DNA of 64,000 nt, from contig JBAZZA010000006.1 of assembly GCA_041659025.1 (NCBI GenBank), positions 9,514-73,513 of the forward strand. The letters run 5' to 3'. Shown here one piece after another: positions 1 to 64,000 of the stretch (positions are counted from its first letter, which is position 1; each line of letters starts with the position of its first letter). The stretch is from Bacteroidales bacterium. GTDB lineage: Bacteria > Bacteroidota > Bacteroidia > Bacteroidales > UBA932. The position numbers were made by a program, and so were the translations under genes. The notes under the pieces are model-generated. The model had not been told where the DNA came from. It did not search any database and worked only from the letters and a program-made list of their open reading frames with translations.

Positions 1-736
1 TTGCGTTTAGAAGCATTTTCAAATCATTTTTATGAAAAGAACAAAAAGGTATATTAAGTTGAAACGTTGATTTAATACCAACTTTACGGGATAAGTTAAA
101 AATTTCAACTATATGTTTGGCTGACTCTTCAAATGATAAAACAAAGCTATCATCAACTTTTTCATATTCAACAGCTGGTGAAGCAACGTTAAAAGCAATA
201 TGTTTTAATTTAAGAGTGTCATTAATAAATGCAATTATTTCTGAACTATATTGAAAAGACAATTTAGATAAAACGATATTGGCGTTAGGTTTATATCCCA
301 TTTGTGTGAGATTTTCAAAACCTAGTAATACATCTTTAAATACATCTTTTTTCTTTGTATTTTGGTAATAATTTTCCTCAGAAAAACCATGAAAGGAGAA
401 TGTAATATTTTTCAAACCTAAATCTATACAATTTTTTGCGAAATTCATATCCGAAAAAACTCTACCGTTTGTAACAAGAGAAATTTTCATATCATGTGAA
501 CCTAGCAATTTTATTAATCGAAATAAGTTTGAATATAAAGTAGGTTCACCTCCAATTAAAATAATATTTTTAATTCCAATTTCCTTGAAAATTTTTATTT
601 TATTATTTATAAAAGATATATTAATTTCGGTTCCTTTTGCATTATTAACACTGTCTTTAACATAGCACCAAATGCAATTGTTATTGCAGCTATCTATTAA
701 ATCAATCCATAATGTCTTTGGTAAAGCATATTTCAT
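1..736 (-). CDS. radical SAM enzyme (possibly SPASM/maturase type); the C-terminal end runs off the window
   Basis: Absent from the ORF track because it has no stop in the window. My translation of the minus strand from the ATG at 736 reads MKYALPKTLWIDLIDSCNNNCIWCYVKDSVNNAKGTEINISFINNKIKIFKEIGIKNIILIGGEPTLY...VTNGRV... It has the CxxxCxxC cluster motif and a GGEP SAM motif, and the frame stays open to base 1. Confidence 0.75.
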   Translation of the reverse strand, partial: MKYALPKTLWIDLIDSCNNNCIWCYVKDSVNNAKGTEINISFINNKIKIFKEIGIKNIILIGGEPTLYSNLFRLIKLLGSHDMKISLVTNGRVFSDMNFAKNCIDLGLKNITFSFHGFSEENYYQNTKKKDVFKDVLLGFENLTQMGYKPNANIVLSKLSFQYSSEIIAFINDTLKLKHIAFNVASPAVEYEKVDDSFVLSFEESAKHIVEIFNLSRKVGIKSTFQLNIPFCSFHKNDLKMLLNA

Positions 737-779
737 TTGTCATCATTATTTTAATTATAATCGCTATTTTTTTTATAAC

Positions 780-915
780 TGCTAACGTTTCGGGGCTTTG
801 CGTTCGGGCGGGAAATCGAAGCACAAATGTTCAGTTTTGCAAAAAAAATCAATTGAAAAACAGCCGTTGGATTTTGCACTTCAGCCCGCCTGACGCAAAA
901 CCCTTGTTATGTGCA
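780..915 (-). repeat. attC-like imperfect hairpin site E1 (candidate cassette recombination site)
   Basis: The minus strand reads TGCACATAAC-AA-GGGTTTTGCG-TCA-GGCGGG...variable about 70 nt...CCCGCC-CGAA-CGCAAAGCCCC-GAAAC-GTTAGCA. It has paired arms with bulges, AAC/GTT terminal cores and a length of about 136 bp. It starts 4 nt after the HEPN stop codon. Confidence 0.5.
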
Positions 916-919
916 GATT

Positions 920-1510
920 TTATTCCATTAATCTAAACCAATCTTTTACCGTCAATTCAAGTCTTACAATTTCGTCTTCTGCAAGAGGACAGCAATGTGC
1001 TATTGGTCCTCTTAATTGATTTAAATTTGTCATTATCTTTGAAAACGCTCTTTGTCCTCGTTTAAATAGATTTTCAAATGCTTCCCAATTTTTTGTAACT
1101 ATTTGACCTAACTCACCAAATGTTGTATAATCTATTTTTTCTAGTGAACGGATTGTAAATCCTGAATCTTCTTCACGTTGAATGTTTTTATCTACATTTT
1201 TCTTTACTTCTTCATCTATTTTGTCAACCCACCAGTTCTCGCCATATTTTTCTTTCATTAAAAGCATAACCTGCCTTCTAATTGATTTTTCAAGACAGTA
1301 AAAAACCTCGTAATGTTTAGACATTACTTTCGCCTCATTTCTAAATTCAGCTTCAAATTGCAAGTAAAAGTCCTTTTCCTTCGTTTGTGCTTTTTCTTGA
1401 CGTCCTAAATCAGAACCTATTTCAATCTCTACATTGTCAAGTCGATTTTCTGTTAGGCTATTTGCCAAGCAAAAAAGCTTTACTTTAGAAATTATATCGT
1501 CATTAGTCAT
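920..1510 (-). CDS. Swt1-like HEPN domain protein (predicted RNase, toxin/effector candidate)
   Basis: A 196 aa ORF. The C-terminal region reads ...YGENWWVDKI...NWEAFENLF...LNQLRGPIAHCCPLAEDEI, with an R-x4-H HEPN motif encoded at 995-1012. Its start overlaps the upstream gene's stop (ATGACTAA). Confidence 0.7.
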   Translation of the reverse strand: MTNDDIISKVKLFCLANSLTENRLDNVEIEIGSDLGRQEKAQTKEKDFYLQFEAEFRNEAKVMSKHYEVFYCLEKSIRRQVMLLMKEKYGENWWVDKIDEEVKKNVDKNIQREEDSGFTIRSLEKIDYTTFGELGQIVTKNWEAFENLFKRGQRAFSKIMTNLNQLRGPIAHCCPLAEDEIVRLELTVKDWFRLME

Positions 1511-2132
1511 TTAATAAATTTTCCTTTAAAGATTTGAAAATTGCGTTAAAGACTGCAGGGTCGTCTGTTTTAGGTAAAACTAAATTAATGGTATAACTTA
1601 AACCCAAGTTGATTTTCTTGATTGTTTTCCCTGTTTCTATAGGAGTTTCCTTTTCCTCTTTGATTTCTGGTTGCTTAACAATGTCAATTTTGTCTTCCTT
1701 TGAATTTTCGAAATCAGCTAATTCTTTTGCAGCCCAAAAAGTACCTGCGATTGCTTTAACCGTACTATTATCGTGTGCTGAGCCTGTTATTTCGGACACC
1801 AATTTTGTTAATTCAGTCCTTGATAGGTCTTGGGCATATTCATTTCTCTCATATATTTCTGAGTAACCAATTTTTATGGCTTTTGCCATTGTTTTGCTTC
1901 GATAGCTTGGATTTCTATAGTCCTTGTAAATCTGTGTAGGAGTTCCGTCACTATTTAAAAAATTACATTTTTTCGCCCAAGAAATGAACATTCTTTGGTT
2001 GCCACCTGGAAATCCAAGTTTAGTTCCTAAGAAGTCATTATTGAAATTTTCAGGAACAGAAGCATCACAGATTTTGGTTAAAATCTTTGTGAGTGTCCCA
2101 GGTGTCATTAAGTAAGGTAAATTTGATGCCAT
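1503..2132 (-). CDS. DUF5343-like protein (family recalled from memory); N-terminal globular domain, E/K-rich linker and a short conserved C-terminal segment
   Basis: A 209 aa ORF reading MASNLPYLMTPGTLTKILTKI...GFPGGNQR...SDGTPTQIYKDY..., then a linker ENSKEDKIDIVKQPEIKEEKETPIE, then the tail INLVLPKTDDPAVFNAIFKSLKENLL. It overlaps the HEPN gene by 8 nt, which suggests translational coupling. Confidence 0.65.
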   Translation of the reverse strand: MASNLPYLMTPGTLTKILTKICDASVPENFNNDFLGTKLGFPGGNQRMFISWAKKCNFLNSDGTPTQIYKDYRNPSYRSKTMAKAIKIGYSEIYERNEYAQDLSRTELTKLVSEITGSAHDNSTVKAIAGTFWAAKELADFENSKEDKIDIVKQPEIKEEKETPIETGKTIKKINLGLSYTINLVLPKTDDPAVFNAIFKSLKENLLND

Positions 2133-2148
2133 AATGTTTGTTTAAATT

Positions 2149-2208
2149 TGCACATAACGGTTCGGCGATATAGCCCGTTTTAATGGGCGGTGACGCCTGT
2201 TATGGGTG
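2149..2208 (-). repeat. attC-like imperfect hairpin site E2 (candidate cassette recombination site)
   Basis: The minus strand reads CACCCATAAC-A-GGCG-TCACC-GCCC-ATTAAAAC-GGGC-TATAT-CGCC-GAACC-GTTATGTGCA, about 60 bp. It shares its architecture and the GAAMC-GTTA end with E1. It ends 16 nt upstream of the DUF5343-like ATG. Confidence 0.5.
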
Positions 2209-2403
2209 CGGTTGCTTTCATAATGTTATTCTCGTCTATTATCTCTTTTCCGGTTGGCTACAACATGATATTTCCTCTCCAATATTGACCTTCTCCCTCT
2301 TGCTCCCCTTCTATTTCGCTGTTATTCTATCCCTTATTTTCCATTAGCACCTTCTGCAAACAATTTAGTAATTGTATCTTAAACATCTAATTCCTTCGCA
2401 ACT

Positions 2404-2479
2404 CACCCATAACTTGTTTATATATTTAACTTTATTACATATACTCACCAATTTCAATTGATAATATTCAACGTTATTG
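2404..2479 (-). repeat. possible degenerate third attC-like site E3
   Basis: GTTATGGGTG (minus strand, 2413 to 2404) is the exact reverse complement of the E2 5' core CACCCATAAC. A GTTA/TAAC pair at 2473-2476 and 2410-2413 could close a weak AT-rich hairpin. The fold is poor. Confidence 0.25.
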
Positions 2480-2810
2480 AATAATACATGTGAATAAAAT
2501 CCCTTATTTCCCCAGCGCATTTCTTATGAAAAGAAGTACTAGCATGGAATACAATGTGGTAAAGTGAAAAAATACACCCGAACTGCAACGTAGTAAATTT
2601 AAATAATAGAATATCTATTTCCAAATAAATTTTCTATATCCAGATAATCTTTAGCTAATTACAGAATTTCTCTGGCCTATTTAAGTCAAATTTGCTCATT
2701 TCACCCATTCTCCAGACAGACAAGAAACCTTTACACATATTATCAAACCATGGCAAAAATTGTGAAATACAACAGAAATATTCAAGAACTGGGAGATATT
2801 TGTTATAAAG

Positions 2811-2950
2811 GTTTGTGCACCCACTCATTGAGCGTAGCATAAAAAATCAAGAGCGGAAATTGGCAGCTATTCTGCTGAAGGATTATCTCAATTACACCCT
2901 TTAATTTTTACCAAGTAAGCGCATCAGGAGTTATTGAGCAGCACCAATAC
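2811..2950. repeat. degenerate copy (B1) of the long-palindrome family
   Basis: The left arm GTTTGTGCACCCACTCATTGAGCGTAGCATAAAAAATCAAGAGCGGAAA closely matches the 3274-3321 arm. The right arm is decayed. Confidence 0.4.
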
Positions 2951-3080
2951 ACAGAAGTGAATCCGTGAAAACGTATCAGAACTCGGCGCAAATAGTGTGA
3001 CAAAATACAGTATATGGTGCATGATTAGTATATGCTTGCAGAATTGTATTCTCTTTTCTACTGTCATTTTGCATTAAAAG

Positions 3081-3118
3081 ATTGATTGTGTAATAGTCTG
3101 AACGGGCATTGCATAAAC
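3081..3118. repeat. partial copy of the outer arm of the long-palindrome family
   Basis: ATTGATTGTGTAATAGTCTGAACGGGCATTGCATAAAC resembles TTGATTGTGTAATAGCCAGAGGGACATTGCAATAAG at 3236-3271. Confidence 0.4.
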
Positions 3119-3235
3119 TATTTGTCGCATATTACACTATAGGAAATTATGCGACTTAATAGTAATAAGGTGTGGAGTTTGAAGATGCTTAAGGCTTATA
3201 AAATATATTCTCATATTCATTTTGCTTCTTAATTT

Positions 3236-3427
3236 TTGATTGTGTAATAGCCAGAGGGACATTGCAATAAGCGTTTGGGCACCCACTCATTGAGCGCAGC
3301 GTAAAAAATCAAGAGTGGAAACCTGCAGCCATCTGTACTGGCAAACTTGGTTTCCACCTTTGATTTTTAGCGTAGCGAAAGCACAGTGGGTAAACGCGAT
3401 GCACGGTCCCGAAGGCAATTACACAGC
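3236..3427. repeat. long imperfect palindrome B2 (about 190 bp; inner arms 3280-3323 and 3349-3392, loop 3324-3348)
   Basis: The inner arms CACCCACTCATTGAGCGCAGCGTAAAAAATCAAGAGTGGAAACC and GGTTTCCACCTTTGATTTTTAGCGTAGCGAAAGCACAGTGGGTA are largely complementary. The outer arms (ATTGTGTAATAGCC... and ...GGCAATTACACAGCC) extend the pairing. Confidence 0.6.
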
Positions 3428-3540
3428 CATATAATAAATAGAAGCAAAATGAAAAAGAAAACAAAGAGAATAAATCCGAAACACGCATCCGAAAACCCAC
3501 ACCTTATCCAAAAATTGTCGCATAATTAGCTCTGTATAAT

Positions 3541-3590
3541 TCGCGAAGTGGGTAAACGCGATGCACAGTCCCGAAAGCAATAACACAACC
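3541..3590. repeat. partial copy (right outer arm) of the long-palindrome family
   Basis: TCGCGAAGTGGGTAAACGCGATGCACAGTCCCGAAAGCAATAACACAACC resembles GCACAGTGGGTAAACGCGATGCACGGTCCCGAAGGCAATTACACAGCC at 3381-3427. Confidence 0.5.
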
Positions 3591-3698
3591 AATAAAAAAA
3601 AGAGATTCAAAATAAAGAAGTAGATAATACGGCTGTAAGCATCTTTAATAATGCACCATACCAAGAGTGACGCACAATTTGCACCCAGTCTGCTACTG

Positions 3699-4529
3699 CT
3701 ACGATTCACACAGGAACTTGCTGCTCACAACTCCCTGAAAGCTCTTCGACACCGGAATATCAGGCGAATCCGCCACATCAATCTCCAGCATGAGCCCCTC
3801 CTTGGTACGCCTAATAACCTTAACCCTGTTAAAATTCACAAGAAACGACCTATGACAACGAGCAACAGGCGTCCTCCTCAACAAAGATTCAAGGTTCTTA
3901 AGACTGTTCCGGAGCAGATACGTCTTAGACTTACCATTAGTAACATAATGAATAACAACATAATTATCAGCCGATTCAATATAAAGCAAATCCTCCAGCA
4001 AAATAGACAACATAAGAGCACCCTTCTCATCCTTAAAAGTAATACTCTTAAGCGGATTCAACTCAGGTTCGTCACCAGACTCAATCTTCTGCAACCTTCT
4101 AGTACTCTCCTGCCACCCAAAATAGAACCACAAAGCAAGATAGGGGAGAAGAAGGACAAGAGCAGTATTCTTAGAAGACTCCTTGAAAACCTCCATAGTA
4201 TCCCGGCTGGGGTTAAGCACAAGAGAGTAGATAGTATAGAAGAGCGACATGAACAAAATCTCCGCAAGCACCCAGATAACATAAGTACGATAAGAGATAT
4301 CATGCCTGCGACTATAGAAGTACATAATGATACGGCTGATGATAACAACCAGCACCCCGGTGAGAATAATAAGGCTGGAGTAGACAAAGAACATGAAGTC
4401 AGAAACCTTGTACCAGCTCGACGAGCTGAAGGGTTTGTAGATATTGATGAAGACCAGCGCAAATACAGCAGTCAGGGCAACCAGCTTTATAATATTCCGT
4501 TTTTCGTTTATGTATTTTGGTATGTTCAT
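3699..4529 (-). CDS. membrane-anchored LytTR-domain DNA-binding protein
   Basis: Four or more N-terminal hydrophobic helices. The C-terminal LytTR-like region reads LLYIESADNYVVIHYVTNGKSKTYLLRNSLKNLESLL...CHRSFLVNFNRV. I placed the start at the ATG at 4529 (MNIPKY...) rather than at the ORF-track maximum. Confidence 0.75.
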   Translation of the reverse strand: MNIPKYINEKRNIIKLVALTAVFALVFINIYKPFSSSSWYKVSDFMFFVYSSLIILTGVLVVIISRIIMYFYSRRHDISYRTYVIWVLAEILFMSLFYTIYSLVLNPSRDTMEVFKESSKNTALVLLLPYLALWFYFGWQESTRRLQKIESGDEPELNPLKSITFKDEKGALMLSILLEDLLYIESADNYVVIHYVTNGKSKTYLLRNSLKNLESLLRRTPVARCHRSFLVNFNRVKVIRRTKEGLMLEIDVADSPDIPVSKSFQGVVSSKFLCES

Positions 4530-4679
4530 ATCTCCTTCGCAAATGTAACAAATTAATTTGGCCACGCATATTAAATTTTCACCCCATATTCCGCAATTTC
4601 GCCCCAAAGCCATACCCTTTAAACCATTTATTTGCCAAGCGCAGAGCGGAATATTTCTTTTGTGAAAAATTACAGAGAT

Positions 4680-5765
4680 ATGAAGCTGCACAAATTTATT
4701 TTTAAAGAAGTTTTGGGAAAAGGAGCGATAGTGGACGACATGAAAAAATGCAAGACTCCGGTTTTCCTAAAGAAGACCGACGATGAATTTCAGGAAAACC
4801 AGGCATTCGAATATCTTATAGTAGAGCCCGAAAATATGCTCAGAGAGCCCAACGGAAAGGCATCGTCGGTTATACTCATGTTTCACGGACTAAACGAGAG
4901 GACATGGGACAAATACTACTCATGGGCAGAGTACATAGCCAACCACACAAGAAAACCGGTTCTGCTTTTTCCAACAGCGTTCCACATAAACAGGGCCCCG
5001 GCAGAATGGAGCAACCCAAGAGCAATGCAACCGTTCGTGGCCGACCAGCAGAACACAGAGCCAAAGCCGTCGCACCTCACATTCCTGAACTACGCACTCA
5101 GCAACAGGATAAAGGCCGACCCATACAGATTCTACCTTGCCGGCAGGGAGACAATCAACAACGTCTGCCAGCTTATTGGAAAAATCAAAAAAGGGACACA
5201 CAAGCTTATAGACAGCAAAGCAACAATAGACATATTTGCATATTCGATTGGGGCCCTAATGTCGCAGGTGATACTCTTTGCAAACCCCAACAACTACTTT
5301 ACAAAGAGCAAGTTGTTCATGTTTTGCGGAGGCTCGCTTTTCGACCAGATGGACGGAGAGTCAAAGATGATAATGGACAGGGAGTCGTTCTATTCGCTGC
5401 TCGATTATTACAAAAACAAGTTTCTTTTCTTCAAAAGCGAGAGCAGGTTAAAGGGCGACGTTCTTGAGATGGCATTTGTGAGCCATATAGACTACGCAAT
5501 AAACAGAGAGGAACGAGAGAGCTTCTATGAGGAGATAAGCCATAGGATACAGGCAATATCGCTAAAGAAAGACAAGGTGATACCAACAACAGGAATCAAG
5601 TCCGCTCTTGGCAAAATACATATGAACTGCCTTGAGGAACTTGATTTTCCATTTGATTATTCTCATGAGAACCCGTTTCCTCCCGAAGGACCAAAAGTCG
5701 ACCCTGCCGACAGGAAGTTCTGGTTTGAGAAGGTATTCTCTAAAGCGTCAGCCTTTCTGAGCTAA
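4680..5765 (+). CDS. alpha/beta-hydrolase-fold protein of unknown function
   Basis: It has an HG oxyanion motif (MFHGLNE), a nucleophile-elbow-like AYSIGA and a C-terminal SHENPF. The start was chosen at MKLHKF (4680). The specific family is not recognised with certainty. Confidence 0.6.
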
Positions 5766-6578
5766 CTCTTTTATAAGCGATTTAGGATCAATGTTGTTAC
5801 GCTCGATGTCCTTGAAGTAGTTTACTGTGCCAACCTTGAGCTCAACTGTAGAGGCATCGTCGCAAACAATAATTCCCTTTCTGTGAAGCTGAAGCACGCT
5901 TACAGTATACATGTGGTTCACGCTACCCTCGATAGCTTCGTAAAGGGCCCTCGACTTATGGTGACCGTTAACCAGAACCATTACCTCTTCGGCATCCATA
6001 ATTGTTCCCACACCAACAGTAAGAGCAGTCTTAGGAACCTGATGGATGTCGTTGTTGAAAAACCTGGAGTTGGCTATTATGGTGTCGGTAGTCAGGCTCT
6101 TGATCCTTGTCCTTGAAGTTAAGGAAGAACCCGGTTCGTTAAAAGCAATGTGTCCGTCGGGGCCAATTCCACCCATAAACAGGTGAACACCACCGTAGGA
6201 GGCCATCTTCTTCTCGTAATTCTCACATTCAAGCAACAAATCCTTTGCGTTGCCGTCAAGTATGTTGGCGTTTTCTCTTCTTATGTCTATATGCTGGAAA
6301 AAGTTGTTCCACATAAAGGTAAAGTACGATTGCGGGTGCTCTTTGGGGATGCCGATATACTCATCCATGTTGAATGTGACAACATTCTTGAATGATACCA
6401 GTCCCTCTCTGTAATATTTAACAAGCTCCTTGTATGTTCCGTTTGGAGTAGATCCTGTAGGAAGTCCAAGCACGAAGGGCTTGTATTCCGTTGGAGCAAA
6501 TTCCCTGATTCTTTTTACAATGTAGGCCGCGGCCCATTGTGAAACCTCTTCGTAAGAGTTTTGTATGATTACTCGCAT
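5748..6578 (-). CDS. nagB: glucosamine-6-phosphate deaminase
   Basis: [17 protein letters not shown]...LGLPTGSTP...FNMDEY...[16 protein letters not shown] are typical NagB motifs. Confidence 0.9.
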
Positions 6579-6608
6579 AGTCAGGTATTTTAGGTATTTT
6601 TCTATAGT

Positions 6609-8276
6609 TTAGTTTCTGTTTCCAAGCAGCTCCCTGGCATTTGCCAGTGCTGCCGATGTAAGTTCCGACCCGCTCAACATCCTTGCAACCTCGGTAACTC
6701 TCTCTCCATCAGATATCTCCCGTATTTTCGTGGTAGTTGTGCCACTGTGGTCAATCTCTTTATATACAAGCAGATGGGTGTTTCCTTTGCTTGCTATCTG
6801 CGGCAGATGAGTTATTGCAAATATCTGCATCTTTTTTGAAAGTGCATCAATAAGATTTCCCATTTTATCTGCAATGCTTCCTGAAACTCCGCTGTCAATC
6901 TCGTCAAAGATCATGGAAGGCATCCCTTTTCCGCTGGCCATTAGCGCTTTAAGGCAAAGCATTATTCTGGAAATCTCTCCGCCAGATGCTACCTTAGAAA
7001 GCTCTCTAGGTGCAATATTTTTGTTGGCAGAGAAGAAAAATGTAACGGCATCCTTTCCGAAAACATTGTATGCCTCTGTCTCTTTAATCTCAACTTCGAA
7101 CACTGCATGGGGCATCTCAAGGTCCCTTATAGCAGAGTTCATCTCAGAGGAGAAGGTATTTGATACCTTTGAGCGTCTCTCATGCAGACTTGCCGACAAC
7201 TCGTCCCTGAGTTTACGGCATTCAGCTATCTCAATATCTGCCTTTTCCAGCTCTTGCTGGTAGCTGTTGCTTAGTAGCAGTTTGCTGTCTAGTTGTTCCT
7301 TTATTGCCAGCAGCTCCTCCACACTCTCTGCATGATGCTTTTTGAGAAGTGTGTAAATGGCAGATATCCGCTCTTCGAGCATCTTTGCCCTTTCCGGCTG
7401 AACCATAACGGAGTCGGCCTTTATTGCCAGCTCCTGCTCAATATCCTTGAGCTCTATGCGGCACGCCTCAAGACGTTCCGTAATTGAATCTATGGCCTTG
7501 AAGTTATGTGATATTTTTGTTGATATGTTAACAGCCTCCTTTAGATTCTGCACAACCGGTATACCGGCAGGGGAGAGGAGCTCAGTTATGTTGAAAAGTG
7601 ATGCTTTTATCTCTTCTGCGTTGCTGAGCAGGCGATACTCCTCTTCTAGCTCCTCCAGTTCGCCTGTTGCCAGTTTTGCCTCCTCCAGCTGATTGAACTG
7701 GAACCTATTGTATTCGGCCTCGCTCTCCTCTCTGGCAAGCTTGGCCTTGAGTTCATTTCTGTGTGAAATCAGCTGGTTTAGCCTTGTGTAGTGGCTCTGG
7801 TACTCTGCAAGCAGAGAGGTGTTGCCGGCAAATGAGTCCAGTACCGATAGCTGAAAGCTTGAGTCTGCAAGCAGCAGATGCTGATGCTGTGCGTGAATGT
7901 CTATGATTTTCTCCGAAATGTCCTTTAGGAACTGCAGGCTGACAGGTTCGTCATTAACGAACGACCTCGATTTACCGTTGGGCGAGACAACTCTTCTAAG
8001 TGTGAGTGATGGCGAGTATTCCAGAGAGTTCTCCTCAAAAATTCTTTGGAAATCGGAATCCCCCTCAATTTCGAACAACGCCTCAACAATACAGTTCTTG
8101 TTCTTGTCCTTAAGTATTGCCATGTCTGCCTTTCCCCCCAGAAGGAGAGAAATTGCTCCCATCAGAATTGACTTTCCTGCGCCGGTCTCGCCAGTGATAA
8201 TAACCAGACCATCCGGAAATCCAATCTCCAGACTCTCAATAAGAGCATAGTTGGATACACTTAGCGATTTGAGCAT
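6609..8276 (-). CDS. recN: DNA repair protein RecN
   Basis: The N-terminus reads MLKSLSVSNYALIESLEIGF...ITGETGAGKSIL (Walker A). There is a long coiled-coil middle and a C-terminal FDEIDSGVSG motif. Confidence 0.92.
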   Translation of the reverse strand: MLKSLSVSNYALIESLEIGFPDGLVIITGETGAGKSILMGAISLLLGGKADMAILKDKNKNCIVEALFEIEGDSDFQRIFEENSLEYSPSLTLRRVVSPNGKSRSFVNDEPVSLQFLKDISEKIIDIHAQHQHLLLADSSFQLSVLDSFAGNTSLLAEYQSHYTRLNQLISHRNELKAKLAREESEAEYNRFQFNQLEEAKLATGELEELEEEYRLLSNAEEIKASLFNITELLSPAGIPVVQNLKEAVNISTKISHNFKAIDSITERLEACRIELKDIEQELAIKADSVMVQPERAKMLEERISAIYTLLKKHHAESVEELLAIKEQLDSKLLLSNSYQQELEKADIEIAECRKLRDELSASLHERRSKVSNTFSSEMNSAIRDLEMPHAVFEVEIKETEAYNVFGKDAVTFFFSANKNIAPRELSKVASGGEISRIMLCLKALMASGKGMPSMIFDEIDSGVSGSIADKMGNLIDALSKKMQIFAITHLPQIASKGNTHLLVYKEIDHSGTTTTKIREISDGERVTEVARMLSGSELTSAALANARELLGNRN

Positions 8277-9487
8277 AAAAGAAGCTTTTCAACCAGATCT
8301 GTAATATCTTTAGCAACCTCAGTCTTATCTTTAAGGGGATATTCATTAACCTCCCCGCTTTTGTTTATGATTGACACCTTGTTGGTGTCTGAGCCGAATC
8401 CTGCACCCTTGTCGTTTAGTGAGTTGAGCACAATGGCATCAAGATTTTTCCTCTCCAGTTTTTTACGGGCATTGGAGAGTTCGTTACTTGTCTCCAGGGC
8501 AAATCCAATGAGGATTGTCCCCTCTTTTTTCAATTCTCCAAGGGAGGCAGCAATATCCTTAGTGGGAGTGAGTTCCAGATTGTAGCTCTCCTTTTCGTTT
8601 TCCTTCTGCCGCTTTATCTTTTCGTCTGCTGCTTTTACCGGTGTGAAGTCTGCAACTGCAGCACAAAGTATTGCAGCATCTATACCTTTGTTAAAGCAAG
8701 AAAGTGTCTCTTTGTACATCTGCTCTGCAGAAACAACATCTATGCGGGTTATGCTTTTTCCTTCAATTTTGAGCGAGGTTGGGCCTGAAACAAGAAACAC
8801 ATCTGCTCCTCTGGCTGCGCACTCTTCTGCAATTGCATATCCCATCTTTCCGCTTGAGTGGTTGGATATATACCTAACCGGATCTATCGCCTCTTGGGTG
8901 GGACCTGCCGTTATGAGTATTTTTTTGCCGGAAAGGCTCTTATTGGCTAAAAAAAAATCGTCGATGATTTTTGCTATAACCTCAGGTTCCTCCATTCTCC
9001 CCTTGCCATCGAGACCGCTAGCAAGTTCACCGGATGCAGGTTCGATTACCTTTACCCCGCGCTTTGCAAGTATCTCTATGCTGTTCTGTGTTGCGGTATG
9101 AAGAAACATATCTACGTCCATTGCCGGTGCCACCATAACAGGGCATCGGGCCGACAGATATGTGGTTAGAAGTAGGTTGTCTGCTATGCCTGTTGCCATT
9201 TTTGACAAGGTGTTCGCCGATGCCGGGGCAATTATATAGAGGTCGGCCCACATTCCCAGTGAGATGTGACTGTTCCAGTCGCCGTTCTCAGGATTGTAGA
9301 ACTCAACCAGAATTGGATTTTTAGAAAGGGTTGCCATAGTGAGGGGCGAGATGAACTGCTTTGCCATCTCTGTCATGATTACCTTTACCTCTGCTCCTTG
9401 CTTGACCAACGATCTTACAAGAACAGCAGATTTGTAAGCAGCTATGCTGCCGGTCACCCCCAGCAATATGTGCTTGCCCTTTAGCAT
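8261..9487 (-). CDS. coaBC: bifunctional phosphopantothenoylcysteine decarboxylase / phosphopantothenate-cysteine ligase
   Basis: An N-terminal flavoprotein domain (GKHILLGVTGSIAAYK) and a C-terminal DFP domain (ITAGPTQEAIDPVRYISNHSSGKMG). Confidence 0.92.
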   Translation of the reverse strand: MLKGKHILLGVTGSIAAYKSAVLVRSLVKQGAEVKVIMTEMAKQFISPLTMATLSKNPILVEFYNPENGDWNSHISLGMWADLYIIAPASANTLSKMATGIADNLLLTTYLSARCPVMVAPAMDVDMFLHTATQNSIEILAKRGVKVIEPASGELASGLDGKGRMEEPEVIAKIIDDFFLANKSLSGKKILITAGPTQEAIDPVRYISNHSSGKMGYAIAEECAARGADVFLVSGPTSLKIEGKSITRIDVVSAEQMYKETLSCFNKGIDAAILCAAVADFTPVKAADEKIKRQKENEKESYNLELTPTKDIAASLGELKKEGTILIGFALETSNELSNARKKLERKNLDAIVLNSLNDKGAGFGSDTNKVSIINKSGEVNEYPLKDKTEVAKDITDLVEKLLLCSNR

Positions 9488-9802
9488 CTATCCCTCTATC
9501 TTTCTGTAGTAGATTTGTCCCTCTTCAAACTCGCTGATTGCCATAAGGGATGGTTTTGGAAGCTTCTCGTAATAACGTGAAATTTCTATCTGCTCCCTGT
9601 TCTCGAATGTCTCCTCAAGTGTGTCGGCATAGTTCGAAAACTCATCAAGTTTCTGACTGAGCTCCTGCTTAACCTCTGCAGATATCTGGTTTGCTCTCTT
9701 GGCAATGATTATTACTGACTCGTAAATGTTGCCTGTGGGAGCAGCTAACTTAGAAAGGTCCCTTGTAATGGTGTTGTTAGGAACCTGTTTTTTAATTTCC
9801 AT
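9488..9802 (-). CDS. rpoZ: RNA polymerase omega subunit-like protein
   Basis: 104 aa. The NIYESVIIIAKRANQI segment resembles the omega core helix. It sits in the conserved position between bamD and coaBC. Confidence 0.65.
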   Translation of the reverse strand: MEIKKQVPNNTITRDLSKLAAPTGNIYESVIIIAKRANQISAEVKQELSQKLDEFSNYADTLEETFENREQIEISRYYEKLPKPSLMAISEFEEGQIYYRKIEG

Positions 9803-9804
9803 AT

Positions 9805-10602
9805 CTATTTTTTAGTTGTATATTCTTGTGCTATGGCAAACCATCCGTCTACCTCTTTCTTATATTTCGACTCCGGATATTCACTTACGAAATTGTAGTA
9901 CTCGTCTATAAGGGCCATAAATCTCTCCTTCTGCTTTGCAGGGATACTATTGTTCGCATAGTGGTAGTTTGCTGCAATTATATAGTACATAATCTCTTCT
10001 CGGTACTGGTTGTCGGCATTCTCCTTCAATACGTTCTTTAGCGCATAAGCGGCTGAGCGGTAGTCTTCTATTGTGTAATATAGCTTTGCTGCCTCAAAGC
10101 TCTTTTTGTCGAGTCTCTCCTGAAGGTCAACGAGCATATCGCGGCAACGCTTGATGTTCTTTGAGTTGGGGTGCTCATACAGATATTCGTTTATTGCAGA
10201 CATCGCTTTGTAGGTTGGCATCTGGTCCAGCTCATACCTGTAGGTTCCGTCGTAAAGACACTCAATGCGAAGGAATTTTGCCTCTTCTGTGAACGGGCTC
10301 CTTGGGTAAACTTGTACGAATGTTTCAAAATTAGCCTCTGCAGTTGTTACGTCGCCGAATTTATAGTTGCTTAGCCCCAGGTAGAACTGAACTGTATCAT
10401 CTTTATCTGTATTCTTGAGTGGTAAAAGCAGCTGATCGAAAAGTGTTGCTGCTTTTAGGTACTTTTTGGCATTGTAGTAGTTCATTGCACCATTGTACTT
10501 AAGTTCAACGTCTGCTGTCTTTAAGAGTGCATCATACTGTGATTTGCAGGAAGTTGCAAGAAATCCTGCCAAAACGATAATAATAATTTTACCTGGTTTC
10601 AT
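9805..10602 (-). CDS. bamD: outer membrane assembly lipoprotein BamD/YfiO (TPR)
   Basis: A lipobox (LAGFLATSC), TPR-like repeats and a size and context typical of BamD. Confidence 0.8.
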   Translation of the reverse strand: MKPGKIIIIVLAGFLATSCKSQYDALLKTADVELKYNGAMNYYNAKKYLKAATLFDQLLLPLKNTDKDDTVQFYLGLSNYKFGDVTTAEANFETFVQVYPRSPFTEEAKFLRIECLYDGTYRYELDQMPTYKAMSAINEYLYEHPNSKNIKRCRDMLVDLQERLDKKSFEAAKLYYTIEDYRSAAYALKNVLKENADNQYREEIMYYIIAANYHYANNSIPAKQKERFMALIDEYYNFVSEYPESKYKKEVDGWFAIAQEYTTKK

Positions 10603-10608
10603 TGGCTT

Positions 10609-11544
10609 TTATTTATTTTCCGATAAGAATCTTTCCGCGTCAATGGCAGCCATACATCCGGAACCGGCCGCTGTAACTGCCTGACGATAGTGTGGGTCCT
10701 GAACATCGCCTGCTGCAAACACTCCCGGTACCTTTGTCTTGCTGCTTTTACCCTCGGTTAAAATGTAGCCCTCTTCATTTACCTCTACCCATTTGCTGAA
10801 TAGTTCGGAATTTGGATGGTGCCCGATTGCCACAAAATATCCGTGGATATCAATTTTTTTCTCCGTACCGTTTTTGTGAACAAGAATCGCACCATTAACG
10901 CCGCCCATAGGTGTTCCTGTAATCTCTTTTGTATTATGTTGCCAGAGAATCTCTATGTTTGGAGTGTTTTTTACCCTCTCCTGCATTGCTATAGAGGCTC
11001 TTAACACATCTCTTCTCACAATCAGGTAAACTTTGTTGCAAAGACCGGCAAGATAACTTGCCTCTTCGCATGCAGTGTCACCGCCGCCTACAACTGCAAC
11101 ATCTTTGCCTTTGTAGAAAAATCCGTCGCATGTTGCACAAGCAGAGACACCTTGTCCCTTATATTTCTCTTCTGACTCAAGCCCCAGGTATTTTGCAGTT
11201 GCACCGGTTGCTATTATTATTGTCTCGGCAAGTATTTCCTTCTCTTCGTCCACCACAATCCTGAATGGTCTCTCAGAAAGATCGGCATTGGTTACAAGGC
11301 CAAATCTTACATCGGTTCCGAATCTCAAAGATTGTTCCCTCAACTCGTTCATCATCTCCTGCCCGTCAATGCCCTTGGGATAACCGGGGAAATTGTCAAT
11401 TTCTGTTGTTGTGGTAAGCTGGCCACCGGGTTGGATTCCCTCATACAATACTGGCTGAAGATTGGCTCGCGATGCATAGATTGCGGCTGTGTAGCCTGCA
11501 GGACCACTGCCAATAATCAGACATTTTACTTTTTCTGCACTCAT
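10609..11544 (-). CDS. trxB: thioredoxin-disulfide reductase
   Basis: GSGPAGYTAA FAD motif, CATC redox-active site and GGGDTACEEA NADPH motif. Confidence 0.93.
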   Translation of the reverse strand: MSAEKVKCLIIGSGPAGYTAAIYASRANLQPVLYEGIQPGGQLTTTTEIDNFPGYPKGIDGQEMMNELREQSLRFGTDVRFGLVTNADLSERPFRIVVDEEKEILAETIIIATGATAKYLGLESEEKYKGQGVSACATCDGFFYKGKDVAVVGGGDTACEEASYLAGLCNKVYLIVRRDVLRASIAMQERVKNTPNIEILWQHNTKEITGTPMGGVNGAILVHKNGTEKKIDIHGYFVAIGHHPNSELFSKWVEVNEEGYILTEGKSSKTKVPGVFAAGDVQDPHYRQAVTAAGSGCMAAIDAERFLSENK

Positions 11545-11570
11545 ATAAATTATTTGTTTTGACTTTCAAC

Positions 11571-12509
11571 CTACAAAGGTAAGAATTTTTTTCTTAAGAC
11601 CATCTCCAGACGTAATTCCCAAACGAGTAGAAATGCCATGAACCATCTGGAAAATAGGAGCCATAATACCATACCCCCTATAGAAGAGAGCAAAATAACA
11701 TCCTCCAGGTTGCTGTGCGATACAGCTATGTGGTGGTTTAACAGGTCGATATCCTTTTTTGTAACCTTGCCATTCTCATATTCATCTATCATTACAGCAG
11801 CTCCATAGGCTAGACCCAGTATATTTGCCACTATCCAGAGGAAAGAGGTTTTTGCCGGCAGACCGAAAACTGCAAGTATAGGTCTTAAAAACTTTGATAT
11901 CCACCTAATTACCCCAAATTCCGATAGCAATCGCTGCATTACGGAGAGTGTGAAAATAAGGACCGTCATCTTTATTACAACCGTTATTGTGGAGTTGAAC
12001 CACTCTCTGGCCATATCCATCAGGGGTACATTTGCCAGACTTGGCTGAGTATAAAGCGATGCAACCTCCCCCGGCATTATGATATTGAGCACAAACCCCA
12101 GAATGAATGCAGAGAGTGTCCTTATTACAACCATTCTTACGGCAGATGAGCCTGTCTTCTTCTGCACTGCGGTCTCGGTTATGATATTATGTGCACAAAG
12201 GACCATTACCGAAAGTATGGTAATGGCCCTTATGTCCAGATGTAATGTCACTATTACGGCAATGGCCGAATATACATTTACAAAATATCCTGTTACAAAT
12301 GCAAGTGCGGCCTCACCGGGCAGACCTACAATATTGAAAACAGGGCTTATCAACTCAGAGAACCAGGGTAAAATGTTCAGGTACCTAAGAAAAAGGATTC
12401 CTAATGAAATCAATACTGTTACCTTAATGAGCCAAAGGCAAGTCTTGAGGGTTTTTGGCAGTATTTCCTTTACCGAGTCAATTGCTCTCTGTTTTGCAGA
12501 TCTTTCCAT
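11571..12509 (-). CDS. nucleoside-recognition (Gate) domain membrane protein
   Basis: Polytopic membrane protein, 312 aa. Its segments resemble the FeoB/NupC Gate domain. This assignment is moderate. Confidence 0.55.
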   Translation of the reverse strand: MERSAKQRAIDSVKEILPKTLKTCLWLIKVTVLISLGILFLRYLNILPWFSELISPVFNIVGLPGEAALAFVTGYFVNVYSAIAVIVTLHLDIRAITILSVMVLCAHNIITETAVQKKTGSSAVRMVVIRTLSAFILGFVLNIIMPGEVASLYTQPSLANVPLMDMAREWFNSTITVVIKMTVLIFTLSVMQRLLSEFGVIRWISKFLRPILAVFGLPAKTSFLWIVANILGLAYGAAVMIDEYENGKVTKKDIDLLNHHIAVSHSNLEDVILLSSIGGMVLWLLFSRWFMAFLLVWELRLEMVLRKKFLPL

Positions 12510-12548
12510 ATTTTGAAATAATCTGCAAATATAGGTTAAATAAGACTC

Positions 12549-13127
12549 TTAATAATTATTTTTCTTAGGCTCAAAGTAGGCTTTAGGATGGTCGCATGCA
12601 GGGCAGTTTTCCAATGCCTTCTTTCCTTTATGCACATAACCGCAGTTGCGGCACTGCCATTCAATCTCCTCTTCCCTTTCGAAGAATTTGTCTTCAACCA
12701 GACGTGCCAGAAGTATTCTGTATCTTGCCTCGTGCTCAGCTTCAACCTTTGCAATCATCTTGAATGCTGTTGCTACTTTTGGAAAACCCTCCTCCATTGC
12801 TATTCTTGCAAATTCAGGATAGAGATCGGACCACTCTTCGTGTTCACCGTCAGCTGCTGCTGCAAGGTTTTCCTTTGTTGTAGATATCATTCCTGCAGGA
12901 TAACTGGCGGTAATTTCAACCATGCCACCTTCCAGAAACTTGAAAAATCTTTTGGCGTGCTCCTTCTCCTGTTCTGCAGTCTCTGCAAAAACATCGGCAA
13001 TCTTTTCGAATCCCTCTTTTTTAGCCACACTTGTAAAATATGTGTATCTGTTCCTTGCCTGTGATTCGCCGGCAAATGCCTTTAAAAGATTTTGTTCTGT
13101 TTTTGTTCCTTTAATACTTTTTTCCAT
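12549..13127 (-). CDS. rbr: rubrerythrin
   Basis: An N-terminal ferritin-like diiron domain (ExxH pairs: EQEKEHAKRF, EAEHEARY) and a C-terminal rubredoxin CxxC...CxxC (CRNCG...CPACD). Confidence 0.92.
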   Translation of the reverse strand: MEKSIKGTKTEQNLLKAFAGESQARNRYTYFTSVAKKEGFEKIADVFAETAEQEKEHAKRFFKFLEGGMVEITASYPAGMISTTKENLAAAADGEHEEWSDLYPEFARIAMEEGFPKVATAFKMIAKVEAEHEARYRILLARLVEDKFFEREEEIEWQCRNCGYVHKGKKALENCPACDHPKAYFEPKKNNY

Positions 13128-13228
13128 AAAAATTTCTTTAAATATTAATATTCATCATCTGACACAAATTTAGCAAAAATTCTTGTTTGATTTGTACATT
13201 TGTATAAATACATTTTAAATATCATTCC

Positions 13229-15019
13229 ATGCAAAACAGTAGATTGGAACTCATCCGTTCCTATATGTCGGACAATCAGTTGTCGGCTTTTGTAGTCCCT
13301 TCAAACGACACCCATTTCGGAGAGTATATACAGGACCATTACAAATGTCTTGAGTGGCTATCGGGCTTTAACGGCTCTGCCGGAACAGTCGTGGTTACAT
13401 TGGAGGAAGCTGCTCTCTGGACAGATTCCAGATACTTTGTGCAGGCAGAGAAACAGCTTTCCGGGTCGGGGATTCAGCTTAAAAAGATGAAGATGCCGGG
13501 CACCGAATCTGTGGAGAGATGGCTCATGGACAGATTACCTGCAAATTCGAAGGTGGGGATATATGCCGGACTATTCTCGGTTGCAGACTATCACTCGTTA
13601 AGGGAACAAGTGCTTCCGCTGGAGCTGACTTTGTGCGACGATCCTTTTGCTCAGATATGGAGTGACCGGCCCGCAGCCTATTCAAATGAGATAAAATATT
13701 ACGATACCAGATACAGTGGCGAGTCTACCTCTTCCAAACACAGGCGTGTCATTGATGCAATAGACTATAAAGGCAACTTCATATACATGGTCTCTTCCTG
13801 TGACGATATTGCCTGGTTATGCAACATAAGGGGAAGTGACGTTGAGTTCAACACTCTTGCAATGGCATATGCTGCTGTTACAAATGATGCTGTTATCCTT
13901 TTTGTAGAAAGGTCGGCAGTTTCCGAGGAGCTGGAGATCCTTCTTAATTCGCAAGGGGTGGAGATTCAGGATTATGATAAGTTTGCAAGCTTTATGTTGG
14001 CCTATCCTAAAGATTTTGTACGTATTGCATCGAGAGATAAGATATCTATCAAAAACTATTCAGCTTCCATAAAAAACGGGGCAAGCTTTGTATCTGACAA
14101 GCTGAGGGGTGGGGTTATTGCTAACCTTAAGGCAAGGAAAAACAATACTGAAATTGAGGGATTCAGGAAGGCAATGCTTCTAGATTCTGTAGCATGGATA
14201 AAGTTATGGATGTATCTGGAGGAGACAATGAAGGATAAAAATTCGATACTTACTGAGTGGGACGTGGCATGTAAAATAAAATCCATAAGAGAGATGTCGG
14301 AACATTACAGGGGTGAGAGTTTCTGTCCAATAGTGGCTTTTGGCAAGAACGGTGCGCTTCCGCACTACGAACCCTCTTCTAAGGAGCACGATGTAATTGG
14401 TAAGGAGGGTATTCTGCTTATTGATACCGGAGGCCAGTATGTTTTCGGGACAACTGATACAACAAGGACATTTGCCTTGGGTGAACCTACACAAGAGCAG
14501 AAAAGAGATTATACGCTGGTTTTGAAGGGTATGATAAATCTGAGCATGGCTAAGTTTCCTAAGGGTACCAGAGGTGCTTCGCTTGACGTTCTGGCCAGGG
14601 GGCCCATCTGTTCTGAAGCAAAGATATACCTTCACGGGACCGGCCATGGTATTGGCCACTACCTATGTGTTCACGAGGGTCCGCAAAGCATAAGGATGGA
14701 GGAGAATCCAGTTGTCCTGGAAACAGGGATGGTCATTTCCAACGAACCTGCTGTCTATGAGGCAGGGAGTTATGGGATAAGGATCGAGAACACTATACTT
14801 TGCACCGATTGGACAGAGAGCAAGTATGGGGTGTTTTACCAGTTCGAAACCTTGAACCTTATTCCTATTGACAAACGGCCGATAATTAAGGATTTGCTTG
14901 GCAAAGAGGCAACAGATTGGCTTAATAGTTATCATGCTGCCGTATACGAAAAGATTTCTCCTTTGCTTGACGAAAAGGAGAGAGTGTGGCTAGCGGCTAA
15001 GATGGCTGATATTGATTGA
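13229..15019 (+). CDS. pepP: Xaa-Pro aminopeptidase (M24B, with creatinase-like N domains)
   Basis: HGTGHGIGHYLCVHEGPQ and SNEPAVYE metal-ligand motifs. 596 aa. Confidence 0.85.
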   Translation: MQNSRLELIRSYMSDNQLSAFVVPSNDTHFGEYIQDHYKCLEWLSGFNGSAGTVVVTLEEAALWTDSRYFVQAEKQLSGSGIQLKKMKMPGTESVERWLMDRLPANSKVGIYAGLFSVADYHSLREQVLPLELTLCDDPFAQIWSDRPAAYSNEIKYYDTRYSGESTSSKHRRVIDAIDYKGNFIYMVSSCDDIAWLCNIRGSDVEFNTLAMAYAAVTNDAVILFVERSAVSEELEILLNSQGVEIQDYDKFASFMLAYPKDFVRIASRDKISIKNYSASIKNGASFVSDKLRGGVIANLKARKNNTEIEGFRKAMLLDSVAWIKLWMYLEETMKDKNSILTEWDVACKIKSIREMSEHYRGESFCPIVAFGKNGALPHYEPSSKEHDVIGKEGILLIDTGGQYVFGTTDTTRTFALGEPTQEQKRDYTLVLKGMINLSMAKFPKGTRGASLDVLARGPICSEAKIYLHGTGHGIGHYLCVHEGPQSIRMEENPVVLETGMVISNEPAVYEAGSYGIRIENTILCTDWTESKYGVFYQFETLNLIPIDKRPIIKDLLGKEATDWLNSYHAAVYEKISPLLDEKERVWLAAKMADID

Positions 15020-16636
15020 GTAGTCGGGGTTATAGATAATCAGCCTTGAGGCATTGTTTATAAACCCGTTGTTGCTTCCGATCCGTTCAAATATCATGTC
15101 TGTCTGGAGAAGGTTCCTCCGGTATCTGTCAATTTTTCTTGAAAAATTGGTTCCCAATGTATTGAGGGCTCCCAAGAAATAGTATGCAATATCGTATGCC
15201 TGAAAAGAGTAGGGGGTGGGTTCCGATCCGTATAGGGCCCTGTATCTTGCCAGAAATTTCTTTACGTTCTCATCTGAATAGTCTACATAATACTGTAGCG
15301 ATATGTGAAGGTTCATCGAGTGGAAGTAGTTTATGTCTATGCTCTCGAAGCTTCTCCATCTGTGGGTTCCGTACAGAGTTATCTGATAATTGCTTCGTGT
15401 ATTAAGAAGGTTGAGGTTCCTTAGTACGTCGGATACAAAAGCTTCTGAGTTAGAGACCACAATAACATCATTCATGTTTTCTAATGACAGCTTCTCAGCC
15501 ATTAGAGGACCGACTGATCTACCGGACAATAAATTGTATGACAAAGAATTGTATTGTATATGCTTATTGTTTAGTATCTCTTTTGTCATATCCACGAGTT
15601 CCTTGTCGGAATCTGACGATTCAAATATAATGGTCACATAGTTTCTGGGTGTGAGGTTCCTCAGTAGAGCAAGTTGCTGGCTGTAAGGGCTGGAACTTGC
15701 CTGAAAAAAATCGGGGTGGTTCTTTGCCAGAGCTTCTGTCTTTGGATCCATTGGCGACACTAGTGGTATGCTCCTCTCAGATGCATAGTTGAGAATCGGT
15801 TCCACTTCGTTCATAAATACTGGCCCGATTATTATGTCGCTGCCATCGAGTCTGCCGGACTGTGCAAGAATGCTACCACTCTGAAAATCAGATAGGTCAA
15901 AAACCTTTATGCTCGCATTCATACCCTCTGCTTTTAGCTCTTGTGCCGCTAGAAGAAATCCCTGATAGAAATCGAGATAATTGTTATTGCCGTCCTGGGG
16001 GGCCTCTGTATTGTTGCTTCCGATTGGCAGTATTAGTGAAACATCGTAGGTCTGCTTTCTCTCCGACCTGGCAGGCACAACATTTTCGGTCTCTGTATCA
16101 GCCATTTTTCTGATTTCATTTACGGATTCTGTAGCTGTTTTTGTAACAGGTTCAACAATAATATTCTCATCTTGGATGGCCATATCTGCCTCTACAGGAA
16201 TCAACAACTTCTGACGTGTTTTTAGTATTCTATCATTGAGGGAATTGGCATTTATAATATCCTCTACGGAAACATTGTATTTTTTGGCAATGGACTCGAT
16301 GGTCTCATACCATCTTACAATGTGCTTCTTGTAACCCTGTTTTGTTGTCTCTTTCTGAACTTTTGGATCACTTGTCCTTATATAAATAGTCTCTCCCTCC
16401 TTAAGCCCGCTTTTTAATACAGGATTGTCGTTTATTATTGTTATAGCACTTATTCCATAAGACTTGCTTATAGAGAAAAGTGTCTGGTTCTTTTCTGCCT
16501 TATGGACATAGAACTCTATACCGTCCCGTACGGTTCTCTCTTTGGAAACAACAACCGCAGCAGGAGTAAACTGACCAAAAAGCTCCGAAGAGCAAAAAAG
16601 GGAGAGTGAAAAGATTATTGTAACAAGATATCTCAT
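14990..16636 (-). CDS. LysM-repeat protein fused to a periplasmic-binding-protein (type 1)-like domain
   Basis: A signal peptide and two LysM-like segments ([27 protein letters not shown] and [27 protein letters not shown]), followed by a PBP1-like C-terminal region. Confidence 0.7.
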
Positions 16637-17583
16637 AATCTTGCGAGCATGTTTTTAATGTTTGTCTCTATTCTCTCATAAATATCCTGATTATACTCTG
16701 CACGTTCAAATGAGTTGCCGGTAATGTGCTCATATAGCTCTATATATCTGTCGGAAATTGACTTTACTATTTCATCTGTCATCTCAGGTACGGTCTGTCC
16801 GGTCTGTCCGGAAAAATTGTTTTCCATAAGCCACTCTCTTACAAATTCTTTGGAGAGCTGCTTCTGTGGTAGCCCCTTTGCAAATAGCTCGTCGTAGCTG
16901 CTGCTGTAAAAATATCTTGATGAGTCCGGAGTGTGGATCTCGTCTATGAGGTAAATCTTGTCGCCCTTCTTGCCAAATTCATACTTTGTGTCTACAAGTA
17001 TGAGCCCTCTTTCTGCAGCAATTTCTGACCCTCTGCTGAAAAGTGCTAGTGAATACTCCTCCAGTTTCAGATAATCAGCTTCGCTGACAAGTCCGCTTGA
17101 TATAATTTCTTCTCTTGAGATATCCTGGTCATGTGTACCTATCTCAGCTTTTGTTGTGGGGGTAAGTATCGGGTTGGCGAACTTTTGATGCTCCTTCATG
17201 CCATCCGGTATGGTAACACCGCAGATTTCACGTGCGCCTGCCTTATATGCTCTCCATGAACTTCCTGTAAGATATGCCCTTACAATCATCTCTACAGGAA
17301 ATCCGGTGCATTTGTGACCAACTGTAACCATAGGGTCCGGCGAAGCTATCTTCCAGTTTGGAACTATGTCGGCAGTGCTGTCCAGAAATTTTGAGGCAAT
17401 CTGATTAAGCACCTGTCCCTTATATGGAATGCCCTTGGGTAAGACAACGTCAAACGCAGATATTCTGTCGGTGGCTACCATAACCAGATAGTCGTCGCCG
17501 ATGCTGTACACGTCTCTCACTTTACCTACATATTTGCCGCTCTGTTTTGGAAAATCGAATTCTGTCCTGGTAATTGCATTCAT
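16633..17583 (-). CDS. purC: phosphoribosylaminoimidazole-succinocarboxamide synthase
   Basis: GKVRDVY...TDRISAFD...LVDTKYEFG motifs, long-form PurC. Confidence 0.9.
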
Positions 17584-17599
17584 TGTGATAAAAAAGTAT

Positions 17600-18718
17600 T
17601 TATAGGGTTTTGTAAAAATCTAACAGTTTATTGGAAAAGCCGCTCCAGGAGAGCTTATCCTTCTCTTTGATAATGTTTTGAACGAGACTCTCTCTAAGTC
17701 CCCTGTCAAAGTAGTTTTCAATTGCATTTTTGATGGTCAATGGTTCTCCAGCATCAACAACTATGCCAGTTCCGGGGGCCTCAATTGCCTCTTTCAATCC
17801 CCCAACATTAGTTGTAATCATTGGAAGATCAAAATGATAAGAGATTGCGCTTATTCCACTCTGGGTTGCCGACCTGTATGGTAGTACGCAGACATCGCCG
17901 GCCGAGAAGAACAGTGGAACCTCTCTGTCGCTTATATATCTTGTGAATAGTTTGATTCTTTGTCTGTTGGGCGATTTGTCTATTTGTTCCTGATAGCCCC
18001 CGAAGCTTCCGTATGGCTCTCCTGCAATTATGAGTTGATAGGTGTCGTCCAGCTTTGAAAATGCTTCAATCAGAATATCCAGCCCCTTGTAATCTCTTAT
18101 GAGTCCGAAAAAAAGTATGTTTTTCTTTCCACTCTCCAGACCGAGCTCTCTTATAGCTGTTTCTCTGTCAACCTTATCGCCAAAGTGGTTGTATAGAGGG
18201 TGGGGGGTACTTATGAACTTTGCGTCCGGTCTGTATGAAAGGAGATCCTTTCCGACAGAATCTGAAAGTACTACAAATCCATCGTTTGAGCCGAGGTAAT
18301 ATTTGGTGAAAGGGGCATCAAAAAACCTCTGTTCGTGAGGAATGACATTGTCTAGTATGGAGATGACTTTTGTCTTTTTAAGTTGGTTTCTGCCTACATA
18401 GCCCTGAGAGGGAGCGAAGTACGACATCCAGTAACGCATCAGCAGGAGATCGGGCTCCCATTTGCGAATTGTCCTGGCTGTAGATATGTAGCTTAACGGG
18501 TTGATTGTGTCCAGAAGTGAAGTGCTTTCTACCTTTATCGCCGGATCATCCTTCCCGACAAATTGTGTTTTGCCGGGAAACAGGAGACCGGGATACTGTC
18601 GTTTGAAGTTGAAAGCCTTTACCTCGTGGGATTTACTTAGTTCTTGAAAAATATTGGCATTGAACTGGGCTATACCACCTCTGTAAGGGTAAAAGCAGGA
18701 TAATATTGCAATTCTCAC
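17600..18718 (-). CDS. glycosyltransferase family 4-like
   Basis: GT-B fold features and a C-terminal EPYGSFGG...YRSATQSGI...GG motif resembling the EX7E region. Confidence 0.7.
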
Positions 18719-18728
18719 CCAATACTTG

Positions 18729-19337
18729 TTATTTTTTTCCTTTGGTTGCCACGTACTCTTCGTTAAGTCCGCTTACAACTGAATTGGTAATGTTTAATGT
18801 AGAGTCACCCTTGAGGATTGTGTTGGTTGCACCGGAAGTGTTCAGAATCAACGAATACTTTTTGTCTTCGTTGTATTTGGCAAGGTATTTGTCAAGTGCA
18901 TCCATTACTCTTCTGAAGAGAACTTGTTGCTCCTCTTGCATTTCCATCTGTTTTTGCTGACTCAGGTTCTGAAGTTCCTGCTCGCGGACCCCGAGTTGTT
19001 GTTGTTGGGCCTCTGCCTGTGCGCGGGTAATGAGACCACCCTGAACCTTATCACGAAAATCTTTGATATCGCGTTCGAAGGCTCTGCTTTTTTTGGTTAA
19101 ATCGTCCTGAATTATCTGTGCCTTAGCTTCCAGTTCAGACTTAAGGTCGTTGAACATGTCAAACTGATTTACCAGAGAATCGATCTGAATGTAAACAATA
19201 CTGCCCGATGCAGCTACTGCTTCTCCGGTTTCCTGGGTTGAAGCAGTTGAACCGGACTTGGAAGTGAAATGTAAAATAAACAGTACAACTACTGCTACCG
19301 ATAGAACCACATTGGTTATTAAAGAGGCGTTTTTCAT
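18729..19337 (-). CDS. OmpH/Skp-family periplasmic chaperone
   Basis: A signal/anchor helix and a coiled-coil region rich in Q/E/K. It resembles the two Skp paralogs downstream of bamA. Confidence 0.75.
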   Translation of the reverse strand: MKNASLITNVVLSVAVVVLFILHFTSKSGSTASTQETGEAVAASGSIVYIQIDSLVNQFDMFNDLKSELEAKAQIIQDDLTKKSRAFERDIKDFRDKVQGGLITRAQAEAQQQQLGVREQELQNLSQQKQMEMQEEQQVLFRRVMDALDKYLAKYNEDKKYSLILNTSGATNTILKGDSTLNITNSVVSGLNEEYVATKGKK

Positions 19338-19368
19338 TTGAATTTTGATATTAATGCGACAAATATAA

Positions 19369-20088
19369 TTAATAATTTTTTAACTGTCTAATATAAGACT
19401 GGATTGTATTTTCCAATCCAAGATATAGTGCATCGCAGATAAGGGCATGGCCGATTGATACCTCAAGCAGGTTGGGGATATGTCTAAAAAAGTAGTTAAG
19501 ATTCTCAAGATTAAGGTCATGGCCGGCGTTCACGCCAAGTCCCACCTTTTCTGCTTCGGTTGCTGCTATAACAAAAGGTTCAATTGCTGCCTCCTTGTTC
19601 TCGTTAAAAAGTGTTGCATAGGACTCCGTATACAGTTCAACCCTGTCGCAGCCTGTGTCGGCAGCATGTTTTATCATCTCTGCCACTGGGTCAGTGAAAA
19701 TGGATGTCCTTATACCCTCCTCTCTGAAAAGTTTGCAGGTTTTTGTGAGAAAATCCTTATGGGTTTTTGTGTCCCATCCGCAGTTGGATGTAATTACGTT
19801 ATGTGAGTCCGGAACAAGGGTAACCTGATCAGGATGAAGTTCAAGAACCAGCTTTATGAATGATTTTATTGGGTTGCCCTCAATGTTGAACTCTGTTGTG
19901 AGAATTGGTTTTAAATTCCTGGCATCGCTATATCTGATGTGCCTTTCATCCGGTCTTGGATGTATGGTTATACCTTGTGCCCCGAACCTTTCACAATCCA
20001 TTGCAGCCTGAATGACATCGGGCAGGTTTCCTCCGCGGGCATTTCTGAGCGTGGCGAATTTGTTTATATTTACGCTTAATTTTGTCAT
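19369..20088 (-). CDS. pdxJ: pyridoxine 5'-phosphate synthase
   Basis: [19 protein letters not shown]...HPRPDERH...GHDLN motifs. The start is set at the internal ATG at 20088, which is the typical PdxJ N-terminus. Confidence 0.9.
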
Positions 20089-20134
20089 AGTGGCTGCAAA
20101 TTTATGTATTTTTGACAATTATTATACCAAAATC

Positions 20135-21016
20135 ATGAAGATCGCAATATTTGCAAGAGAGATTGATGTTGCCTGGAGGGACAGGCTATGTTATATTTTC
20201 AAGGCGCTGGAAGGAAAAGGCATTGTGCTTTGCTATTACAAGACATTTTATGAAAAGGTAAAGGATGAGTACCATCTCAAGGTTCCTCACGGAGATACTT
20301 TTTCTAACCATAATGAATTACCGGAAGATACAGATATATTTTTATGTTTCGGAGGGGATGGTACCTTCCTGGAGTCACTGACCTTAGTAAGGGACATGGG
20401 GATTCCGGTAGCAGGTGTCAACTTTGGCCGCCTGGGATTTCTTACCAGCACTAATATGGAACCAAGCTTTTCATGGGTAGATGATCTTGTTGCTGGTAAT
20501 TTTAAAATTGAGAAAAGGACAATTTTAAAGATAGAGTCTTCGGTTCTTCCAGCAGATTTTTATCCTTATGCAATAAATGAGATGTCGGTACAGAGAAAGG
20601 GACCATCTATGCTCTCTGTGAATGTGAACATCAACAACCATGAACTGCCTGCTTACTGGGGGGACGGACTTCTGGTTGCAAGTCCTACAGGTTCCACTGC
20701 GTACTCGCTTAGTGCCGGAGGTCCAATAGTGATGCCTGCATCAAAGATACTTATAATTGCACCTATTGCTCCTCATAACCTTAATGTGAGACCAATGGTC
20801 GTGCCTGAAGATTCCGTTATAGATATCACGGTATGGTCGAGGTTGGCAGAGGTTACACTAAGCATGGACAACAGGTCATTGACAATATCCTCCGGGGACT
20901 CATTCAGAATATCTAAGGCAGAATACGACCTTAACTACATATCATTTCCATCCAGCAGCTTTATTGGTGCCCTCAAGGACAAGCTAAGATGGGGGGAAGA
21001 CAGGAGAAACAACTAA
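20135..21016 (+). CDS. nadK: NAD+ kinase
   Basis: GGDGTFL motif and NE...D segments. The start is set at MKIAIF (20135) so that it does not overlap pdxJ. Confidence 0.88.
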   Translation: MKIAIFAREIDVAWRDRLCYIFKALEGKGIVLCYYKTFYEKVKDEYHLKVPHGDTFSNHNELPEDTDIFLCFGGDGTFLESLTLVRDMGIPVAGVNFGRLGFLTSTNMEPSFSWVDDLVAGNFKIEKRTILKIESSVLPADFYPYAINEMSVQRKGPSMLSVNVNINNHELPAYWGDGLLVASPTGSTAYSLSAGGPIVMPASKILIIAPIAPHNLNVRPMVVPEDSVIDITVWSRLAEVTLSMDNRSLTISSGDSFRISKAEYDLNYISFPSSSFIGALKDKLRWGEDRRNN

Positions 21017-21030
21017 AATAATATCTGCAG

Positions 21031-21765
21031 ATGAACAAGATACCAAGACACGTGACAATAATTATGGACGGAAACGGAAGATGGGCCAGGAAAAAGGGTC
21101 TTGACAGACTTTACGGACATAAGGAGGGGGTTGAATCTGTAAGGGCAGTTACAGAATTTGCTGCCGAAAATGAGATAGGCTTTCTGAGTCTCTTTGCATT
21201 TTCTGAGGAAAACTGGAACAGACCAAATTACGAGATTATGGGATTGATGGAACTTATGATAGACGCTATTGCTGCAGAGACTCCCACGCTTATGAAAAAT
21301 AATGTGAGATTCAGGGTTGTAGGCAATCTTTCAAAACTTTCAGAAACCTTGCAGGAAAAAATTGTACAGACCGAAAAGCTCTCTGAACATAACAACGGAC
21401 TTAACCTGATTGTTTTTTTAAGTTACAGCGGCAAATGGGACCTGCTTCAGGCAACTGGTAAGTATGCCGATGAAGTAATTAAAGCAAAGGAAAATAACAG
21501 CCCGGTGCCCGAACTGACTCCGGATTATTTTGATACACTTCTTAGTACCCATGGGATCCCTGATCCTGACCTTCTTATAAGGACAAGCGGAGAACAGCGG
21601 ATAAGTAATTACCTTCTCTGGCAGACCGCTTATACCGAATTTTATTTCACAGATGTTCTTTGGCCCGATTTTCGCAAAAATGACTTTCAGAAAGCTCTTG
21701 ACCACTTTTCAGAAAGAGAGAGAAGATTTGGAAAAACAGGAGACCAGGTAAATAATCTAAATTAA
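21031..21765 (+). CDS. uppS: isoprenyl transferase (undecaprenyl diphosphate synthase)
   Basis: HVTIIMDGNGRWA, FAFSEENWNRP and IRTSGEQRISNYLLWQ motifs. Confidence 0.93.
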   Translation: MNKIPRHVTIIMDGNGRWARKKGLDRLYGHKEGVESVRAVTEFAAENEIGFLSLFAFSEENWNRPNYEIMGLMELMIDAIAAETPTLMKNNVRFRVVGNLSKLSETLQEKIVQTEKLSEHNNGLNLIVFLSYSGKWDLLQATGKYADEVIKAKENNSPVPELTPDYFDTLLSTHGIPDPDLLIRTSGEQRISNYLLWQTAYTEFYFTDVLWPDFRKNDFQKALDHFSERERRFGKTGDQVNNLN

Positions 21766-21822
21766 CAGGCATTGAATACAAATAAAAGCTTATATTTGCG
21801 TTTTCACAGTCAGAAATTGCAA

Positions 21823-24327
21823 ATGAAGTCGTTAGCAGTAGTTTTACTAGTAGCAATAATTGCGCCTTTTAACAAGGTATTAGCCCAGGATAGTTCAATT
21901 GTAAGATCTACGGTCGTAGATTACAATCAACCAAAAGATTATATCATTGGAGGAATCAAGGTTTCGGGAATACAATTCCTCAGACCTGAACAGGTTTTGT
22001 CATATACGGGATTTGCCGTTGGCGATACCGTAAGGATTCCCAGTGAAGAGGTCTCGGCTATTATTAAAAGAATATGGATGTCTAAATGGTTCTCAGATGT
22101 ATCTTTGTACATAGATTACACAGTAAAGGATACAGCCTATCTGAATATCTTTTTGCGTGAGCGTCCAAGGGTTTCCAGATGGGAATTTGAGGGTATAAAG
22201 AACACAGAGAAGTCTGATCTTGATGAAAAGATCAAGTTAAGAAGGGGAAGCGAACTTTCAGACTATGTGGTAAGCTCAACATCAGAAATAATTAGAAAGT
22301 ATTATGTTGATAAAGGTTTCCTTCAGACAGAGGTTAACATTAAACAGCAGACCGATACAACTGTCCAGAATGCCGTCAAGGTTACATTCTGTGTGGACAG
22401 AAAAACAAAAGTCAAAATCAAAAGCATAATTTTTGAGGGAAACTACAATATAAAGGGTTCCAAGCTTGCGTCTGCAATGAAAAAGACAAAAGACATGAGA
22501 CTTTGGAACTTTTTCTCAAGCAAGAAATTTAACGAAAAGGAGTACGACAAGGACAAAGGCCTTCTTATTGAGAAATATAGCGAAAGAGGTTACAGAGATG
22601 CAAAGATTGTCAAGGATTCCATATACTATATCGAACAGGGAAGGATGGCAATCAAGTTCAAAATTGATGAAGGGCAGAGATACTATTTCAGAGATATAGT
22701 CTGGACAGGCAACTCAATCTTTACAACAGAATATCTGAATAGTATCCTACGTATTAAGAAGGGTGACGTATATGATGTGGTGTCTATGGAGAAGAGGCTT
22801 TTTAGTGCAGAGGAGGGTAACGTTACCAAACTATACACCGACAACGGATTTCTCTTTTTCCGTGTATCTCCTGTTGAGGTTAAGATAGACGGCGACTCTG
22901 TAGATCTTGAGATGAGAATTTACGAAGGGAAACCGGCTACATTCAATCGTATTATAATAAACGGTAACAGCATTACCCATGAAAAGATAGCAAGAAGGGA
23001 ACTCTTTACAAAACCGGGCTATCTTTACAGTCAATCGGAGGTGGAGCGTTCATTAAGGGAACTTGCTTCCATGGGACACTTCGAGCCGGAAAAACTAAGC
23101 ACACCAAATGCAATAAGCATTATCCCGGATCAGAACAACAATACTGTTGATGTCTCCTACAATGTTGAGGAGAAGTCAAACAGCCAGTTCGAGATTGCCG
23201 GTGGCTGGGGTGGAAACACATTTGTGGGAACTCTGGGGCTTAGCTTCAACAACTTCTCCATTAAGAGGGTGTTCAAGAAATCGGCATGGCGGCCAGTTCC
23301 TCTTGGAGATGGTCAGCAGCTAGCTATCAGGTTCCAGACAAACGGTTCTTATTATACAGCTCTCACAGCAAGCTTTACAGAACCTTGGCTGTTCGGCAAC
23401 AAACCAACATCGTTGAATGTATCTACGTACTATACAAGGCAGACAAACTCATCTTATTTTTATCAGAACTCGAATCAGAGTATGGAGGTGTTTGGAGCAA
23501 CTATTGGAATAGGAACAAGATTGAAATGGCCGGATAACTGGTTCGTATTGTACAATGAATTAAGTGCTCAATCTTACAAGCTCACCGACTGGCAATACAA
23601 CTTCCTTTTCTCAGACGGACTTTCGAATAATATAAGTTACAAGATAAGACTCCAGAGAAACTCTACCGACCAGCCCATTTACCCGAGAAGCGGTTCTGAT
23701 TTCCAGCTTGGTCTGCAGATTACCCCACCTTACTCAGCATTCAGAGCTGCAGATACAGATTACAAGAACATGACAGATGCCAAGAAGTATAAATGGATAG
23801 AATATCATAAATGGACATTCAAGGGCACACAGTACACATCACTCACAGGTGACTTGGTTCTTATGACCCGTGCTTACTTCGGCTATCTTGGTCTTTACAA
23901 CCGTAATCTGGGTTACTCGCCGTTCGAAGGTTTCGTAGTGGGTGGCGACGGAATGTCGGGTTACAATACTTATGGTTCTGAGGTTGTTGGTCTGAGGGGA
24001 TACGCAAACTCTTCTCTTACTCCTATGGTGAACAATGCTTATGCAGGAAACGTATATGACAAATTCACCCTCGAGTTGAGATACCCGCTTGTTTTGCAGG
24101 CTCAGTCAACTATATATGCTTTATTGTTCCTTGAGGGTGGTAACTCCTGGTCAGACATTAGGGACTTCAATCCTTTCTCAATCAAGAGGTCCGCAGGTTT
24201 CGGCGTAAGGGTTCTACTACCTATAGTTGGGATGCTTGGTATAGACTGGGGATATGGTTTCGACCCTGTTGCAGGTAAGGCTAAAGGCGGCAGCAACTTC
24301 CACTTTGTTATAGGTCAGCAGTTTTAA
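21823..24327 (+). CDS. bamA: outer membrane protein assembly factor BamA
   Basis: A signal peptide starting at M 21823, POTRA repeats and a C-terminal beta-barrel ending in GQQF. It follows uppS, as in many bacteria. Confidence 0.92.
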   Translation: MKSLAVVLLVAIIAPFNKVLAQDSSIVRSTVVDYNQPKDYIIGGIKVSGIQFLRPEQVLSYTGFAVGDTVRIPSEEVSAIIKRIWMSKWFSDVSLYIDYTVKDTAYLNIFLRERPRVSRWEFEGIKNTEKSDLDEKIKLRRGSELSDYVVSSTSEIIRKYYVDKGFLQTEVNIKQQTDTTVQNAVKVTFCVDRKTKVKIKSIIFEGNYNIKGSKLASAMKKTKDMRLWNFFSSKKFNEKEYDKDKGLLIEKYSERGYRDAKIVKDSIYYIEQGRMAIKFKIDEGQRYYFRDIVWTGNSIFTTEYLNSILRIKKGDVYDVVSMEKRLFSAEEGNVTKLYTDNGFLFFRVSPVEVKIDGDSVDLEMRIYEGKPATFNRIIINGNSITHEKIARRELFTKPGYLYSQSEVERSLRELASMGHFEPEKLSTPNAISIIPDQNNNTVDVSYNVEEKSNSQFEIAGGWGGNTFVGTLGLSFNNFSIKRVFKKSAWRPVPLGDGQQLAIRFQTNGSYYTALTASFTEPWLFGNKPTSLNVSTYYTRQTNSSYFYQNSNQSMEVFGATIGIGTRLKWPDNWFVLYNELSAQSYKLTDWQYNFLFSDGLSNNISYKIRLQRNSTDQPIYPRSGSDFQLGLQITPPYSAFRAADTDYKNMTDAKKYKWIEYHKWTFKGTQYTSLTGDLVLMTRAYFGYLGLYNRNLGYSPFEGFVVGGDGMSGYNTYGSEVVGLRGYANSSLTPMVNNAYAGNVYDKFTLELRYPLVLQAQSTIYALLFLEGGNSWSDIRDFNPFSIKRSAGFGVRVLLPIVGMLGIDWGYGFDPVAGKAKGGSNFHFVIGQQF

Positions 24328-24348
24328 TAACGCTTAATTGAATATATT

Positions 24349-24861
24349 ATGAGAAAATTATTTTTATTGACTCTTGTAATTCTTGCCTCATCGGTAATTG
24401 TCAAAGCGCAGACTTTCGGATATGTAAACACAGAAAAAATACTTCAGGCTATCCCGGAATATACAAATGCCCAACAACTGATCGACAGACTTAAAAAGCA
24501 ATACGAGGCACAAATTGATGCCGAGATGAAGGTTGTAGAGAGTATGTACAACCAATATCAGGCAGAAAAACAGACCCTTTCAGGTTCTCAAAGAGAAGTC
24601 AGAGAGGGAGAAATCATCAAAAAAGAGAGATCGGCCAAAGAGTTGCAAAAGACCTTTTTCGGACAGGAAGGGGCGTTGTCAAAAAGATCTCTGGAACTTT
24701 TAACTCCTTTAAAAGACAAGGTTCAGGCAGCTATTGAAAAGGTGGCTGTTGAGGGTGGCATAATTTTGGTATTTGACATAGCAACAGCTCAGGGTATTAT
24801 TTATAATAATCCCACTAACGATTTGACACCCAAAGTTTTAAAGAAATTAAACATACTTTAG
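24349..24861 (+). CDS. OmpH/Skp-family chaperone
   Basis: A signal peptide and a coiled coil, located directly downstream of bamA. Confidence 0.8.
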   Translation: MRKLFLLTLVILASSVIVKAQTFGYVNTEKILQAIPEYTNAQQLIDRLKKQYEAQIDAEMKVVESMYNQYQAEKQTLSGSQREVREGEIIKKERSAKELQKTFFGQEGALSKRSLELLTPLKDKVQAAIEKVAVEGGIILVFDIATAQGIIYNNPTNDLTPKVLKKLNIL

Positions 24862-24882
24862 AAACCAATAATATTTATCTAT

Positions 24883-25476
24883 ATGAAACATTTTTCAAAA
24901 TTTTTACTGATTCTTTTTGTTTTTGCGACCAGCACATCTTTTGCACAGACGTTCAAATTTGGACATATAAATTCTCAGGAGCTGATTGCTCTTATGCCTG
25001 ACAGAGACAGCGCCGTTCTTAAACTGGATATATACGGAAAACAACTTCAGCAAGATATGGACGACATGCAAGCTGAATTCCAGACAAAAATGAACATCTA
25101 TCAGCAAAAACAAGCAACATGGACAGCAGTGGTTCTGGAAGATAGACAAAAGGAGCTTCAACAGATCCAAGCCAGATTTGAGGCATTTCAAGCTAACGCT
25201 CAACAAGAGTATCAGCAAATGCAGCAATTACTTTATGCTCCTGTATATCAGAAAGCAAATGAGACCTTGATAAAAATAGGTAAGGATAATGGATTTACCT
25301 ATATTTTTGATATTTCGACAGGATCTATTCCTTTCTTTAACGAAGCACAAAGCACAGATGTAATGCCTATGGCAAAAACAATGCTTAAGATCCCTGCAGA
25401 CAAGAAACCTATGGCTATTCCTTCTCCTGCTGATAAGACTGCTACTCAACAGGGACAGACAAAATCAACCAAATAA
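24883..25476 (+). CDS. OmpH/Skp-family chaperone (second tandem paralog)
   Basis: A signal peptide and a Q-rich coiled coil, in tandem with the previous gene. Confidence 0.8.
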   Translation: MKHFSKFLLILFVFATSTSFAQTFKFGHINSQELIALMPDRDSAVLKLDIYGKQLQQDMDDMQAEFQTKMNIYQQKQATWTAVVLEDRQKELQQIQARFEAFQANAQQEYQQMQQLLYAPVYQKANETLIKIGKDNGFTYIFDISTGSIPFFNEAQSTDVMPMAKTMLKIPADKKPMAIPSPADKTATQQGQTKSTK

Positions 25477-25505
25477 TATGGTTTTATAAGATTTTTTTTA
25501 ACTTT

Positions 25506-25537
25506 ACGGCCGCTCTTTAATAGGGCGGCCGTTTTTT
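25506..25537 (+). terminator. rho-independent terminator after the skp genes
   Basis: ACGGCCGC (25506-25513) pairs with GCGGCCGT (25525-25532) across an 11-nt loop. The T tract 25532-25537 abuts the murI ATG. Confidence 0.75.
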
Positions 25538-26356
25538 ATGAAAATTTGTAAGGCAGGTAAACCATTAATAGCAATATTTGATTCCGGAGTAGGGGGGCTT
25601 TCTGTTTGGAGGGAGCTCACTGCAATTCTGCCTGACTTTCATTTTATATATCTGGCCGATAATGCATATTGTCCTTACGGTCCAAGACCTCAGGAGGAGG
25701 TAATCGCACGCACCTCCTTAATTACCGATTTCTTTATTTCACAAGGAGCCATTCTTATAGTGGTTGCGTGCAACACAGCAACTGCGGCAGCAATAGATTC
25801 ACTGAGATTGAACTATGATATCCCGTTCATTGGCATGGAGCCCGCTGTCAAGACAGCGGCCCTTCACTCAAAAAGCGGAGTTATTGGTGTCCTTGCCACT
25901 TTAGGGACTTTTAACGGCAAATTATATCACAGGACACTGGAACGCTTTGCTTCCGATATAAAAGTCATAGAAAAGGCAGGAACAGGGCTTGTGGAGCTGG
26001 TTGAGGCAGGTAAGACATCTGTTCCGGAAACCATAGACCTTCTGAAGCTCTATATAGAGCCTATGCTTAAGGAGGGTGCCGACCATATTGTGCTTGGATG
26101 TACTCACTATCCATTTCTGACAGATGAAATCAGAAAAATTACCGGTGACCATGTGGTGATAGTCGATCCTGCACCTGCCGTAGCCTTGCATACATACAAT
26201 ACTTTACAACAACATGGGGTGGTTTCGGAAGAGAAGCCCGATCCACTCACTCAAACCATATTTTATTCAACTGGACCTAAAGAAAACCTGATGAGAGTCG
26301 CGAAAAGCATCCTTAATGCAATTCCTGACGAGCAATTTGTAGAAAAATCATTCTAA
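25538..26356 (+). CDS. murI: glutamate racemase
   Basis: [17 protein letters not shown] and LGCTHYP motifs. Confidence 0.92.
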
Positions 26357-26367
26357 AACCATATTCT

Positions 26368-28575
26368 ATGACAACAGAAATTCTATTCTATTTTGTGCCG
26401 GTGGCAGCCTTAGTGGCGCTGGCATTTGCCTACTATTTTTTTAAACAGATGATGAAGGAGAGCGAGGGGACAGATACCATGAAGGAGATCGCGGCACACG
26501 TCAGAAAGGGTGCAATGGCCTACTTGAAGCAACAATACAAGGTGGTTATAATTGTATTTATTGTAATCAGTCTGTTTTTTGCATTTATGGCCTATGGTCT
26601 GGGAGTTCAGAACCCTTGGGTACCATTTGCTTTCCTTACAGGAGGCTTTTTCTCGGGACTTGCTGGTTTTATTGGTATGAAGACTGCTACATATGCTTCT
26701 GCCAGAACTGCCAATGCTGCCATGCGATCACTTAACAGTGGATTAAGACTTGCTTTTCGCTCAGGGGCCGTTATGGGTCTTGTTGTTGTGGGTCTTGGCC
26801 TGTTGGATATATCATTATGGTATTTGCTTCTTGATCATTTCATTGATGCCACAGGACCTCAAAAGTTGGTTGTAATCACTACAACTATGCTTACTTTTGG
26901 AATGGGTGCATCTACACAGGCTCTTTTTGCGAGAGTGGGTGGTGGAATATATACAAAAGCTGCTGACGTCGGAGCAGACCTTGTTGGTAAGGTTGAGGCA
27001 GGTATTCCTGAGGACGATCCCCGCAATCCTGCTACAATTGCGGACAATGTTGGTGATAATGTAGGTGATGTTGCCGGTATGGGTGCAGACCTTTATGAAT
27101 CATACTGTGGCTCAATCCTGGCTACCGCAGCATTGGGAGCATCGGCATTCTACATTTCACCCGACCTTCAGATGAAGGCGGTTTTTGCACCTATGCTTAT
27201 TGCCGCTGTCGGAATCATTCTTTCAATTATTGGAATATTTGTAGTTAAGACAAAGGAGGGTGCCGGAATGAAGGAACTTCTCAGATCTCTCGGATTTGGT
27301 GTAAACCTGAGTTCGGTACTTATTGCTCTTTCAACTTTTGGAATACTATATATCTTGCAGATAGACAACTGGATGGGTATCTCATTCTCGGTTGTAACAG
27401 GTCTTGTGGCAGGTATAATAATCGGCCAGTCAACAGAATACTACACTTCACACTCTTACAGACCTACTCAGAAGATTGCTGAGAGTTCAAATACAGGTCC
27501 GGCTACTGTAATCATTTCCGGGATTGGTTTGGGTATGATCTCAACTGCAATTCCTGTACTTACTATTGCTGCGGCCATAATTATCTCTTTTCTGTGTGCA
27601 ATCAATTTTGATGTAACCGGGATGCTTACTGCTCATAATCTTAGCCTTGGCCTTTATGGTATAGGTATAGCAGCTGTCGGTATGCTCTCTACACTTGGTA
27701 TCACACTTGCTACAGACGCTTATGGTCCAATTGCAGACAATGCAGGCGGAAATGCTGAGATGAGCAAGCTTGATCCTGAGGTTCGCAAGCGCACCGATGT
27801 TCTTGATGCATTGGGCAACACAACCGCAGCTACAGGTAAGGGATTTGCAATAGGTTCTGCTGCTCTAACTGCTCTCGCTCTTTTGGCTTCATATCTAGAA
27901 GAGGTGAAGATTGGATTAGCTCATATTGGACAAACAACAATAGATGTTGCCGGCAGAATAGTAAATGTTGCGGAGGCTACTATTCCTGATTTTATGGAAT
28001 ATTATCAGATTAACCTTATGAATCCTAAAGTTCTGGCAGGTGTGTTTATCGGTTCAATGATGTCGTTCCTTTTCTGCGGATTGACTATGAATGCAGTTGG
28101 TCGTGCGGCTCAAAAAATGGTTGAAGAGGTACGCCGTCAGTTCAGGGAGATACCTGGTATCCTGCTGGGTACTGGCACTCCGGATTATGCAAGATGTGTT
28201 GAGATATCTACTAAGGGTGCGCAGAGAGAGATGTTGCTACCTTCGCTGCTTGCAATTATTGTTCCTGTTGTAACAGGTGTTATTTTTGGTGTTTCAGGTG
28301 TTATGGGTCTTTTGGTAGGTGGTTTGGGAGCCGGCTTTGTACTGGCAGTATTCATGGCAAATGCAGGTGGTGCATGGGATAATGCCAAGAAGTATGTAGA
28401 AGAAGGTAATCTTGGAGGCAAAGGTTCAGATAGCCATAAAGCGACTATCGTAGGCGACACAGTAGGTGATCCATTCAAAGATACTTCGGGTCCATCATTG
28501 AATATCCTTATAAAACTAATGAGCATGGTAGCCATCGTTATGGCCGGCCTTACCGTAGCTTACAGCATATTCTAG
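26368..28575 (+). CDS. hppA: membrane-bound proton/sodium-translocating pyrophosphatase
   Basis: 735 aa polytopic protein with [19 protein letters not shown] and [11 protein letters not shown] motifs. Confidence 0.95.
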
Positions 28576-28582
28576 GGTATAC

Positions 28583-28603
28583 GGGGACGCACATTGTGTA
28601 CCC
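28583..28603 (+). repeat. 21-nt motif GGGGACGCACATTGTGTACCC (left end of the palindromic element filling the hppA/tlpA-like gap)
   Basis: Starts 8 nt after the hppA stop. It matches 35168-35188 at 20 of 21 positions. Confidence 0.7.
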
Positions 28604-28614
28604 ATTGAAAAAAC

Positions 28615-28668
28615 AAGTGTGGAGTAAAACCGATTGATTTTGGTTATACTCCACACTTCTTATTTTTT
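28615..28668 (+). terminator. rho-independent terminator of hppA
   Basis: AAGTGTGGAGTA (28615-28626) pairs with TACTCCACACTT (28647-28658), followed by CTTATTTTTT. Confidence 0.8.
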
Positions 28669-28718
28669 GACTGACAGCGGTTAAGTGAGTAATGTGCCGC
28701 ACATTATTATTGGGAGAT

Positions 28719-28965
28719 ATTGTGTGTTACATAATTCTGGAAGAGGGGAAGAGAGTTTGAGAAGCTTTCAAGAAAGATTTGGGTACCCACTTAGCAAATG
28801 GAGCGTTATAAAAATTGGAAGCGGAAACCTGAGCCTATTTGCATTAGCATACTCTTGGTTTCCGCCTCAATTTTTTAGCGTAGTGAGCGCAAAGTGGGTA
28901 AATCTGGTGAACGCTTCAAAAACTCCCTTCCCCTTTTCAGGGAAAGTTACACAATGCACGTCGCC
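28719..28965. repeat. long imperfect palindrome B4, same family as 3236-3427 (inner arms 28794-28829 and 28857-28890)
   Basis: The inner arms TACCCACTTAGCAAATGGAGCGTTATAAAAATTGGAAGCGGAAACC and GGTTTCCGCCTCAATTTTTTAGCGTAGTGAGCGCAAAGTGGGTA pair. The outer arms run from ATTGTGTGTTAC... to ...GTTACACAATGCACGTCGCC, a degenerate inverted copy of the 21-nt motif that ends 6 nt from the tlpA-like stop. Confidence 0.6.
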
Positions 28966-28971
28966 ATATAT

Positions 28972-30087
28972 CTATTTAACGCCTAAGTACTCCTTCAGGA
29001 AAGGAACCATCTCATCTTCAGATACTTTACGTTTGACGATTTTTCCGTTTTGGTCAATAAAGATATTCTGAGGGATGTATCTTACGTGATATAGTTTTGC
29101 AGGTGCGCAATCCCAGTATTGTAAATCAGAAACCTGTGTCCAGGTAAGCTTGTCCTCTTTAATTGCTTTGTTCCAAAGCTCTGCGTCTTTATCAAGAGAA
29201 ACTCCTATTATACCAAAACCGGCCTTGTTGAATTGTTTGTAGATGCCTGTAAGAGTAGGATTGAAATTACGGCAAGGGCCACACCAGCCTGCCCAGAAAT
29301 CAATCATTGTAATCTTGTTTTGTGAATATACGCTTGATAGTGAAACAGGGTTTCCGCTTGGATCGTTAAGTGTGAATTCTGGTGCTTGCATTCCAGGCTC
29401 CAGACCCTTTAGTGTTACTATAGCTGCTTCAAGTTCTGTAAGGTAACGATTGCCTGTAAATTCAGGAAGAGCTTTGAAACCAGCTATTTTAGCTTCCATA
29501 TCAGGAATAGGATAATCTTCTACATTTTGTGTGAATTGTGTCAAAGAGTAGAACGAGTTTGGATTAGTTGCCAAGAAAGTTGAATCAAGTACCTTTACCT
29601 CTTTCATGTAATTGTCGTAGATTGCAGAAATTTCTTTTTTCCTCTCTACTGTAGTCTCTTTTTTATAGTATTCCTTCATCAGAGAATCTAGACCGAACTT
29701 GGCAACAACCTCATCTTTCTGTTTTTTTAGAGCAACTACAAGGTCATTTGTAACGCCACCAGTAACAACAGCTTTTCCCAGCTCAGTTACGGAAGCTTCA
29801 ATTTTAATCTGTGAATTGTCGAGGAACAAAGTAATCCTGCCCTTCTTGCCATCAATTGATATTGCATAAGTCTCAGGGGTTACAACCTTTCCCTCAAAAA
29901 CGAATTTGCCGTCAACAAGATCGGCAGTGTCTTTAATAGCTTCTGTTCGTGAAAAGTTGGTCAGATATACTTTACCGGTTGTCAGACTGTCTCCGGTAAC
30001 GGTTCCTTCGATGGTATAGCCATCGTTTTTTGGAGCTGTACAGGCAACAACGCCAAATACAGCAGCAAGAATAAGTAATTTTTTCAT
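28972..30087 (-). CDS. TlpA/AhpC-family thiol-disulfide oxidoreductase lipoprotein
   Basis: A lipobox (VVACT), an N-terminal beta-rich domain and a C-terminal thioredoxin fold with FWAGWCGPCR. Confidence 0.85.
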   Translation of the reverse strand: MKKLLILAAVFGVVACTAPKNDGYTIEGTVTGDSLTTGKVYLTNFSRTEAIKDTADLVDGKFVFEGKVVTPETYAISIDGKKGRITLFLDNSQIKIEASVTELGKAVVTGGVTNDLVVALKKQKDEVVAKFGLDSLMKEYYKKETTVERKKEISAIYDNYMKEVKVLDSTFLATNPNSFYSLTQFTQNVEDYPIPDMEAKIAGFKALPEFTGNRYLTELEAAIVTLKGLEPGMQAPEFTLNDPSGNPVSLSSVYSQNKITMIDFWAGWCGPCRNFNPTLTGIYKQFNKAGFGIIGVSLDKDAELWNKAIKEDKLTWTQVSDLQYWDCAPAKLYHVRYIPQNIFIDQNGKIVKRKVSEDEMVPFLKEYLGVK

Positions 30088-30129
30088 TTAATTTTTGTTT
30101 TAAGAAGTTGGTTATATTCTGGATGGAAA

Positions 30130-30660
30130 TTATTTTTCGTTTTGTGGTTCATCATTAAGGTACCAGCTCTTGTACATTAGATAACCCTGCGCATTTTTAT
30201 GTGCAGATTCTCCAATCCCGGGAGATGCCTCTTTTACCTTTTTTGCAGGTATGCCTGCGTAGACACCGGGTTCAAGTACAACATTGCTAAGAACAACTGC
30301 TCCTGCTGCTATTATTGTATTATCGGGAATTACTGCATTATCCATTAAAATTGCACCCATTCCCACAAGTACATTGTTTCCTACTTTTGCTCCGTGAATT
30401 ATTGCATTATGACCTACCGATACATCATTCCCAATCTCAACTACCGATCTCTTGTGGAGGGTGTGTAATACCGCACCATCCTGGATATTGACACGATCAC
30501 CTATTATAATCGGGTTAACATCACCTCTTAAAACTGAACTGTACCATATGCTGCAGTCATCTCCTATAACGACATCTCCTATTATTGCTGCAGTCTCTGC
30601 AATAAAACAATTCTTCCCTATTACAGGTGTTATTCCGTTTAATTCTCTAATTACCGACAT
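30130..30660 (-). CDS. gamma-carbonic-anhydrase-like / hexapeptide-repeat (LbH) protein
   Basis: Hexapeptide repeats (IGDDCSIWYSSVLRGD, IGDRVNIQDGAVLH and others) and a size of 176 aa. Confidence 0.8.
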   Translation of the reverse strand: MSVIRELNGITPVIGKNCFIAETAAIIGDVVIGDDCSIWYSSVLRGDVNPIIIGDRVNIQDGAVLHTLHKRSVVEIGNDVSVGHNAIIHGAKVGNNVLVGMGAILMDNAVIPDNTIIAAGAVVLSNVVLEPGVYAGIPAKKVKEASPGIGESAHKNAQGYLMYKSWYLNDEPQNEK

Positions 30661-30835
30661 TGATTTTGATTATTTAACAAATATACAAATTTATGATAAC
30701 GAATTATAATTGGCAAATTAGTTAAATTCGCTTAATTCTTGTAAATCTATTAGTATTAGAGAGTAATTTGCTTATGATATCTTATGATATAGTAAATATT
30801 TAATATTAATTTAACATTTGAGAAGAAAAAGGTTT

Positions 30836-30862
30836 TTTGAACAAGAATAATATCTACATTTG
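30836..30862 (+). promoter_or_regulatory. candidate Bacteroidota sigma-A promoter for korAB
   Basis: TACATTTG (30855-30862) fits the TAnnTTTG -7 consensus and TTTG lies at 30836-30839. The spacing is shorter than ideal. The -7 box overlaps the GTG used by the ORF track. Confidence 0.3.
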
Positions 30863-30888
30863 TGGATAAATTTGATAAAACATTTCAT

Positions 30889-32724
30889 ATGCAACACAAA
30901 GTTATTGATACTAAAGAAGTTGTAGTAAGATTTACTGGAGACTCAGGAGACGGAATGCAGCTTACAGGAACTCTGTTTGCCGATGCGTCTGCACTGTTCG
31001 GAAATGATATCTCCACATTTCCAGATTTCCCGGCCGAAATTCGTGCACCTCAAGGTACTGTTTCAGGAGTTTCAGGTTTTCAGGTTAATATTGGAAGTGG
31101 CGAAATATTCACACCGGGTGATTTTTGTGATGTTCTGGTTGCGATGAACCCTGCTGCATTAAGAGCAAATGCCCAATGGACAAAACCTACTGCCACCATA
31201 ATTCTTGACTCAGACACCTTCGACGAAAAAGGAATTCTAAAGGCAGGATTCAAGACAATGGACCCTGTTACAGAATTGAATATTCAGGACAGAAACATAA
31301 TATTTGCAGCAATCTCATCATTGACCAAAGAGAGTCTTAAAGATAGCGGACTTGATGCAAAAACAATCCTTCGTTCAAAGAATATGTTCACATTGGGTAT
31401 GTGTTACTATATGTTTAACCGTCCGATGGAATTTACATTCAAGTATCTTGAGACAAAATTCAGAAAGAAACCTGAACTGATTGAACCCAATAAAAAGGTT
31501 CTGAAAGATGGTTATAATTATGCGTCTAATATTCAGGCAATTCCTAATACTTATACAATTCAGCCGGCAAAACTGGAAAAAGGCACTTACAGAAATATTA
31601 ACGGAAATCAGGCGACAGCCTGGGGACTTCTGGCAGCATCAGAAAAATCGGGAAGGCCGCTTTTCTGTGGCTCGTACCCTATAACACCGGCAACAAGTAT
31701 CCTTGAAGAACTTGCCCTCCGTAAGGACCTTAATGCAAAGACACTTCAGTGCGAAGATGAAATAGCAGGTATCTGTACATCAATCGGAGCTGCTTATGTC
31801 GGAAACTTTGCTGTTACCACAACATCGGGCCCCGGACTCTCTCTTAAATGCGAAGCTCTCGGCTTGGCGATGATTACCGAACTTCCTCTGGTTATTGTAG
31901 ATGTTCAAAGAGGTGGCCCTTCGACAGGTATACCAACTAAAACCGAACAGACGGACCTTAACCAGGCTCTTTACGGTAGAAACGGGGAGTGTCCCATAGC
32001 TGTAATTGCATCTCATTCTCCTTCTCACTGTTTTGATGCAGCATTTTATGCAGGAAAGTTTGCAATGGAACACATGATGCCTGTAATACTTCTTACCGAA
32101 GGTTTCCTTGGAAATGGATCTGAACCATGGAAAATTCCAAGTATGAAGGACTATCCTGAAATAAACCCTCCTATTATAACAGAACCACAGGAGACTCCAT
32201 TCTGGCCTTACAAGAGAGATGAACTGAGAATGGCCAGAAGATGGGCATTCCCGGGAACATTGGGTCTTGAGCACAGAATAGGTGGTCTTGAAAAGAATAA
32301 CAACGGAAGTGTATCTTCCGACCCTTTAGTTCATGAAAGGATGTGTGCCGAGAGAGCAGAGAAGGTGGCAAGAATGGCAAATTTCATTCCTGACCAGAAA
32401 GTGATTGGTGAAGAGAAAGGCGATGTACTTATTGTTGGATGGGGTGGAACATTCGGACATCTGTATACTGCAGTAAAAGAGTTTCATGCAGAGGGTAAAA
32501 AGGTAAGTTTGGCGCACTTCGACTATATTTTTCCTCTGCCAAAAAATACAGCAGACATATTTACAAACTTTAAGAAGATTATTGTTTGTGAACTGAATAG
32601 TGGACAGTTCGCTGATTATCTCAGGACCAGACATCAGCAATTTACTTATCATCAGTGCAACAAAGTACAGGGTCAGCCTTTTATCGTAAAAGAGATTGTT
32701 GACGCAGTAAATGCAATTCTCTAA
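30889..32724 (+). CDS. korA: 2-oxoglutarate:ferredoxin oxidoreductase, alpha (fused alpha/gamma) subunit
   Basis: Pyruvate/2-oxoacid:ferredoxin oxidoreductase domains (FTGDSGDGMQLTG, YPITPAT) paired with a TPP-binding beta subunit. The start is set at the ATG at 30889. Confidence 0.85.
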   Translation: MQHKVIDTKEVVVRFTGDSGDGMQLTGTLFADASALFGNDISTFPDFPAEIRAPQGTVSGVSGFQVNIGSGEIFTPGDFCDVLVAMNPAALRANAQWTKPTATIILDSDTFDEKGILKAGFKTMDPVTELNIQDRNIIFAAISSLTKESLKDSGLDAKTILRSKNMFTLGMCYYMFNRPMEFTFKYLETKFRKKPELIEPNKKVLKDGYNYASNIQAIPNTYTIQPAKLEKGTYRNINGNQATAWGLLAASEKSGRPLFCGSYPITPATSILEELALRKDLNAKTLQCEDEIAGICTSIGAAYVGNFAVTTTSGPGLSLKCEALGLAMITELPLVIVDVQRGGPSTGIPTKTEQTDLNQALYGRNGECPIAVIASHSPSHCFDAAFYAGKFAMEHMMPVILLTEGFLGNGSEPWKIPSMKDYPEINPPIITEPQETPFWPYKRDELRMARRWAFPGTLGLEHRIGGLEKNNNGSVSSDPLVHERMCAERAEKVARMANFIPDQKVIGEEKGDVLIVGWGGTFGHLYTAVKEFHAEGKKVSLAHFDYIFPLPKNTADIFTNFKKIIVCELNSGQFADYLRTRHQQFTYHQCNKVQGQPFIVKEIVDAVNAIL

Positions 32725-32751
32725 TTGGTTTAACAAGAAATATTTAAAGAG

Positions 32752-33768
32752 ATGAAATATACACCGCAAGATTTTAAAAGCAGTCAAGAGGTTAAATGGT
32801 GTCCCGGTTGTGGAGACTATGCAATACTTGCTTCGGTTCAGAGAGCTATGCCGGATATTTGCGAAGCTTTGAACTACACAAGAGAGAGATTTGTCTTTGT
32901 TTCCGGAATCGGTTGCTCTTCGCGTTTTCCTTATTATATGAACACTTACGGCTTCCATGGAATTCATGGACGTGCATCTGCAATTGCAACAGGCGTTAAA
33001 GTTGCAAATCCTACTCTTACAGTATGGCAGATAACAGGCGATGGAGATGCTCTGGCAATTGGAGGAAATCACTTTATTCACGCAATACGCAGGAATATCG
33101 ACATCAATATTATCCTGTTCAATAATCAGATATACGGACTTACAAAGGGTCAGTATTCTCCCACTTCAAGACTGGGAATTGTTACTAAAACCTCTCCATA
33201 CGGTACAGTTGAGCACCCTTTTAATCCCGGAGCATTGATCCTGGGGGCAAGAGGAACTTTCTTTGCCAGGAGCATCGATGTGGAGATAAAGCTGACACAA
33301 GATATTATGGTTGCCTGTGCAAAACATGATGGAACTGCTGTAACAGAAGTACTTGTTAACTGCGTTATCTTCAACGATAAGACTCATGCAGAAATAACTG
33401 ATAAAGATTATCGTGCAGACAGAACAATTGTGCTTAAGCATGGTGAACCTATGATTTTCGGCAAGGAGAGAGACAAAGGTCTTATGCTGGATGGCATAAA
33501 ACTCAAGGTTGTCAAATTAGGCGAGAACGGAATTACAGAGAAAGATCTTATGGTGCACGATGCCGAAGAGGAGAATCCCGGTATGCATTCTATGCTGATA
33601 GATATGAAATATCCTGAATTTCCGGTGGCACTTGGAGTAATACGTGCAGTAAAAGACAAGACCTACGACGACAATGTCCGCGATCAGGTTATAGATGTAA
33701 GGGAGCATGCTCAGATTCACAATATGGACGAGCTTCTTCGCAGCGGAGCAACTTGGGAAGTAAAATAG
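32752..33768 (+). CDS. korB: 2-oxoglutarate:ferredoxin oxidoreductase, beta (TPP-binding) subunit
   Basis: WCPGCGDY and GDGDALAIGGNH TPP motifs. Confidence 0.88.
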   Translation: MKYTPQDFKSSQEVKWCPGCGDYAILASVQRAMPDICEALNYTRERFVFVSGIGCSSRFPYYMNTYGFHGIHGRASAIATGVKVANPTLTVWQITGDGDALAIGGNHFIHAIRRNIDINIILFNNQIYGLTKGQYSPTSRLGIVTKTSPYGTVEHPFNPGALILGARGTFFARSIDVEIKLTQDIMVACAKHDGTAVTEVLVNCVIFNDKTHAEITDKDYRADRTIVLKHGEPMIFGKERDKGLMLDGIKLKVVKLGENGITEKDLMVHDAEEENPGMHSMLIDMKYPEFPVALGVIRAVKDKTYDDNVRDQVIDVREHAQIHNMDELLRSGATWEVK

Positions 33769-33821
33769 AGATTCCACAAATAATATTACAAATAACTTAA
33801 TAAATTAAAATTAAATCTATT

Positions 33822-35159
33822 ATGAAGGTAGCAGAGATTATGGCCTCGCTGGAGAAAAAGTATGGTCATGAAAAAGAGTATTTACAAGCAGTTCACGAGG
33901 TTTTAGAATCAATCGAAACAATTTACAATCAGCATCCAGAATTTGAGAAAGCTAAAATTGTAGAGAGACTGGTTGAACCGGACCGTATTTTCACATTCCG
34001 TGTAACATGGCAAGATGACAAAGGTGAAGTTCTGACTAACCTTGGTTACCGTGTTCAGTTCAGCAATGCAATCGGCCCATACAAGGGTGGTTTCCGTTTT
34101 CACCCATCAGTAACTCCTTCAATTCTTAAATTTCTGGGTTTTGAGCAGACATTCAAAAATGCATTGACTACTCTTCCAATGGGTGGTGCAAAAGGTGGCT
34201 CTGATTTCAACCCTAAGGGCAAATCTGACGCAGAGATCATGCGTTTCTGCCAGGCTTTTATTACTGAATTGTGGCGTAATATTGGCCCTGACACAGATGT
34301 TCCTGCAGGTGACATAGGAGTTGGTGGAAAAGAGATTGGTTTCATGTACGGTTGGTACAAGAAACTAGCCCGTGAGAACACAGGCGTTTTGACAGGTAAA
34401 GGTTCTACCTGGGGTGGATCGCTTATCCGTCCTGAAGCTACTGGTTTTGGTGGTGTTTACTTTGTAAATCATATGCTTAAAACAAGAGGAATAGATATCA
34501 AAGGCAAAACTATATCAGTATCTGGTTTTGGTAACGTTGCTTGGGGTGCTGCCCTTAAAGCAACTGAGCTGGGTGCCAAGGTAATTGCACTTTCCGGTCC
34601 AGATGGCGTTATCATTGACGAAGCTGGTATGACTGAAGAGAAAATTGCATATATGCTTGACCTTCGTGCAACTAACAACGACGTTGTTGCTCCTTATGCA
34701 ACAAAGTTCCCTGGATCAAAATTCATCGCAGGCAAAAAATCATGGATCGTTAAGGTTGACATAGCTCTTCCTTGCGCTTTCCAGAACGAACTTAACGGTG
34801 ACGATGCAAAACAACTTATTGCAAACGGAGTTACATGTGTTGGTGAAATTTCTAACATGGGTTGCACACCAGAAGCTATTGCAGAATTTGTAAATGCTAA
34901 GGTTCTTTATGCTCCTGGTAAGGCAGTAAATGCAGGTGGTGTTGCTGTTTCCGGTCTTGAAATGACTCAGAATGCAATGCATATCAGCTGGACAGCAGAA
35001 GAAGTAGATGCAAAACTTAAACAAATCATGTTAAGCATACATGACGCTTGTGTTAAATACGGAACACAGAAAGATGGTTACATCAACTATGTAAACGGAG
35101 CTAACATTGCAGGTTTCATGAAGGTTGCCCAGGCTACTTTGGAACAAGGTCTTTGCTAA
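33822..35159 (+). CDS. gdhA: NAD(P)-specific glutamate dehydrogenase
   Basis: GPYKGGFRFHPSV, LPMGGAKGG and GFGNVAWG motifs. 445 aa. Confidence 0.95.
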   Translation: MKVAEIMASLEKKYGHEKEYLQAVHEVLESIETIYNQHPEFEKAKIVERLVEPDRIFTFRVTWQDDKGEVLTNLGYRVQFSNAIGPYKGGFRFHPSVTPSILKFLGFEQTFKNALTTLPMGGAKGGSDFNPKGKSDAEIMRFCQAFITELWRNIGPDTDVPAGDIGVGGKEIGFMYGWYKKLARENTGVLTGKGSTWGGSLIRPEATGFGGVYFVNHMLKTRGIDIKGKTISVSGFGNVAWGAALKATELGAKVIALSGPDGVIIDEAGMTEEKIAYMLDLRATNNDVVAPYATKFPGSKFIAGKKSWIVKVDIALPCAFQNELNGDDAKQLIANGVTCVGEISNMGCTPEAIAEFVNAKVLYAPGKAVNAGGVAVSGLEMTQNAMHISWTAEEVDAKLKQIMLSIHDACVKYGTQKDGYINYVNGANIAGFMKVAQATLEQGLC

Positions 35160-35167
35160 GGGAACAT

Positions 35168-35274
35168 GGGGACGCATATTGTGTACCCAATTGACAAATA
35201 AGTACAAAAAAGAAAACCGCCTGAACTGGCGGTTTTTTTGTTATAGGGAAAAAGGGTACACAATATGCGTCCCC
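35168..35274. repeat. 107-bp element with perfect 21-bp terminal inverted repeats enclosing a bidirectional terminator (MITE-like or 3'-end structure)
   Basis: GGGGACGCATATTGTGTACCC at 35168-35188 is the exact reverse complement of 35254-35274. The internal hairpin AAAACCGCC-TGAACT-GGCGGTTTT (35213-35236) has A and T tracts on either side. The element fills the gdhA/serpin convergent gap. Confidence 0.7.
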
Positions 35275-35280
35275 TGGTAG

Positions 35281-36537
35281 CTAGCTTGGATTTCCCACCT
35301 TTCCCATGAACAGGATACATCCGGTAGAGTTTTCTACTATAGCGAAAACAAATGGATGATCTGCTATGAAACTGACATGTTCAGCAGGACCGGCAGAGGT
35401 TACACCCATTATTACAGTTACTGCTGCAGCTTCTGTCCCTTTTTCATTTACGTCTATATAAGTAAACTGTTTTACCAGAGAGATAAAAAAGTTGTTGTCG
35501 GTAAAAGCCTTTGAGAAATTTGCACTTAAAGGATCAAATGCGACTGCCATTCCCATCGCTTTTAAGATACTGTTGAGGTCAATTTCATATTTGAACTTAA
35601 ATTTGGGAACCTGCATGCTTACCTCTTTTGTTGTCCATTTAGTGAGTATATTTCCCCAGTATTGTTCATTTTTGAGAGCGTCAATCATTTTGCCGGTTGA
35701 AATATTTGTTTTTGGTAACAATATTACCATATTAAAAGCTCCATTCCCATAAGGTAATGTAACAGCAGACAGTGTCTGGTCTTCGAAATAGCTAATTTTC
35801 CTTACATTATTCATCATTTGTACTGACACTGTTTTACCGTCATCACATTTGAATGTCCCGTTTCTTGTATTTTTTTCGTCAAATCCATACCCGCTTTTCC
35901 ATTCTCCTTTAAAATATAAGGCATTTAAAAGATATATCAGAGCGTCAGGAGGAGTCTCCTTAACTACATCCTTAATAAGACCATTGGTATTATCTGAACA
36001 CCAGTTGTTTATTGTGTTCTTTGCAGATGGCAATGAAAAATCAAGAGCCTGTACCTGAGCATTATAAAACATCTTATTCGACTTAACAAAGACGTCATTG
36101 ATTTTTGCGCCTGTCCTGTACCAGATAGAGTTGGCAATAGCCAGTTTTACAGAAGGATCGGTAGATATAAGTGATTCCCTCATTTTTTTAAAATAGTCGT
36201 TCACCTCTTTCTCCTGGTATCCCTCAAAGCCAATTGTGTTTTGAATGGCACTTTTAGTTTGACCGTCAGCTCCATTCCAAACCATTGCGAGAGCAGAACT
36301 GAGACTGAAAGGAGAAATCATGATATTTTCCTTGCCTGCATCATTCTTACAAACAGATTCAAAAATATTAAGAGCAAAAGACTTGTCTGAGACTGCCATT
36401 TTATTCTCCGAAGCAGACAATACAATTTCGATTGGGTCTCTCTTCTCATCCTCGGTTTTTGTGTTTTTTTCGCAAGAAGAAGATGAAAAGATAATATTCA
36501 TGCAAATAATAGCGAAAATTAATTTTGGAGTTTTCAT
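35281..36537 (-). CDS. serpin-family protease inhibitor (lipoprotein)
   Basis: A signal with SSSSC lipobox, a serpin hinge/reactive-centre region EKGTEAAAVTVIMGVTSAG and a C-terminal FIADHPFVFAIVE...ILFMGKV. Confidence 0.88.
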   Translation of the reverse strand: MKTPKLIFAIICMNIIFSSSSCEKNTKTEDEKRDPIEIVLSASENKMAVSDKSFALNIFESVCKNDAGKENIMISPFSLSSALAMVWNGADGQTKSAIQNTIGFEGYQEKEVNDYFKKMRESLISTDPSVKLAIANSIWYRTGAKINDVFVKSNKMFYNAQVQALDFSLPSAKNTINNWCSDNTNGLIKDVVKETPPDALIYLLNALYFKGEWKSGYGFDEKNTRNGTFKCDDGKTVSVQMMNNVRKISYFEDQTLSAVTLPYGNGAFNMVILLPKTNISTGKMIDALKNEQYWGNILTKWTTKEVSMQVPKFKFKYEIDLNSILKAMGMAVAFDPLSANFSKAFTDNNFFISLVKQFTYIDVNEKGTEAAAVTVIMGVTSAGPAEHVSFIADHPFVFAIVENSTGCILFMGKVGNPS

Positions 36538-36598
36538 ATTAGTAAGATGCGATTAGATTGGAATATGTTGCATAGTCACCGACTAATATTCAAGCAAT

Positions 36599-36636
36599 AT
36601 AAAAATAAAAGCTGTCCGAATTTATCCGGACAGCTT
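36599..36636 (-). terminator. rho-independent terminator after the susD-like gene
   Basis: AAGCTGTCCG (36609-36618) pairs with CGGACAGCTT (36627-36636), followed by a T tract on the minus strand (A-run 36601-36610 on plus). Confidence 0.75.
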
Positions 36637-36657
36637 AGATTCATGCAGTAAAATACT

Positions 36658-38091
36658 TTATAAAGGATTCTGAACCATGTTAGGGTTAGCGTCAATCTCC
36701 TGTTTAGGTATTAAGAACACAAGGTTCTTGTCACCAGCCGGGAAGTTTGATGCGGCGTTCCACAATGATTCTGTATGACCAAGGCCTCTGCGGTCCAGAC
36801 CATTGTTAAGACGTTTGATATCGAAGAATCTTTGTCCTTCTCCCCAAAGGTCAGCTCTGCGGTGCATCACGATATGATCTATAAGAGCCTGTCCTGTAAG
36901 TGTAGATTTAACATAAGATGGATCTCTCTTTGAAATCAGACTGAACAATACTGTCTGAGCAGCAGCATCGCCACTACGACGTGCTTCAGCTTCTGCCTCG
37001 ATAAGGTACATTTCACCAGCTTTGATATACAGGTAGTCGTTAGTCCACTCTCCCCAACCAGAGAATTTGTCACCAACTCTAGGTTTTCCGGAAATTGTAT
37101 AGTGACATGCCTTTCTTGCATCAGAGCTACTCATGAAGTTGTAAACAGCAGTACTCATAAGTTTATGGTTTCCTAATGATGCATATCCACCAAAGTAAGG
37201 GTCGATATGCGAGAAGAAAGATGCATAACTGGTTTGTTGTTCATCTATAAGAACAGCACCCCATATCCACTCAGTAGAGGCTTTGTTGAAACCATAGTTG
37301 TAATCAGCCTCAAGTGAAGTGCCGGTTCTTGCTGCTTTTGCGTAAGTTACAGCCCCTGCATAATCACCAGTTGTCAAAGCTACTCTTGCAGCAATAGCAT
37401 TTGCTACGTTCAGATTGATGTGAGATACATTAGGTCTTGATGTAGTATTACCTGTAAGAAGAGTGATAGCATCAGTCAAGTCCTTTTTAATCTGAGTATA
37501 GACAGCAGCTACAGTACTTCTTGGCAGTGCTTCAGAATTTGAAACCAATACAAGAGGAACACCAAGGTGAGAGTTTGCTCCGCCCGGTACATATCTGTCT
37601 GCATAATACTGAACCAGATTGTAATGAGAAAAAGCTCTGTAAACTAAAGCCTGAGCCTTTATATTGTCTCTTTTTGGTTTTTGTGCATCAAAAACAGATA
37701 TTTTATCAATATTTGCCAGAAGCAGATTTGAGTTGTTGATAAGATCGTAGTAGTATGACCATACATACTCAACGTTAGCTGAGTTGATATTACGGTGTTC
37801 AATATATTGGTACCAGCTAACAAACCAACCGTAACCTCTTTCTGTTGAATAAAAGTCTTCTCCAAGAACTTCGTTGATATAGTCACATGCCTTTTGGCCA
37901 AACTTGTCATGAGCGCCATAATAGTAATAAGTTGCCCTGTGTATACCTTCGAGCAGTGTCTGGGCTCCGGTAAGTGTGCTGAAAAGGTCTTTTTCTGCTA
38001 TACTTGCAGATGGAGCTGTCTCTAAGTACTCTTTGTTACAAGAGACAAGGCTTAGAGTAGCGAGTAATAATACTAGTATATATTTTTTCAT
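36658..38091 (-). CDS. SusD/RagB-family nutrient-binding outer membrane lipoprotein
   Basis: A lipobox (LVSCN), TPR-like SusD architecture and a position immediately downstream of the SusC-like gene. Confidence 0.9.
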   Translation of the reverse strand: MKKYILVLLLATLSLVSCNKEYLETAPSASIAEKDLFSTLTGAQTLLEGIHRATYYYYGAHDKFGQKACDYINEVLGEDFYSTERGYGWFVSWYQYIEHRNINSANVEYVWSYYYDLINNSNLLLANIDKISVFDAQKPKRDNIKAQALVYRAFSHYNLVQYYADRYVPGGANSHLGVPLVLVSNSEALPRSTVAAVYTQIKKDLTDAITLLTGNTTSRPNVSHINLNVANAIAARVALTTGDYAGAVTYAKAARTGTSLEADYNYGFNKASTEWIWGAVLIDEQQTSYASFFSHIDPYFGGYASLGNHKLMSTAVYNFMSSSDARKACHYTISGKPRVGDKFSGWGEWTNDYLYIKAGEMYLIEAEAEARRSGDAAAQTVLFSLISKRDPSYVKSTLTGQALIDHIVMHRRADLWGEGQRFFDIKRLNNGLDRRGLGHTESLWNAASNFPAGDKNLVFLIPKQEIDANPNMVQNPL

Positions 38092-38102
38092 ATTTATGTC
38101 AG

Positions 38103-41100
38103 TTAAAATGTAATATTAAGTCCAAGAGAAACAATCTTTGAAGGAATGTAGGTGTGGTCAGCAGTTCCGTTAAAGGTTTGTTGTGGATCCAGTCCCTTTC
38201 TTGCAGCAAACAGTGCAAGATTGTCACCTGTAGCATAAATTCTTACAGAGGCAATGTCAAGCTTTTTAAGCAGACTTGCAGGAAGGGTGTAACCTAAAGT
38301 TACGTTTCTCAATGAAAGGTAACTTGCACTTACCAACCAACGACTTGATGGAGAAGGAGGAGCAGTGTAAGCATTTTGCAATCTAGGAACATTTGTCTTA
38401 GTATTAGTTGGAGTCCAGCGACCAGCAATATCAACATGCATTGCAGAACCGAATGCACCCGGATGCATCAAAGCAGCATAGTTGGTATCGTAAATCTGAC
38501 CACCAAGCTGATATGTCATAAATACAGACAGGTCAAAACCGTATGCTCTGAATGTATTGGTGATACCACCATAAAGATCAGGAATAGACGATCCTTTGTA
38601 ATAATAAGATGCAGCATTCTGGTCCTTTGTAGTCTCTTTTCCTGTTACATTGCCATCAACGTCCTTAATGTCCTTGTAAAACAAAGCACTTCCATCAGTA
38701 GCATCTACACCTGCCCAATCGCGCAGCCAAAAATCAAAAATTGAGTGCCCAATAGAAAGTTTCTTTGTTCCTGAAATAATCTCCTGAGGTTTTCCAGCAG
38801 GGTCAAGAGGCATTTTTGTAATCTCATTCTTGTAGCCGGTCATATTTACATCCATTGTCCATTTGAAGTTGTTGGCTTTTACTATATCACCAGATAGTGT
38901 AACCTCAAAACCGTTGTTCTTCATTGTTCCGATATTTGCCCATTTTGTGCTGATACCAGTAGATTGAGGAAGTGGAACCTGGAATAGAAGATTGCTTGAT
39001 TGTCTTTGGAAGTATTCAACCTGACCACGTAATCTGTTCCATAAAGAGAATTCGATACCTACGTTAAGGTTAGCGTTTTTCTCCCACTTAAGATTTGGGT
39101 TAGGAAGCTGACTGTAAAGCGAACCATTGAAGTTACCGTTGTTTCTGTCGTCAATTGAATACAAACTCTGGTATCCATAGTAGTTTCCGATATCATCATT
39201 ACCCTGTTGGCCATATGATGCCTTGAATTTCAAATCATCAACGAAGTTAATATCTGCAAGGAAAGCCTCTTGTTTAAGTCTCCATGATGCACCAACTGAC
39301 CAGAAACCTCCCCAACGCGATTCACTTGAAAATCTTGAAGATCCATCATAACGATATGAACCTGAAAGGAAGTACTTGTTCATTAGTGAATAACTTGCCT
39401 GACCAAAATATCCTTCAAGAGTATAGATGTTCTTTGTTGAAGCAGAACCTTCTGCTACAGAGCCCGCTACAAGTTCGTTTGATAGAATCTTGAAGCCTGT
39501 TCTTGTTGCCCAAAGGTCATTGTTGTCGTATTGATAGTTTTCGTGACCGGCGAGAACGTTGATGTTATGTTCGCCGAATGTTTTGTTGTAGGTTAATACC
39601 TGGTTAAAAGTATATGATTTTGATTTGAAATACTCTTTAGTAGATCTTCCTGAAACACCTTCAGCATCACCGAACTGGTTGTTCTGATATACAGTGTAGT
39701 AAATATTACTCATATCTGTGCTGCCGGAAATTTTAAGAGAGAAGTCCTTAAGGAAAGTAAACTCGCCTGAAACCCTGGCAGATAGTTGGTTTCTGGTATT
39801 TGATCTGTTATCCAGAGGAAGAGTAACCATAAGGTTAGAATTTGGAGCATAAGGTCTTGTGTGACCGGCCCATTTATAAACCGATGATCCACCACCCATA
39901 TCATAAGCAGGAGAACCATCAGACATATTGATAATCTTGCCTTCTGCATCTCTCTGGTAAATAGGATAGATAGGTCCCATCATCCTTCCGTAGTAGAATG
40001 GGTTGGTTGTATAAGTACCTTCAGCAAGGAAATTTGACTGATTTGAAGACGAACCTGACAAGCTGGCTTCTGTCTTGAACCATTTGTTTATTTTTGAAGT
40101 TACACTTACACGACCGGTGAACCTGTCGTATTCTGACCATTTTACGTGACCTTTTTCATTGATGTAACCGAAAGAGGTGAAGTAAGTTGTATTTTCCACA
40201 CCACCATTTATGGCAACATTGTAATCTTGTCTGAGACCAGCTTGAGAAAGAGCGTCAATCCAGTCGTCCTGATACAGTAATTTTGCGCTTGCATTAAGCT
40301 TACCGTCAATTCCTACAACTTGGTCAGCAGCAACATTAAATGGATTGTAGTAACCTAATTTAGCTACAATACCGCTAGTAGTTGCTCCACTTGCCTGTGC
40401 GCGGGCAGCAGCGTCAGTCATACCACCGGCAATTACACGGGCGTTTTTCCAGCCTTCCCACATGTATTCATAGTATTCCTTAGGATTAACCCTGTCATAC
40501 TCCTGAATAGCCCTTGAGGTTGTACCGATATTGACTTTTGCAGTAACATTTGCTTTACCTACTTTACCTTTTTTAGTAGTTACCATTATAACGCCATTTG
40601 CACCACGAGCTCCATAAAGAGCAGCAGCAGCAGCATCTTTAAGTACGCTGATTGATTCGATGTCATCTGTTCCGATAGCATTGATATCACCATCGTAAGC
40701 AGCACCGTCAACAACATAAAGTGGAGTATTTGACGCATTTACTGAACCAATACCACGTATTCGGATTGAGGCAGAAGAACCGGGCTGACCCGAACCTCCT
40801 ACAACCTGAACCCCTGCAACTGCACCTGCAAGCGATTTGGTAAGGTTTGTCGACTGAATCTTTTCAATCTGTTCTTTTTTAACTACAGCAGCAGAACCAG
40901 TATAAGATGATCTCTTAACTGTTCCATAAGCAACTACAAGAACATCTTCCAGTAACATTGCATCTTGCTGTAATTTTACGTTGATAACGGAGAAATTACC
41001 AACTGTAACCAACTCTGTTTTCATACCAATAAAAGCGAACTCGAGTATTGCACCACGGGTTGCAGCTATTGTGTATTTTCCGTTCAGGTTTGTAACAGTT

Positions 41101-41255
41101 CCTGACGTTGTTCCCTGAATCCTGACTGATGCCCCGATAATAGGAGAACCATCAGTTGCATCAGTAACAGTTCCTGTCACCTGAAGAGTCTGTGCCGAGA
41201 GCACATTCCCAGCCACTAAAAGCAGTGTGGCGAGAAGTAATCTGATTTTTTTCAT
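38103..41255 (-). CDS. SusC/RagA-family TonB-dependent receptor
   Basis: An N-terminal carboxypeptidase-regulatory-like domain (GTVTDATDGSPIIGASVRIQGT), a plug, a large barrel and a C-terminal ...LGLNITF. Confidence 0.93.
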   Translation of the reverse strand: MKKIRLLLATLLLVAGNVLSAQTLQVTGTVTDATDGSPIIGASVRIQGTTSGTVTNLNGKYTIAATRGAILEFAFIGMKTELVTVGNFSVINVKLQQDAMLLEDVLVVAYGTVKRSSYTGSAAVVKKEQIEKIQSTNLTKSLAGAVAGVQVVGGSGQPGSSASIRIRGIGSVNASNTPLYVVDGAAYDGDINAIGTDDIESISVLKDAAAAALYGARGANGVIMVTTKKGKVGKANVTAKVNIGTTSRAIQEYDRVNPKEYYEYMWEGWKNARVIAGGMTDAAARAQASGATTSGIVAKLGYYNPFNVAADQVVGIDGKLNASAKLLYQDDWIDALSQAGLRQDYNVAINGGVENTTYFTSFGYINEKGHVKWSEYDRFTGRVSVTSKINKWFKTEASLSGSSSNQSNFLAEGTYTTNPFYYGRMMGPIYPIYQRDAEGKIINMSDGSPAYDMGGGSSVYKWAGHTRPYAPNSNLMVTLPLDNRSNTRNQLSARVSGEFTFLKDFSLKISGSTDMSNIYYTVYQNNQFGDAEGVSGRSTKEYFKSKSYTFNQVLTYNKTFGEHNINVLAGHENYQYDNNDLWATRTGFKILSNELVAGSVAEGSASTKNIYTLEGYFGQASYSLMNKYFLSGSYRYDGSSRFSSESRWGGFWSVGASWRLKQEAFLADINFVDDLKFKASYGQQGNDDIGNYYGYQSLYSIDDRNNGNFNGSLYSQLPNPNLKWEKNANLNVGIEFSLWNRLRGQVEYFQRQSSNLLFQVPLPQSTGISTKWANIGTMKNNGFEVTLSGDIVKANNFKWTMDVNMTGYKNEITKMPLDPAGKPQEIISGTKKLSIGHSIFDFWLRDWAGVDATDGSALFYKDIKDVDGNVTGKETTKDQNAASYYYKGSSIPDLYGGITNTFRAYGFDLSVFMTYQLGGQIYDTNYAALMHPGAFGSAMHVDIAGRWTPTNTKTNVPRLQNAYTAPPSPSSRWLVSASYLSLRNVTLGYTLPASLLKKLDIASVRIYATGDNLALFAARKGLDPQQTFNGTADHTYIPSKIVSLGLNITF

Positions 41256-41421
41256 TTAGATAAGTTTTGGTTAATAATTAAAAAATTTAGGTTTGTATAA
41301 AAAATAATCGTTTCAAATATTGGGAAATCCCCCTAATTTAAAAGGATTTGTATGCGAATATAAGAAAAATTTTTCTAAGTACAAACAGCCCATGAGCCAT
41401 AAACTGACAATATTTATCTTT

Positions 41422-41450
41422 TTTGATTAAACTATTTATAACTATTTTTG
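41422..41450 (+). promoter_or_regulatory. candidate promoter for the BACON/M64 lipoprotein gene
   Basis: TATTTTTG (41443-41450) fits TAnnTTTG and TTTG lies at 41422-41425. The -7 box overlaps the TTG start in the ORF track, which supports the ATG at 41484. Confidence 0.35.
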
Positions 41451-41483
41451 TCTAAATTCGTTTTACTAACAACAAATAGATGC

Positions 41484-43388
41484 ATGAAAATGAAAATCAA
41501 TATATTTATATTATCTTCTTTACTAATATCGCTTTTTTTAATAAGTTGTCAAAAAGATATACCTCCTACGCTTTCTTTATCGGCTAACCAGGCAGATGTT
41601 GCAAATTTTGACGGTAAAGTTGAAATTACTGTAACATCAAATACAAACTGGACCGCAACTATATCTGACATTTGGTGCACAATAACACCTAAAAGCGGCA
41701 ATGGTAATGGTGTTATTACTATAACAGCATCGGACAACTTCTCATCAGAATCAAGGACTGCCTCTCTTCAGGTAATTTGTCAGGAGCTAAAAAAAACAAC
41801 CGTTATTAGCCAGAGCTCTTCTCAGTTGACAGTGGATTCGGAGAATCTGGTTTTTGTAAGGGAGGCCGGTACCAAAACCTTAACAATATCTTCAAATACA
41901 AAATGGCAATTGGACATGTCGGCAACCGCTTCATGGCTAACGGCCAATATAACAAATGGCGAAGGTAACGGAGTCGTTAATTTTACAGTTCCGGCAAATA
42001 CAGCAGGTCCATCAAGGGCCACAACCGTAATCATCAAGTATGGTTCTACTCAGAAAGTGATTAATGTGTCGCAGAACAAGAGCCAGAATACTGCTCCGAC
42101 TACTCCGGCCACATTGACTCCGGCAGACAGGGCAACAAACGCTAAGACAATCCCCGGATTCACATGGACTGCGTCTACAGATCTTGATAATGACCCTATA
42201 ACATATACTGTGTCATTTTCAAAAGACAATGTTAACTGGACGGATGTCACAACTACAGTAACATCATTATATATAAAATCACATCTTAGTGAGAATACAC
42301 TCTATAGCTGGAAGGTAAAGGCAACCGATTCCGAGGGTGCCTCTTCCACATCCGCTGTTGCTACATTCACTACAGGCCTTAAAAGCGGGTATGCCGACGG
42401 CGAGTACAGGATTCACTTAAATTCAGCATTAGGTGTAAATGGAAAGGCAGCAGAGATATTGTTTCTTGGAGATGGCTACACAGCTGCAGATTTTCAGGAG
42501 GGCGGACTCTTTGAACAGAACATAACAGAGGGTATAGACCACTTTTTTAGTATAGAGCCATACAAGAGCTACAAAAATTACTTCAGGGTGTACAAACAGG
42601 CAGCATATTCAAACAATAGCGGGGTTACACAGGTAGATAAGAACATTACAAAAAATACGGCTTTCAGCTCAAGCTTCAATGGAGGGTCATCAATCTCTGC
42701 AAATAATGATGAGGTATTCCGATATGCGAAAATGATTCCCGGTGTAGATGATGCCAGGCTTAAAAAGATGCTGATTATACTGGTCATCAATCAGGACAGA
42801 TATGCAGGAACCACTTTCATGTGGAGTGATGGAACTGCAGTGGCACTTTGCCCTGTAAGCAAGTCGGCCTCGGAGGGTAGCAAGTTTAAGAATGTAATAT
42901 GGCATGAAGCAGGTGGACACGGATTCGGAGGATTGGGTGACGAGTATATTAATTTCACTAATCAGACATTGCCGGCTGCGAACAAAACAGAGGCAATCAA
43001 CTGGAGTAGTTATGGATTTTTTGCCAATATAGAGGTGACATCAGATTCAACAACTGTCAAATGGAAACACTTCTTCAAGAGACAGGGATATGACGAAAAA
43101 ATGGGAGGAAGGGTCGGAATCTATCAGGGAGCTTATTACTACTCATTCGGTGCCTGGAGACCTGAAGTCTCGAGTTGTATGATACACAACGAACAATATT
43201 ACAATGCGCCAAGCAGGGAGGCAATGGTTAGGAAAATTCTTACAAACTCCGGTTATACATACGATCTGGACGAATTTATACGGCTGGATGTACAGAAGAT
43301 GCCTGTAAATGCCGCAATGATTTATACAAAGAGTGTGAATCCGTTGTTGTTTGTTCCGCTCGCTCCTCCTGTTTTTATTAGGAGATAA
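41484..43388 (+). CDS. surface lipoprotein with two BACON domains, an Fn3-like domain and an M64 (IgA-peptidase-like) metallopeptidase domain
   Basis: A lipobox (LFLISCQ), BACON-like repeats (NWTATISDIWCTITPKSGNGNGVITITA and KWQLDMSATASWLTANITNGEGNGVVNFTV), an Fn3-like segment and a C-terminal HEAGGHGFGGLGDEY zinc-site-like motif. Confidence 0.75.
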   Translation: MKMKINIFILSSLLISLFLISCQKDIPPTLSLSANQADVANFDGKVEITVTSNTNWTATISDIWCTITPKSGNGNGVITITASDNFSSESRTASLQVICQELKKTTVISQSSSQLTVDSENLVFVREAGTKTLTISSNTKWQLDMSATASWLTANITNGEGNGVVNFTVPANTAGPSRATTVIIKYGSTQKVINVSQNKSQNTAPTTPATLTPADRATNAKTIPGFTWTASTDLDNDPITYTVSFSKDNVNWTDVTTTVTSLYIKSHLSENTLYSWKVKATDSEGASSTSAVATFTTGLKSGYADGEYRIHLNSALGVNGKAAEILFLGDGYTAADFQEGGLFEQNITEGIDHFFSIEPYKSYKNYFRVYKQAAYSNNSGVTQVDKNITKNTAFSSSFNGGSSISANNDEVFRYAKMIPGVDDARLKKMLIILVINQDRYAGTTFMWSDGTAVALCPVSKSASEGSKFKNVIWHEAGGHGFGGLGDEYINFTNQTLPAANKTEAINWSSYGFFANIEVTSDSTTVKWKHFFKRQGYDEKMGGRVGIYQGAYYYSFGAWRPEVSSCMIHNEQYYNAPSREAMVRKILTNSGYTYDLDEFIRLDVQKMPVNAAMIYTKSVNPLLFVPLAPPVFIRR

Positions 43389-43425
43389 TTATGCCAACGA
43401 AGAGAAATATCTGATAATGATAAAT

Positions 43426-43458
43426 AAAAAGGCCGGTTCAATTTGAACCGGCCTTCTT
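43426..43458. terminator. bidirectional terminator between the M64 gene and rpoC
   Basis: GGCCGGTTCA (43431-43440) pairs with TGAACCGGCC (43444-43453) across a 3-nt loop. An A-run lies upstream and TTCTT downstream. Confidence 0.75.
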
Positions 43459-43484
43459 ACACCAAAAATTTGTTTGTACTTAAC

Positions 43485-46400
43485 TTACTCTTTTTTACTT
43501 TTAACCATCCTCTGATAGTCATCCATAGAAGCTACAATAACCTTTTCAAACTCTCTGGTTCCGGTACCTGCTGGAATTAAGTGTCCGCAAATAACGTTCT
43601 CCTTGAGTCCTTCCAGATAATCTTTCTTTCCATGGATCGCTGCTTCACTCAGAACCTTTGTAGTTTCCTGGAATGATGCAGCAGACATGAAGCTGGTTGT
43701 GCGAAGAGCGGCGCGTGTTATACCCTGAAGTATCTGATTTGATGTAGCAGGCATTGCGTCACGAGCTTCAACTGTCTTAAGGTCCTTACGTTTAAGTATT
43801 GAGTTTTCGTCGCGAAGTCTGCGAACAGTAACTATTTGACCCGGTTTTAATTCGGCAGAATCACCTGCGTCAAGAATAACCTTTTTGTCATATATATTGT
43901 CGTTTTCATGCATGAAGTCCCATCTGTCCACAAGTTGTTCAGGCAAGAAGCGGGTATCGCCCGGATCTACTATCTCAAGCTTGCGCATCATCTGACGGAC
44001 AATTATCTCAAAATGCTTGTCATTGATCTTCACACCCTGCATACGGTAAACCTCCTGAATTTCGTTCACGATATATTCCTGAACCTTTGTCGGACCCTGG
44101 ATTGCAAGAATATCTGTAGGAGAGATAGCACCATCGGAAAGAGGCATACCTGCTCTTACATAGTCGTTCTCCTGTACCAGAATCTGTTTTGAAAGTGGAA
44201 CCGAGTAGCGTTTCTCTTCTCCAGTCTTGGATCTGATAACGATTTCGCGGTTACCTCTCTTGATTTTGCCCATAAGGATTTCACCGTTTATTTCGGCAAC
44301 GATTGCCGGGTTAGACGGGTTGCGGGCTTCAAACAGTTCAGTTACACGAGGAAGACCACCTGTGATGTCACCCGACTTACCGATAGCTCTTGGAATCTTT
44401 ACTAGAATATCACCAATCTTTACCCTTTTCCCATTTTCAACCATGATATGAGCTCCAACAGGCAGGTTGTACTGCTTGAGGTCAATCTTGTCATCCATAA
44501 TCTTAATGGTAGGGTTCTTCGATTTATCGCGGGATTCAATAACCACCTTCTCTTTGTGCAGTGAGTATTCATCGGCTGCCTCTTCTCTGTATGTGACACC
44601 TTCTATAAGACTGTCAAATACAGCTTTACCGGCAGTCTCAGCAATGGTTACTGCATTGTATGCATCCCATTCGCAAATCTTGTCACCCTTTTTAACATGG
44701 TCACTATCCTTAAAATAAAGTGTTGCACCATAAGGTACAAACTGCTGTGAAAGAGTAATTCCTGTATTATGGTCAACAATACGCATTTCAGCTGTACGGC
44801 CTATGACAACCTCTTGAAGGCCGCCGTCGGCTACTCTTGATATTGTACGGAGCTCGTCAAATTCAAGACGACCATCATATCTTGCAATGATCTCATTTTC
44901 CGACGCAATGCTTGATGCTGTACCACCGACGTGGAATGTTCTTAGTGTCAACTGTGTACCAGGTTCACCAATAGATTGAGCAGCAATTACACCAACAACT
45001 TCACCCTTCTGAACCATTCTACCGGTGGAGAGGTTACGTCCGTAACATTTTGCGCATGCACCTTTACGTGACTCGCATGTAAGTACCGAACGGATTTCTA
45101 CCTGTTCGATTGGAAGTGACTGTATAAGTGAAGCAACATCTTCTGTTATCTGTTCTCCTGCTTCAATGACCCTGTCACCTGTGAGTGGATTGTAAATATC
45201 ATGAACCGAAGTTCTTCCAAGAATTCTGTCATACAGCGATTCTACAATCTCATCCTTATTCTTTATTGCTGTTGCCACAAGACCGCGAAGTGTCCCGCAG
45301 TCATCCTCATTGATAATCACATCATGCGATACGTCAACAAGACGGCGGGTAAGGTAACCTGCATCGGCTGTTTTAAGAGCTGTATCGGCAAGACCCTTTC
45401 TGGCTCCGTGGGTAGATATAAAGTACTCAAGAACGGAAAGACCCTCCTTGAAGTTGGATAAGATTGGATTCTCGATAATCTCGGCACTTGATGATCCTGA
45501 TTTCTGAGGCTTGGCCATAAGACCACGCATACCTGAGAGCTGACGGATCTGCTCTTTTGATCCACGGGCACCTGAGTGAAGCATCATATAAACAGGATTG
45601 AATCCCTGATTGTCTTCTGCAATCCTCTTCTCTACTATGTTTGTAAGTCTTGAGTTGGTGGTTGTCCAGATATCAATAATCTGATTATATCTCTCATTGT
45701 TGGTTATAAGACCATTATTGTATGAGAACATGATGTTCTCTACTGCTTTGTAACCCTCTTCAACAAGTCCCTGTTTTTCTGCAGGAATGATAACATCATC
45801 CAGATTGAAGGAGAGTCCTCCCCTGAACGCCATCATGTAACCTATCTCTTTGATATCGTCAAGGAACTGTGCGGTTCTTGCCACTCCGGCTACCTTAAGC
45901 ACATTTCCGATAATATCCCTTAAAGATTTTTTTGTCAAAACCTCGTTTATATAACCAACTTCCTTTGGAACAACCTGGTTGAACAAGATTCTTCCGGCAG
46001 TAGTTTTTCTAAGTGCATAACCTTTTGACAGATCCATAAAGTCTATTGGTAACCTCACCTCAATCTCGGCATGAAGACCTAATCTACCTTCGTTGTTGCC
46101 AATGACAACCTCTTCCGGACCATAGAACTTCATTCCCTCACCTTTTACTCCCGGACGCGATTTGGTAATATAATAAAGACCAAGAACCATGTCCTGTGAA
46201 GGTACGGTGATAGGGGCTCCGTTGGCAGGGTTCAGAATGTTGTGAGAACCAAGCATAAGAAGCTGTGCTTCAAGGATTGCTGCATTGCCTAACGGCAGGT
46301 GGACAGCCATCTGGTCACCGTCAAAGTCGGCGTTGAACGCTGTACATGAAAGAGGATGCAGTTGAATAGCCTTTCCCTCTATCAGTTTAGGCTGGAAAGC

Positions 46401-47741
46401 CTGAATACCGAGTCTGTGCAGGGTAGGGGCACGGTTCAGCAGAACAGGGTGACCCTTCATTACATTCTCAAGAATATCCCATATTACTGGATCTTTCCTG
46501 TCTACGATTTTCTTTGCAGATTTTACTGTCTTTACAATTCCCCTTTCAATCAGTTTTCTGATTACAAATGGTTTGAAAAGTTCTGCCGCCATATCTTTTG
46601 GAATACCGCACTCATGCATCTTTAACTCGGGTCCAACAACAATTACGGAACGTGCCGAGTAGTCTACCCTTTTACCTAAAAGGTTCTGACGGAAACGTCC
46701 TTGTTTACCTTTTAAGCTGTCGGATAAAGACTTAAGTGTACGATTTGCCTCTGTTTTAACAGCATTGGACTTACGTGAGTTGTCGAAAAGTGAATCGACT
46801 GCTTCCTGAAGCATCCTCTTCTCATTCCTGAGAATAACCTCCGGAGCCTTAATCTCGATAAGTCTCTTTAATCGGTTATTGCGTATGATTACCCTGCGGT
46901 AAAGGTCGTTCAGGTCGGATGTTGCAAAGCGACCTCCATCCAATGGAACTAAAGGACGAAGTTCAGGAGGAATAACAGGGATGACTTTCATAATCATCCA
47001 TTCAGGATTATTTATCTCCCTTGATTCGCGGAAGGCTTCAACTACACTTAATCTCTTTAGCGCATCAGCTTTTCTTTGCTGCGATGTTTCGGTTTCAGTC
47101 TTGTGTCTGAGTTCATAAGATAGTTCGTCAAGGTTTATTCTTGCTAACATCTTATAAATGGCATCGGCGCCCATTCCTGCAAGGAATTTGTTGGGATCCA
47201 TATCGTCCAGCAACTGGTTCTCTCTTGGAAGGGAATCAAGGATATTAAGATACTCGTCTTCTGTAAGGAAGTCATTTGTCTTAATACCATCTTTCTCTTT
47301 TATACCCGGCTGTATTACAACGTAGCGCTCATAATAGATAATACCCTCCAGTTTTTTGGAAGGGATACCAAGAAGATATCCTATCTTGTTTGGAGTTGAG
47401 CGAAAGTACCAGATATGAGCAACCGGTACAGTAAGGTTTATATGACCCATTCTCTCGCGACGTACCTTTTTCTCAGTTACTTCAACACCACATCGGTCAC
47501 AAATAATTCCACGATAGCGGATTCTCTTGTATTTTCCGCAATGACATTCATAGTCCTTGTAAGGACCAAAAATCCGCTCGCAGAAGAGACCATCCCTCTC
47601 TGGCTTATAGGTACGATAGTTTACTGTTTCTGGCTTTAAGACTTCACCTGAGGATTTCTCAAGGATCTCCTCCGGCGAAGCTAAGCCTATAGTAATTTGG
47701 TTGAAATTGCTTTTAACCTTAATCTCTTTTTTGAAAGACAT
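43485..47741 (-). CDS. rpoC: DNA-directed RNA polymerase beta' subunit
   Basis: 1418 aa with the [12 protein letters not shown] catalytic motif and a zinc-binding CHCGKY...CDRCG segment. Confidence 0.98.
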
Positions 47742-47779
47742 ATTATTGTGTTATCAAATTTTCAAATACTATTAACAAA

Positions 47780-50700
47780 TTAGTCCAGTGTAACGCTGAG
47801 CCCGAGACCACGCAGTTCATGCAGCAACACGTTCAATGACTCCGGTATGCCAGGTGTCGGCATAGGGTCGCCCTTTACAATTGCTTCATAAGCTCTTGAT
47901 CTGCCAACTACGTCGTCAGACTTGATTGTAAGGATCTCCTGAAGGATATTGGCAGCTCCAAATGCTTCAAGTGCCCATACCTCCATCTCTCCAAATCTCT
48001 GACCACCAAATTGTGCTTTACCACCAAGCGGTTGTTGAGTAATAAGAGAGTAAGGACCAATTGAACGGGCGTGCATTTTGTCATCAACCATGTGTCCGAG
48101 TTTAAGCATGTAGATCACACCTACAGTTGCAGGCTGGTCAAACAGTTCCCCTGTTCCACCGTCCCTCAGGTATGATTTTCCAAATCTTGGAACACCTGCC
48201 TTGCTGGTGAAGTCACAGATCTCGTCCAGTGTTGCTCCGTCAAAGATAGGAGTGCTGAAACGTTGACCTAGTTCCACCCCGGCCCAACCCAGAACAGTTT
48301 CGTAAATCTGACCAAGGTTCATACGGGAAGGTACACCTAATGGGTTAAGTACGATATCTACAGTAGTACCGTCTTCCAGGAAAGGCATATCCTCGTCTCT
48401 TACAACTTTGGCTACAATACCTTTGTTTCCGTGACGTCCTGCCATTTTATCTCCAACCTTGATCTTTCTCTTTTTGGCAACGTATACCTTAGCCAATTGC
48501 ATTATGCCTGTTGGCAGCTCGTCACCAATTGTAAGATTGTACTTGATTCTCTTAAGCTCGGCATCATACTCCTTGTGTGCAATAAGATAATTGTTTATCA
48601 GTTGCTTGATAAGGTTGTTTGTATTTTTGTCTGCTGTCCACTTGACAGGATTGATGTTTTCGTAATCAATCTTTTCAATTACATCATATTTGAAATCAGC
48701 ATTCTTGCCAATGATTTCAACGCCATAAAGGTCGCTTATACCCTGAGAGGCTTTTCCTTCAAGAATTGAGAAGAGTCTTTCGAGGAAGTTCTGACGAAGA
48801 ATTGCTGCTTTTCTGTTAAAGTTCTCTTCTGCGTGCTGTATCTGATTTTTGGAAACAGATTTTCCTTTCTTGTTGTTCTCTTTTGCTACTCTTGAGAATA
48901 GTCTCTTATCTATTATAGTTCCTCTCAATGAAGGAGATGCTTTTAAAGAAGCATCCTTAACATCACCGGCTTTATCGCCAAAGATGGCCCTGAGCAGTTT
49001 CTCTTCCGGAGAAGGGTCACTTTCGCCTTTAGGGGTAATCTTGCCGATAAGGATATCACCAGGTTCGATGTTTGCACCTATTCTTATAATTCCGTTTTCG
49101 TCAAGATCTTTGGTTGCCTCTTCGCTTACATTAGGAATGTCCGATGTGAGTTCCTCCATACCACGTTTGGTATCGCGGACCTCCATTATATATTCGTCAA
49201 CATGTATAGAAGTAAAAACGTCCTCTCTCAAAAGTCTTTCAGACAAAACTATTGCATCTTCAAAGTTATATCCCTTCCATGGCATGAATGCCACTTTAAG
49301 ATTGCGTCCCAGAGCAAGTTCGCCATTCTGGGTTGCGTATCCGTCTGTCATTATCTGACCTCCAATAACTTTATCTCCCTTTCTTACAATTGGCTTAAGG
49401 GTTATTGATGTGTTCTGATTTGTCTTTCTGTAAAGCGGAAGCTTGTATACTGTTATTTCAGGATCGAAACTTACAAACCTTTCGCTTTCTGTCTGTTCGT
49501 ATCTTATGTGAATTTCACGGGCATCTACATATACAACCTCGCCCTTGCCTCTGGCATTGATCTGGGTCCTCGAGTCTTTTACAACCGGCCCCTCTAGACC
49601 TGTACCTACAATTGGAGCTTCAGGCTTGATAAGCGGAACTGCCTGGCGCATCATGTTTGATCCCATCAAAGCACGGTTAGCGTCGTCATGCTCCAGGAAA
49701 GGAATCAGCGATGCAGCTATTGAAGCAATCTGGTTAGGCGATACGTCAACAAGGTTGACATCCTCTTTACCAACTACCGGATAGTCTGCTTCAAAACGGC
49801 ATTTGATCCTCTCGTCGGTCATGTTCCCGTTTTCGTCTATATGAACGTTTGCCTGAGCCACCATCTTCTCCTCTTCCTCCTCTGCACTCATGTAAACGCA
49901 ACCTTTAACAGTCATGTCCACAACACCGTTTTCCACCTTGCGGTAGGGGGTCTCGATGAATCCAAGGTCGTTGATCTTTGCATAAACGCAAAGAGACGAT
50001 ATAAGACCGATGTTTGGTCCCTCAGGAGTTTCAATAGGACACAGACGGCCATAGTGGGTATAGTGAACGTCACGAACCTCAAAACCTGCTCTGTCTCTGG
50101 AAAGACCTCCTGGTCCCAAAGCTGAAAGACGACGCTTGTGGGTCATCTCTGCAAGAGGATTGGTCTGGTCCATGAACTGTGACAGCTGACTGGTGCCAAA
50201 AAACGAGTTGATTACGGATGACAACGTCTTTGCGTTAATAAGGTCTATAGGAGTGAAAACCTCATTGTCCCTTACATTCATCCTCTCCCTTATAGTACGT
50301 GCCATACGAGAAAGACCTACACTGAACTGATTGGCCAGTTGTTCTCCAACTGTTCTGATACGACGGTTACTCAAGTGGTCAATATCATCAACAGTTGCTT
50401 TTGAGTTGATCAGCTGGATAAGGTAACGTATAATCTCAATAATATCTGCTTTGGTCAAAACCCTGGTTTCATCAGGAGTTGTAAGATTAAGTTTATGATT
50501 CAACCTGTATCTTCCTACCTCTCCAAGGTCATATCTCTTGTCCGAAAAGAATAATTTGTCAATGACATCTCTGGCTGTTGCCTCATCTGGTGGTTCAGAG
50601 TTACGAAGCTGTCTGTATGTGTAGAAAACGGCCTCTTTCTCAGAGTTACACTGGTCTTTCTGTAATGTATTATGTATAATGGCGAAATCACTGATGTTAG

Positions 50701-51598
50701 CCTCCTCCTTGTGAACAAGGATCGTACTTACACCCGATTCCAGAATAATATCCAAATGGTGCTCATCAAGGACAGTCTCACGGTCCAGAACGATTTCGTT
50801 TCTCTCAATGTAAACTACCTCTCCGGTATCCTCATCAACGAAATCTTCGTTCCATGTCTTTAACACTCTTGCTGCAAGTTTGCTTCCCAGGCATTTCTTA
50901 ATGTTGGCCTTAGTTACTTTTATCTCATTGGCAAGGCCGAAAATGTCAAGGATATCCTTATCACTTTCATAGCCGATTGCTCTGAGAAGGGTTGTAACGG
51001 GCAATTTTTTCTTTCTGTCGATATATGCATACATCACATTGTTGATGTCTGTTGCAAATTCGATCCACGATCCCTTGAATGGGATAATTCGTGCTGAATA
51101 TAGTTTAGTTCCGTTTGCGTGTACGCTCTGTCCGAAAAATACACCAGGGGAGCGGTGTAACTGTGACACGACAATTCTCTCTGAACCATTGATTACAAAT
51201 GTACCTCTTGGGGTCATGTATGGAATTGTCCCGAGATAAACATCTTGAATAACCGTATCGAAATCTTCATGTTCCGGGTCTGTACAGAACAGTTTGAGTT
51301 TTGCTTTAAGAGGAACGCTATATGTTAAACCTCTTTCCAAACACTCCTCGATTGAATAGCGAGGTGGGTCAATAAAATAGTCAATAAACTCAAGAACAAA
51401 ATTATTACGGGTATCTGTAATAGGGAAGATTTCCTGAAAAACCTTGAAAAGGCCTTCGTTCTTACGATTCTCCGGAGTAGTTTCAAGTTGGAAGAAATCC
51501 TTGAAAGACTTCAGCTGCACCTCTAAGAAATCTGGATAATCCAGGAGGGCTTTGGAAGTCGCGAATGTAATCCGCTGATTATTTGTTTTTTGCGACAT
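47780..51598 (-). CDS. rpoB: DNA-directed RNA polymerase beta subunit
   Basis: 1272 aa with GRHGNKGIV and the conserved C-terminal [14 protein letters not shown]. Confidence 0.98.
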
Positions 51599-51631
51599 TG
51601 TTTGTGGATTGGTTGAAAATATTCTAAAATA

Positions 51632-51669
51632 ACGACAAAAAGGCTTAGAGCCTTAAATGGCTCTAAACC
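51632..51669 (-). terminator. partial terminator/attenuator between rplL and rpoB
   Basis: The minus strand reads GGTTTAGAGCC-ATTTAA-GGCTCTAAGCC followed by TTTTTGTCGTT. This is the same position as the classical rplL-rpoB attenuator. Confidence 0.55.
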
Positions 51670-51701
51670 TGTTAGTGTGCCCGATGAACGGGATTTTGGA
51701 G

Positions 51702-52076
51702 TTATTTAACTTCAACTTCTCCGCCTGCCTCTTCTAACTGAGCTTTTACTTGTTCAGCTTCTGCTTTGGATACTTTTTCCTTGATAGCCTTTGGAGCTTG
51801 ATCAACCAAGTCTTTAGCCTCTTTCAAACCTAAACCTGTAATTTCTTTTACAGCTTTAACGATTTGTAGTTTAGCCTGACCAGCTGATATAAGGATAACA
51901 TCGAACTGAGTCTGTTCTACTTCAACAGCTGCAGCTGCAGCGGCCGGAGCAGCAACAGCTACGGCAGCTGCTGCAGGTTCAATTCCATATTCATCTTTAA
52001 GGATTTTTGCCAATTCTTGTACATCTTTTACAGATAGGTTAACTAATTCTTCTGCAAATTTTTTGATATCTGCCAT
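51702..52076 (-). CDS. rplL: 50S ribosomal protein L7/L12
   Basis: An Ala-rich hinge and a C-terminal [24 protein letters not shown]. Confidence 0.97.
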
Positions 52077-52109
52077 GGTTATAAATTTTTAAAACGTTTA
52101 AAATTCTTT

Positions 52110-52634
52110 TTATTCTTTTTCTGATAGGGTCTTTACAATACCTGCAATCTTACCACCTGCATTTGATTGAAGTGCAGAGATAACATTTTGAGCAGGAGAT
52201 TGAAGAAGACCGATAATGTCACCGATAAGTTCTTCGCGTGATTTAATAGATACCAATGCGTCAAGCTGATTTTCACCAACATAAGCGCATTCTTGTACCA
52301 TAGCTCCTTTAAGGATGGGTTTGCCATTTTTCTTGCCAAACTCCTGGATCAGTTTTGCAGGGGCACTTGCTGCCTCTGTGAACATAACTGCTGTAGGACC
52401 TTCTAGTACAGGGAATAGTAACTCAGCGTCAGTCAAGGCCATTTTTTCCAAAGCTTTACGAAGGAGGGTGTTTTTTATAACAACCAACTTGATTTGCTTC
52501 TCAAAGCAAGCACGACGTAATTTAGCTGTTTTATCTGCATTTAAACCAGATATGTCAGTTAAATAGAAATTAGGTGTTTGCTTTAATTGTGCTGCCAGAC
52601 TCTCAATAATTTGTTTTTTTTCCTCTTTTTTCAT
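52110..52634 (-). CDS. rplJ: 50S ribosomal protein L10
   Basis: 174 aa, located between rplA and rplL, with typical L10 sequence. Confidence 0.95.
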   Translation of the reverse strand: MKKEEKKQIIESLAAQLKQTPNFYLTDISGLNADKTAKLRRACFEKQIKLVVIKNTLLRKALEKMALTDAELLFPVLEGPTAVMFTEAASAPAKLIQEFGKKNGKPILKGAMVQECAYVGENQLDALVSIKSREELIGDIIGLLQSPAQNVISALQSNAGGKIAGIVKTLSEKE

Positions 52635-52646
52635 AAAACATATTTA

Positions 52647-53348
52647 TTATTCAGCAGCACTTATAGTCTTGCTATCGATATTTATACCAGGGCTCATTGT
52701 TGAGGACAAAAAGATGCTCCTTACATAAGTTCCCTTCAATGCCTGTGGTTTTAATTTGACAACAGTATTCAAGAATTCTATCGCATTCTCTACCAGTGAG
52801 GCAGGAGGGAATGAAACCTTACCTATGCTTGCATGCACTATACCTTGTTTGTCTACCTTAAAGTCTATCTTACCGGCTTTTACCTCGGTGACAGCTTTAC
52901 CAACATCCATGGTTACAGTACCTGTTTTAGGGTTTGGCATCAAGCCACGTGGACCCAGGATACGACCAATTGCGCCTATTTTAGCCATCACCGATGGGGT
53001 GCAAATGATTACATCTATATCTGTCCAGCCATTCTTGATTTTCTCAATATAGTCGTCAAGTCCGACCATGTCAGCACCGGCCTCTCTGGCCTCTGCTTCC
53101 TTGTCCGGAGTACATAGTACCAATACGCGAACTGTCTTGCCTGTTCCATGAGGAAGAGTTACGACGCCGCGTACCATCTGGTTCGCTTTACGAGGGTCTA
53201 CTCCTAAACGGACAGCAATATCAACAGAAGCATCAAACTTGGTGAAAGAAAGTTCTTTTACCAAATCACAAGCTTCAGCCAACTTATACTGTTTAGAAGG
53301 GTCTACCTTTGCGTATACTACTTTTTGATTTTTTGTTAGCTTACTCAT
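52647..53348 (-). CDS. rplA: 50S ribosomal protein L1
   Basis: 233 aa with [16 protein letters not shown]. Confidence 0.97.
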
Positions 53349-53362
53349 TTTCGCAGGATTTA

Positions 53363-53809
53363 TTAGTTAACATCGTCGGGGAATGCTCCTGAAACAGTTA
53401 TACCCATACTTCTTGCTGTACCCGCAACCATAGACATGGCCGACTTAAGGGTAAAAGCGTTCATATCGGGCATTTTATCTGTTGCTATAGCACGGATTTG
53501 TTCCCAAGTGACAGAGCCTACCTTTTTTCTGTTAGGTTCGGCAGATCCTGACTGGATCTTCGCAGCCTCTTTCAACTGTACGGCAACGGGGGGTTGTTTT
53601 ACGATAAATATAAAGGACTTATCGCTGTAAACAGTGATAATGACCGGTAATATCTTACCTGCCTTATCTTGGGTGCGAGCGTTGAACTGCTTGCAAAAAT
53701 CCATTATGTTTACACCCTTCGAACCCAAAGCGGGCCCTACCGGTGGTGAGGGATTAGCTGCGCCGCCTTTAATCTGCAATTTGATGAGAGCGGCAACTTC
53801 TTTAGCCAT
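53363..53809 (-). CDS. rplK: 50S ribosomal protein L11
   Basis: [19 protein letters not shown] motif. Confidence 0.97.
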
Positions 53810-53821
53810 AATGTTTATTGT

Positions 53822-54376
53822 TTATTCTTTTACTACTTGAACAAAATTTAACTCCAAAAGAGTTTTTCTTCCAAAAATTTTCACCATTACCTTCAGCTTT
53901 TTCTTGTCTTCGATTATCTCTTCAACAGTTCCATCGAAACCATTGAAAGGACCATCTATAACCTTCACTGCTTCTCCTGTGATGAAAGGAGTGATATTCT
54001 CTTCCTCCATATCTACAAGCTCGTCTACGCGTCCTAAAATGCGGTTGACTTCAGACACACGAAGTGGAACAGGTTCTTTGTCTTTTCCAGCTTTTTCTGT
54101 CAGAAAGCCCGAAACATGAGGCAGGTTCCTTATGAGATGTTGAATCTCTCCGGTCAGTGCAGCTTCGATGAGAATGTAGCCTGGATAGAAAATTCTCTCC
54201 ATGCTAACTTTTTTACCATTTTTTACCTGGTAAATTTTCTCTGTGGGAATAAGTACCTGGGATACATAGTCCTGGAGGTTCAATCTCTTGATCTCGTTCT
54301 CTATGTACTCTTTAGCCTTTTTCTCCTTTCCACCGGCAGCTCTGATGACATACCATTTTTTGGAAATTTCACTCAT
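53822..54376 (-). CDS. nusG: transcription termination/antitermination factor NusG
   Basis: WYVIRAAGGKEKKA NGN domain and a C-terminal KOW domain (GEAVKVIDGPFNGFDGTVEE). Confidence 0.96.
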   Translation of the reverse strand: MSEISKKWYVIRAAGGKEKKAKEYIENEIKRLNLQDYVSQVLIPTEKIYQVKNGKKVSMERIFYPGYILIEAALTGEIQHLIRNLPHVSGFLTEKAGKDKEPVPLRVSEVNRILGRVDELVDMEEENITPFITGEAVKVIDGPFNGFDGTVEEIIEDKKKLKVMVKIFGRKTLLELNFVQVVKE

Positions 54377-54380
54377 AAGT

Positions 54381-54575
54381 TTAGTACAACATCTTGTAAA
54401 TAAAAGTCATAATGTTTCTGAACCCAAGGTCCATAGCAAAAATGACCAAAGCAAAAATAAGTGAAGCTATCATAACAACGATAGCCGAACCTTGCAGCTG
54501 ACTCCATGAAGGCCAGCTAACTTTTTTTACCAGTTCAATGTACGATTCTTGAAGATACAACTTAATCTTGTTCAT
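54381..54575 (-). CDS. secE: preprotein translocase subunit SecE
   Basis: 64 aa with a single TM helix, immediately upstream of nusG. Confidence 0.85.
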   Translation of the reverse strand: MNKIKLYLQESYIELVKKVSWPSWSQLQGSAIVVMIASLIFALVIFAMDLGFRNIMTFIYKMLY

Positions 54576-54660
54576 TTTTTTTTGATTATCGTCTGAAACA
54601 AAGGAAGCAATTTCTGTCTCATCCGGATTATTTACTACTGGAGCGTAACCCCCAGTATTG

Positions 54661-54731
54661 CAGGGGCAGAGAGATTCGAACTCCCATCAACGGTTTTGGA
54701 GACCGCTATTCTACCCTTGAACTATGCCCCT
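54661..54731 (-). tRNA. tRNA-Trp (anticodon CCA)
   Basis: The reverse complement is AGGGGCATAGTTCAAGGGTAGAATAGCGGTCTCCAAAACCGTTGATGGGAGTTCGAATCTCTCTGCCCCTG. The cloverleaf folds, the anticodon loop is CUCCAAA, and no CCA is encoded. Confidence 0.9.
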
Positions 54732-54779
54732 AATATATCAAGTCAGCCTCCCCGATTAAAGTTGGCTGACTTGTTGTAA

Positions 54780-55967
54780 TTAGTCTAGGATTTCAGTTAC
54801 CTGACCTGCTCCAACTGTACGGCCACCTTCGCGGATTGCAAAACGCAAACCCTGGTTGATAGCTACTGGATAGATTAGTTCAACTGTAATAGTAACGTTA
54901 TCACCTGGCATTACCATCTCTGTTCCTTCAGGAAGCATGATTTCTCCAGTAATATCCAATGTACGGATAAAGAACTGAGGACGATACCTGTTGTGGAATG
55001 GAGTGTGACGGCCACCTTCGTCTTTCTTAAGTACGTAAATTTCAGCCTTGAACTTCTTGTGTGGAGTTATGGTACCTGGTTTGGCAATAACCTGACCTCG
55101 TTTGATGTCTTTTTTGTCAATACCGCGAAGAAGAAGTCCTACATTGTCACCAGCCTCACCTCTGTCAAGAATCTTACGGAACATCTCAACACCTGTGACA
55201 ACCGATTTTCTTGGCTCTTCGCCAAGACCAATCACATTAATTTCTTCACCTGTTTTGATAACACCAGTTTCAATACGACCAGTTGCAACTGTACCACGAC
55301 CGGTAATCGAGAATACGTCCTCAACAGGCATAAGGAATGGTTTTTCGTTTTCACGAGGAGGAATTGGAATGTATGAGTCTACTGCATCCATAAGTTCCAT
55401 TACTTTTGCTTCCCACTGTGGGTCACCATTAAGTGCACCTAGTGCAGAACCACGGATTACAGGAGCATTATCTCCATCATATTTATAGAATGTAAGAAGT
55501 TCGCGTACTTCCATCTCAACAAGGTCAATCATCTCAGGATCGTCAACAATGTCAACTTTGTTTAGGAATACAACTATCTTAGGAACGTTTACCTGACGGG
55601 CAAGAAGAATATGCTCACGTGTCTGGGGCATTGGACCATCAGTTGCAGCTACTACTATAATTGCTCCGTCCATCTGGGCAGCACCTGTTACCATGTTCTT
55701 AACATAGTCGGCGTGTCCCGGACAGTCTACGTGTGCATAGTGACGTGATGCAGTAGAATACTCAATGTGTGCAGTGTTGATAGTTATACCACGCTCTTTT
55801 TCTTCAGGAGCGTTGTCGATAGAGTCAAATGTACGGATCTCAGAAAGACCTTTACGTGCTAAAACCATTGTGATAGCAGCAGTCAAGGTAGTCTTGCCAT
55901 GGTCAACGTGACCAATGGTTCCGATGTTTACGTGCGGCTTGTCCCTTTTGTAAGTTTCTTTTGCCAT
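54780..55967 (-). CDS. tuf: elongation factor Tu
   Basis: [15 protein letters not shown] and NKVD motifs. 395 aa. Confidence 0.98.
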
Positions 55968-56009
55968 AATAATAGAATTTAATTTATAATGAATTATTTA
56001 CACACTTGT

Positions 56010-56083
56010 AGAGCCGGTGATGGGAATTGAACCCATGGCCTCTTCCTTACCAAGGAAGCGCTCTACCTCTGAGCTACACTGGC
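56010..56083 (-). tRNA. tRNA-Thr (anticodon GGT)
   Basis: The reverse complement is GCCAGTGTAGCTCAGAGGTAGAGCGCTTCCTTGGTAAGGAAGAGGCCATGGGTTCAATTCCCATCACCGGCTCT. The anticodon stem-loop is CTTCC-TTGGTAA-GGAAG. There is one A:C mismatch at acceptor pair 4:69. Confidence 0.85.
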
Positions 56084-56089
56084 TTACTA

Positions 56090-56164
56090 AGAGCGGAAGA
56101 CGAGGTTCGAACTCGCGACCCTCAGCTTGGAAGGCTGATGCTCTACCAACTGAGCTACTTCCGC
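56090..56164 (-). tRNA. tRNA-Gly (anticodon TCC)
   Basis: The reverse complement is GCGGAAGTAGCTCAGTTGGTAGAGCATCAGCCTTCCAAGCTGAGGGTCGCGAGTTCGAACCTCGTCTTCCGCTCT. Confidence 0.9.
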
Positions 56165-56177
56165 AATAAAAAAATAG

Positions 56178-56260
56178 TGGGGAGAGCAGGATTCGAACCT
56201 ACGAAGGCGTAAGCCAGCAGATTTACAGTCTGCCCCAGTTGGCCACTTTGGTATCTCCCC
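56178..56260 (-). tRNA. tRNA-Tyr (anticodon GTA), long variable arm
   Basis: The reverse complement is GGGGAGATACCAAAGTGGCCAACTGGGGCAGACTGTAAATCTGCTGGCTTACGCCTTCGTAGGTTCGAATCCTGCTCTCCCCA. Confidence 0.9.
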
Positions 56261-56285
56261 ATTATTACATTTCTTCAAAAAACTA

Positions 56286-56361
56286 AGAGCCGATGGAGGG
56301 ATTCGAACCCCCGACCAGCTGATTACAAATCAGCTGCTCTGGCCAACTGAGCTACATCGGC
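56286..56361 (-). tRNA. tRNA-Thr (anticodon TGT)
   Basis: The reverse complement is GCCGATGTAGCTCAGTTGGCCAGAGCAGCTGATTTGTAATCAGCTGGTCGGGGGTTCGAATCCCTCCATCGGCTCT. Confidence 0.9.
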
Positions 56362-56396
56362 ATTGTTGCCTAACCCCTTTTTCATTTAAGGGACTG

Positions 56397-56427
56397 CAAA
56401 GATATAGGTTTTTGCTTAAACTCCAAA
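56397..56427 (-). promoter_or_regulatory. candidate promoter of the tRNA(Thr-Tyr-Gly-Thr)-tuf operon
   Basis: On the minus strand, TTTG (56427-56424) is followed after a 19-nt spacer by TATCTTTG (56404-56397), which fits TAnnTTTG. It lies about 36 nt upstream of the first tRNA. Confidence 0.45.
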
Positions 56428-56454
56428 AAAAATTATCAAATAATCGAAAATTGT

Positions 56455-57765
56455 CTACATAAATACCATAAGCCCTATTCTGTATGCAAAAAACCCTGCT
56501 ATCCAGGCTACTGCAATAGTGGAGAAAATTGACAGCAATGCCCATTTCCATGTATTTGTCTCCTTCCTTATGGTATATGCCGTAGCTACACATGGCATGT
56601 ACAGCAGGGCAAAAATCATAAATGAGAGAGCATTTGCTTTGTTGAAAACCTTCTCTTCCTTTATCCTGCTCATTAATGAGGTATTTGCCCTGACTTTTGC
56701 GTGTCGTTCATCTTCGGCGTGGTACACAACTCCTAATGTGCTTATTATAAATTCTTTTGCTGTTATTCCGGTTACGAGGCTCACGCTCATCTTCCAGTCG
56801 AAACCAAGGGGAGCCATTGTTGGCTGGACAACCTTTCCGAATTGTTCCAGATACGAAACGCGATTAACGTCTGGATTATTCTTATCCTTAAGCGGGAAGT
56901 AATCGAGGGCCCATACTATAATTACTGCAAGCAGAACAACAGTGCCTATTTTTTTTATGTATTGCCATGCAGCATCCCACATATTCTTTACTGAACCTTT
57001 CAATGAGGGTTTTCTGTACAGAGGAAGTGGTATTTCGTAGTCTTTTATACCAAAGTTGAAAAATATCTTTTTGAATATGATAGCCATCAGAATACCTGTC
57101 AGGATACCTCCGAAGTATAGAAGGCTTAGTGCTAGAACCTGATTTTGAGGAAAAAAAATACCTGAAAATAGAAGAAATGTGGGGATTCTGGCACTACATG
57201 GTATATATGGTATCATGAGCATTGTCAGAATCCTGTCGGACTTTCTCTTTATTGTCCTTGTGGCCATGATTGCAGGAACATTACAGCCAAAACCCATAAG
57301 CAATGGTATGAAAGAACTTCCGTGCAGTCCTATCCGGTGCATGTATTTGTCCATAATAGTAGCTGCTCTCGGAAGATACTCCGTCTCCTGCAATAGTGAC
57401 AGGAAGAAAAACAGGATCAGGATGTTGGGGAGAAAAGCAAGAACGCTTCCCACTCCCATTATAACCCCCTGACTTAGAAAATCATTGATCCATCCTTCGG
57501 ATAAATTATTGTGGATGAATACTGCACCGCTATCCATCAGCCACTCAATTCCGGCCTGAGGGTAGGCTCCAAGACGGAAGGTGCAGAAAAAGATAAGCCA
57601 GATTATGAATATGAAAATAATAAGTCCCCAGAAAGGATGCGTGAACAAAGAATCAAGCTTTTTTGTATCATGATCTGAAATTCTTCTTTTGTGTTTGGTC
57701 TCCTTATGATACCTGAACTCTTTGAAGTTCCTTATCTCTGTATTTTTATGATTCTTGTGCGACAT
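56455..57765 (-). CDS. FeoB-like membrane (Gate/nucleoside-recognition) protein lacking the N-terminal GTPase domain
   Basis: 436 aa. It matches the FeoB transmembrane core (FTHPFWGLIIF..., GFGCNVPAIMATRTI, MIPYIPCSARIPTF). No G1-G5 GTPase motifs are present and there is no room upstream, because its start overlaps the dxs stop by 20 nt. Confidence 0.7.
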   Translation of the reverse strand: MSHKNHKNTEIRNFKEFRYHKETKHKRRISDHDTKKLDSLFTHPFWGLIIFIFIIWLIFFCTFRLGAYPQAGIEWLMDSGAVFIHNNLSEGWINDFLSQGVIMGVGSVLAFLPNILILFFFLSLLQETEYLPRAATIMDKYMHRIGLHGSSFIPLLMGFGCNVPAIMATRTIKRKSDRILTMLMIPYIPCSARIPTFLLFSGIFFPQNQVLALSLLYFGGILTGILMAIIFKKIFFNFGIKDYEIPLPLYRKPSLKGSVKNMWDAAWQYIKKIGTVVLLAVIIVWALDYFPLKDKNNPDVNRVSYLEQFGKVVQPTMAPLGFDWKMSVSLVTGITAKEFIISTLGVVYHAEDERHAKVRANTSLMSRIKEEKVFNKANALSFMIFALLYMPCVATAYTIRKETNTWKWALLSIFSTIAVAWIAGFFAYRIGLMVFM

Positions 57766-59614
57766 TCAGTATTGTTTTGTAAATGCTGTCCTCATCGTAT
57801 CCGCACTCGGCCTGCAACTCAGGAATTGTTCCTTGTTCGATGAATCTGTCCGGAACTCCGAGACCTATTACCTTTACAGCAAGAGCGCCGGATGCTATAT
57901 ACTCGCTGACTGCAGAAAATAGCCCTCCTATGACAGATGCGTCTTCTACGGTAATTATAGTTTTACATTTGTTAGTTGCATTTTTTAGCGCATCAAGGTC
58001 AATCGGCTTTAGAAAACGCATATCGTAATGCATTACAGAGATGCCTATGCTTACTGCTCTATGTACAGCTTCAGCTGCCCTGTTTCCGATTGTACCTATA
58101 CTCAGGATTGCTATATTTTCCCCGTCTGTCAAAAGAGTGGCTTTTCCAATCTCTGTCATTTTGAATTCACCCTTCCATTCCAGTCCTTCGCCATACCCTC
58201 TCGGATATCTGATTACTGTTGATCCATATTCCGGAAACTGTGCCGAATATAGCAGGTTTCTAAGTTCCTTTTCATTTATTGGTGCCGATATGGTAAGGTT
58301 AGGAACACATCTGAAATATGACAGATCGAATACTCCATGGTGAGTCGCACCGTCCTCACCGACAAGGCCGCCTCTGTCCAGACAGAAAACCACTTTTAGA
58401 TTTTGAAGGGCAACATCGTGGATGACACAATCATATGCCCTTTGCATAAAACTGGAGTAAATATTGCAATAGGGGAGAAAGCCCTGCGATGCCAGTCCTG
58501 CGGAAAATGTAACTGCATGCTGTTCTGCAATTCCAACATCAAAGGATCTTTCGGGTAGCTCCTTCATAATTATATTCATAGAACAGCCCGAAGGCATTGC
58601 CGGAGTGATGCCGATAATTTTGGGGTTTTCTTTGGCGAGCTCTAAAAGTGTCTCTCCGAAAACATCCTGGTATTTTGTTCTCGTCTCTTGTTGGTCTGCA
58701 CTCTTCTTACCTGTGATTTTATCGAATGTTCCGGGTGCGTGCCAGCCAATCTGATCCAACTCTGCAGGTTTGAATCCTTTTCCTTTTTTTGTAACAATGT
58801 GAAGCAGTTTTGGGCCCTTTATCTCTTTAAGACTGGAGAGAGTTGTGATAAGCTGCCCAAGATCATTACCGTCAATTGCGCCGAAATACCTGAATCCCAA
58901 GGACTCAAATATGGAGCCACTTTTAAATATGGCAGCCTTTGTACTGAACACAAACTTCTGAATTATGCTCCTGAGCCATTTTGAACCGATAGTTTCCCAG
59001 ATTTTGTTTTTGAACCTGTTATATGACTGTGATGTTGTTAGACGCAAAAGATAGTTGTGCATTGCCCCGACGTTTGGATCAATTGAAATCTGGTTGTCGT
59101 TTAGAATGACCAGAATATCTGACTTGAGGGCACCTGCATTGTTAAGTCCCTCATAAGCCAACCCTCCTGTTAGTGCCCCATCACCAATTATTGCTATTAT
59201 TTTATCTTTTTTCCCCTGCAGATGAGATGCTACTGATATTCCCAGTGCCGCAGAAATTGAGGTAGATGAGTGCCCGACGCCAAATGCATCATAAGGACTC
59301 TCAGATATTTTTGGAAATCCGCTTATTCCCTGATATTTGCGATTGTTTACAAACTGATCCCTTCTGCCTGTCAGAATTTTGTGAGAGTATGCCTGATGGC
59401 CGACATCCCATATAAGTTTATCATTTGGAGTGTTGTATACATAATGCAGGGCTACCGTCAATTCTACTGTACCCAGACTTGCTCCTATATGACCAGGATT
59501 TTGTGCACAACATTCAATGATATACTCTCTTAATTCGTTGCAGACTTTTTGTAGATCATTATTATTCAAATCTTTGAGATCTGCGGGACTATTTATTTTA
59601 TCAAGAATTTCCAC
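57746..59614 (-). CDS. dxs: 1-deoxy-D-xylulose-5-phosphate synthase
   Basis: GHIGASLG, GDGALTGG TPP motif and VGIAEQHAVTF. 622 aa. Confidence 0.95.
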   Translation of the reverse strand: MEILDKINSPADLKDLNNNDLQKVCNELREYIIECCAQNPGHIGASLGTVELTVALHYVYNTPNDKLIWDVGHQAYSHKILTGRRDQFVNNRKYQGISGFPKISESPYDAFGVGHSSTSISAALGISVASHLQGKKDKIIAIIGDGALTGGLAYEGLNNAGALKSDILVILNDNQISIDPNVGAMHNYLLRLTTSQSYNRFKNKIWETIGSKWLRSIIQKFVFSTKAAIFKSGSIFESLGFRYFGAIDGNDLGQLITTLSSLKEIKGPKLLHIVTKKGKGFKPAELDQIGWHAPGTFDKITGKKSADQQETRTKYQDVFGETLLELAKENPKIIGITPAMPSGCSMNIIMKELPERSFDVGIAEQHAVTFSAGLASQGFLPYCNIYSSFMQRAYDCVIHDVALQNLKVVFCLDRGGLVGEDGATHHGVFDLSYFRCVPNLTISAPINEKELRNLLYSAQFPEYGSTVIRYPRGYGEGLEWKGEFKMTEIGKATLLTDGENIAILSIGTIGNRAAEAVHRAVSIGISVMHYDMRFLKPIDLDALKNATNKCKTIITVEDASVIGGLFSAVSEYIASGALAVKVIGLGVPDRFIEQGTIPELQAECGYDEDSIYKTILNVAQES

Positions 59615-59757
59615 TTTAAAGTTCTCTATATTTAAAACGTAGCAAGTTACAACATATTTGCCATATGGCAGAATTTAAATTTTATTTTGCCATTTGAAGA
59701 AAATAGTATATTTTGCTGACCTTTTTATAACAAATAATCACTTAAAATAGTTTAACT

Positions 59758-61134
59758 GTGGAAAAAAAATTACTACTGCTAAGAGATAGGGCCGGAGTCC
59801 GTTGGACGGTACTTATCTTGCTGGCATCGATGATGTTCTTTGCGTATATGTTTGTGGATGTCTTATCACCGCTGCAAAGCTTGTTGGAAACAGGTAGAGG
59901 TTGGACACCTAATACTTACGGAACATTTGCGAGTTCAGAGTATTTCTTGAATGTTTTTGCTCTATTCCTGATTTTTGCCGGGGTAATCCTTGACAAGATA
60001 GGCGTTCGTGCAACAGCTCTAGTGTCCGGAATCATTATGGTTACAGGTGCTGCCATTAAGTTCTATGCAGTAAGTCCTGCTTTTGCAGGAACAGGCCTTG
60101 AGCTTTGGCTTAACTCATGGTGGACATCGTTCCCTGCATCGGCAAAGCTGGCATCTCTTGGTTTTATGATATTCGGCTGTGGAGTTGAAATGGCGGGTAT
60201 CACAGTTTCTAAAGGAATTGTTAAGTGGTTTAAAGATAAAGAACTAGCTCTGGCCATGGGTATTGAAATGGCTATTGCGCGTCTTGGTGTGTTTGCAGTA
60301 TTCAGGATATCTCCAAGGATAGCTGATTATTACGGAGATATCAGTAAACCGGTGTTATTCGTCCTTATTCTGCTGTTTATTGGTTTAATCTGTTTTATGA
60401 CATATTACTTCTTTGACAAGAAGTTGGAAAAACAACTTGGAGAGAGAGGAGATGAGCCTGAAGAACCATTTAAGATTGGAGATCTGGGAATATTGTTTAC
60501 AAGCAAGACATTCCTGATTGTATCCGGTCTTTGTGTTTTATATTATTCTGCAATTTTCCCATTCCAGAAATTTGCTGCAAACATGCTTGAGTGTCGTCTG
60601 AATATTAGTAACACAGAGGCAAGTGATATATTTTCATACTTCCCTATAGGCGCAATGATACTTACCCCTCTCCTGGGTGCTTTCCTTGACCGGAAGGGAA
60701 AAGCAGCAACAATGCTTATTCTTGGCTCCTTGCTTATGATTGCATGTCATTTGATCTTTGCTTTGGTTCCTGCTGCTTATTTTACAAAAGTCGTGGCCTA
60801 TTCTGCGATAGTTATTCTTGGCGTGAGCTTCTCGCTGGTCCCTGCTGCTCTTTGGCCTTCAGTACCTAAACTGGTTGAAAACCGTTTTCTTGGTTCTGCT
60901 TATTCGGTTGTTTTCTGGATACAGAATATTGGTCTGATGTTGTTCCCTATGTTGATAGGATGGTCGTTGACAGTAACAAACAAAGACGTTGCAAATCCTA
61001 TGGAGTATAATTATACTGTACCTATGCTCATATTTGCATCTTTGGGTGTTTTGGCATTCGTGCTTGGAATATGGCTCAAAGCAGAAGATAAAAAGAAGGG
61101 TTACGGTTTGGAGCTTCCTAATATCAAGAAGTAA
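59758..61134 (+). CDS. MFS transporter (first of two tandem paralogs), GTG start
   Basis: Twelve-TM-like profile. The N-terminal RDRAGVRWTVLILLASMMFFAYMF aligns with NSRSARWIVLLSLSLPMFASYFF in the next gene. The start must therefore lie upstream of the first in-frame ATG, and the GTG at 59758 fits. Confidence 0.75.
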   Translation: MEKKLLLLRDRAGVRWTVLILLASMMFFAYMFVDVLSPLQSLLETGRGWTPNTYGTFASSEYFLNVFALFLIFAGVILDKIGVRATALVSGIIMVTGAAIKFYAVSPAFAGTGLELWLNSWWTSFPASAKLASLGFMIFGCGVEMAGITVSKGIVKWFKDKELALAMGIEMAIARLGVFAVFRISPRIADYYGDISKPVLFVLILLFIGLICFMTYYFFDKKLEKQLGERGDEPEEPFKIGDLGILFTSKTFLIVSGLCVLYYSAIFPFQKFAANMLECRLNISNTEASDIFSYFPIGAMILTPLLGAFLDRKGKAATMLILGSLLMIACHLIFALVPAAYFTKVVAYSAIVILGVSFSLVPAALWPSVPKLVENRFLGSAYSVVFWIQNIGLMLFPMLIGWSLTVTNKDVANPMEYNYTVPMLIFASLGVLAFVLGIWLKAEDKKKGYGLELPNIKK

Positions 61135-61154
61135 TCTCAGATAAGTTACAAACT

Positions 61155-62576
61155 ATGAATTCTACTTTAAAATTACTAAAAAACTCCAGAAGTGCCCGGT
61201 GGATTGTGTTGCTTAGCCTCTCCCTGCCGATGTTCGCTTCGTACTTCTTCGACGATTTCTTTAGTGGAATCGGTCATATCTTTAATAATCCTCAAAATCT
61301 CGATCTCGCATGGAACCTGAGTGACTATGGTCTTTATGGAGGCGCTTACTCACTTCTCTGTGTTTGGGGAGGTCTGGTTATTTGCGGTATGTTGCTGGAC
61401 AAGTGGGGAGTCAGGTTTACCGGCTCTCTCTTTGTTGGGTTAATGGTTATTGGTTCAATCATCGTTATTTATGCTATATCGGAAACTTTTGCACACAGCG
61501 GATTATATCTTTTGTTGGCCAAAGTATTCAATAAACCATCACTGGCACTGGCTTATGCCGGATGTGCCATATTCGGTCTGGGAAGCGAAATTGCCGGAGT
61601 TGCTGTAACCCGTTCTATAGCAAAATGGTTCAAAGGTAAGGAGATGGCTCTGGCGATGGGGCTCCAGCTTGCGTTTGCACGTATGGGTACTGCGACGGCT
61701 CTTATAGTTGTTCCGAGGATAGTTAACCTGGATCAGGCATACATTCCATTTTCGGAAACAAGTAAACCGGCTCTTGTGGCTTTGATTCTAATGTGTGTCG
61801 CTCTTGTATTATGGTCGATGTTTGTTTTCATGGACCACAAGTACGACAGACAAAATGCAGAAGAGGACAGAAAGAATGATGTTGTAAAGGAGAAGGATGA
61901 GAAATTCAAGTTCTCAGATATTTTAAGGATCCTGGGTAACAAGCAATTCATCCTTATCTCTTTGCTTTGTGTGTTCTTCTATTGTTGTATAATATCCTTC
62001 CGACGGTTTGCAACTACAATAATTATCCCTCGTTTCGGAATTGAAGGTGAAGTGGCATCTCTTATGGTATCATTGATTCCTTTCGCAACCATGATATTTA
62101 CTCCGCTTTTCGGTTCACTTATAGATTCAAAAGGAAAGGCGAGCAGTTTTATGATTCTGGGGTCGTTTTTGGTACTTATATCTCATCTTATTATAGGATT
62201 TGCCCCGGGTATTGAGTTTTTCGGATATCTTGGAGTAGCCATACTTGGCATAGGCTATTCATTGGTTCCGGCAGCTATGTGGCCTACAGTTCCCAAAATC
62301 ATCCCTGAAAAGAACCTTGGTACGGCCTATTCGCTTATTTACTGGATACAGAATATGGGAATGCTGGTTGTGCCGATATTTGTCGGGATAATCATAACTA
62401 AGACTACTGAATCAATTCCAGATAAGGCTGCAGCAAGCCTGCAATCGGCAGTCAACGCCGAGTACTTCTTTGTTGCTCTCTCATTAGTGGCTATTGCAGT
62501 TGCATTTATGCTCCGCAGATCTTCACAACAGAATCCGCAACTTATGATTGATTTGCCTAACAAACGAAAGAAATAG
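61155..62576 (+). CDS. MFS transporter (second tandem paralog)
   Basis: Same architecture and shared motifs (KWFKGKEMALAMG matches KWFKDKELALAMG, and LVPAAMWPTVPK matches LVPAALWPSVPK). Confidence 0.8.
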   Translation: MNSTLKLLKNSRSARWIVLLSLSLPMFASYFFDDFFSGIGHIFNNPQNLDLAWNLSDYGLYGGAYSLLCVWGGLVICGMLLDKWGVRFTGSLFVGLMVIGSIIVIYAISETFAHSGLYLLLAKVFNKPSLALAYAGCAIFGLGSEIAGVAVTRSIAKWFKGKEMALAMGLQLAFARMGTATALIVVPRIVNLDQAYIPFSETSKPALVALILMCVALVLWSMFVFMDHKYDRQNAEEDRKNDVVKEKDEKFKFSDILRILGNKQFILISLLCVFFYCCIISFRRFATTIIIPRFGIEGEVASLMVSLIPFATMIFTPLFGSLIDSKGKASSFMILGSFLVLISHLIIGFAPGIEFFGYLGVAILGIGYSLVPAAMWPTVPKIIPEKNLGTAYSLIYWIQNMGMLVVPIFVGIIITKTTESIPDKAAASLQSAVNAEYFFVALSLVAIAVAFMLRRSSQQNPQLMIDLPNKRKK

Positions 62577-62580
62577 TTAA

Positions 62581-62610
62581 AAGGGGCTGTCTAAATGACA
62601 GCCTTTTTTA
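62581..62610 (+). terminator. rho-independent terminator of the MFS operon
   Basis: GGCTGTC (62585-62591) pairs with GACAGCC (62597-62603) across the loop TAAAT, followed by TTTTTT. Confidence 0.75.
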
Positions 62611-62611
62611 T

Positions 62612-62719
62612 TTAGGCGGTTACCTGTATCAGCACGGAAAATCCTCCCCACCTGACCGGTGGGTCCCCTCCCTATTCGGGAGCCAATGTTTTCCTTTGCT
62701 GATAATGGTAACCGTCTAA
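62612..62719 (+). other. unassigned 108-nt multi-stem element (possible small RNA or palindromic repeat)
   Basis: P1 is 62612-62624 with 62707-62719 (13 bp, one G-U). P2 is 62627-62634 with 62697-62704 (8 bp). P3 is 62636-62642 with 62688-62694. There are two apical hairpins, CCCACC-TGACC-GGTGGG (62647-62663) and CTCCC-TATTC-GGGAG (62668-62682). The G-U pairs occur only on the plus-strand reading. Confidence 0.35.
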
Positions 62720-62726
62720 GAGAACA

Positions 62727-62763
62727 ATAAAAAAGGCCAATTAAAATCACTTTTAGTTGGCCT
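62727..62763 (-). terminator. rho-independent terminator of purA (weakly bidirectional)
   Basis: AGGCCAA (62734-62740) pairs with TTGGCCT (62757-62763), with an inner TAAAA/TTTTA pairing. A T tract follows on the minus strand (A-run 62727-62733 on plus). Confidence 0.7.
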
Positions 62764-62771
62764 CTTTTACT

Positions 62772-64000
62772 TTATCTTATTATTGTCTGTTCTCTGTCCG
62801 GGCCGAGTGAGATGATATTGATCGGAATGCCGGTCTCCTTTTCTATGAAGCGGACATAAGTCATGAATTCATAAGGCAGGTCATCCTCTTTTGTGATTTT
62901 TGTAAGGTCCCTTTTCCATCCTTTGAACTCCTTATATACAGGTTCAATTTCTGCAAATGTATCGTAAGGTACCTGATCTGTTATCTTGCCGTCAATTTTA
63001 TATGATACAGCAATTTTTATTTTATCCATCGTGTCCATCACGTCTGCCTTCATCATTATCAACTGGCTCACACCGTTGATCATTACAGCATATTTAAGTG
63101 CAACAAGATCCAGCCAGCCTGTTCTCCTTGGTCTGCCTGTAGTTGCTCCAAATTCGAAGCCCAGTTTGCGAAGGTTCTCTCCTGTCTCGTCGTTAAGTTC
63201 GGTTGGAAACGGTCCGCTGCCTACTCTGGTACAGTATGCCTTGAAGATTCCTGATACAGTTCCTATGCTTGAAGGTGATATGCCAAGACCGGTGCATGCC
63301 CCGGCACATGTTGTGGTTGATGATGTAACGAATGGATATGAACCAAAGTCGACATCTAGCATTGAACCCTGGGCACCTTCTGCAAGTACACGTTTGTTCT
63401 CTTCCAGCATATGATTTATAGCATATTCTCCGTCAATAAGAGTGAATTGCTTAAGGAAATCTATTGATTCCAGCCATTGAGATTCATTTTCGTCAATGTT
63501 GCAAGGGTAATCAAACTGTTTGAGAAAGCTTATGTGCTTGTTTTTGAGGGCATAGAACCTTTCCTGAAAGTTAGGAGAGAGAATGTCACCAACCCTTACA
63601 CCATTCCTTCCTGTTTTATCCATATATGTGGGCCCTATTCCTTTTAAAGTCGACCCGATCTTTGAGGCGCCTTTTGAGGCTTCTGAGGCGGCATCAATAA
63701 TTCTGTGTGTAGGTAATATAAGATGGGCCTTTTTGGATATAAGCAGGCGTTCCTTGACAGGTACTCCCATCTCAAACAACTTGTTACACTCTTCCATAAA
63801 GATTACCGGATCTAGCACAACTCCGTTGCCAATGATATTCTGTGTGTTTTTTCTGAAAATTCCTGAAGGAATAGAATGAAGAACAAATTTTTTATCTTCG
63901 AACTGAAGCGAATGACCGGCATTTGGCCCTCCCTGAAATCGTGCAATGACCGGATATCCTTTGGCAAGAACATCTACAATCTTTCCTTTCCCCTCATCTC
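62772..64000 (-). CDS. purA: adenylosuccinate synthetase (N-terminal end runs off the window)
   Basis: The frame stays open upstream of the ORF-track Met. My translation of 64000 to 63819 gives DEGKGKIVDVLAKGYPVIARFQGGPNAGHSL (the GDEGKGK P-loop and GGxNAGH). Downstream motifs include TTGRPRRTGW. Confidence 0.93.
   Translation of the reverse strand, partial: DEGKGKIVDVLAKGYPVIARFQGGPNAGHSLQFEDKKFVLHSIPSGIFRKNTQNIIGNGVVLDPVIFMEECNKLFEMGVPVKERLLISKKAHLILPTHRIIDAASEASKGASKIGSTLKGIGPTYMDKTGRNGVRVGDILSPNFQERFYALKNKHISFLKQFDYPCNIDENESQWLESIDFLKQFTLIDGEYAINHMLEENKRVLAEGAQGSMLDVDFGSYPFVTSSTTTCAGACTGLGISPSSIGTVSGIFKAYCTRVGSGPFPTELNDETGENLRKLGFEFGATTGRPRRTGWLDLVALKYAVMINGVSQLIMMKADVMDTMDKIKIAVSYKIDGKITDQVPYDTFAEIEPVYKEFKGWKRDLTKITKEDDLPYEFMTYVRFIEKETGIPINIISLGPDREQTIIR

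Follow-up and report, generated by a model that had tools for sequence, protein, structure and literature searches.

Integrons, one of the major routes by which genes are captured, serve as the model of structure-specific site-specific recombination on single strands. The attC sites of their cassettes carry an inverse core (RYYYAAC) and a core (GTTRRRY), fold into an imperfect hairpin in which the L boxes pair around a variable centre, and measure about 57 to 141 bp; the classical geometry reportedly has symmetric 5-nt spacers (Stokes et al. 1997). Xer recombination on the folded single-stranded attP of the CTX phage is a precedent for a folded-strand substrate. The additional domain of IntI, by which integrons are defined, is held necessary for activity (Messier & Roy 2001, as cited in PMC9668308), the intI gene is known to be co-oriented with the cassettes in some integrons (PMC4889954), and Bacteroidetes are regarded as nearly devoid of integrons (PMC9024848).

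The window, meaning the whole 64-kb stretch of DNA analysed here, came from an uncultured Bacteroidales. Its positions 1-2413 are very probably the proximal end of an integron-type cassette array, the cassettes of which would be moved as bottom strands by an IntI/Xer-like enzyme. The array is integron-like and locally integrase-less, and probably a little-described variant. An earlier note on this DNA had proposed an integron-like array, and this interpretation was supported, with agreement in every test that was run. "Integron-like" is the fitting term and does not imply membership of the classical IntI-defined integron family, since the recombinases neighbouring related arrays carry no IntI-specific domain and the sites are unlike the classical attC architecture.

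In common with sedentary chromosomal integrons (SCIs) and CALINs, such as the Vibrio cholerae superintegron with its VCRs, the cassettes are tandem, co-oriented, mostly promoterless and small, and end in AAC...GTT hairpins. Hybrid sites of the kind produced by crossover at G↓TT and low-GC accessory DNA are likewise shared, and site families are conserved within arrays, the repeats of two related arrays (L026 and L006) resembling VCRs. Defence cargo including Shedu was reported from Vibrio SCIs (bioRxiv 10.1101/2024.07.02.601686), as found here, and the integrase-less locus matches the definition of a CALIN (PMC9024848). The differences are the host (Bacteroidales, FCB group), an asymmetric R-L spacer with the 3' side always longer, an R-box of 14-15 bp with a conserved mismatch or wobble at position 11, the lack of any assigned classical extrahelical G/T, and a recombinase beside related arrays which has no IntI additional domain.

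Array layout and cassette content

Features of the array are collected in Table 1. The HEPN/DUF5343-like pair and the radical SAM gene, which the earlier note had described as co-oriented, gave Pfam matches and all lie on the minus strand; the 16- and 43-nt leaders and the stop codon 4 nt before site E1 were also correctly given. The genes of PDC-M34A and PDC-M34B overlap in the same orientation and form the adjacent pair required by PADLOC. No minus-strand ORF of at least 40 aa lies wholly inside cassette A. The region is AT-rich as had been claimed, with GC of 29-32% in positions 1-2000 vs ~42% elsewhere. The stretch separating the array start from the LytTR gene occupies the position of the recombinase gene in related loci.

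Table 1. Coordinates of the cassette array and adjoining features in the window
Feature	Position	Strand	Description
Cassette array, proximal end (very probable)	1-2413	(-)	
Putative attI-like junction	2404..2480	(-)	AT-rich, hairpin-less ..TTAAATATATAAACAA, then G2413↓TT ATGGGTG, the start of cassette A
Cassette A	2158..2412	(-)	255 nt, ORF-less; from TT at 2412-2411 to G at 2158; includes site E2; bounded by chained cores
Site E2, short attC-type	2149..2215	(-)	CACCCATAAC-A-GGCG..CGCC-GAACC-G↓TTATGTGCA
Cassette B	786..2157	(-)	1372 nt, two genes (PDC-M34 candidate defence pair) and its own site E1
DUF5343 gene (PADLOC PDC-M34A)	1503..2132	(-)	Pfam PF17278, E 1.6e-48; PADLOC, E 1.6e-50
Swt1-like HEPN gene, HEPN_Swt1 (PADLOC PDC-M34B)	920..1510	(-)	Pfam PF18731, E 6e-14; PADLOC, E 1.2e-35
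Site E1, attC-type, of cassette B	780..920	(-)	ATCTGCACATAAC-A(A)-GGGTTTTGCG..CGCAAAGCCC(C)-GAAAC-G↓TTAGCA
Cassette C start	1..785	(-)	TTAGCA.., 43-nt leader, radical SAM gene; gene leaves the window
Radical SAM gene	2-736 within the window, ATG at 736	(-)	Pfam Radical_SAM, E 2e-21
Non-coding, repeat-rich DNA	2414..3698	.	1.28 kb, array start to LytTR gene; no ORF >96 aa; palindromic repeats

A Logan contig from an independent assembly (L001) matched positions 1-3598 with 0 mismatches, so the array is not an assembly artefact. The same contig carries the array 2 kb further to the left, with a third hairpin (E0), a Shedu cassette and a fourth site, and it shows the complete radical SAM gene (348 aa) together with a gene for a 60-aa Cys-rich peptide. 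Both further units left of base 1 and the next core there (..GCTAAC) had been predicted, and the core was present as ccGCTAAC at position 4117 of L001. The exact DNA pattern of the fourth site found no match in JGI metagenomes. An Rfam scan of positions 1-6000 matched no family, and Rfam itself contains no attC family. Exact-protein look-ups for DUF5343 and LytTR returned one sample each, giving no strain series for the species.

Site anatomy and the chained cores

The minus-strand cores were TGCACATAAC (915-906), GTTATGTGCA (2158-2149), CACCCATAAC (2208-2199), GTTATGGGTG (2413-2404) and GTTAGCAG (786-779), and the core coordinates and complementarities given previously held when rechecked on the sequence. 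GTTATGGGTG, at the attI-like junction, is the exact reverse complement of the 5' core of E2. This chain rule applies at four successive junctions, from the attI-like junction to E2, from E2 to E1, and then in L001 from E1 to E0 and from E0 to the fourth site. One GTA/TAC variant is present on both chained partners, therefore the second and third bases of the triplet lie inside the cassette.

Folding confirmed that E2 and E1 both form imperfect hairpins. E2 (~60 nt) and E1 (~136 nt) agree with attC in hairpin form and size; E2 has spacers of 0-1 nt (5') and 4-5 nt (3'), a weak L stem of 4 bp and an inner stem. The hairpins alone were not significantly better than shuffled sequence, with z-scores of only -0.6 to -2.3. 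Folding of the bottom strands had been suggested as a check, and the bottom (+) strand was indeed slightly more stable (-12.1 vs -8.8 kcal/mol for E2, -25.6 vs -24.1 kcal/mol for E1), whereas the classical extrahelical bases sought by the same check could not be assigned.

In a set of 56 curated sites, AAC and GTT (rarely TAC/GTA) were the boundaries in every case, including E2, E1 and E0. AAC was followed by A in 54/56 and GTT was preceded by C in 54/56, and the four core-flanking bases fit the R/Y pattern of RYYYAAC / GTTRRRY loosely. The spans from AAC to GTT were 46-192 nt (median 125), so that some exceed classical sites. The 3' spacer was longer than the 5' spacer in all 56, by 1-4 nt (5' 0-4 nt, 3' 1-8 nt). 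Thus the sites have neither the symmetric spacers nor the conserved extrahelical base of attC, and neither conserved single-base bulges nor a classical extrahelical G/T could be assigned in the curated sites. The asymmetry between the strands instead arises at positions with A·C in the top and G·T in the bottom strand.

Recurrence of the 10-mers at random positions had been named as a sign of chance. Across the 64 kb the exact AAC/GTT-anchored 10-mer pairs no more than 3 kb apart were indeed near chance (6 observed vs 4.1 expected), while the first 2.5 kb held 2 pairs vs 0.2 expected (P ~0.02). For a 7-nt match at positions preset by the hairpin ends, P was ~3-6e-5 each. Taken alone, the 10-mers reach only weak significance, and the matter is decided by the hairpin context together with the comparative data.

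Related arrays and cassette portability

The array of L003 comprises at least 24 cassettes in one orientation and 23 recognisable sites, and the chain rule holds there at 22/22 junctions. The R-boxes of all 22 cassettes show perfect complementarity for 9-10 nt and reach 14-15 nt, with a C/A mismatch at position 11, and the bottom strand was more stable in 19 of the cassettes (mean -35.2 vs -31.9 kcal/mol). The hybrid-site rule was also observed at the first-cassette junctions of nine further loci. In L005 one cassette has 3 mismatches between the 5' core and its start, and the distal sites are degenerate, therefore the chain rule is not universal across junctions.

Sites were detected by a rule-based procedure combining hairpin and chain, which gave chains of 21 in L003, 8 in L026, 5 in L004 and 4 in L006, against a background of chains ≤3 in the 64-kb window and ~1 Mb of control loci (L002, L007-L094; both strands). 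A detector using the chain only (7-mers, ≤1 mismatch, no hairpin requirement) was too noisy, with 13 chance "links" in the window, and a first permissive hairpin scan was dropped for its many false sites.

The PDC-M34 cassette occurs with unchanged boundaries in L003, an unrelated array, and as the first cassette in L005, which bears out the proposal that 786-2157 is a 1.37-kb two-gene cassette. It is also present in L008, with its own hairpin. Its neighbours differ among the window, L003/L004, L005 and L008/L009, and protein identity is 81-97%. Identity to L003, L005 and L008 steps from 20-30% up to 65-95% at window position 2158, and identity to L003 and L005 drops again after 786, so homology of the cassette starts and stops at G↓TT, where breakpoints in related loci had been expected. 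For L008 the drop comes already at the coding end (~920), and a different attC is found there. The outer stems of E1 are common to the orthologous cassettes of L003, L004 and L005 and also occur on a different cassette (L003 3673-3797). By these alignments, the PDC-M34 cassette is a portable unit between arrays with its homology limits at G↓TT.

Recombinases beside related arrays

No tyrosine recombinase was identified among the 10 likeliest ORFs of the window by Pfam, and tblastn with the recombinase of L008 found no pseudogene or remnant in the 64 kb, including 2414-3698. The remark that no integrase was in view thus extends to the whole window, and the 61 kb next to the array on its attI side contain no recombinase. 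The locus is without the adjacent IntI, with its IntI-specific additional domain, of a complete integron; counting its two sites inside the window and a further pair no more than 2 kb to the left, it corresponds to a CALIN (at least two attC, no integrase nearby) if these sites count as attC.

An IntI/Xer-like recombinase gene in the same orientation precedes the array by 48-354 nt in at least 12 other loci (Bacteroidota and one Ignavibacteriota). This spacing to the first-cassette junction was seen in L008/L009, L016, L023, L035, L047, L096, L097, L122 and L042, and L026 and L025 carry arrays too. The junction at the array start of the window resembles those of the same loci (L008 for the first pair) and may be an attI. 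Recombinase profile scans of genomes and metagenomes gave mostly 30-50% relatives among the matches listed, and frequencies are lower bounds. Among these matches, homologues with the N-terminal domain had a cassette downstream on the same strand in at least 8/24, on the other strand in 0/24, and upstream in none. The detector thus sees arrays at one third of them; the others may have no arrays or divergent sites.

The catalytic R-K-H-R-H-Y residues are conserved in the recombinase, and the ~40-aa IntI-specific domain is absent, with 37 aa standing opposite 77 aa of VchIntIA. Matches to TIGR02249 were always split and reached 167-251 bits vs a cutoff of 265, and NF011946 was below its cutoff as well. 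Most of the Bacteroidota recombinases carry an extra ~55-aa N-terminal beta-alpha domain. In structure prediction, with P0137 as the first sequence, the closest structures were VchIntIA, the top structural match, and archaeal Xer, with Xer chains slightly higher by sequence. Its alignment with XerA/XerC-like structures of the Xer family (XerC/D, archaeal XerA) spans the full length without the IntI insertion, and the recombinase is about equally close to IntI and Xer in sequence and fold. It differs from Xer in its linkage to cassette arrays instead of chromosome-dimer resolution and in the extra N-terminal domain. In the "inverted integrase" integrons of Treponema denticola and others, intI is co-oriented with the cassettes like the recombinase in related loci, where attI would lie just downstream of the stop codon; those integrons have a bona fide IntI with the additional domain, whereas the enzymes here fall below both profile cutoffs and are ~40 aa shorter there.

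Judged by synteny alone, the enzyme would be linked to the arrays. Within an incomplete coverage of the literature, no description was found of insertion-less IntI-like enzymes tied to attC-type arrays in Bacteroidota. Four cultured carriers of the system were identified, Winogradskyella ursingii HL4150, Aquiflexum sp. TKW24L, Flavobacteriaceae bacterium S0862 and Alkalitalea saponilacus DSM 24412.

Alternative explanations

The locus could be the remnant (CALIN) of a classical integron, built by a canonical IntI which was lost or lies elsewhere, with the insertion-less recombinases as bystanders or Xer paralogues. The AAC..GTT cores with AAC-A/C-GTT flanks, the hairpin form, the size range and the chained hybrids are as in attC, the window has no recombinase, CALINs are common (PMC9024848), and Bacteroidota are among the integron-bearing phyla (PMC8618304). 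This origin is nevertheless unlikely: the co-oriented gene directly upstream of the first cassette is of the insertion-less type in at least 12 independent loci, no array here adjoined an insertion-carrying recombinase, the spacer geometry is unlike the symmetric 5-nt spacers of classical attC, and IntegronFinder surveys of Bacteroidetes recovered only In0, plus one complete integron in Salinibacter (PMC9024848).

Much less room is left for the other two readings. Tandem small transposons or MITEs with terminal inverted repeats would account for the 10-15-nt inverted complementarity flanking each cassette, yet neither target-site duplications nor a transposase were found, the inverted termini differ among units where one family would share them, the units abut with no target DNA between, and an inner hairpin with invariant AAC/GTT is a signature of site-specific recombination rather than of transposition; this reading is very improbable. 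That the hairpins are terminators or REP-like repeats, and the 10-mers chance matches in AT-rich DNA, has a negligible probability. The near-chance number of 10-mer pairs over 64 kb and the modest z-scores fit it, but the matches lie exactly at hairpin ends in four consecutive junctions and no T-run follows the stem, and the predicted core found outside the window, the G↓TT breakpoints of cassette homology and the 22/22 junctions of L003 effectively refute it.

Proposed mechanism and significance

In the integron-type model, each cassette would hold a promoter-proximal ORF set and, behind it, an imperfect attC-type hairpin of its own, and it would be inserted and excised by site-specific recombination crossing at G↓TT. 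With the crossover at this position, every site in the array is expected to be a hybrid: the last bases of a site (TTNNNNNNN) would come from the following cassette and be paired with the 5' core of that cassette. Recombination most likely acts on the bottom strand in its folded form, where the two A·C mismatches of the top strand would become G·T wobbles. The enzyme is likely to be of the IntI/Xer-like tyrosine recombinase class, without the IntI-specific insertion. The locus is CALIN-like and has no recombinase of its own, therefore turnover, if the array is currently active, would need an enzyme encoded elsewhere. The predicted cargo is mainly anti-phage defence, namely PDC-M34 (a candidate system) and Shedu, and a radical-SAM/Cys-rich-peptide pair is also present.

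A broader proposal, for and against which we see the chances as evenly balanced, is that the Bacteroidota and Ignavibacteriota (FCB group) hold a distinct integron-like branch, having an IntI/Xer-related recombinase without the additional domain, usually with the N-terminal beta-alpha domain, and a site architecture of its own (asymmetric spacer, 14-15-bp R-box, bottom-strand G·T wobbles). The array in the window would then be a recombinase-less outpost with defence genes. Surveys defined by the IntI domain would miss such an enzyme by construction, and IntI-based detection pipelines would under-report cassette arrays. The four cultured carrier strains make the question directly testable.

If a domain-less enzyme does build these arrays, hairpin-site recombination would have evolved or persisted with a different recognition solution, and the taxonomic and mechanistic scope of integrons would widen. 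The finding also carries the view of cassette arrays as stores of small defence systems over from Vibrio to environmental Bacteroidota.

Array at the left end of the window

The cassettes, lettered from the array start, were A (no ORF), B (DUF5343 and Swt1-like HEPN genes), C (radical SAM) and D (Shedu). The sequence statements of the earlier note on the hairpin sites E2 and E1 and on the array-start core were all correct on re-reading of the minus strand, and the AT-richness it had judged by eye was borne out, with GC of 29-32% in the first 2 kb versus about 42% in the housekeeping DNA rightwards. An independent Logan contig, L001, matched window 1-3598 with 0 mismatches, so an assembly artefact was ruled out, and it reached 1969 nt left of window base 1. 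Further units had been predicted there, and the end of cassette C, a third site, the Shedu cassette and a fourth site were found. GCTAAC of the third site was the predicted next core, pairing with the E1 3' core GTTAGC, and the unusual 3' core GTAAGCC of the third site paired with GGCTTAC of the fourth. Both partners carried the T-to-A variant, so bases two and three of the GTT triplet would move as part of the cassette, which is what crossover at G|TT predicts.

Sites and genes of the array in the window and in its leftward extension, contig L001
Feature	Position	Strand	Sequence or remark
Array-start core	2413-2404	minus	GTTATGGGTG
E2	2208-2149	minus	CACCCATAAC-A-GGCG..CGCC-GAACC-GTTATGTGCA
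DUF5343 gene	1503-2132	minus	
Swt1-like HEPN gene	920-1510	minus	
E1	915-780	minus	TGCACATAAC-AA-GGGTTTTGCG..CGCAAAGCCCC-GAAAC-GTTAGCA
Radical SAM gene	ATG at 736, extends past window edge	minus	
Complete radical SAM gene	L001, cassette C		348 aa
60-aa peptide gene	L001 3893-4075 (296-478 nt left of window base 1), cassette C		C-terminal CxCxCx... repeat
Third site	L001		ccGCTAAC-AT-GGCATAAGCG..CGTCTATGCC-TGAACG-GTAAGCC
Shedu (SduA) gene	L001, cassette D		PADLOC E 4e-23
Fourth site (start only)	L001		cGGCTTAC-AA-..

E2 and E1 both folded as hairpins, slightly more stable on the plus (bottom) strand, with energies 0.6-2.3 sd from shuffled sequence. Chance 10-mer complementarity in AT-rich DNA had been named as an alternative. 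Exact 10-mer pairs anchored on AAC/GTT and at most 3 kb apart were indeed near chance across the 64-kb window (6 observed vs 4.1 expected), with 2 vs 0.2 expected in the first 2.5 kb (P ~0.02), but their placement exactly at hairpin ends was non-random, 7-nt matches at positions fixed by those ends having P ~3-6e-5 each. The window pattern alone was weakly above chance, its non-randomness coming from this placement.

Related arrays and portability of cassette B

Homologues of the DUF5343 protein were numerous in Bacteroidota, and four of their contexts proved informative. The locus L003, which covers 20 kb of a 4.1-Mb JGI contig, encodes a cargo protein with a T9SS Por_Secre_tail, pointing to a Bacteroidota host; its co-oriented cassettes, mostly small ORFs, numbered at least 24, and 23 sites resembling those of the window were recognisable. 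When cassettes were reconstructed as circles for R-box pairing (n=22), the R-box was perfectly complementary over 9-10 nt in all 22, and at position 11 every circle had a mismatch between C of the 5' core and A of the cassette start. On the bottom strand this mismatch is a G·T wobble; beyond it pairing resumed, for R-box totals of 14-15 nt. The bottom strand was more stable in 19/22 circles (mean -35.2 vs -31.9 kcal/mol). The same mismatch type occurred in window cassettes B (position 11), C (position 7) and D (position 8). Together with AAC-A / C-GTT, this mismatch gives a built-in strand asymmetry.

Cassette B, identified as PADLOC PDC-M34A/B, was flanked by unrelated cassettes in L003 (protein identity 87%), and headed the array in L005 (97%) and, behind a recombinase gene, that in L008/L009 (81%). 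In a four-way alignment, breakpoints lay where the integron model had placed them: identity to the window stepped up at GTTATGTGCA (window 2158), from 20-30% to 65-95%, and that with L003 and L005 collapsed after GTTAGC (window 786). The outer hairpin stems of E1 were kept in L003 and L005 around a variable centre; L008 had a different attC. A combined hairpin and chain detector, run on both strands of the 64-kb window and about 1 Mb of control loci, gave chains of at most 3 in either, and chains of 21 in L003, 8 in L026, 5 in L004 and 4 in L006. This chaining and portability is the behaviour of integron cassettes. Terminators, REP elements or a transposon were also considered as readings of the hairpins, which fail to account for the comparative chain and breakpoint data.

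In L005 (1547-1675 and 2531-4530) the attC of this closest cassette B relative had a 40-nt central deletion, its 5' core differed from the cassette start at 3 positions, and distal sites were degenerate; the locus may be a decaying array or a product of recombination between different sites. In L006 (1-9555), a metagenome contig, a PDC-M34 array with 4 near-identical sites abutted an opposite-strand mobile island encoding a CTnDOT-type integrase, VapE-like primase, reverse transcriptase and HisKin-conflict protein, which may have inserted into or beside the array.

Across a comparison set of 56 sites, classical attC was resembled in the AAC..GTT cores, hairpin form, variable centre and hybrid structure, with AAC-A in 54/56 and C-GTT in 54/56. 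Unlike classical attC, whose spacing was reportedly described by Stokes and co-workers in 1997 as symmetric (5 nt), all 56 sites had the longer spacer on the 3' side, the excess being mostly 3-4 nt; their R-box was far longer and contained the position-11 wobble, some reached about 190 nt, and classical extrahelical bases were assignable in none of those compared.

Cargo

Cassette C encoded a radical SAM/SPASM-like enzyme, with weak viperin and peptide-maturase matches, and a Cys-rich peptide. The 60-aa peptide ORF overlapped the radical SAM gene at its end and had no family match; its own C-terminus reads CRCHCECNCRCDCKCDC, and it looks like a RiPP-type precursor. In cassette A, a hydrophobic 54-aa ORF lay on the opposite strand (2183-2347, plus), starting in the E2 loop, and is probably spurious; small reversed ORFs do occur in integron cassettes. 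L005 also carried an Abi_alpha/PDC-S47 cassette, and most L003 cassettes matched no known family. Vibrio chromosomal integrons carry defence systems including Shedu (bioRxiv 10.1101/2024.07.02.601686).

Array start and flank

Upstream of the attI-like junction, G2413|TT, AT-rich DNA without a hairpin was followed by 1.28 kb of non-coding repeat-rich sequence, and further right by genes for a LytTR regulator and DUF6051, by nagB, and by core genes as far as rpoBC and tuf. The absence of an integrase from view was upheld: no tyrosine recombinase was found among 10 window ORFs scanned with Pfam, nor a match within 64 kb by tblastn with the array-linked recombinase, which makes the locus integrase-less (CALIN-like). 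The source is an uncultured Bacteroidales MAG, kin of Bacteroidetes bacterium GWF2_40_14 and Rikenellaceae MAGs. In four contigs of a GWF2_40_14-like relative (L011-L014) synteny was conserved up to LytTR, and all terminated 120-320 nt past it, which would fit repeat-rich or variable DNA at that point.

A palindromic element spanning some 210 nt (3229-3440), containing nested inverted arms (38 and 29 nt) and unmatched in Rfam, occupied the space where related loci have the recombinase gene, and the Logan assembly broke inside it. Partial copies lay nearby (2805-2870, 3547-3599), and a 73%-identical one 25 kb off (28778-28902). L011 12994-13075 (minus; same position in L012-L014) was orthologous to DNA just past LytTR (window ~3600); after LytTR these relatives had only about 25 nt in common with the element, and their sequence then passed into a group II intron domain V/VI (RF00029, 36.4 bits, E 1.4e-5) with a CGC triad as in class C introns, where all four contigs ended.

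Recombinase beside related arrays

The tyrosine recombinase of L008/L009, 375 aa long and with Pfam matches to SAM_4 and Phage_integrase, ended 97 nt before AAATGCAAAC|GTTGTGCGCA, the start of the first cassette, which complements that cassette's own 5' core. Other loci were alike, with a co-oriented recombinase and a junction 48-354 nt past its stop (11/12 match to the first site's core): L016 (Bacteroidales MAG), L023 (Aquiflexum sp. TKW24L), L035 (Winogradskyella ursingii HL4150), L042 (Alkalitalea saponilacus DSM 24412), L047, L096, L097 and L122. Arrays were also present in L025 (Flavobacteriaceae S0862) and L026 (Ignavibacteriota, 8 VCR-like sites). In a blind count among the matches listed, restricted to homologues that carry the N-terminal domain and have 1 kb or more of sequence downstream (n=24), a same-strand downstream cassette was seen in at least 8/24, on the other strand in 0/24, and upstream in 0.

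The enzyme, annotated only as XerD or 'tyrosine-type recombinase', retained the catalytic R, K, H-x-x-R, H and Y residues. It fell below the cutoff of integron-integrase models, scoring 167-251 bits against TIGR02249 (cutoff 265), always in two pieces; it aligned continuously with XerA and XerC-like structures, and 37 of its residues stood opposite 77 of VchIntIA. The best structural matches of the AlphaFold model (pLDDT 80) were VchIntIA (E 1e-14) and archaeal Xer (E 1e-13); the model showed no extra helix at the IntI additional-domain position, and an N-terminal beta-beta-alpha-beta-beta-alpha domain was confidently modelled. This insertion-less class is the somewhat favoured candidate for the cognate enzyme of the array. 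Because all the integron surveys consulted (PMC9668308, PMC4889954 among them) define IntI by its additional domain, such enzymes would not be counted.

Relation to known integrons

Bacteroidota are listed among phyla with integrons (PMC8618304; PMC9668308); in Bacteroidetes, IntegronFinder 2.0 had earlier detected only In0 elements, plus one complete integron in Salinibacter (PMC9024848). In an incomplete coverage of the literature, no account was found of such arrays tied to an insertion-less IntI-like enzyme. The integron-like reading of the earlier note stands, as the chained cores continue in L001 and recur in L003 and cassette homology ends at G|TT, and the window feature is very likely a site-specific-recombination cassette array of integron type. 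From the site, comparative, recombinase and literature evidence it is therefore regarded as a real integron-like array, which probably differs from the IntI-defined family rather than belonging to it.

Follow-up and report, generated by a model that had tools for sequence, protein, structure and literature searches.

The closest described relative of the locus examined here is PDC-M34, one of 145 phage defense candidates held in PADLOC on bioinformatic grounds only and proposed through "guilt by embedding" in BREX, DISARM, and type I RM systems (Payne et al., bioRxiv 10.1101/2024.01.29.577857). The searchable parts of the text and supplement of that paper contain nothing on the mechanism or domains of PDC-M34 and do not link it to integrons, and our literature search otherwise found no mention of DUF5343 or PDC-M34. 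The locus is a member of PDC-M34: it has the same composition and the same order (A before B), with the two genes adjacent on one strand and with full-length matches. The preliminary description of this DNA had suggested that the pair may be an uncharacterized module; as a candidate, the pair was already catalogued. What is new here is the putative integron-type cassette nature of the pair.

The HEPN-MNT systems (type VII; Shewanella SO_3166/SO_3165) likewise pair the gene for an Rx4-6H HEPN RNase toxin with a second small gene next to it, and there, as presumed here, the partner is presumed to keep the HEPN protein inactive. The HEPN-MNT partner is a minimal nucleotidyltransferase (MNT), whereas the partner here is a DUF5343 protein, so AMPylation-type neutralization is not expected. 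Further, the HEPN-MNT toxin belongs to the NT-associated clade, and protein B belongs to the Swt1/Abi2 clade, which was described by Anantharaman et al. (2013). AbiD/AbiF (Abi_2), AbiJ/Taranis, AbiU2, and HEC-08 share with our locus both this HEPN clade and an expected cleavage of RNA leading to growth arrest. In these single-gene systems, sensor and effector reside on one polypeptide. Unlike them, our locus has a presumed sensor or regulator that is separate, apparently coupled to the HEPN gene, and presumably joined to its product via a conserved tail.

It is established that integron cassettes store compact defense systems, HEPN ones included, and the HEPN systems AbiU2, Esos, and Taranis are integron cassettes shown experimentally to defend. 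Like the bacteriophage-resistance integron cassettes (BRiCs; Kieffer et al., Darracq et al.), the pair described here is compact and apparently promoterless, has an attC-like RYYYAAC...GTTRRRY end, and lies in a same-orientation array. It differs from the BRiCs in that its site is of a Bacteroidota type of ~130 nt and in that no integrase was found in the 64-kb window (the whole stretch of DNA analyzed). Integron cassettes likewise carry the "integron cassette HEPN" (PDB 3jrt; Anantharaman et al. 2013), but this protein represents a different HEPN family, encoded by a single gene in Gammaproteobacteria.

Domain content of the gene pair

The pair lies at the left end of the window, in a low-GC island (27 to 36% GC versus 43%), where the ORF listing gives two overlapping minus-strand ORFs. 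Their features are as follows.

1503 to 2132, minus strand: gene A, DUF5343 protein, 209 aa, PADLOC PDC-M34A (Pfam and PADLOC profiles)
920 to 1510, minus strand: gene B, Swt1-family HEPN protein, 196 aa, PADLOC PDC-M34B (Pfam and PADLOC profiles)
1503 to 1510, minus strand: overlap of A and B, ATGACTAA, 8 nt (read from the sequence)
1701 to 2132, minus strand: N-terminal domain of A, aa 1 to 144 (alignments and AlphaFold2)
1608 to 1700, minus strand: acidic, variable linker of A, aa 145 to 175 (alignments and AlphaFold2)
1506 to 1607, minus strand: near-invariant tail of A, beta-strand and helix, aa 176 to 209 (alignments and AlphaFold2)
995 to 1012, minus strand: R167-x4-H172 HEPN catalytic motif of B, within LNQLRGPIAHCC (sequence; codons at 1010 to 1012 and 995 to 997)

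Gene A terminates within the start of gene B (TTA AAT GAC TAA in one frame, ATG ACT AAT in the other), and the 8-nt overlap predicts translational coupling. The architecture is toxin-antitoxin (TA)-like, with two adjacent small genes, the partner upstream of the putative toxin, and the predicted coupling.

Protein A matched Pfam DUF5343 (PF17278) with an E value of 1.6e-48 and 165 bits (cutoff, 27), and its residues 1 to 206 aligned to positions 1 to 207 of the 208 in the PADLOC profile PDLC04589 (E 1.6e-50). No MNT or other family was found for this protein, with Pfam giving DUF5343 only and NCBIfam nothing. Protein B matched Pfam HEPN_Swt1 (PF18731) over profile positions 2 to 113 of 115 (E 6e-14; 52.7 bits; cutoff, 27.5) and PADLOC PDLC04592 (E 1.2e-35). 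The preliminary description had read the overlapping ORFs, the R-x4-H motif, and the quoted motifs of A from the letters and had proposed the two family names and a partner other than an MNT; the coordinates, the profiles, and PADLOC, which recognizes the pair as PDC-M34A/B, agree with it on each of these points.

The layout of protein A that had been proposed, a globular N-terminal domain followed by an E/K-rich linker and a conserved tail, was checked in alignments of 32 and 79 sequences and holds in both, as well as in the AlphaFold2 model. That model has a pLDDT of >90 at residues 1 to 140 and <50 at residues 145 to 179, predicts a disordered linker, and places a helix at residues 192 to 206. 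Mean pairwise identity is 0.50 in the N-terminal domain, 0.10 in the linker, and 0.76 in the tail, compared with 0.54 in protein B. The tail is thus more conserved than the rest of A and than B, as expected if it is an interface. Residues P27, K54, P65, Y69, R73, T116, G117, and F141 of the N-terminal domain are invariant among the 79 homologues. This domain is basic (pI 8.9) and protein B is acidic (pI 5.2). Elsewhere, the DUF5343 N-terminal domain is fused to a Ser/Thr kinase (P0344), in the manner of an input module to which various outputs can be attached.

Foldseek of the model of A against PDB and BFVD returned no match at E < 0.1, a sequence profile of A found nothing in PDB, sequence profiles detected no RNA-binding family, and the tail alone gave only a nonsignificant match to a designed repeat protein. 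Weak, nonsignificant Foldseek matches (E > 1) recurred to the winged-helix/ratchet region in the C-terminal part of DEAH RNA helicases; we set this likeness aside as too weak to use.

In protein B, conservation of R167, H172, N164, E74, and R78 reaches at least 98% across 79 homologues, which span more than 10 phyla and go down to ~40% identity, and R121 and S122 are likewise invariant in this set. The two catalytic residues on which the preliminary description had staked its HEPN assignment are therefore conserved. The AlphaFold2 model of B is all-alpha (pLDDT 85.5). It had no Foldseek match in PDB, HEPN structures included, at E < 1, and a B profile searched against PDB gave spurious coiled-coil matches only, with 3jrt unmatched even at E ≤ 10. 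The HEPN fold is therefore assigned to B from its sequence profile. We predict that B is the effector, a metal-independent endoribonuclease.

Pairing, codivergence, and distribution

Scanning for loci with peptide patterns from the tail of A, we retrieved 80 species-level loci via protein A alone, and in all 80, gene B lay directly downstream on the same strand, a count that, given the origin of the patterns, holds for tail-bearing DUF5343 proteins only. The pairing suspected in the preliminary description is therefore conserved elsewhere, start/stop coupling included. The junction was measured in 79 loci and was mostly −8 nt (30 loci), −4 nt (19 loci), or +1 nt (13 loci), or else within a few nucleotides; the genes overlap or abut in ~75 of the 79. 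Apparent gaps of 34 to 45 nt occurred in only 4 loci and are probably start codon miscalls. Moreover, A and B diverged together (Mantel r = 0.84, a value reached in 0 of 999 permutations).

The pair is patchily spread over more than 10 phyla, with members in Bacteroidota, Pseudomonas, Serratia, Patescibacteria, and Spirochaetes. Its genomic contexts are unrelated even between relatives that are 81 to 87% identical, and the pair is horizontally scattered across phyla. Searches by tblastn with protein A found no match in 50,697 phage or 72,556 plasmid records, an absence that argues against a classical plasmid addiction role and is neutral on defense. A Citrobacter copy of the pair had no blastn match in 5,426 Escherichia coli genomes, and a PHROGs search gave no meaningful match.

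A putative integron-type cassette

The pair is framed by the following elements, which together make it a putative integron-type gene cassette.

2144 to 2158, minus strand: 5' cassette boundary GTTATGTGCAAATTT, core GTTATGT (R'-type, GTTRRRY-like), inverted repeat of 906 to 920
906 to 920, minus strand: 3' arm AAATCTGCACATAAC, with the inverse core ACATAAC (R''-type, RYYYAAC-like) at its end, pairs with 2144 to 2158
780 to 912, minus strand: attC-like site, 133 nt, made of R'' ACATAAC, an imperfect long hairpin, and R' GTTAGCA (covariance model R1)

The 5' boundary sits 12 to 26 nt upstream of the start codon of A, the 3' arm begins at the final base of the stop codon of B, and the GTT at 784 to 786 is the junction to the next cassette. 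Because a minimum-energy scan for attC sites overshoots and is noisy in GC-rich genomes, we relied on a duplex-energy test with shuffles, an arm test, and a covariance model. This model, R1, was built from 20 sites, all from other genomes; of the 21 base pairs in its structure, 18 have compensatory changes across the seed alignment. It matched positions 780 to 912 at full length (101.6 bits; E 2.1e-19), its sole match in the 64 kb. Covarying arms of the same geometry, with at least 10 of 12 positions matching, were found in 17 of 79 loci, compared with 0.3 expected. In loci from Alcanivorax, Geopseudomonas, Anaerolineales, Lacipirellulaceae, and Spirochaetia, the pair is followed by textbook attC sites of 56 to 102 nt. 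No recognizable attC or arms were found in ~70% of loci.

The start codon of A lies 26 nt from the cassette boundary here, within a spacing range of 26 to 60 nt. Consensus scans, which may overlook a promoter, found neither a sigma-70-like site ahead of the gene on its coding strand nor a Bacteroidetes TAnnTTTG motif within 368 nt upstream.

Neighboring cassettes and integrases

Two further cassettes, one of them tentative, adjoin the pair within the window.

1 to 736, minus strand: 5' part of the next cassette, radical SAM/SPASM-type gene cut at the window edge (CNNNCIWC motif, six-frame translation)
2199 to 2413, minus strand: tentative ORF-less small cassette upstream of the pair, arms GTTATGGGTGAG and CGCACCCATAAC (11/12 arm match)

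An identical 5.6-kb contig (L001) extends past the window edge. There, the radical SAM gene is 348 aa long (Pfam Radical_SAM) and is followed by a gene for a 60-aa Cys-rich peptide, then by an attC-like site of shorter length, and then by a Shedu (SduA) cassette (PDLC00388; E 3.7e-23), which places Shedu two cassettes from the pair. The boundary arms of the radical SAM/peptide cassette, GTTAGCAGTTAT and ACAACCGCTAAC, match at 10 of 12 positions. In this genome, arms and attC-like sites delimit the pair, the radical SAM and peptide unit, and the Shedu unit, with two further attC-like sites that are degenerate and were recognized by eye only. The preliminary description had the pair sitting alone as mobile-looking cargo: mobile fits an integron-type cassette, and alone does not fit an array that also holds radical SAM/peptide and Shedu cassettes.

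The small upstream cassette was mapped from L001 positions 1186 to 1400 (window position = 3599 − L001 position). It seems to be followed by a ~55-nt attC-like hairpin, seen by eye, that ends at the GTT of the pair; R1 did not match this hairpin, and the assignment is therefore weak. In the ORF-poor stretch from 2133 to 3700, tblastn with all neighbor proteins and two integrases found no integrase remnant or pseudogene, and an Rfam search found nothing. No tyrosine recombinase was found in the 64-kb window; the array continues past its left edge.

Across related loci, R1 gave 47 matches, every one of them on the same strand as the pair, with 20 in L082, 8 in L008, and 7 in L016; the pair is in an array of co-oriented, attC-like sites. 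A true IntI (TIGR02249; 399.6 bits; cutoff, 265) lies 4.4 kb from a relative of the pair in L047. Integrases in L042, L086, L060, and L026 are Xer-like and score below the TIGR02249 cutoff, and the Xer-like integrases adjoining several related arrays seem to have no IntI-specific insertion.

Neighbors in other genomes include type IIG RM, DRT2, TIR effectors, pAgo, BrxH, mad3/mad8, and integrases. The immediate neighbors elsewhere (±2 genes) are mixed and include the housekeeping genes for PdxJ, ATP synthase, and asparaginase. RtcB RNA ligase genes lie directly upstream of the pair in two Mucilaginibacter loci.

Proposed mechanism and alternative explanations

On balance, we lean toward reading the pair as a two-gene RNase growth arrest module, of abortive-infection or TA-like kind, that is carried on an integron-type cassette and in which the DUF5343 tail controls the HEPN protein. 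Protein B, a Swt1/Abi2-clade HEPN with an intact R-x4-H site, would cleave RNA and so arrest growth. The basic, all-helical N-terminal domain of A would serve as a sensor or as a ligand- or nucleic acid-binding module, and its 34-residue tail of beta-strand and amphipathic helix would dock on B and keep it controlled; that the docking inhibits B, rather than activating it, is what we infer. A would be made first and B translated through coupling, so that B would never be produced without A. Infection or stress might then free or activate B, either because A is lost or turned over or because the DUF5343 domain senses a signal, and cleavage of RNA by B would abort phage replication, following an abortive-infection logic within a TA-like architecture. 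With no promoter evident inside the cassette, its expression, and with it its cost, would depend on its place in the array.

The control exerted by A could also have the opposite sign. If A instead conferred specificity or targeting, its basic DUF5343 domain would recognize a particular RNA, or a component of the phage, and deliver the acidic HEPN dimer to it via the tail; the active nuclease would then be the A-B complex, with B inert on its own. We consider this unlikely, even though the N-terminal domain is basic and B strongly acidic, the conservation of that domain across phyla is easier to square with a universal ligand than with a locus-specific operator, and the 26 to 60 nt before the start codon leave no space for an autoregulated promoter or operator. 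The fusion of the domain in cis to a kinase output and the weak, nonsignificant matches to the DEAH RNA helicase region point the same way. However, the partner-first order, the coupling, and a protease-prone linker predicted to be disordered are hallmarks of antitoxin-toxin pairs, the structural matches are far from significant (E > 1), and sequence searches detect no RNA-binding family.

Sedentary chromosomal integrons are well known to carry TA modules, and Vibrio TA cassettes stabilize arrays. This precedent, the coupled two-gene TA-like architecture, and the position of the cassette within arrays that reach 20 or more attC-like sites would fit a pure addiction cassette that stabilizes the integron array against deletion and has no phage role. 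We think such a role improbable. An array-stabilizing TA module needs constitutive expression of its own, whereas no promoter is evident in the cassette or in the 368 nt upstream; the 72,556 plasmids held no match; and the ~70% of loci without recognizable attC or arms indicate that the pair persists outside arrays. Moreover, PDC-M34 was first flagged through its embedding in BREX, DISARM, or RM systems. Less probable still, and to our minds very unlikely, is a nonconflict RNA-processing or stress response pair that tunes translation and travels as passive accessory cargo. Dormancy-inducing roles have been proposed for integron-borne HEPN proteins (Anantharaman et al. 2013), and the RtcB genes next to the pair in Mucilaginibacter would suit such a role, but the patchy, horizontal spread among unrelated contexts in more than 10 phyla, the low-GC island at the left end of the window, and the defense genes and mobile elements in the neighborhood all speak against it.

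If the preferred reading of a growth arrest module is true, the pair is a compact (1.2-kb) RNase-based immune system whose sensor domain is unstudied. The cassette nature would explain the reach of so small a module into many phyla, and it would extend the stockpiling of phage defense genes by integrons beyond Vibrio and clinical integrons to Bacteroidota. A cassette is also an experimental handle, as it is movable and its expression is tunable through array position. The practical value is modest for now, with the pair being one catalogued candidate among many.

A wider reading, which we offer tentatively and hold to be possible but doubtful, is that DUF5343 is a new sensor or adaptor, acting on a HEPN protein in trans through the 34-residue tail and on a kinase in cis, which would define an abortive-infection system, previously uncharacterized and phylum-spanning, that moves as an integron cassette, and that the Bacteroidota arrays form an underrecognized integron-like branch. 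Such a branch would be marked by attC-like sites of ~130 nt, strict co-orientation, up to 20 or more cassettes, and, in several genomes, an adjacent Xer-like integrase that seems to have no IntI-specific insertion. To our knowledge, integrons have scarcely been reported in complete Bacteroidota genomes. Because integron finders require canonical IntI and attC models, they would largely miss such elements.

Variation in gene content among loci

We considered whether a conserved third gene accompanies the pair and rejected this, as 646 flanking ORFs fell into 608 clusters. In locus L034, A is a pseudogene beside an intact B; we did not take this as an argument against an antitoxin role for A, since the premature stop comes at codon 7, with a start codon available downstream of it. 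An additional 187-aa ORF within the cassette is common to L008 and L014 only.

The gene pair and its prior cataloguing

The window derives from a Bacteroidales MAG. Two ORFs on its minus strand, A and B (together, the pair), share 8 nt (ATGACTAA, 1503-1510), and their junction, TTA AAT GAC TAA, contains the ATG of B. The ORF listing places them as follows.

1503..2132, minus strand: A, DUF5343 protein, 209 aa
920..1510, minus strand: B, Swt1-like HEPN protein, 196 aa

The R-x4-H motif of B reads LRGPIAH (R167...H172; codons at 995-1012). Profile searches assigned A residues 6-145 to Pfam DUF5343 (PF17278; E = 1.6e-48) and B residues 69-194 to HEPN_Swt1 (PF18731; E = 6e-14), both above the curated cut-offs, and NCBIfam profiles added no further family for either protein. 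The NCBI product names are "DUF5343 domain-containing protein" and "Swt1 family HEPN domain-containing protein." The HEPN domain of B lies within the Swt1/Abi2 clade (Anantharaman et al. 2013) and represents a different family from the "integron cassette HEPN" proteins (PDB 3jrt). Because its partner is a DUF5343 protein and not an MNT, as the preliminary description had recognized, the pair differs from HEPN-MNT systems.

In PADLOC-DB, A matched PDC-M34A over its full length (E = 1.6e-50) and B matched PDC-M34B (E = 1.2e-35); the locus is a member of this system, since it holds the full composition that PDC-M34 calls for. Payne et al. (bioRxiv 10.1101/2024.01.29.577857) present the PDC systems as 145 "phage defence candidates," explicitly as candidates only, drawn from gene cassettes that sit inside BREX, DISARM, and type I RM loci. 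In their supplementary table, CAS_00130 (FAM_01148>>FAM_01657, with the number 97 beside it) is marked "Assign as candidate PDC-M34." Neither "DUF5343" nor "PDC-M34" was mentioned anywhere in the literature searched. The overlap, the motif, and every other detail observed in the preliminary description are real, and its interpretation of a two-component defense or addiction module is supported; the module was not unrecognized, however, having already been catalogued as a candidate, which limits how new the pair itself is. What we add is evidence that it is an integron-type cassette spread over many phyla, and an analysis of how the partner protein is built.

Conservation, pairing, and distribution

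At an E value of ≤1e-5, B had 4,823 relatives and A had 1,463. A profile made from more distant members of the A family gave at least 6,800 matches, and A formed 1,337 representative clusters at 50% clustering. A locus scan (one genome per species, with the alignment of A as query) returned 184 relatives, and 80 loci were kept. A B homologue lay immediately downstream of A on the same strand in all 80, a figure that describes tail-bearing DUF5343 proteins only, because the scan patterns were drawn from the C-terminal tail of A (residues 176-209). The commonest junctions were -8 nt (30 loci), -4 nt (19 loci), and +1 nt (13 loci), and nearly all the rest fell within a few nucleotides. Across 79 B sequences, R167, H172, N164, E74, R78, R121, and S122 were at least 98% conserved, and the two proteins co-diverge (Mantel r, 0.84; reached by 0 of 999 permutations). 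Motif conservation and co-conservation, on which the first interpretation had been made to depend, both hold.

The pair occurs in Bacteroidota, Pseudomonadota (Pseudomonas, Serratia, Citrobacter, Alcanivorax), Patescibacteria, Verrucomicrobiota, Acidobacteriota, Nitrospirota, Planctomycetota, Spirochaetota, Cyanobacteria, Actinomycetota, and Clostridia. Close relatives (81 to 87% identical) sit in wholly different contexts, two of them adjoining integrases. Searches of 50,697 phage and 72,556 plasmid records did not find the pair, and a Citrobacter copy had no match among 5,426 Escherichia coli genomes. No conserved third gene was found beside the pair, the 646 flanking ORFs falling into 608 clusters. 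Two loci (L008, 5374-5934; L014, 11233-11793) have in common a 187-aa ORF inside the cassette, between the HEPN gene and the closing ...AAC arm, with no Pfam or PADLOC match.

Cassette boundaries and attC-like sites

Integron core sites have the form R' = GTTRRRY and R'' = RYYYAAC. In the window, a 15-nt inverted repeat (906-920/2144-2158) brackets the pair exactly. Unrelated genomes show this layout too, with arms that differ in sequence but remain complementary: an arm starting with GTT precedes A by 26 to 60 nt, and the reverse complement of that arm, with AAC at its end, comes right after the stop codon of B. Twelve-nucleotide arms matched at ≥10 of 12 positions in 17 of 79 loci (0.3 expected from shuffles) and at ≥9 of 12 in 24 (1.55 expected). 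Such extended complementarity fits integron mechanics, in which recombination at G|TT means that each cassette begins with the TT... half of the R' belonging to it. The outer GTT...AAC of the pair corresponds to R' and R''.

Downstream of the AAC, an imperfect hairpin ending in a second GTT gives the architecture of an attC. A duplex-energy test detected an attC-like hairpin in 13 of 81 loci when the threshold was set at 1% of shuffles (0.8 expected) and in 20 when it was set at 5% (4 expected). Textbook attCs of 56 to 102 nt follow the pair in Alcanivorax, Geopseudomonas, Anaerolineales, Lacipirellulaceae, Opitutaceae, and Spirochaetia loci. For the Bacteroidota-type sites (∼130 nt), we built a covariance model from 20 sites, none from the source genome; RNAalifold recovered 21 pairs in them, 18 with compensatory changes. 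The model matched the window once in 64 kb, directly after B (780-912, minus strand; 101.6 bits; E = 2.1e-19), and in related loci it found 47 sites at an E value of ≤1e-3, every one of them on the same strand as the pair. Ahead of A, the cassette has only 26 nt of untranslated sequence, and consensus scans of the coding strand upstream of A found no promoter-like site. Judged by these sequence features, the pair is an integron-type gene cassette.

Arrays and integrases

GC content is 27 to 36% in the leftmost 3.5 kb of the window, versus 43% elsewhere. The pair had been taken for solitary mobile cargo; the mobile character stands, but two further cassettes follow it, as seen in L001, a 5.6-kb contig identical to the left part of the window and running past its left edge.

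Window 1-736, minus strand (L001 2863-4075): next cassette, radical SAM/SPASM-type gene (348 aa) and Cys-rich peptide gene (60 aa)
L001 4225-5451, beyond the left edge of the window: Shedu (SduA/DUF4263) cassette after the radical SAM unit (SduA, E = 3.7e-23)

The arms of the radical SAM unit match at 10 of 12 positions in L001. The peptide gene overlaps the end of the radical SAM gene, and the peptide ends in ...CRCHCECNCRCDCKCDCVTPGKHW; the two look like a RiPP maturase and precursor carried as an integron cassette, and a family search with them gave nothing past a curated cut-off. The core sites of the Shedu cassette are degenerate (GGTAAGCC/GGCTTACA). Because a Shedu gene forms the following cassette, the array of the source genome is, by gene content, a small defense island. 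Integron cassettes are established stores of defense systems, including HEPN and two-gene systems (Kieffer et al.; Darracq et al.; a 2026 preprint).

The closest relative with long context, L082, carries 20 attC-like sites, and the pair there is one of ∼20 consecutive cassettes; L008, L016, and L084 have 8, 7, and 4 sites. The ∼130-nt sites form co-oriented arrays in these Bacteroidota loci and in L015, with 20 in one 20-kb stretch (L082, 1-20630), and the cassettes are mostly single small unannotated ORFs. No tyrosine recombinase was found in the 64-kb window. In a Spirochaetia locus, L047, a true integron integrase (TIGR02249, 399.6 bits; cut-off, 265) is encoded upstream of the pair at a distance of 4.4 kb, and a crude hairpin scan gave 11 attC-like sites (0.7 expected). 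Four other loci encode mutually related Xer-like tyrosine recombinases ∼2 kb or less from the pair.

Xer-like integrases near the pair (TIGR02249 below the cut-off in each)
L042 8735-9805, minus strand
L086 8745-9872, plus strand
L060 7850-8944, plus strand
L026 12528-13310, minus strand

Three of these loci are from Bacteroidota and one is from Clostridia. The best NCBIfam match of the four is NF040815, "tyrosine recombinase/integron integrase," and TIGR02249 aligns in two stretches that skip model positions ∼180 to 240, so that they appear to be without the insertion specific to IntI. It may be these enzymes that recombine the arrays. Integrons have previously been reported in Bacteroidota. 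Since IntegronFinder 2.0 gave only one complete integron in Bacteroidetes, arrays with ∼130-nt sites may be under-detected there, and they merit separate study.

Protein anatomy and possible function

In AlphaFold2 models, the N-domain of A (residues 1-140; pLDDT, >90) is all-helical, its third helix being followed by one small hairpin, the linker (145-179; pLDDT, <50) is disordered, and the C-terminus forms a strand and a helix (192-206). B is modeled as all-alpha (pLDDT, 85.5). Within A, mean pairwise identity is highest in the tail (0.76), which is more conserved than B (0.54), and drops to 0.50 in the N-domain and 0.10 in the linker. The linker and B (pI, 5.2) are acidic and the N-domain basic (mean pI, 8.9). 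Structure searches with both models found no significant match in PDB or BFVD, and the sequence profiles found no solved relative; as modeled, the DUF5343 fold is one without a characterized counterpart in these databases, and the HEPN assignment of B comes from its sequence. The DUF5343 N-domain is modular: in P0344, a related protein of 457 aa from the representative search, a Ser/Thr protein kinase domain is joined straight onto it, and further members of the family are extended at the N-terminus or carry another C-terminus where the predicted HEPN-docking tail would be.

With moderate confidence, we read the pair as an abortive-infection or toxin-antitoxin-like module with an infection-released RNase, likening it by analogy to HEPN toxin-antitoxin and Abi systems. 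B has an intact, conserved catalytic motif; A is, in tail-bearing loci, an obligate, co-diverging, translationally coupled upstream partner, most conserved in a short tail behind a disordered linker; and the context is a mobile cassette among defense genes. B, a predicted RNase, would arrest growth when active, A would restrain it by docking its tail on B, and infection would free B through turnover of A or a signal sensed by DUF5343. The main rival, which we consider rather unlikely, keeps the physical complex and makes A a targeting or activating subunit. It draws on the charge complementarity between the N-domain and B, the conservation of the N-domain across phyla, and a leader too short to hold an autoregulated promoter, which together favor a universal ligand over an operator.

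Pure addiction that stabilizes the cassette array is improbable: the pair is without an evident promoter, is absent from the plasmid records, and has many copies outside recognizable arrays. A housekeeping role is very improbable, fitting poorly with a patchy, horizontally scattered distribution. Release of an A-restrained RNase upon infection is the reading we prefer to both.

Other features of the neighborhoods

Two pairs of direct repeats in the window (2800-2870/3262-3332, 71 nt, 83% identity; 3385-3438/3547-3600, 54 nt, 85% identity) lie within the 1.5-kb stretch, low in GC and poor in ORFs, that separates the pair from a LytTR-family gene. They may be cassette remnants or attC/attI-like sites; the stretch gave no Rfam match and no integrase remnant. 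Five tRNA genes (54660-56361, minus strand; Thr-Tyr-Gly-Thr and a separate Trp) are ordinary housekeeping context, unrelated to the cassette array.

Two Mucilaginibacter loci have a co-oriented RtcB RNA ligase gene directly upstream of the pair (L025, 8463-9914; L027, 8300-9766), and a third RtcB occurred among the neighbors scanned. RtcB seals 2',3'-cyclic-phosphate/5'-OH ends, as made by HEPN RNases, so a damage/repair pairing is conceivable; the arrangement may equally be the context of a single lineage. Beside the pair in L084 (540-9555) is an integrative element with a Bacteroides-type integrase (Arm-DNA-bind_5), a VapE-like primase, and a WYL regulator; its reverse transcriptase and HisKin-conflict gene pair looks like DRT-type defense cargo.
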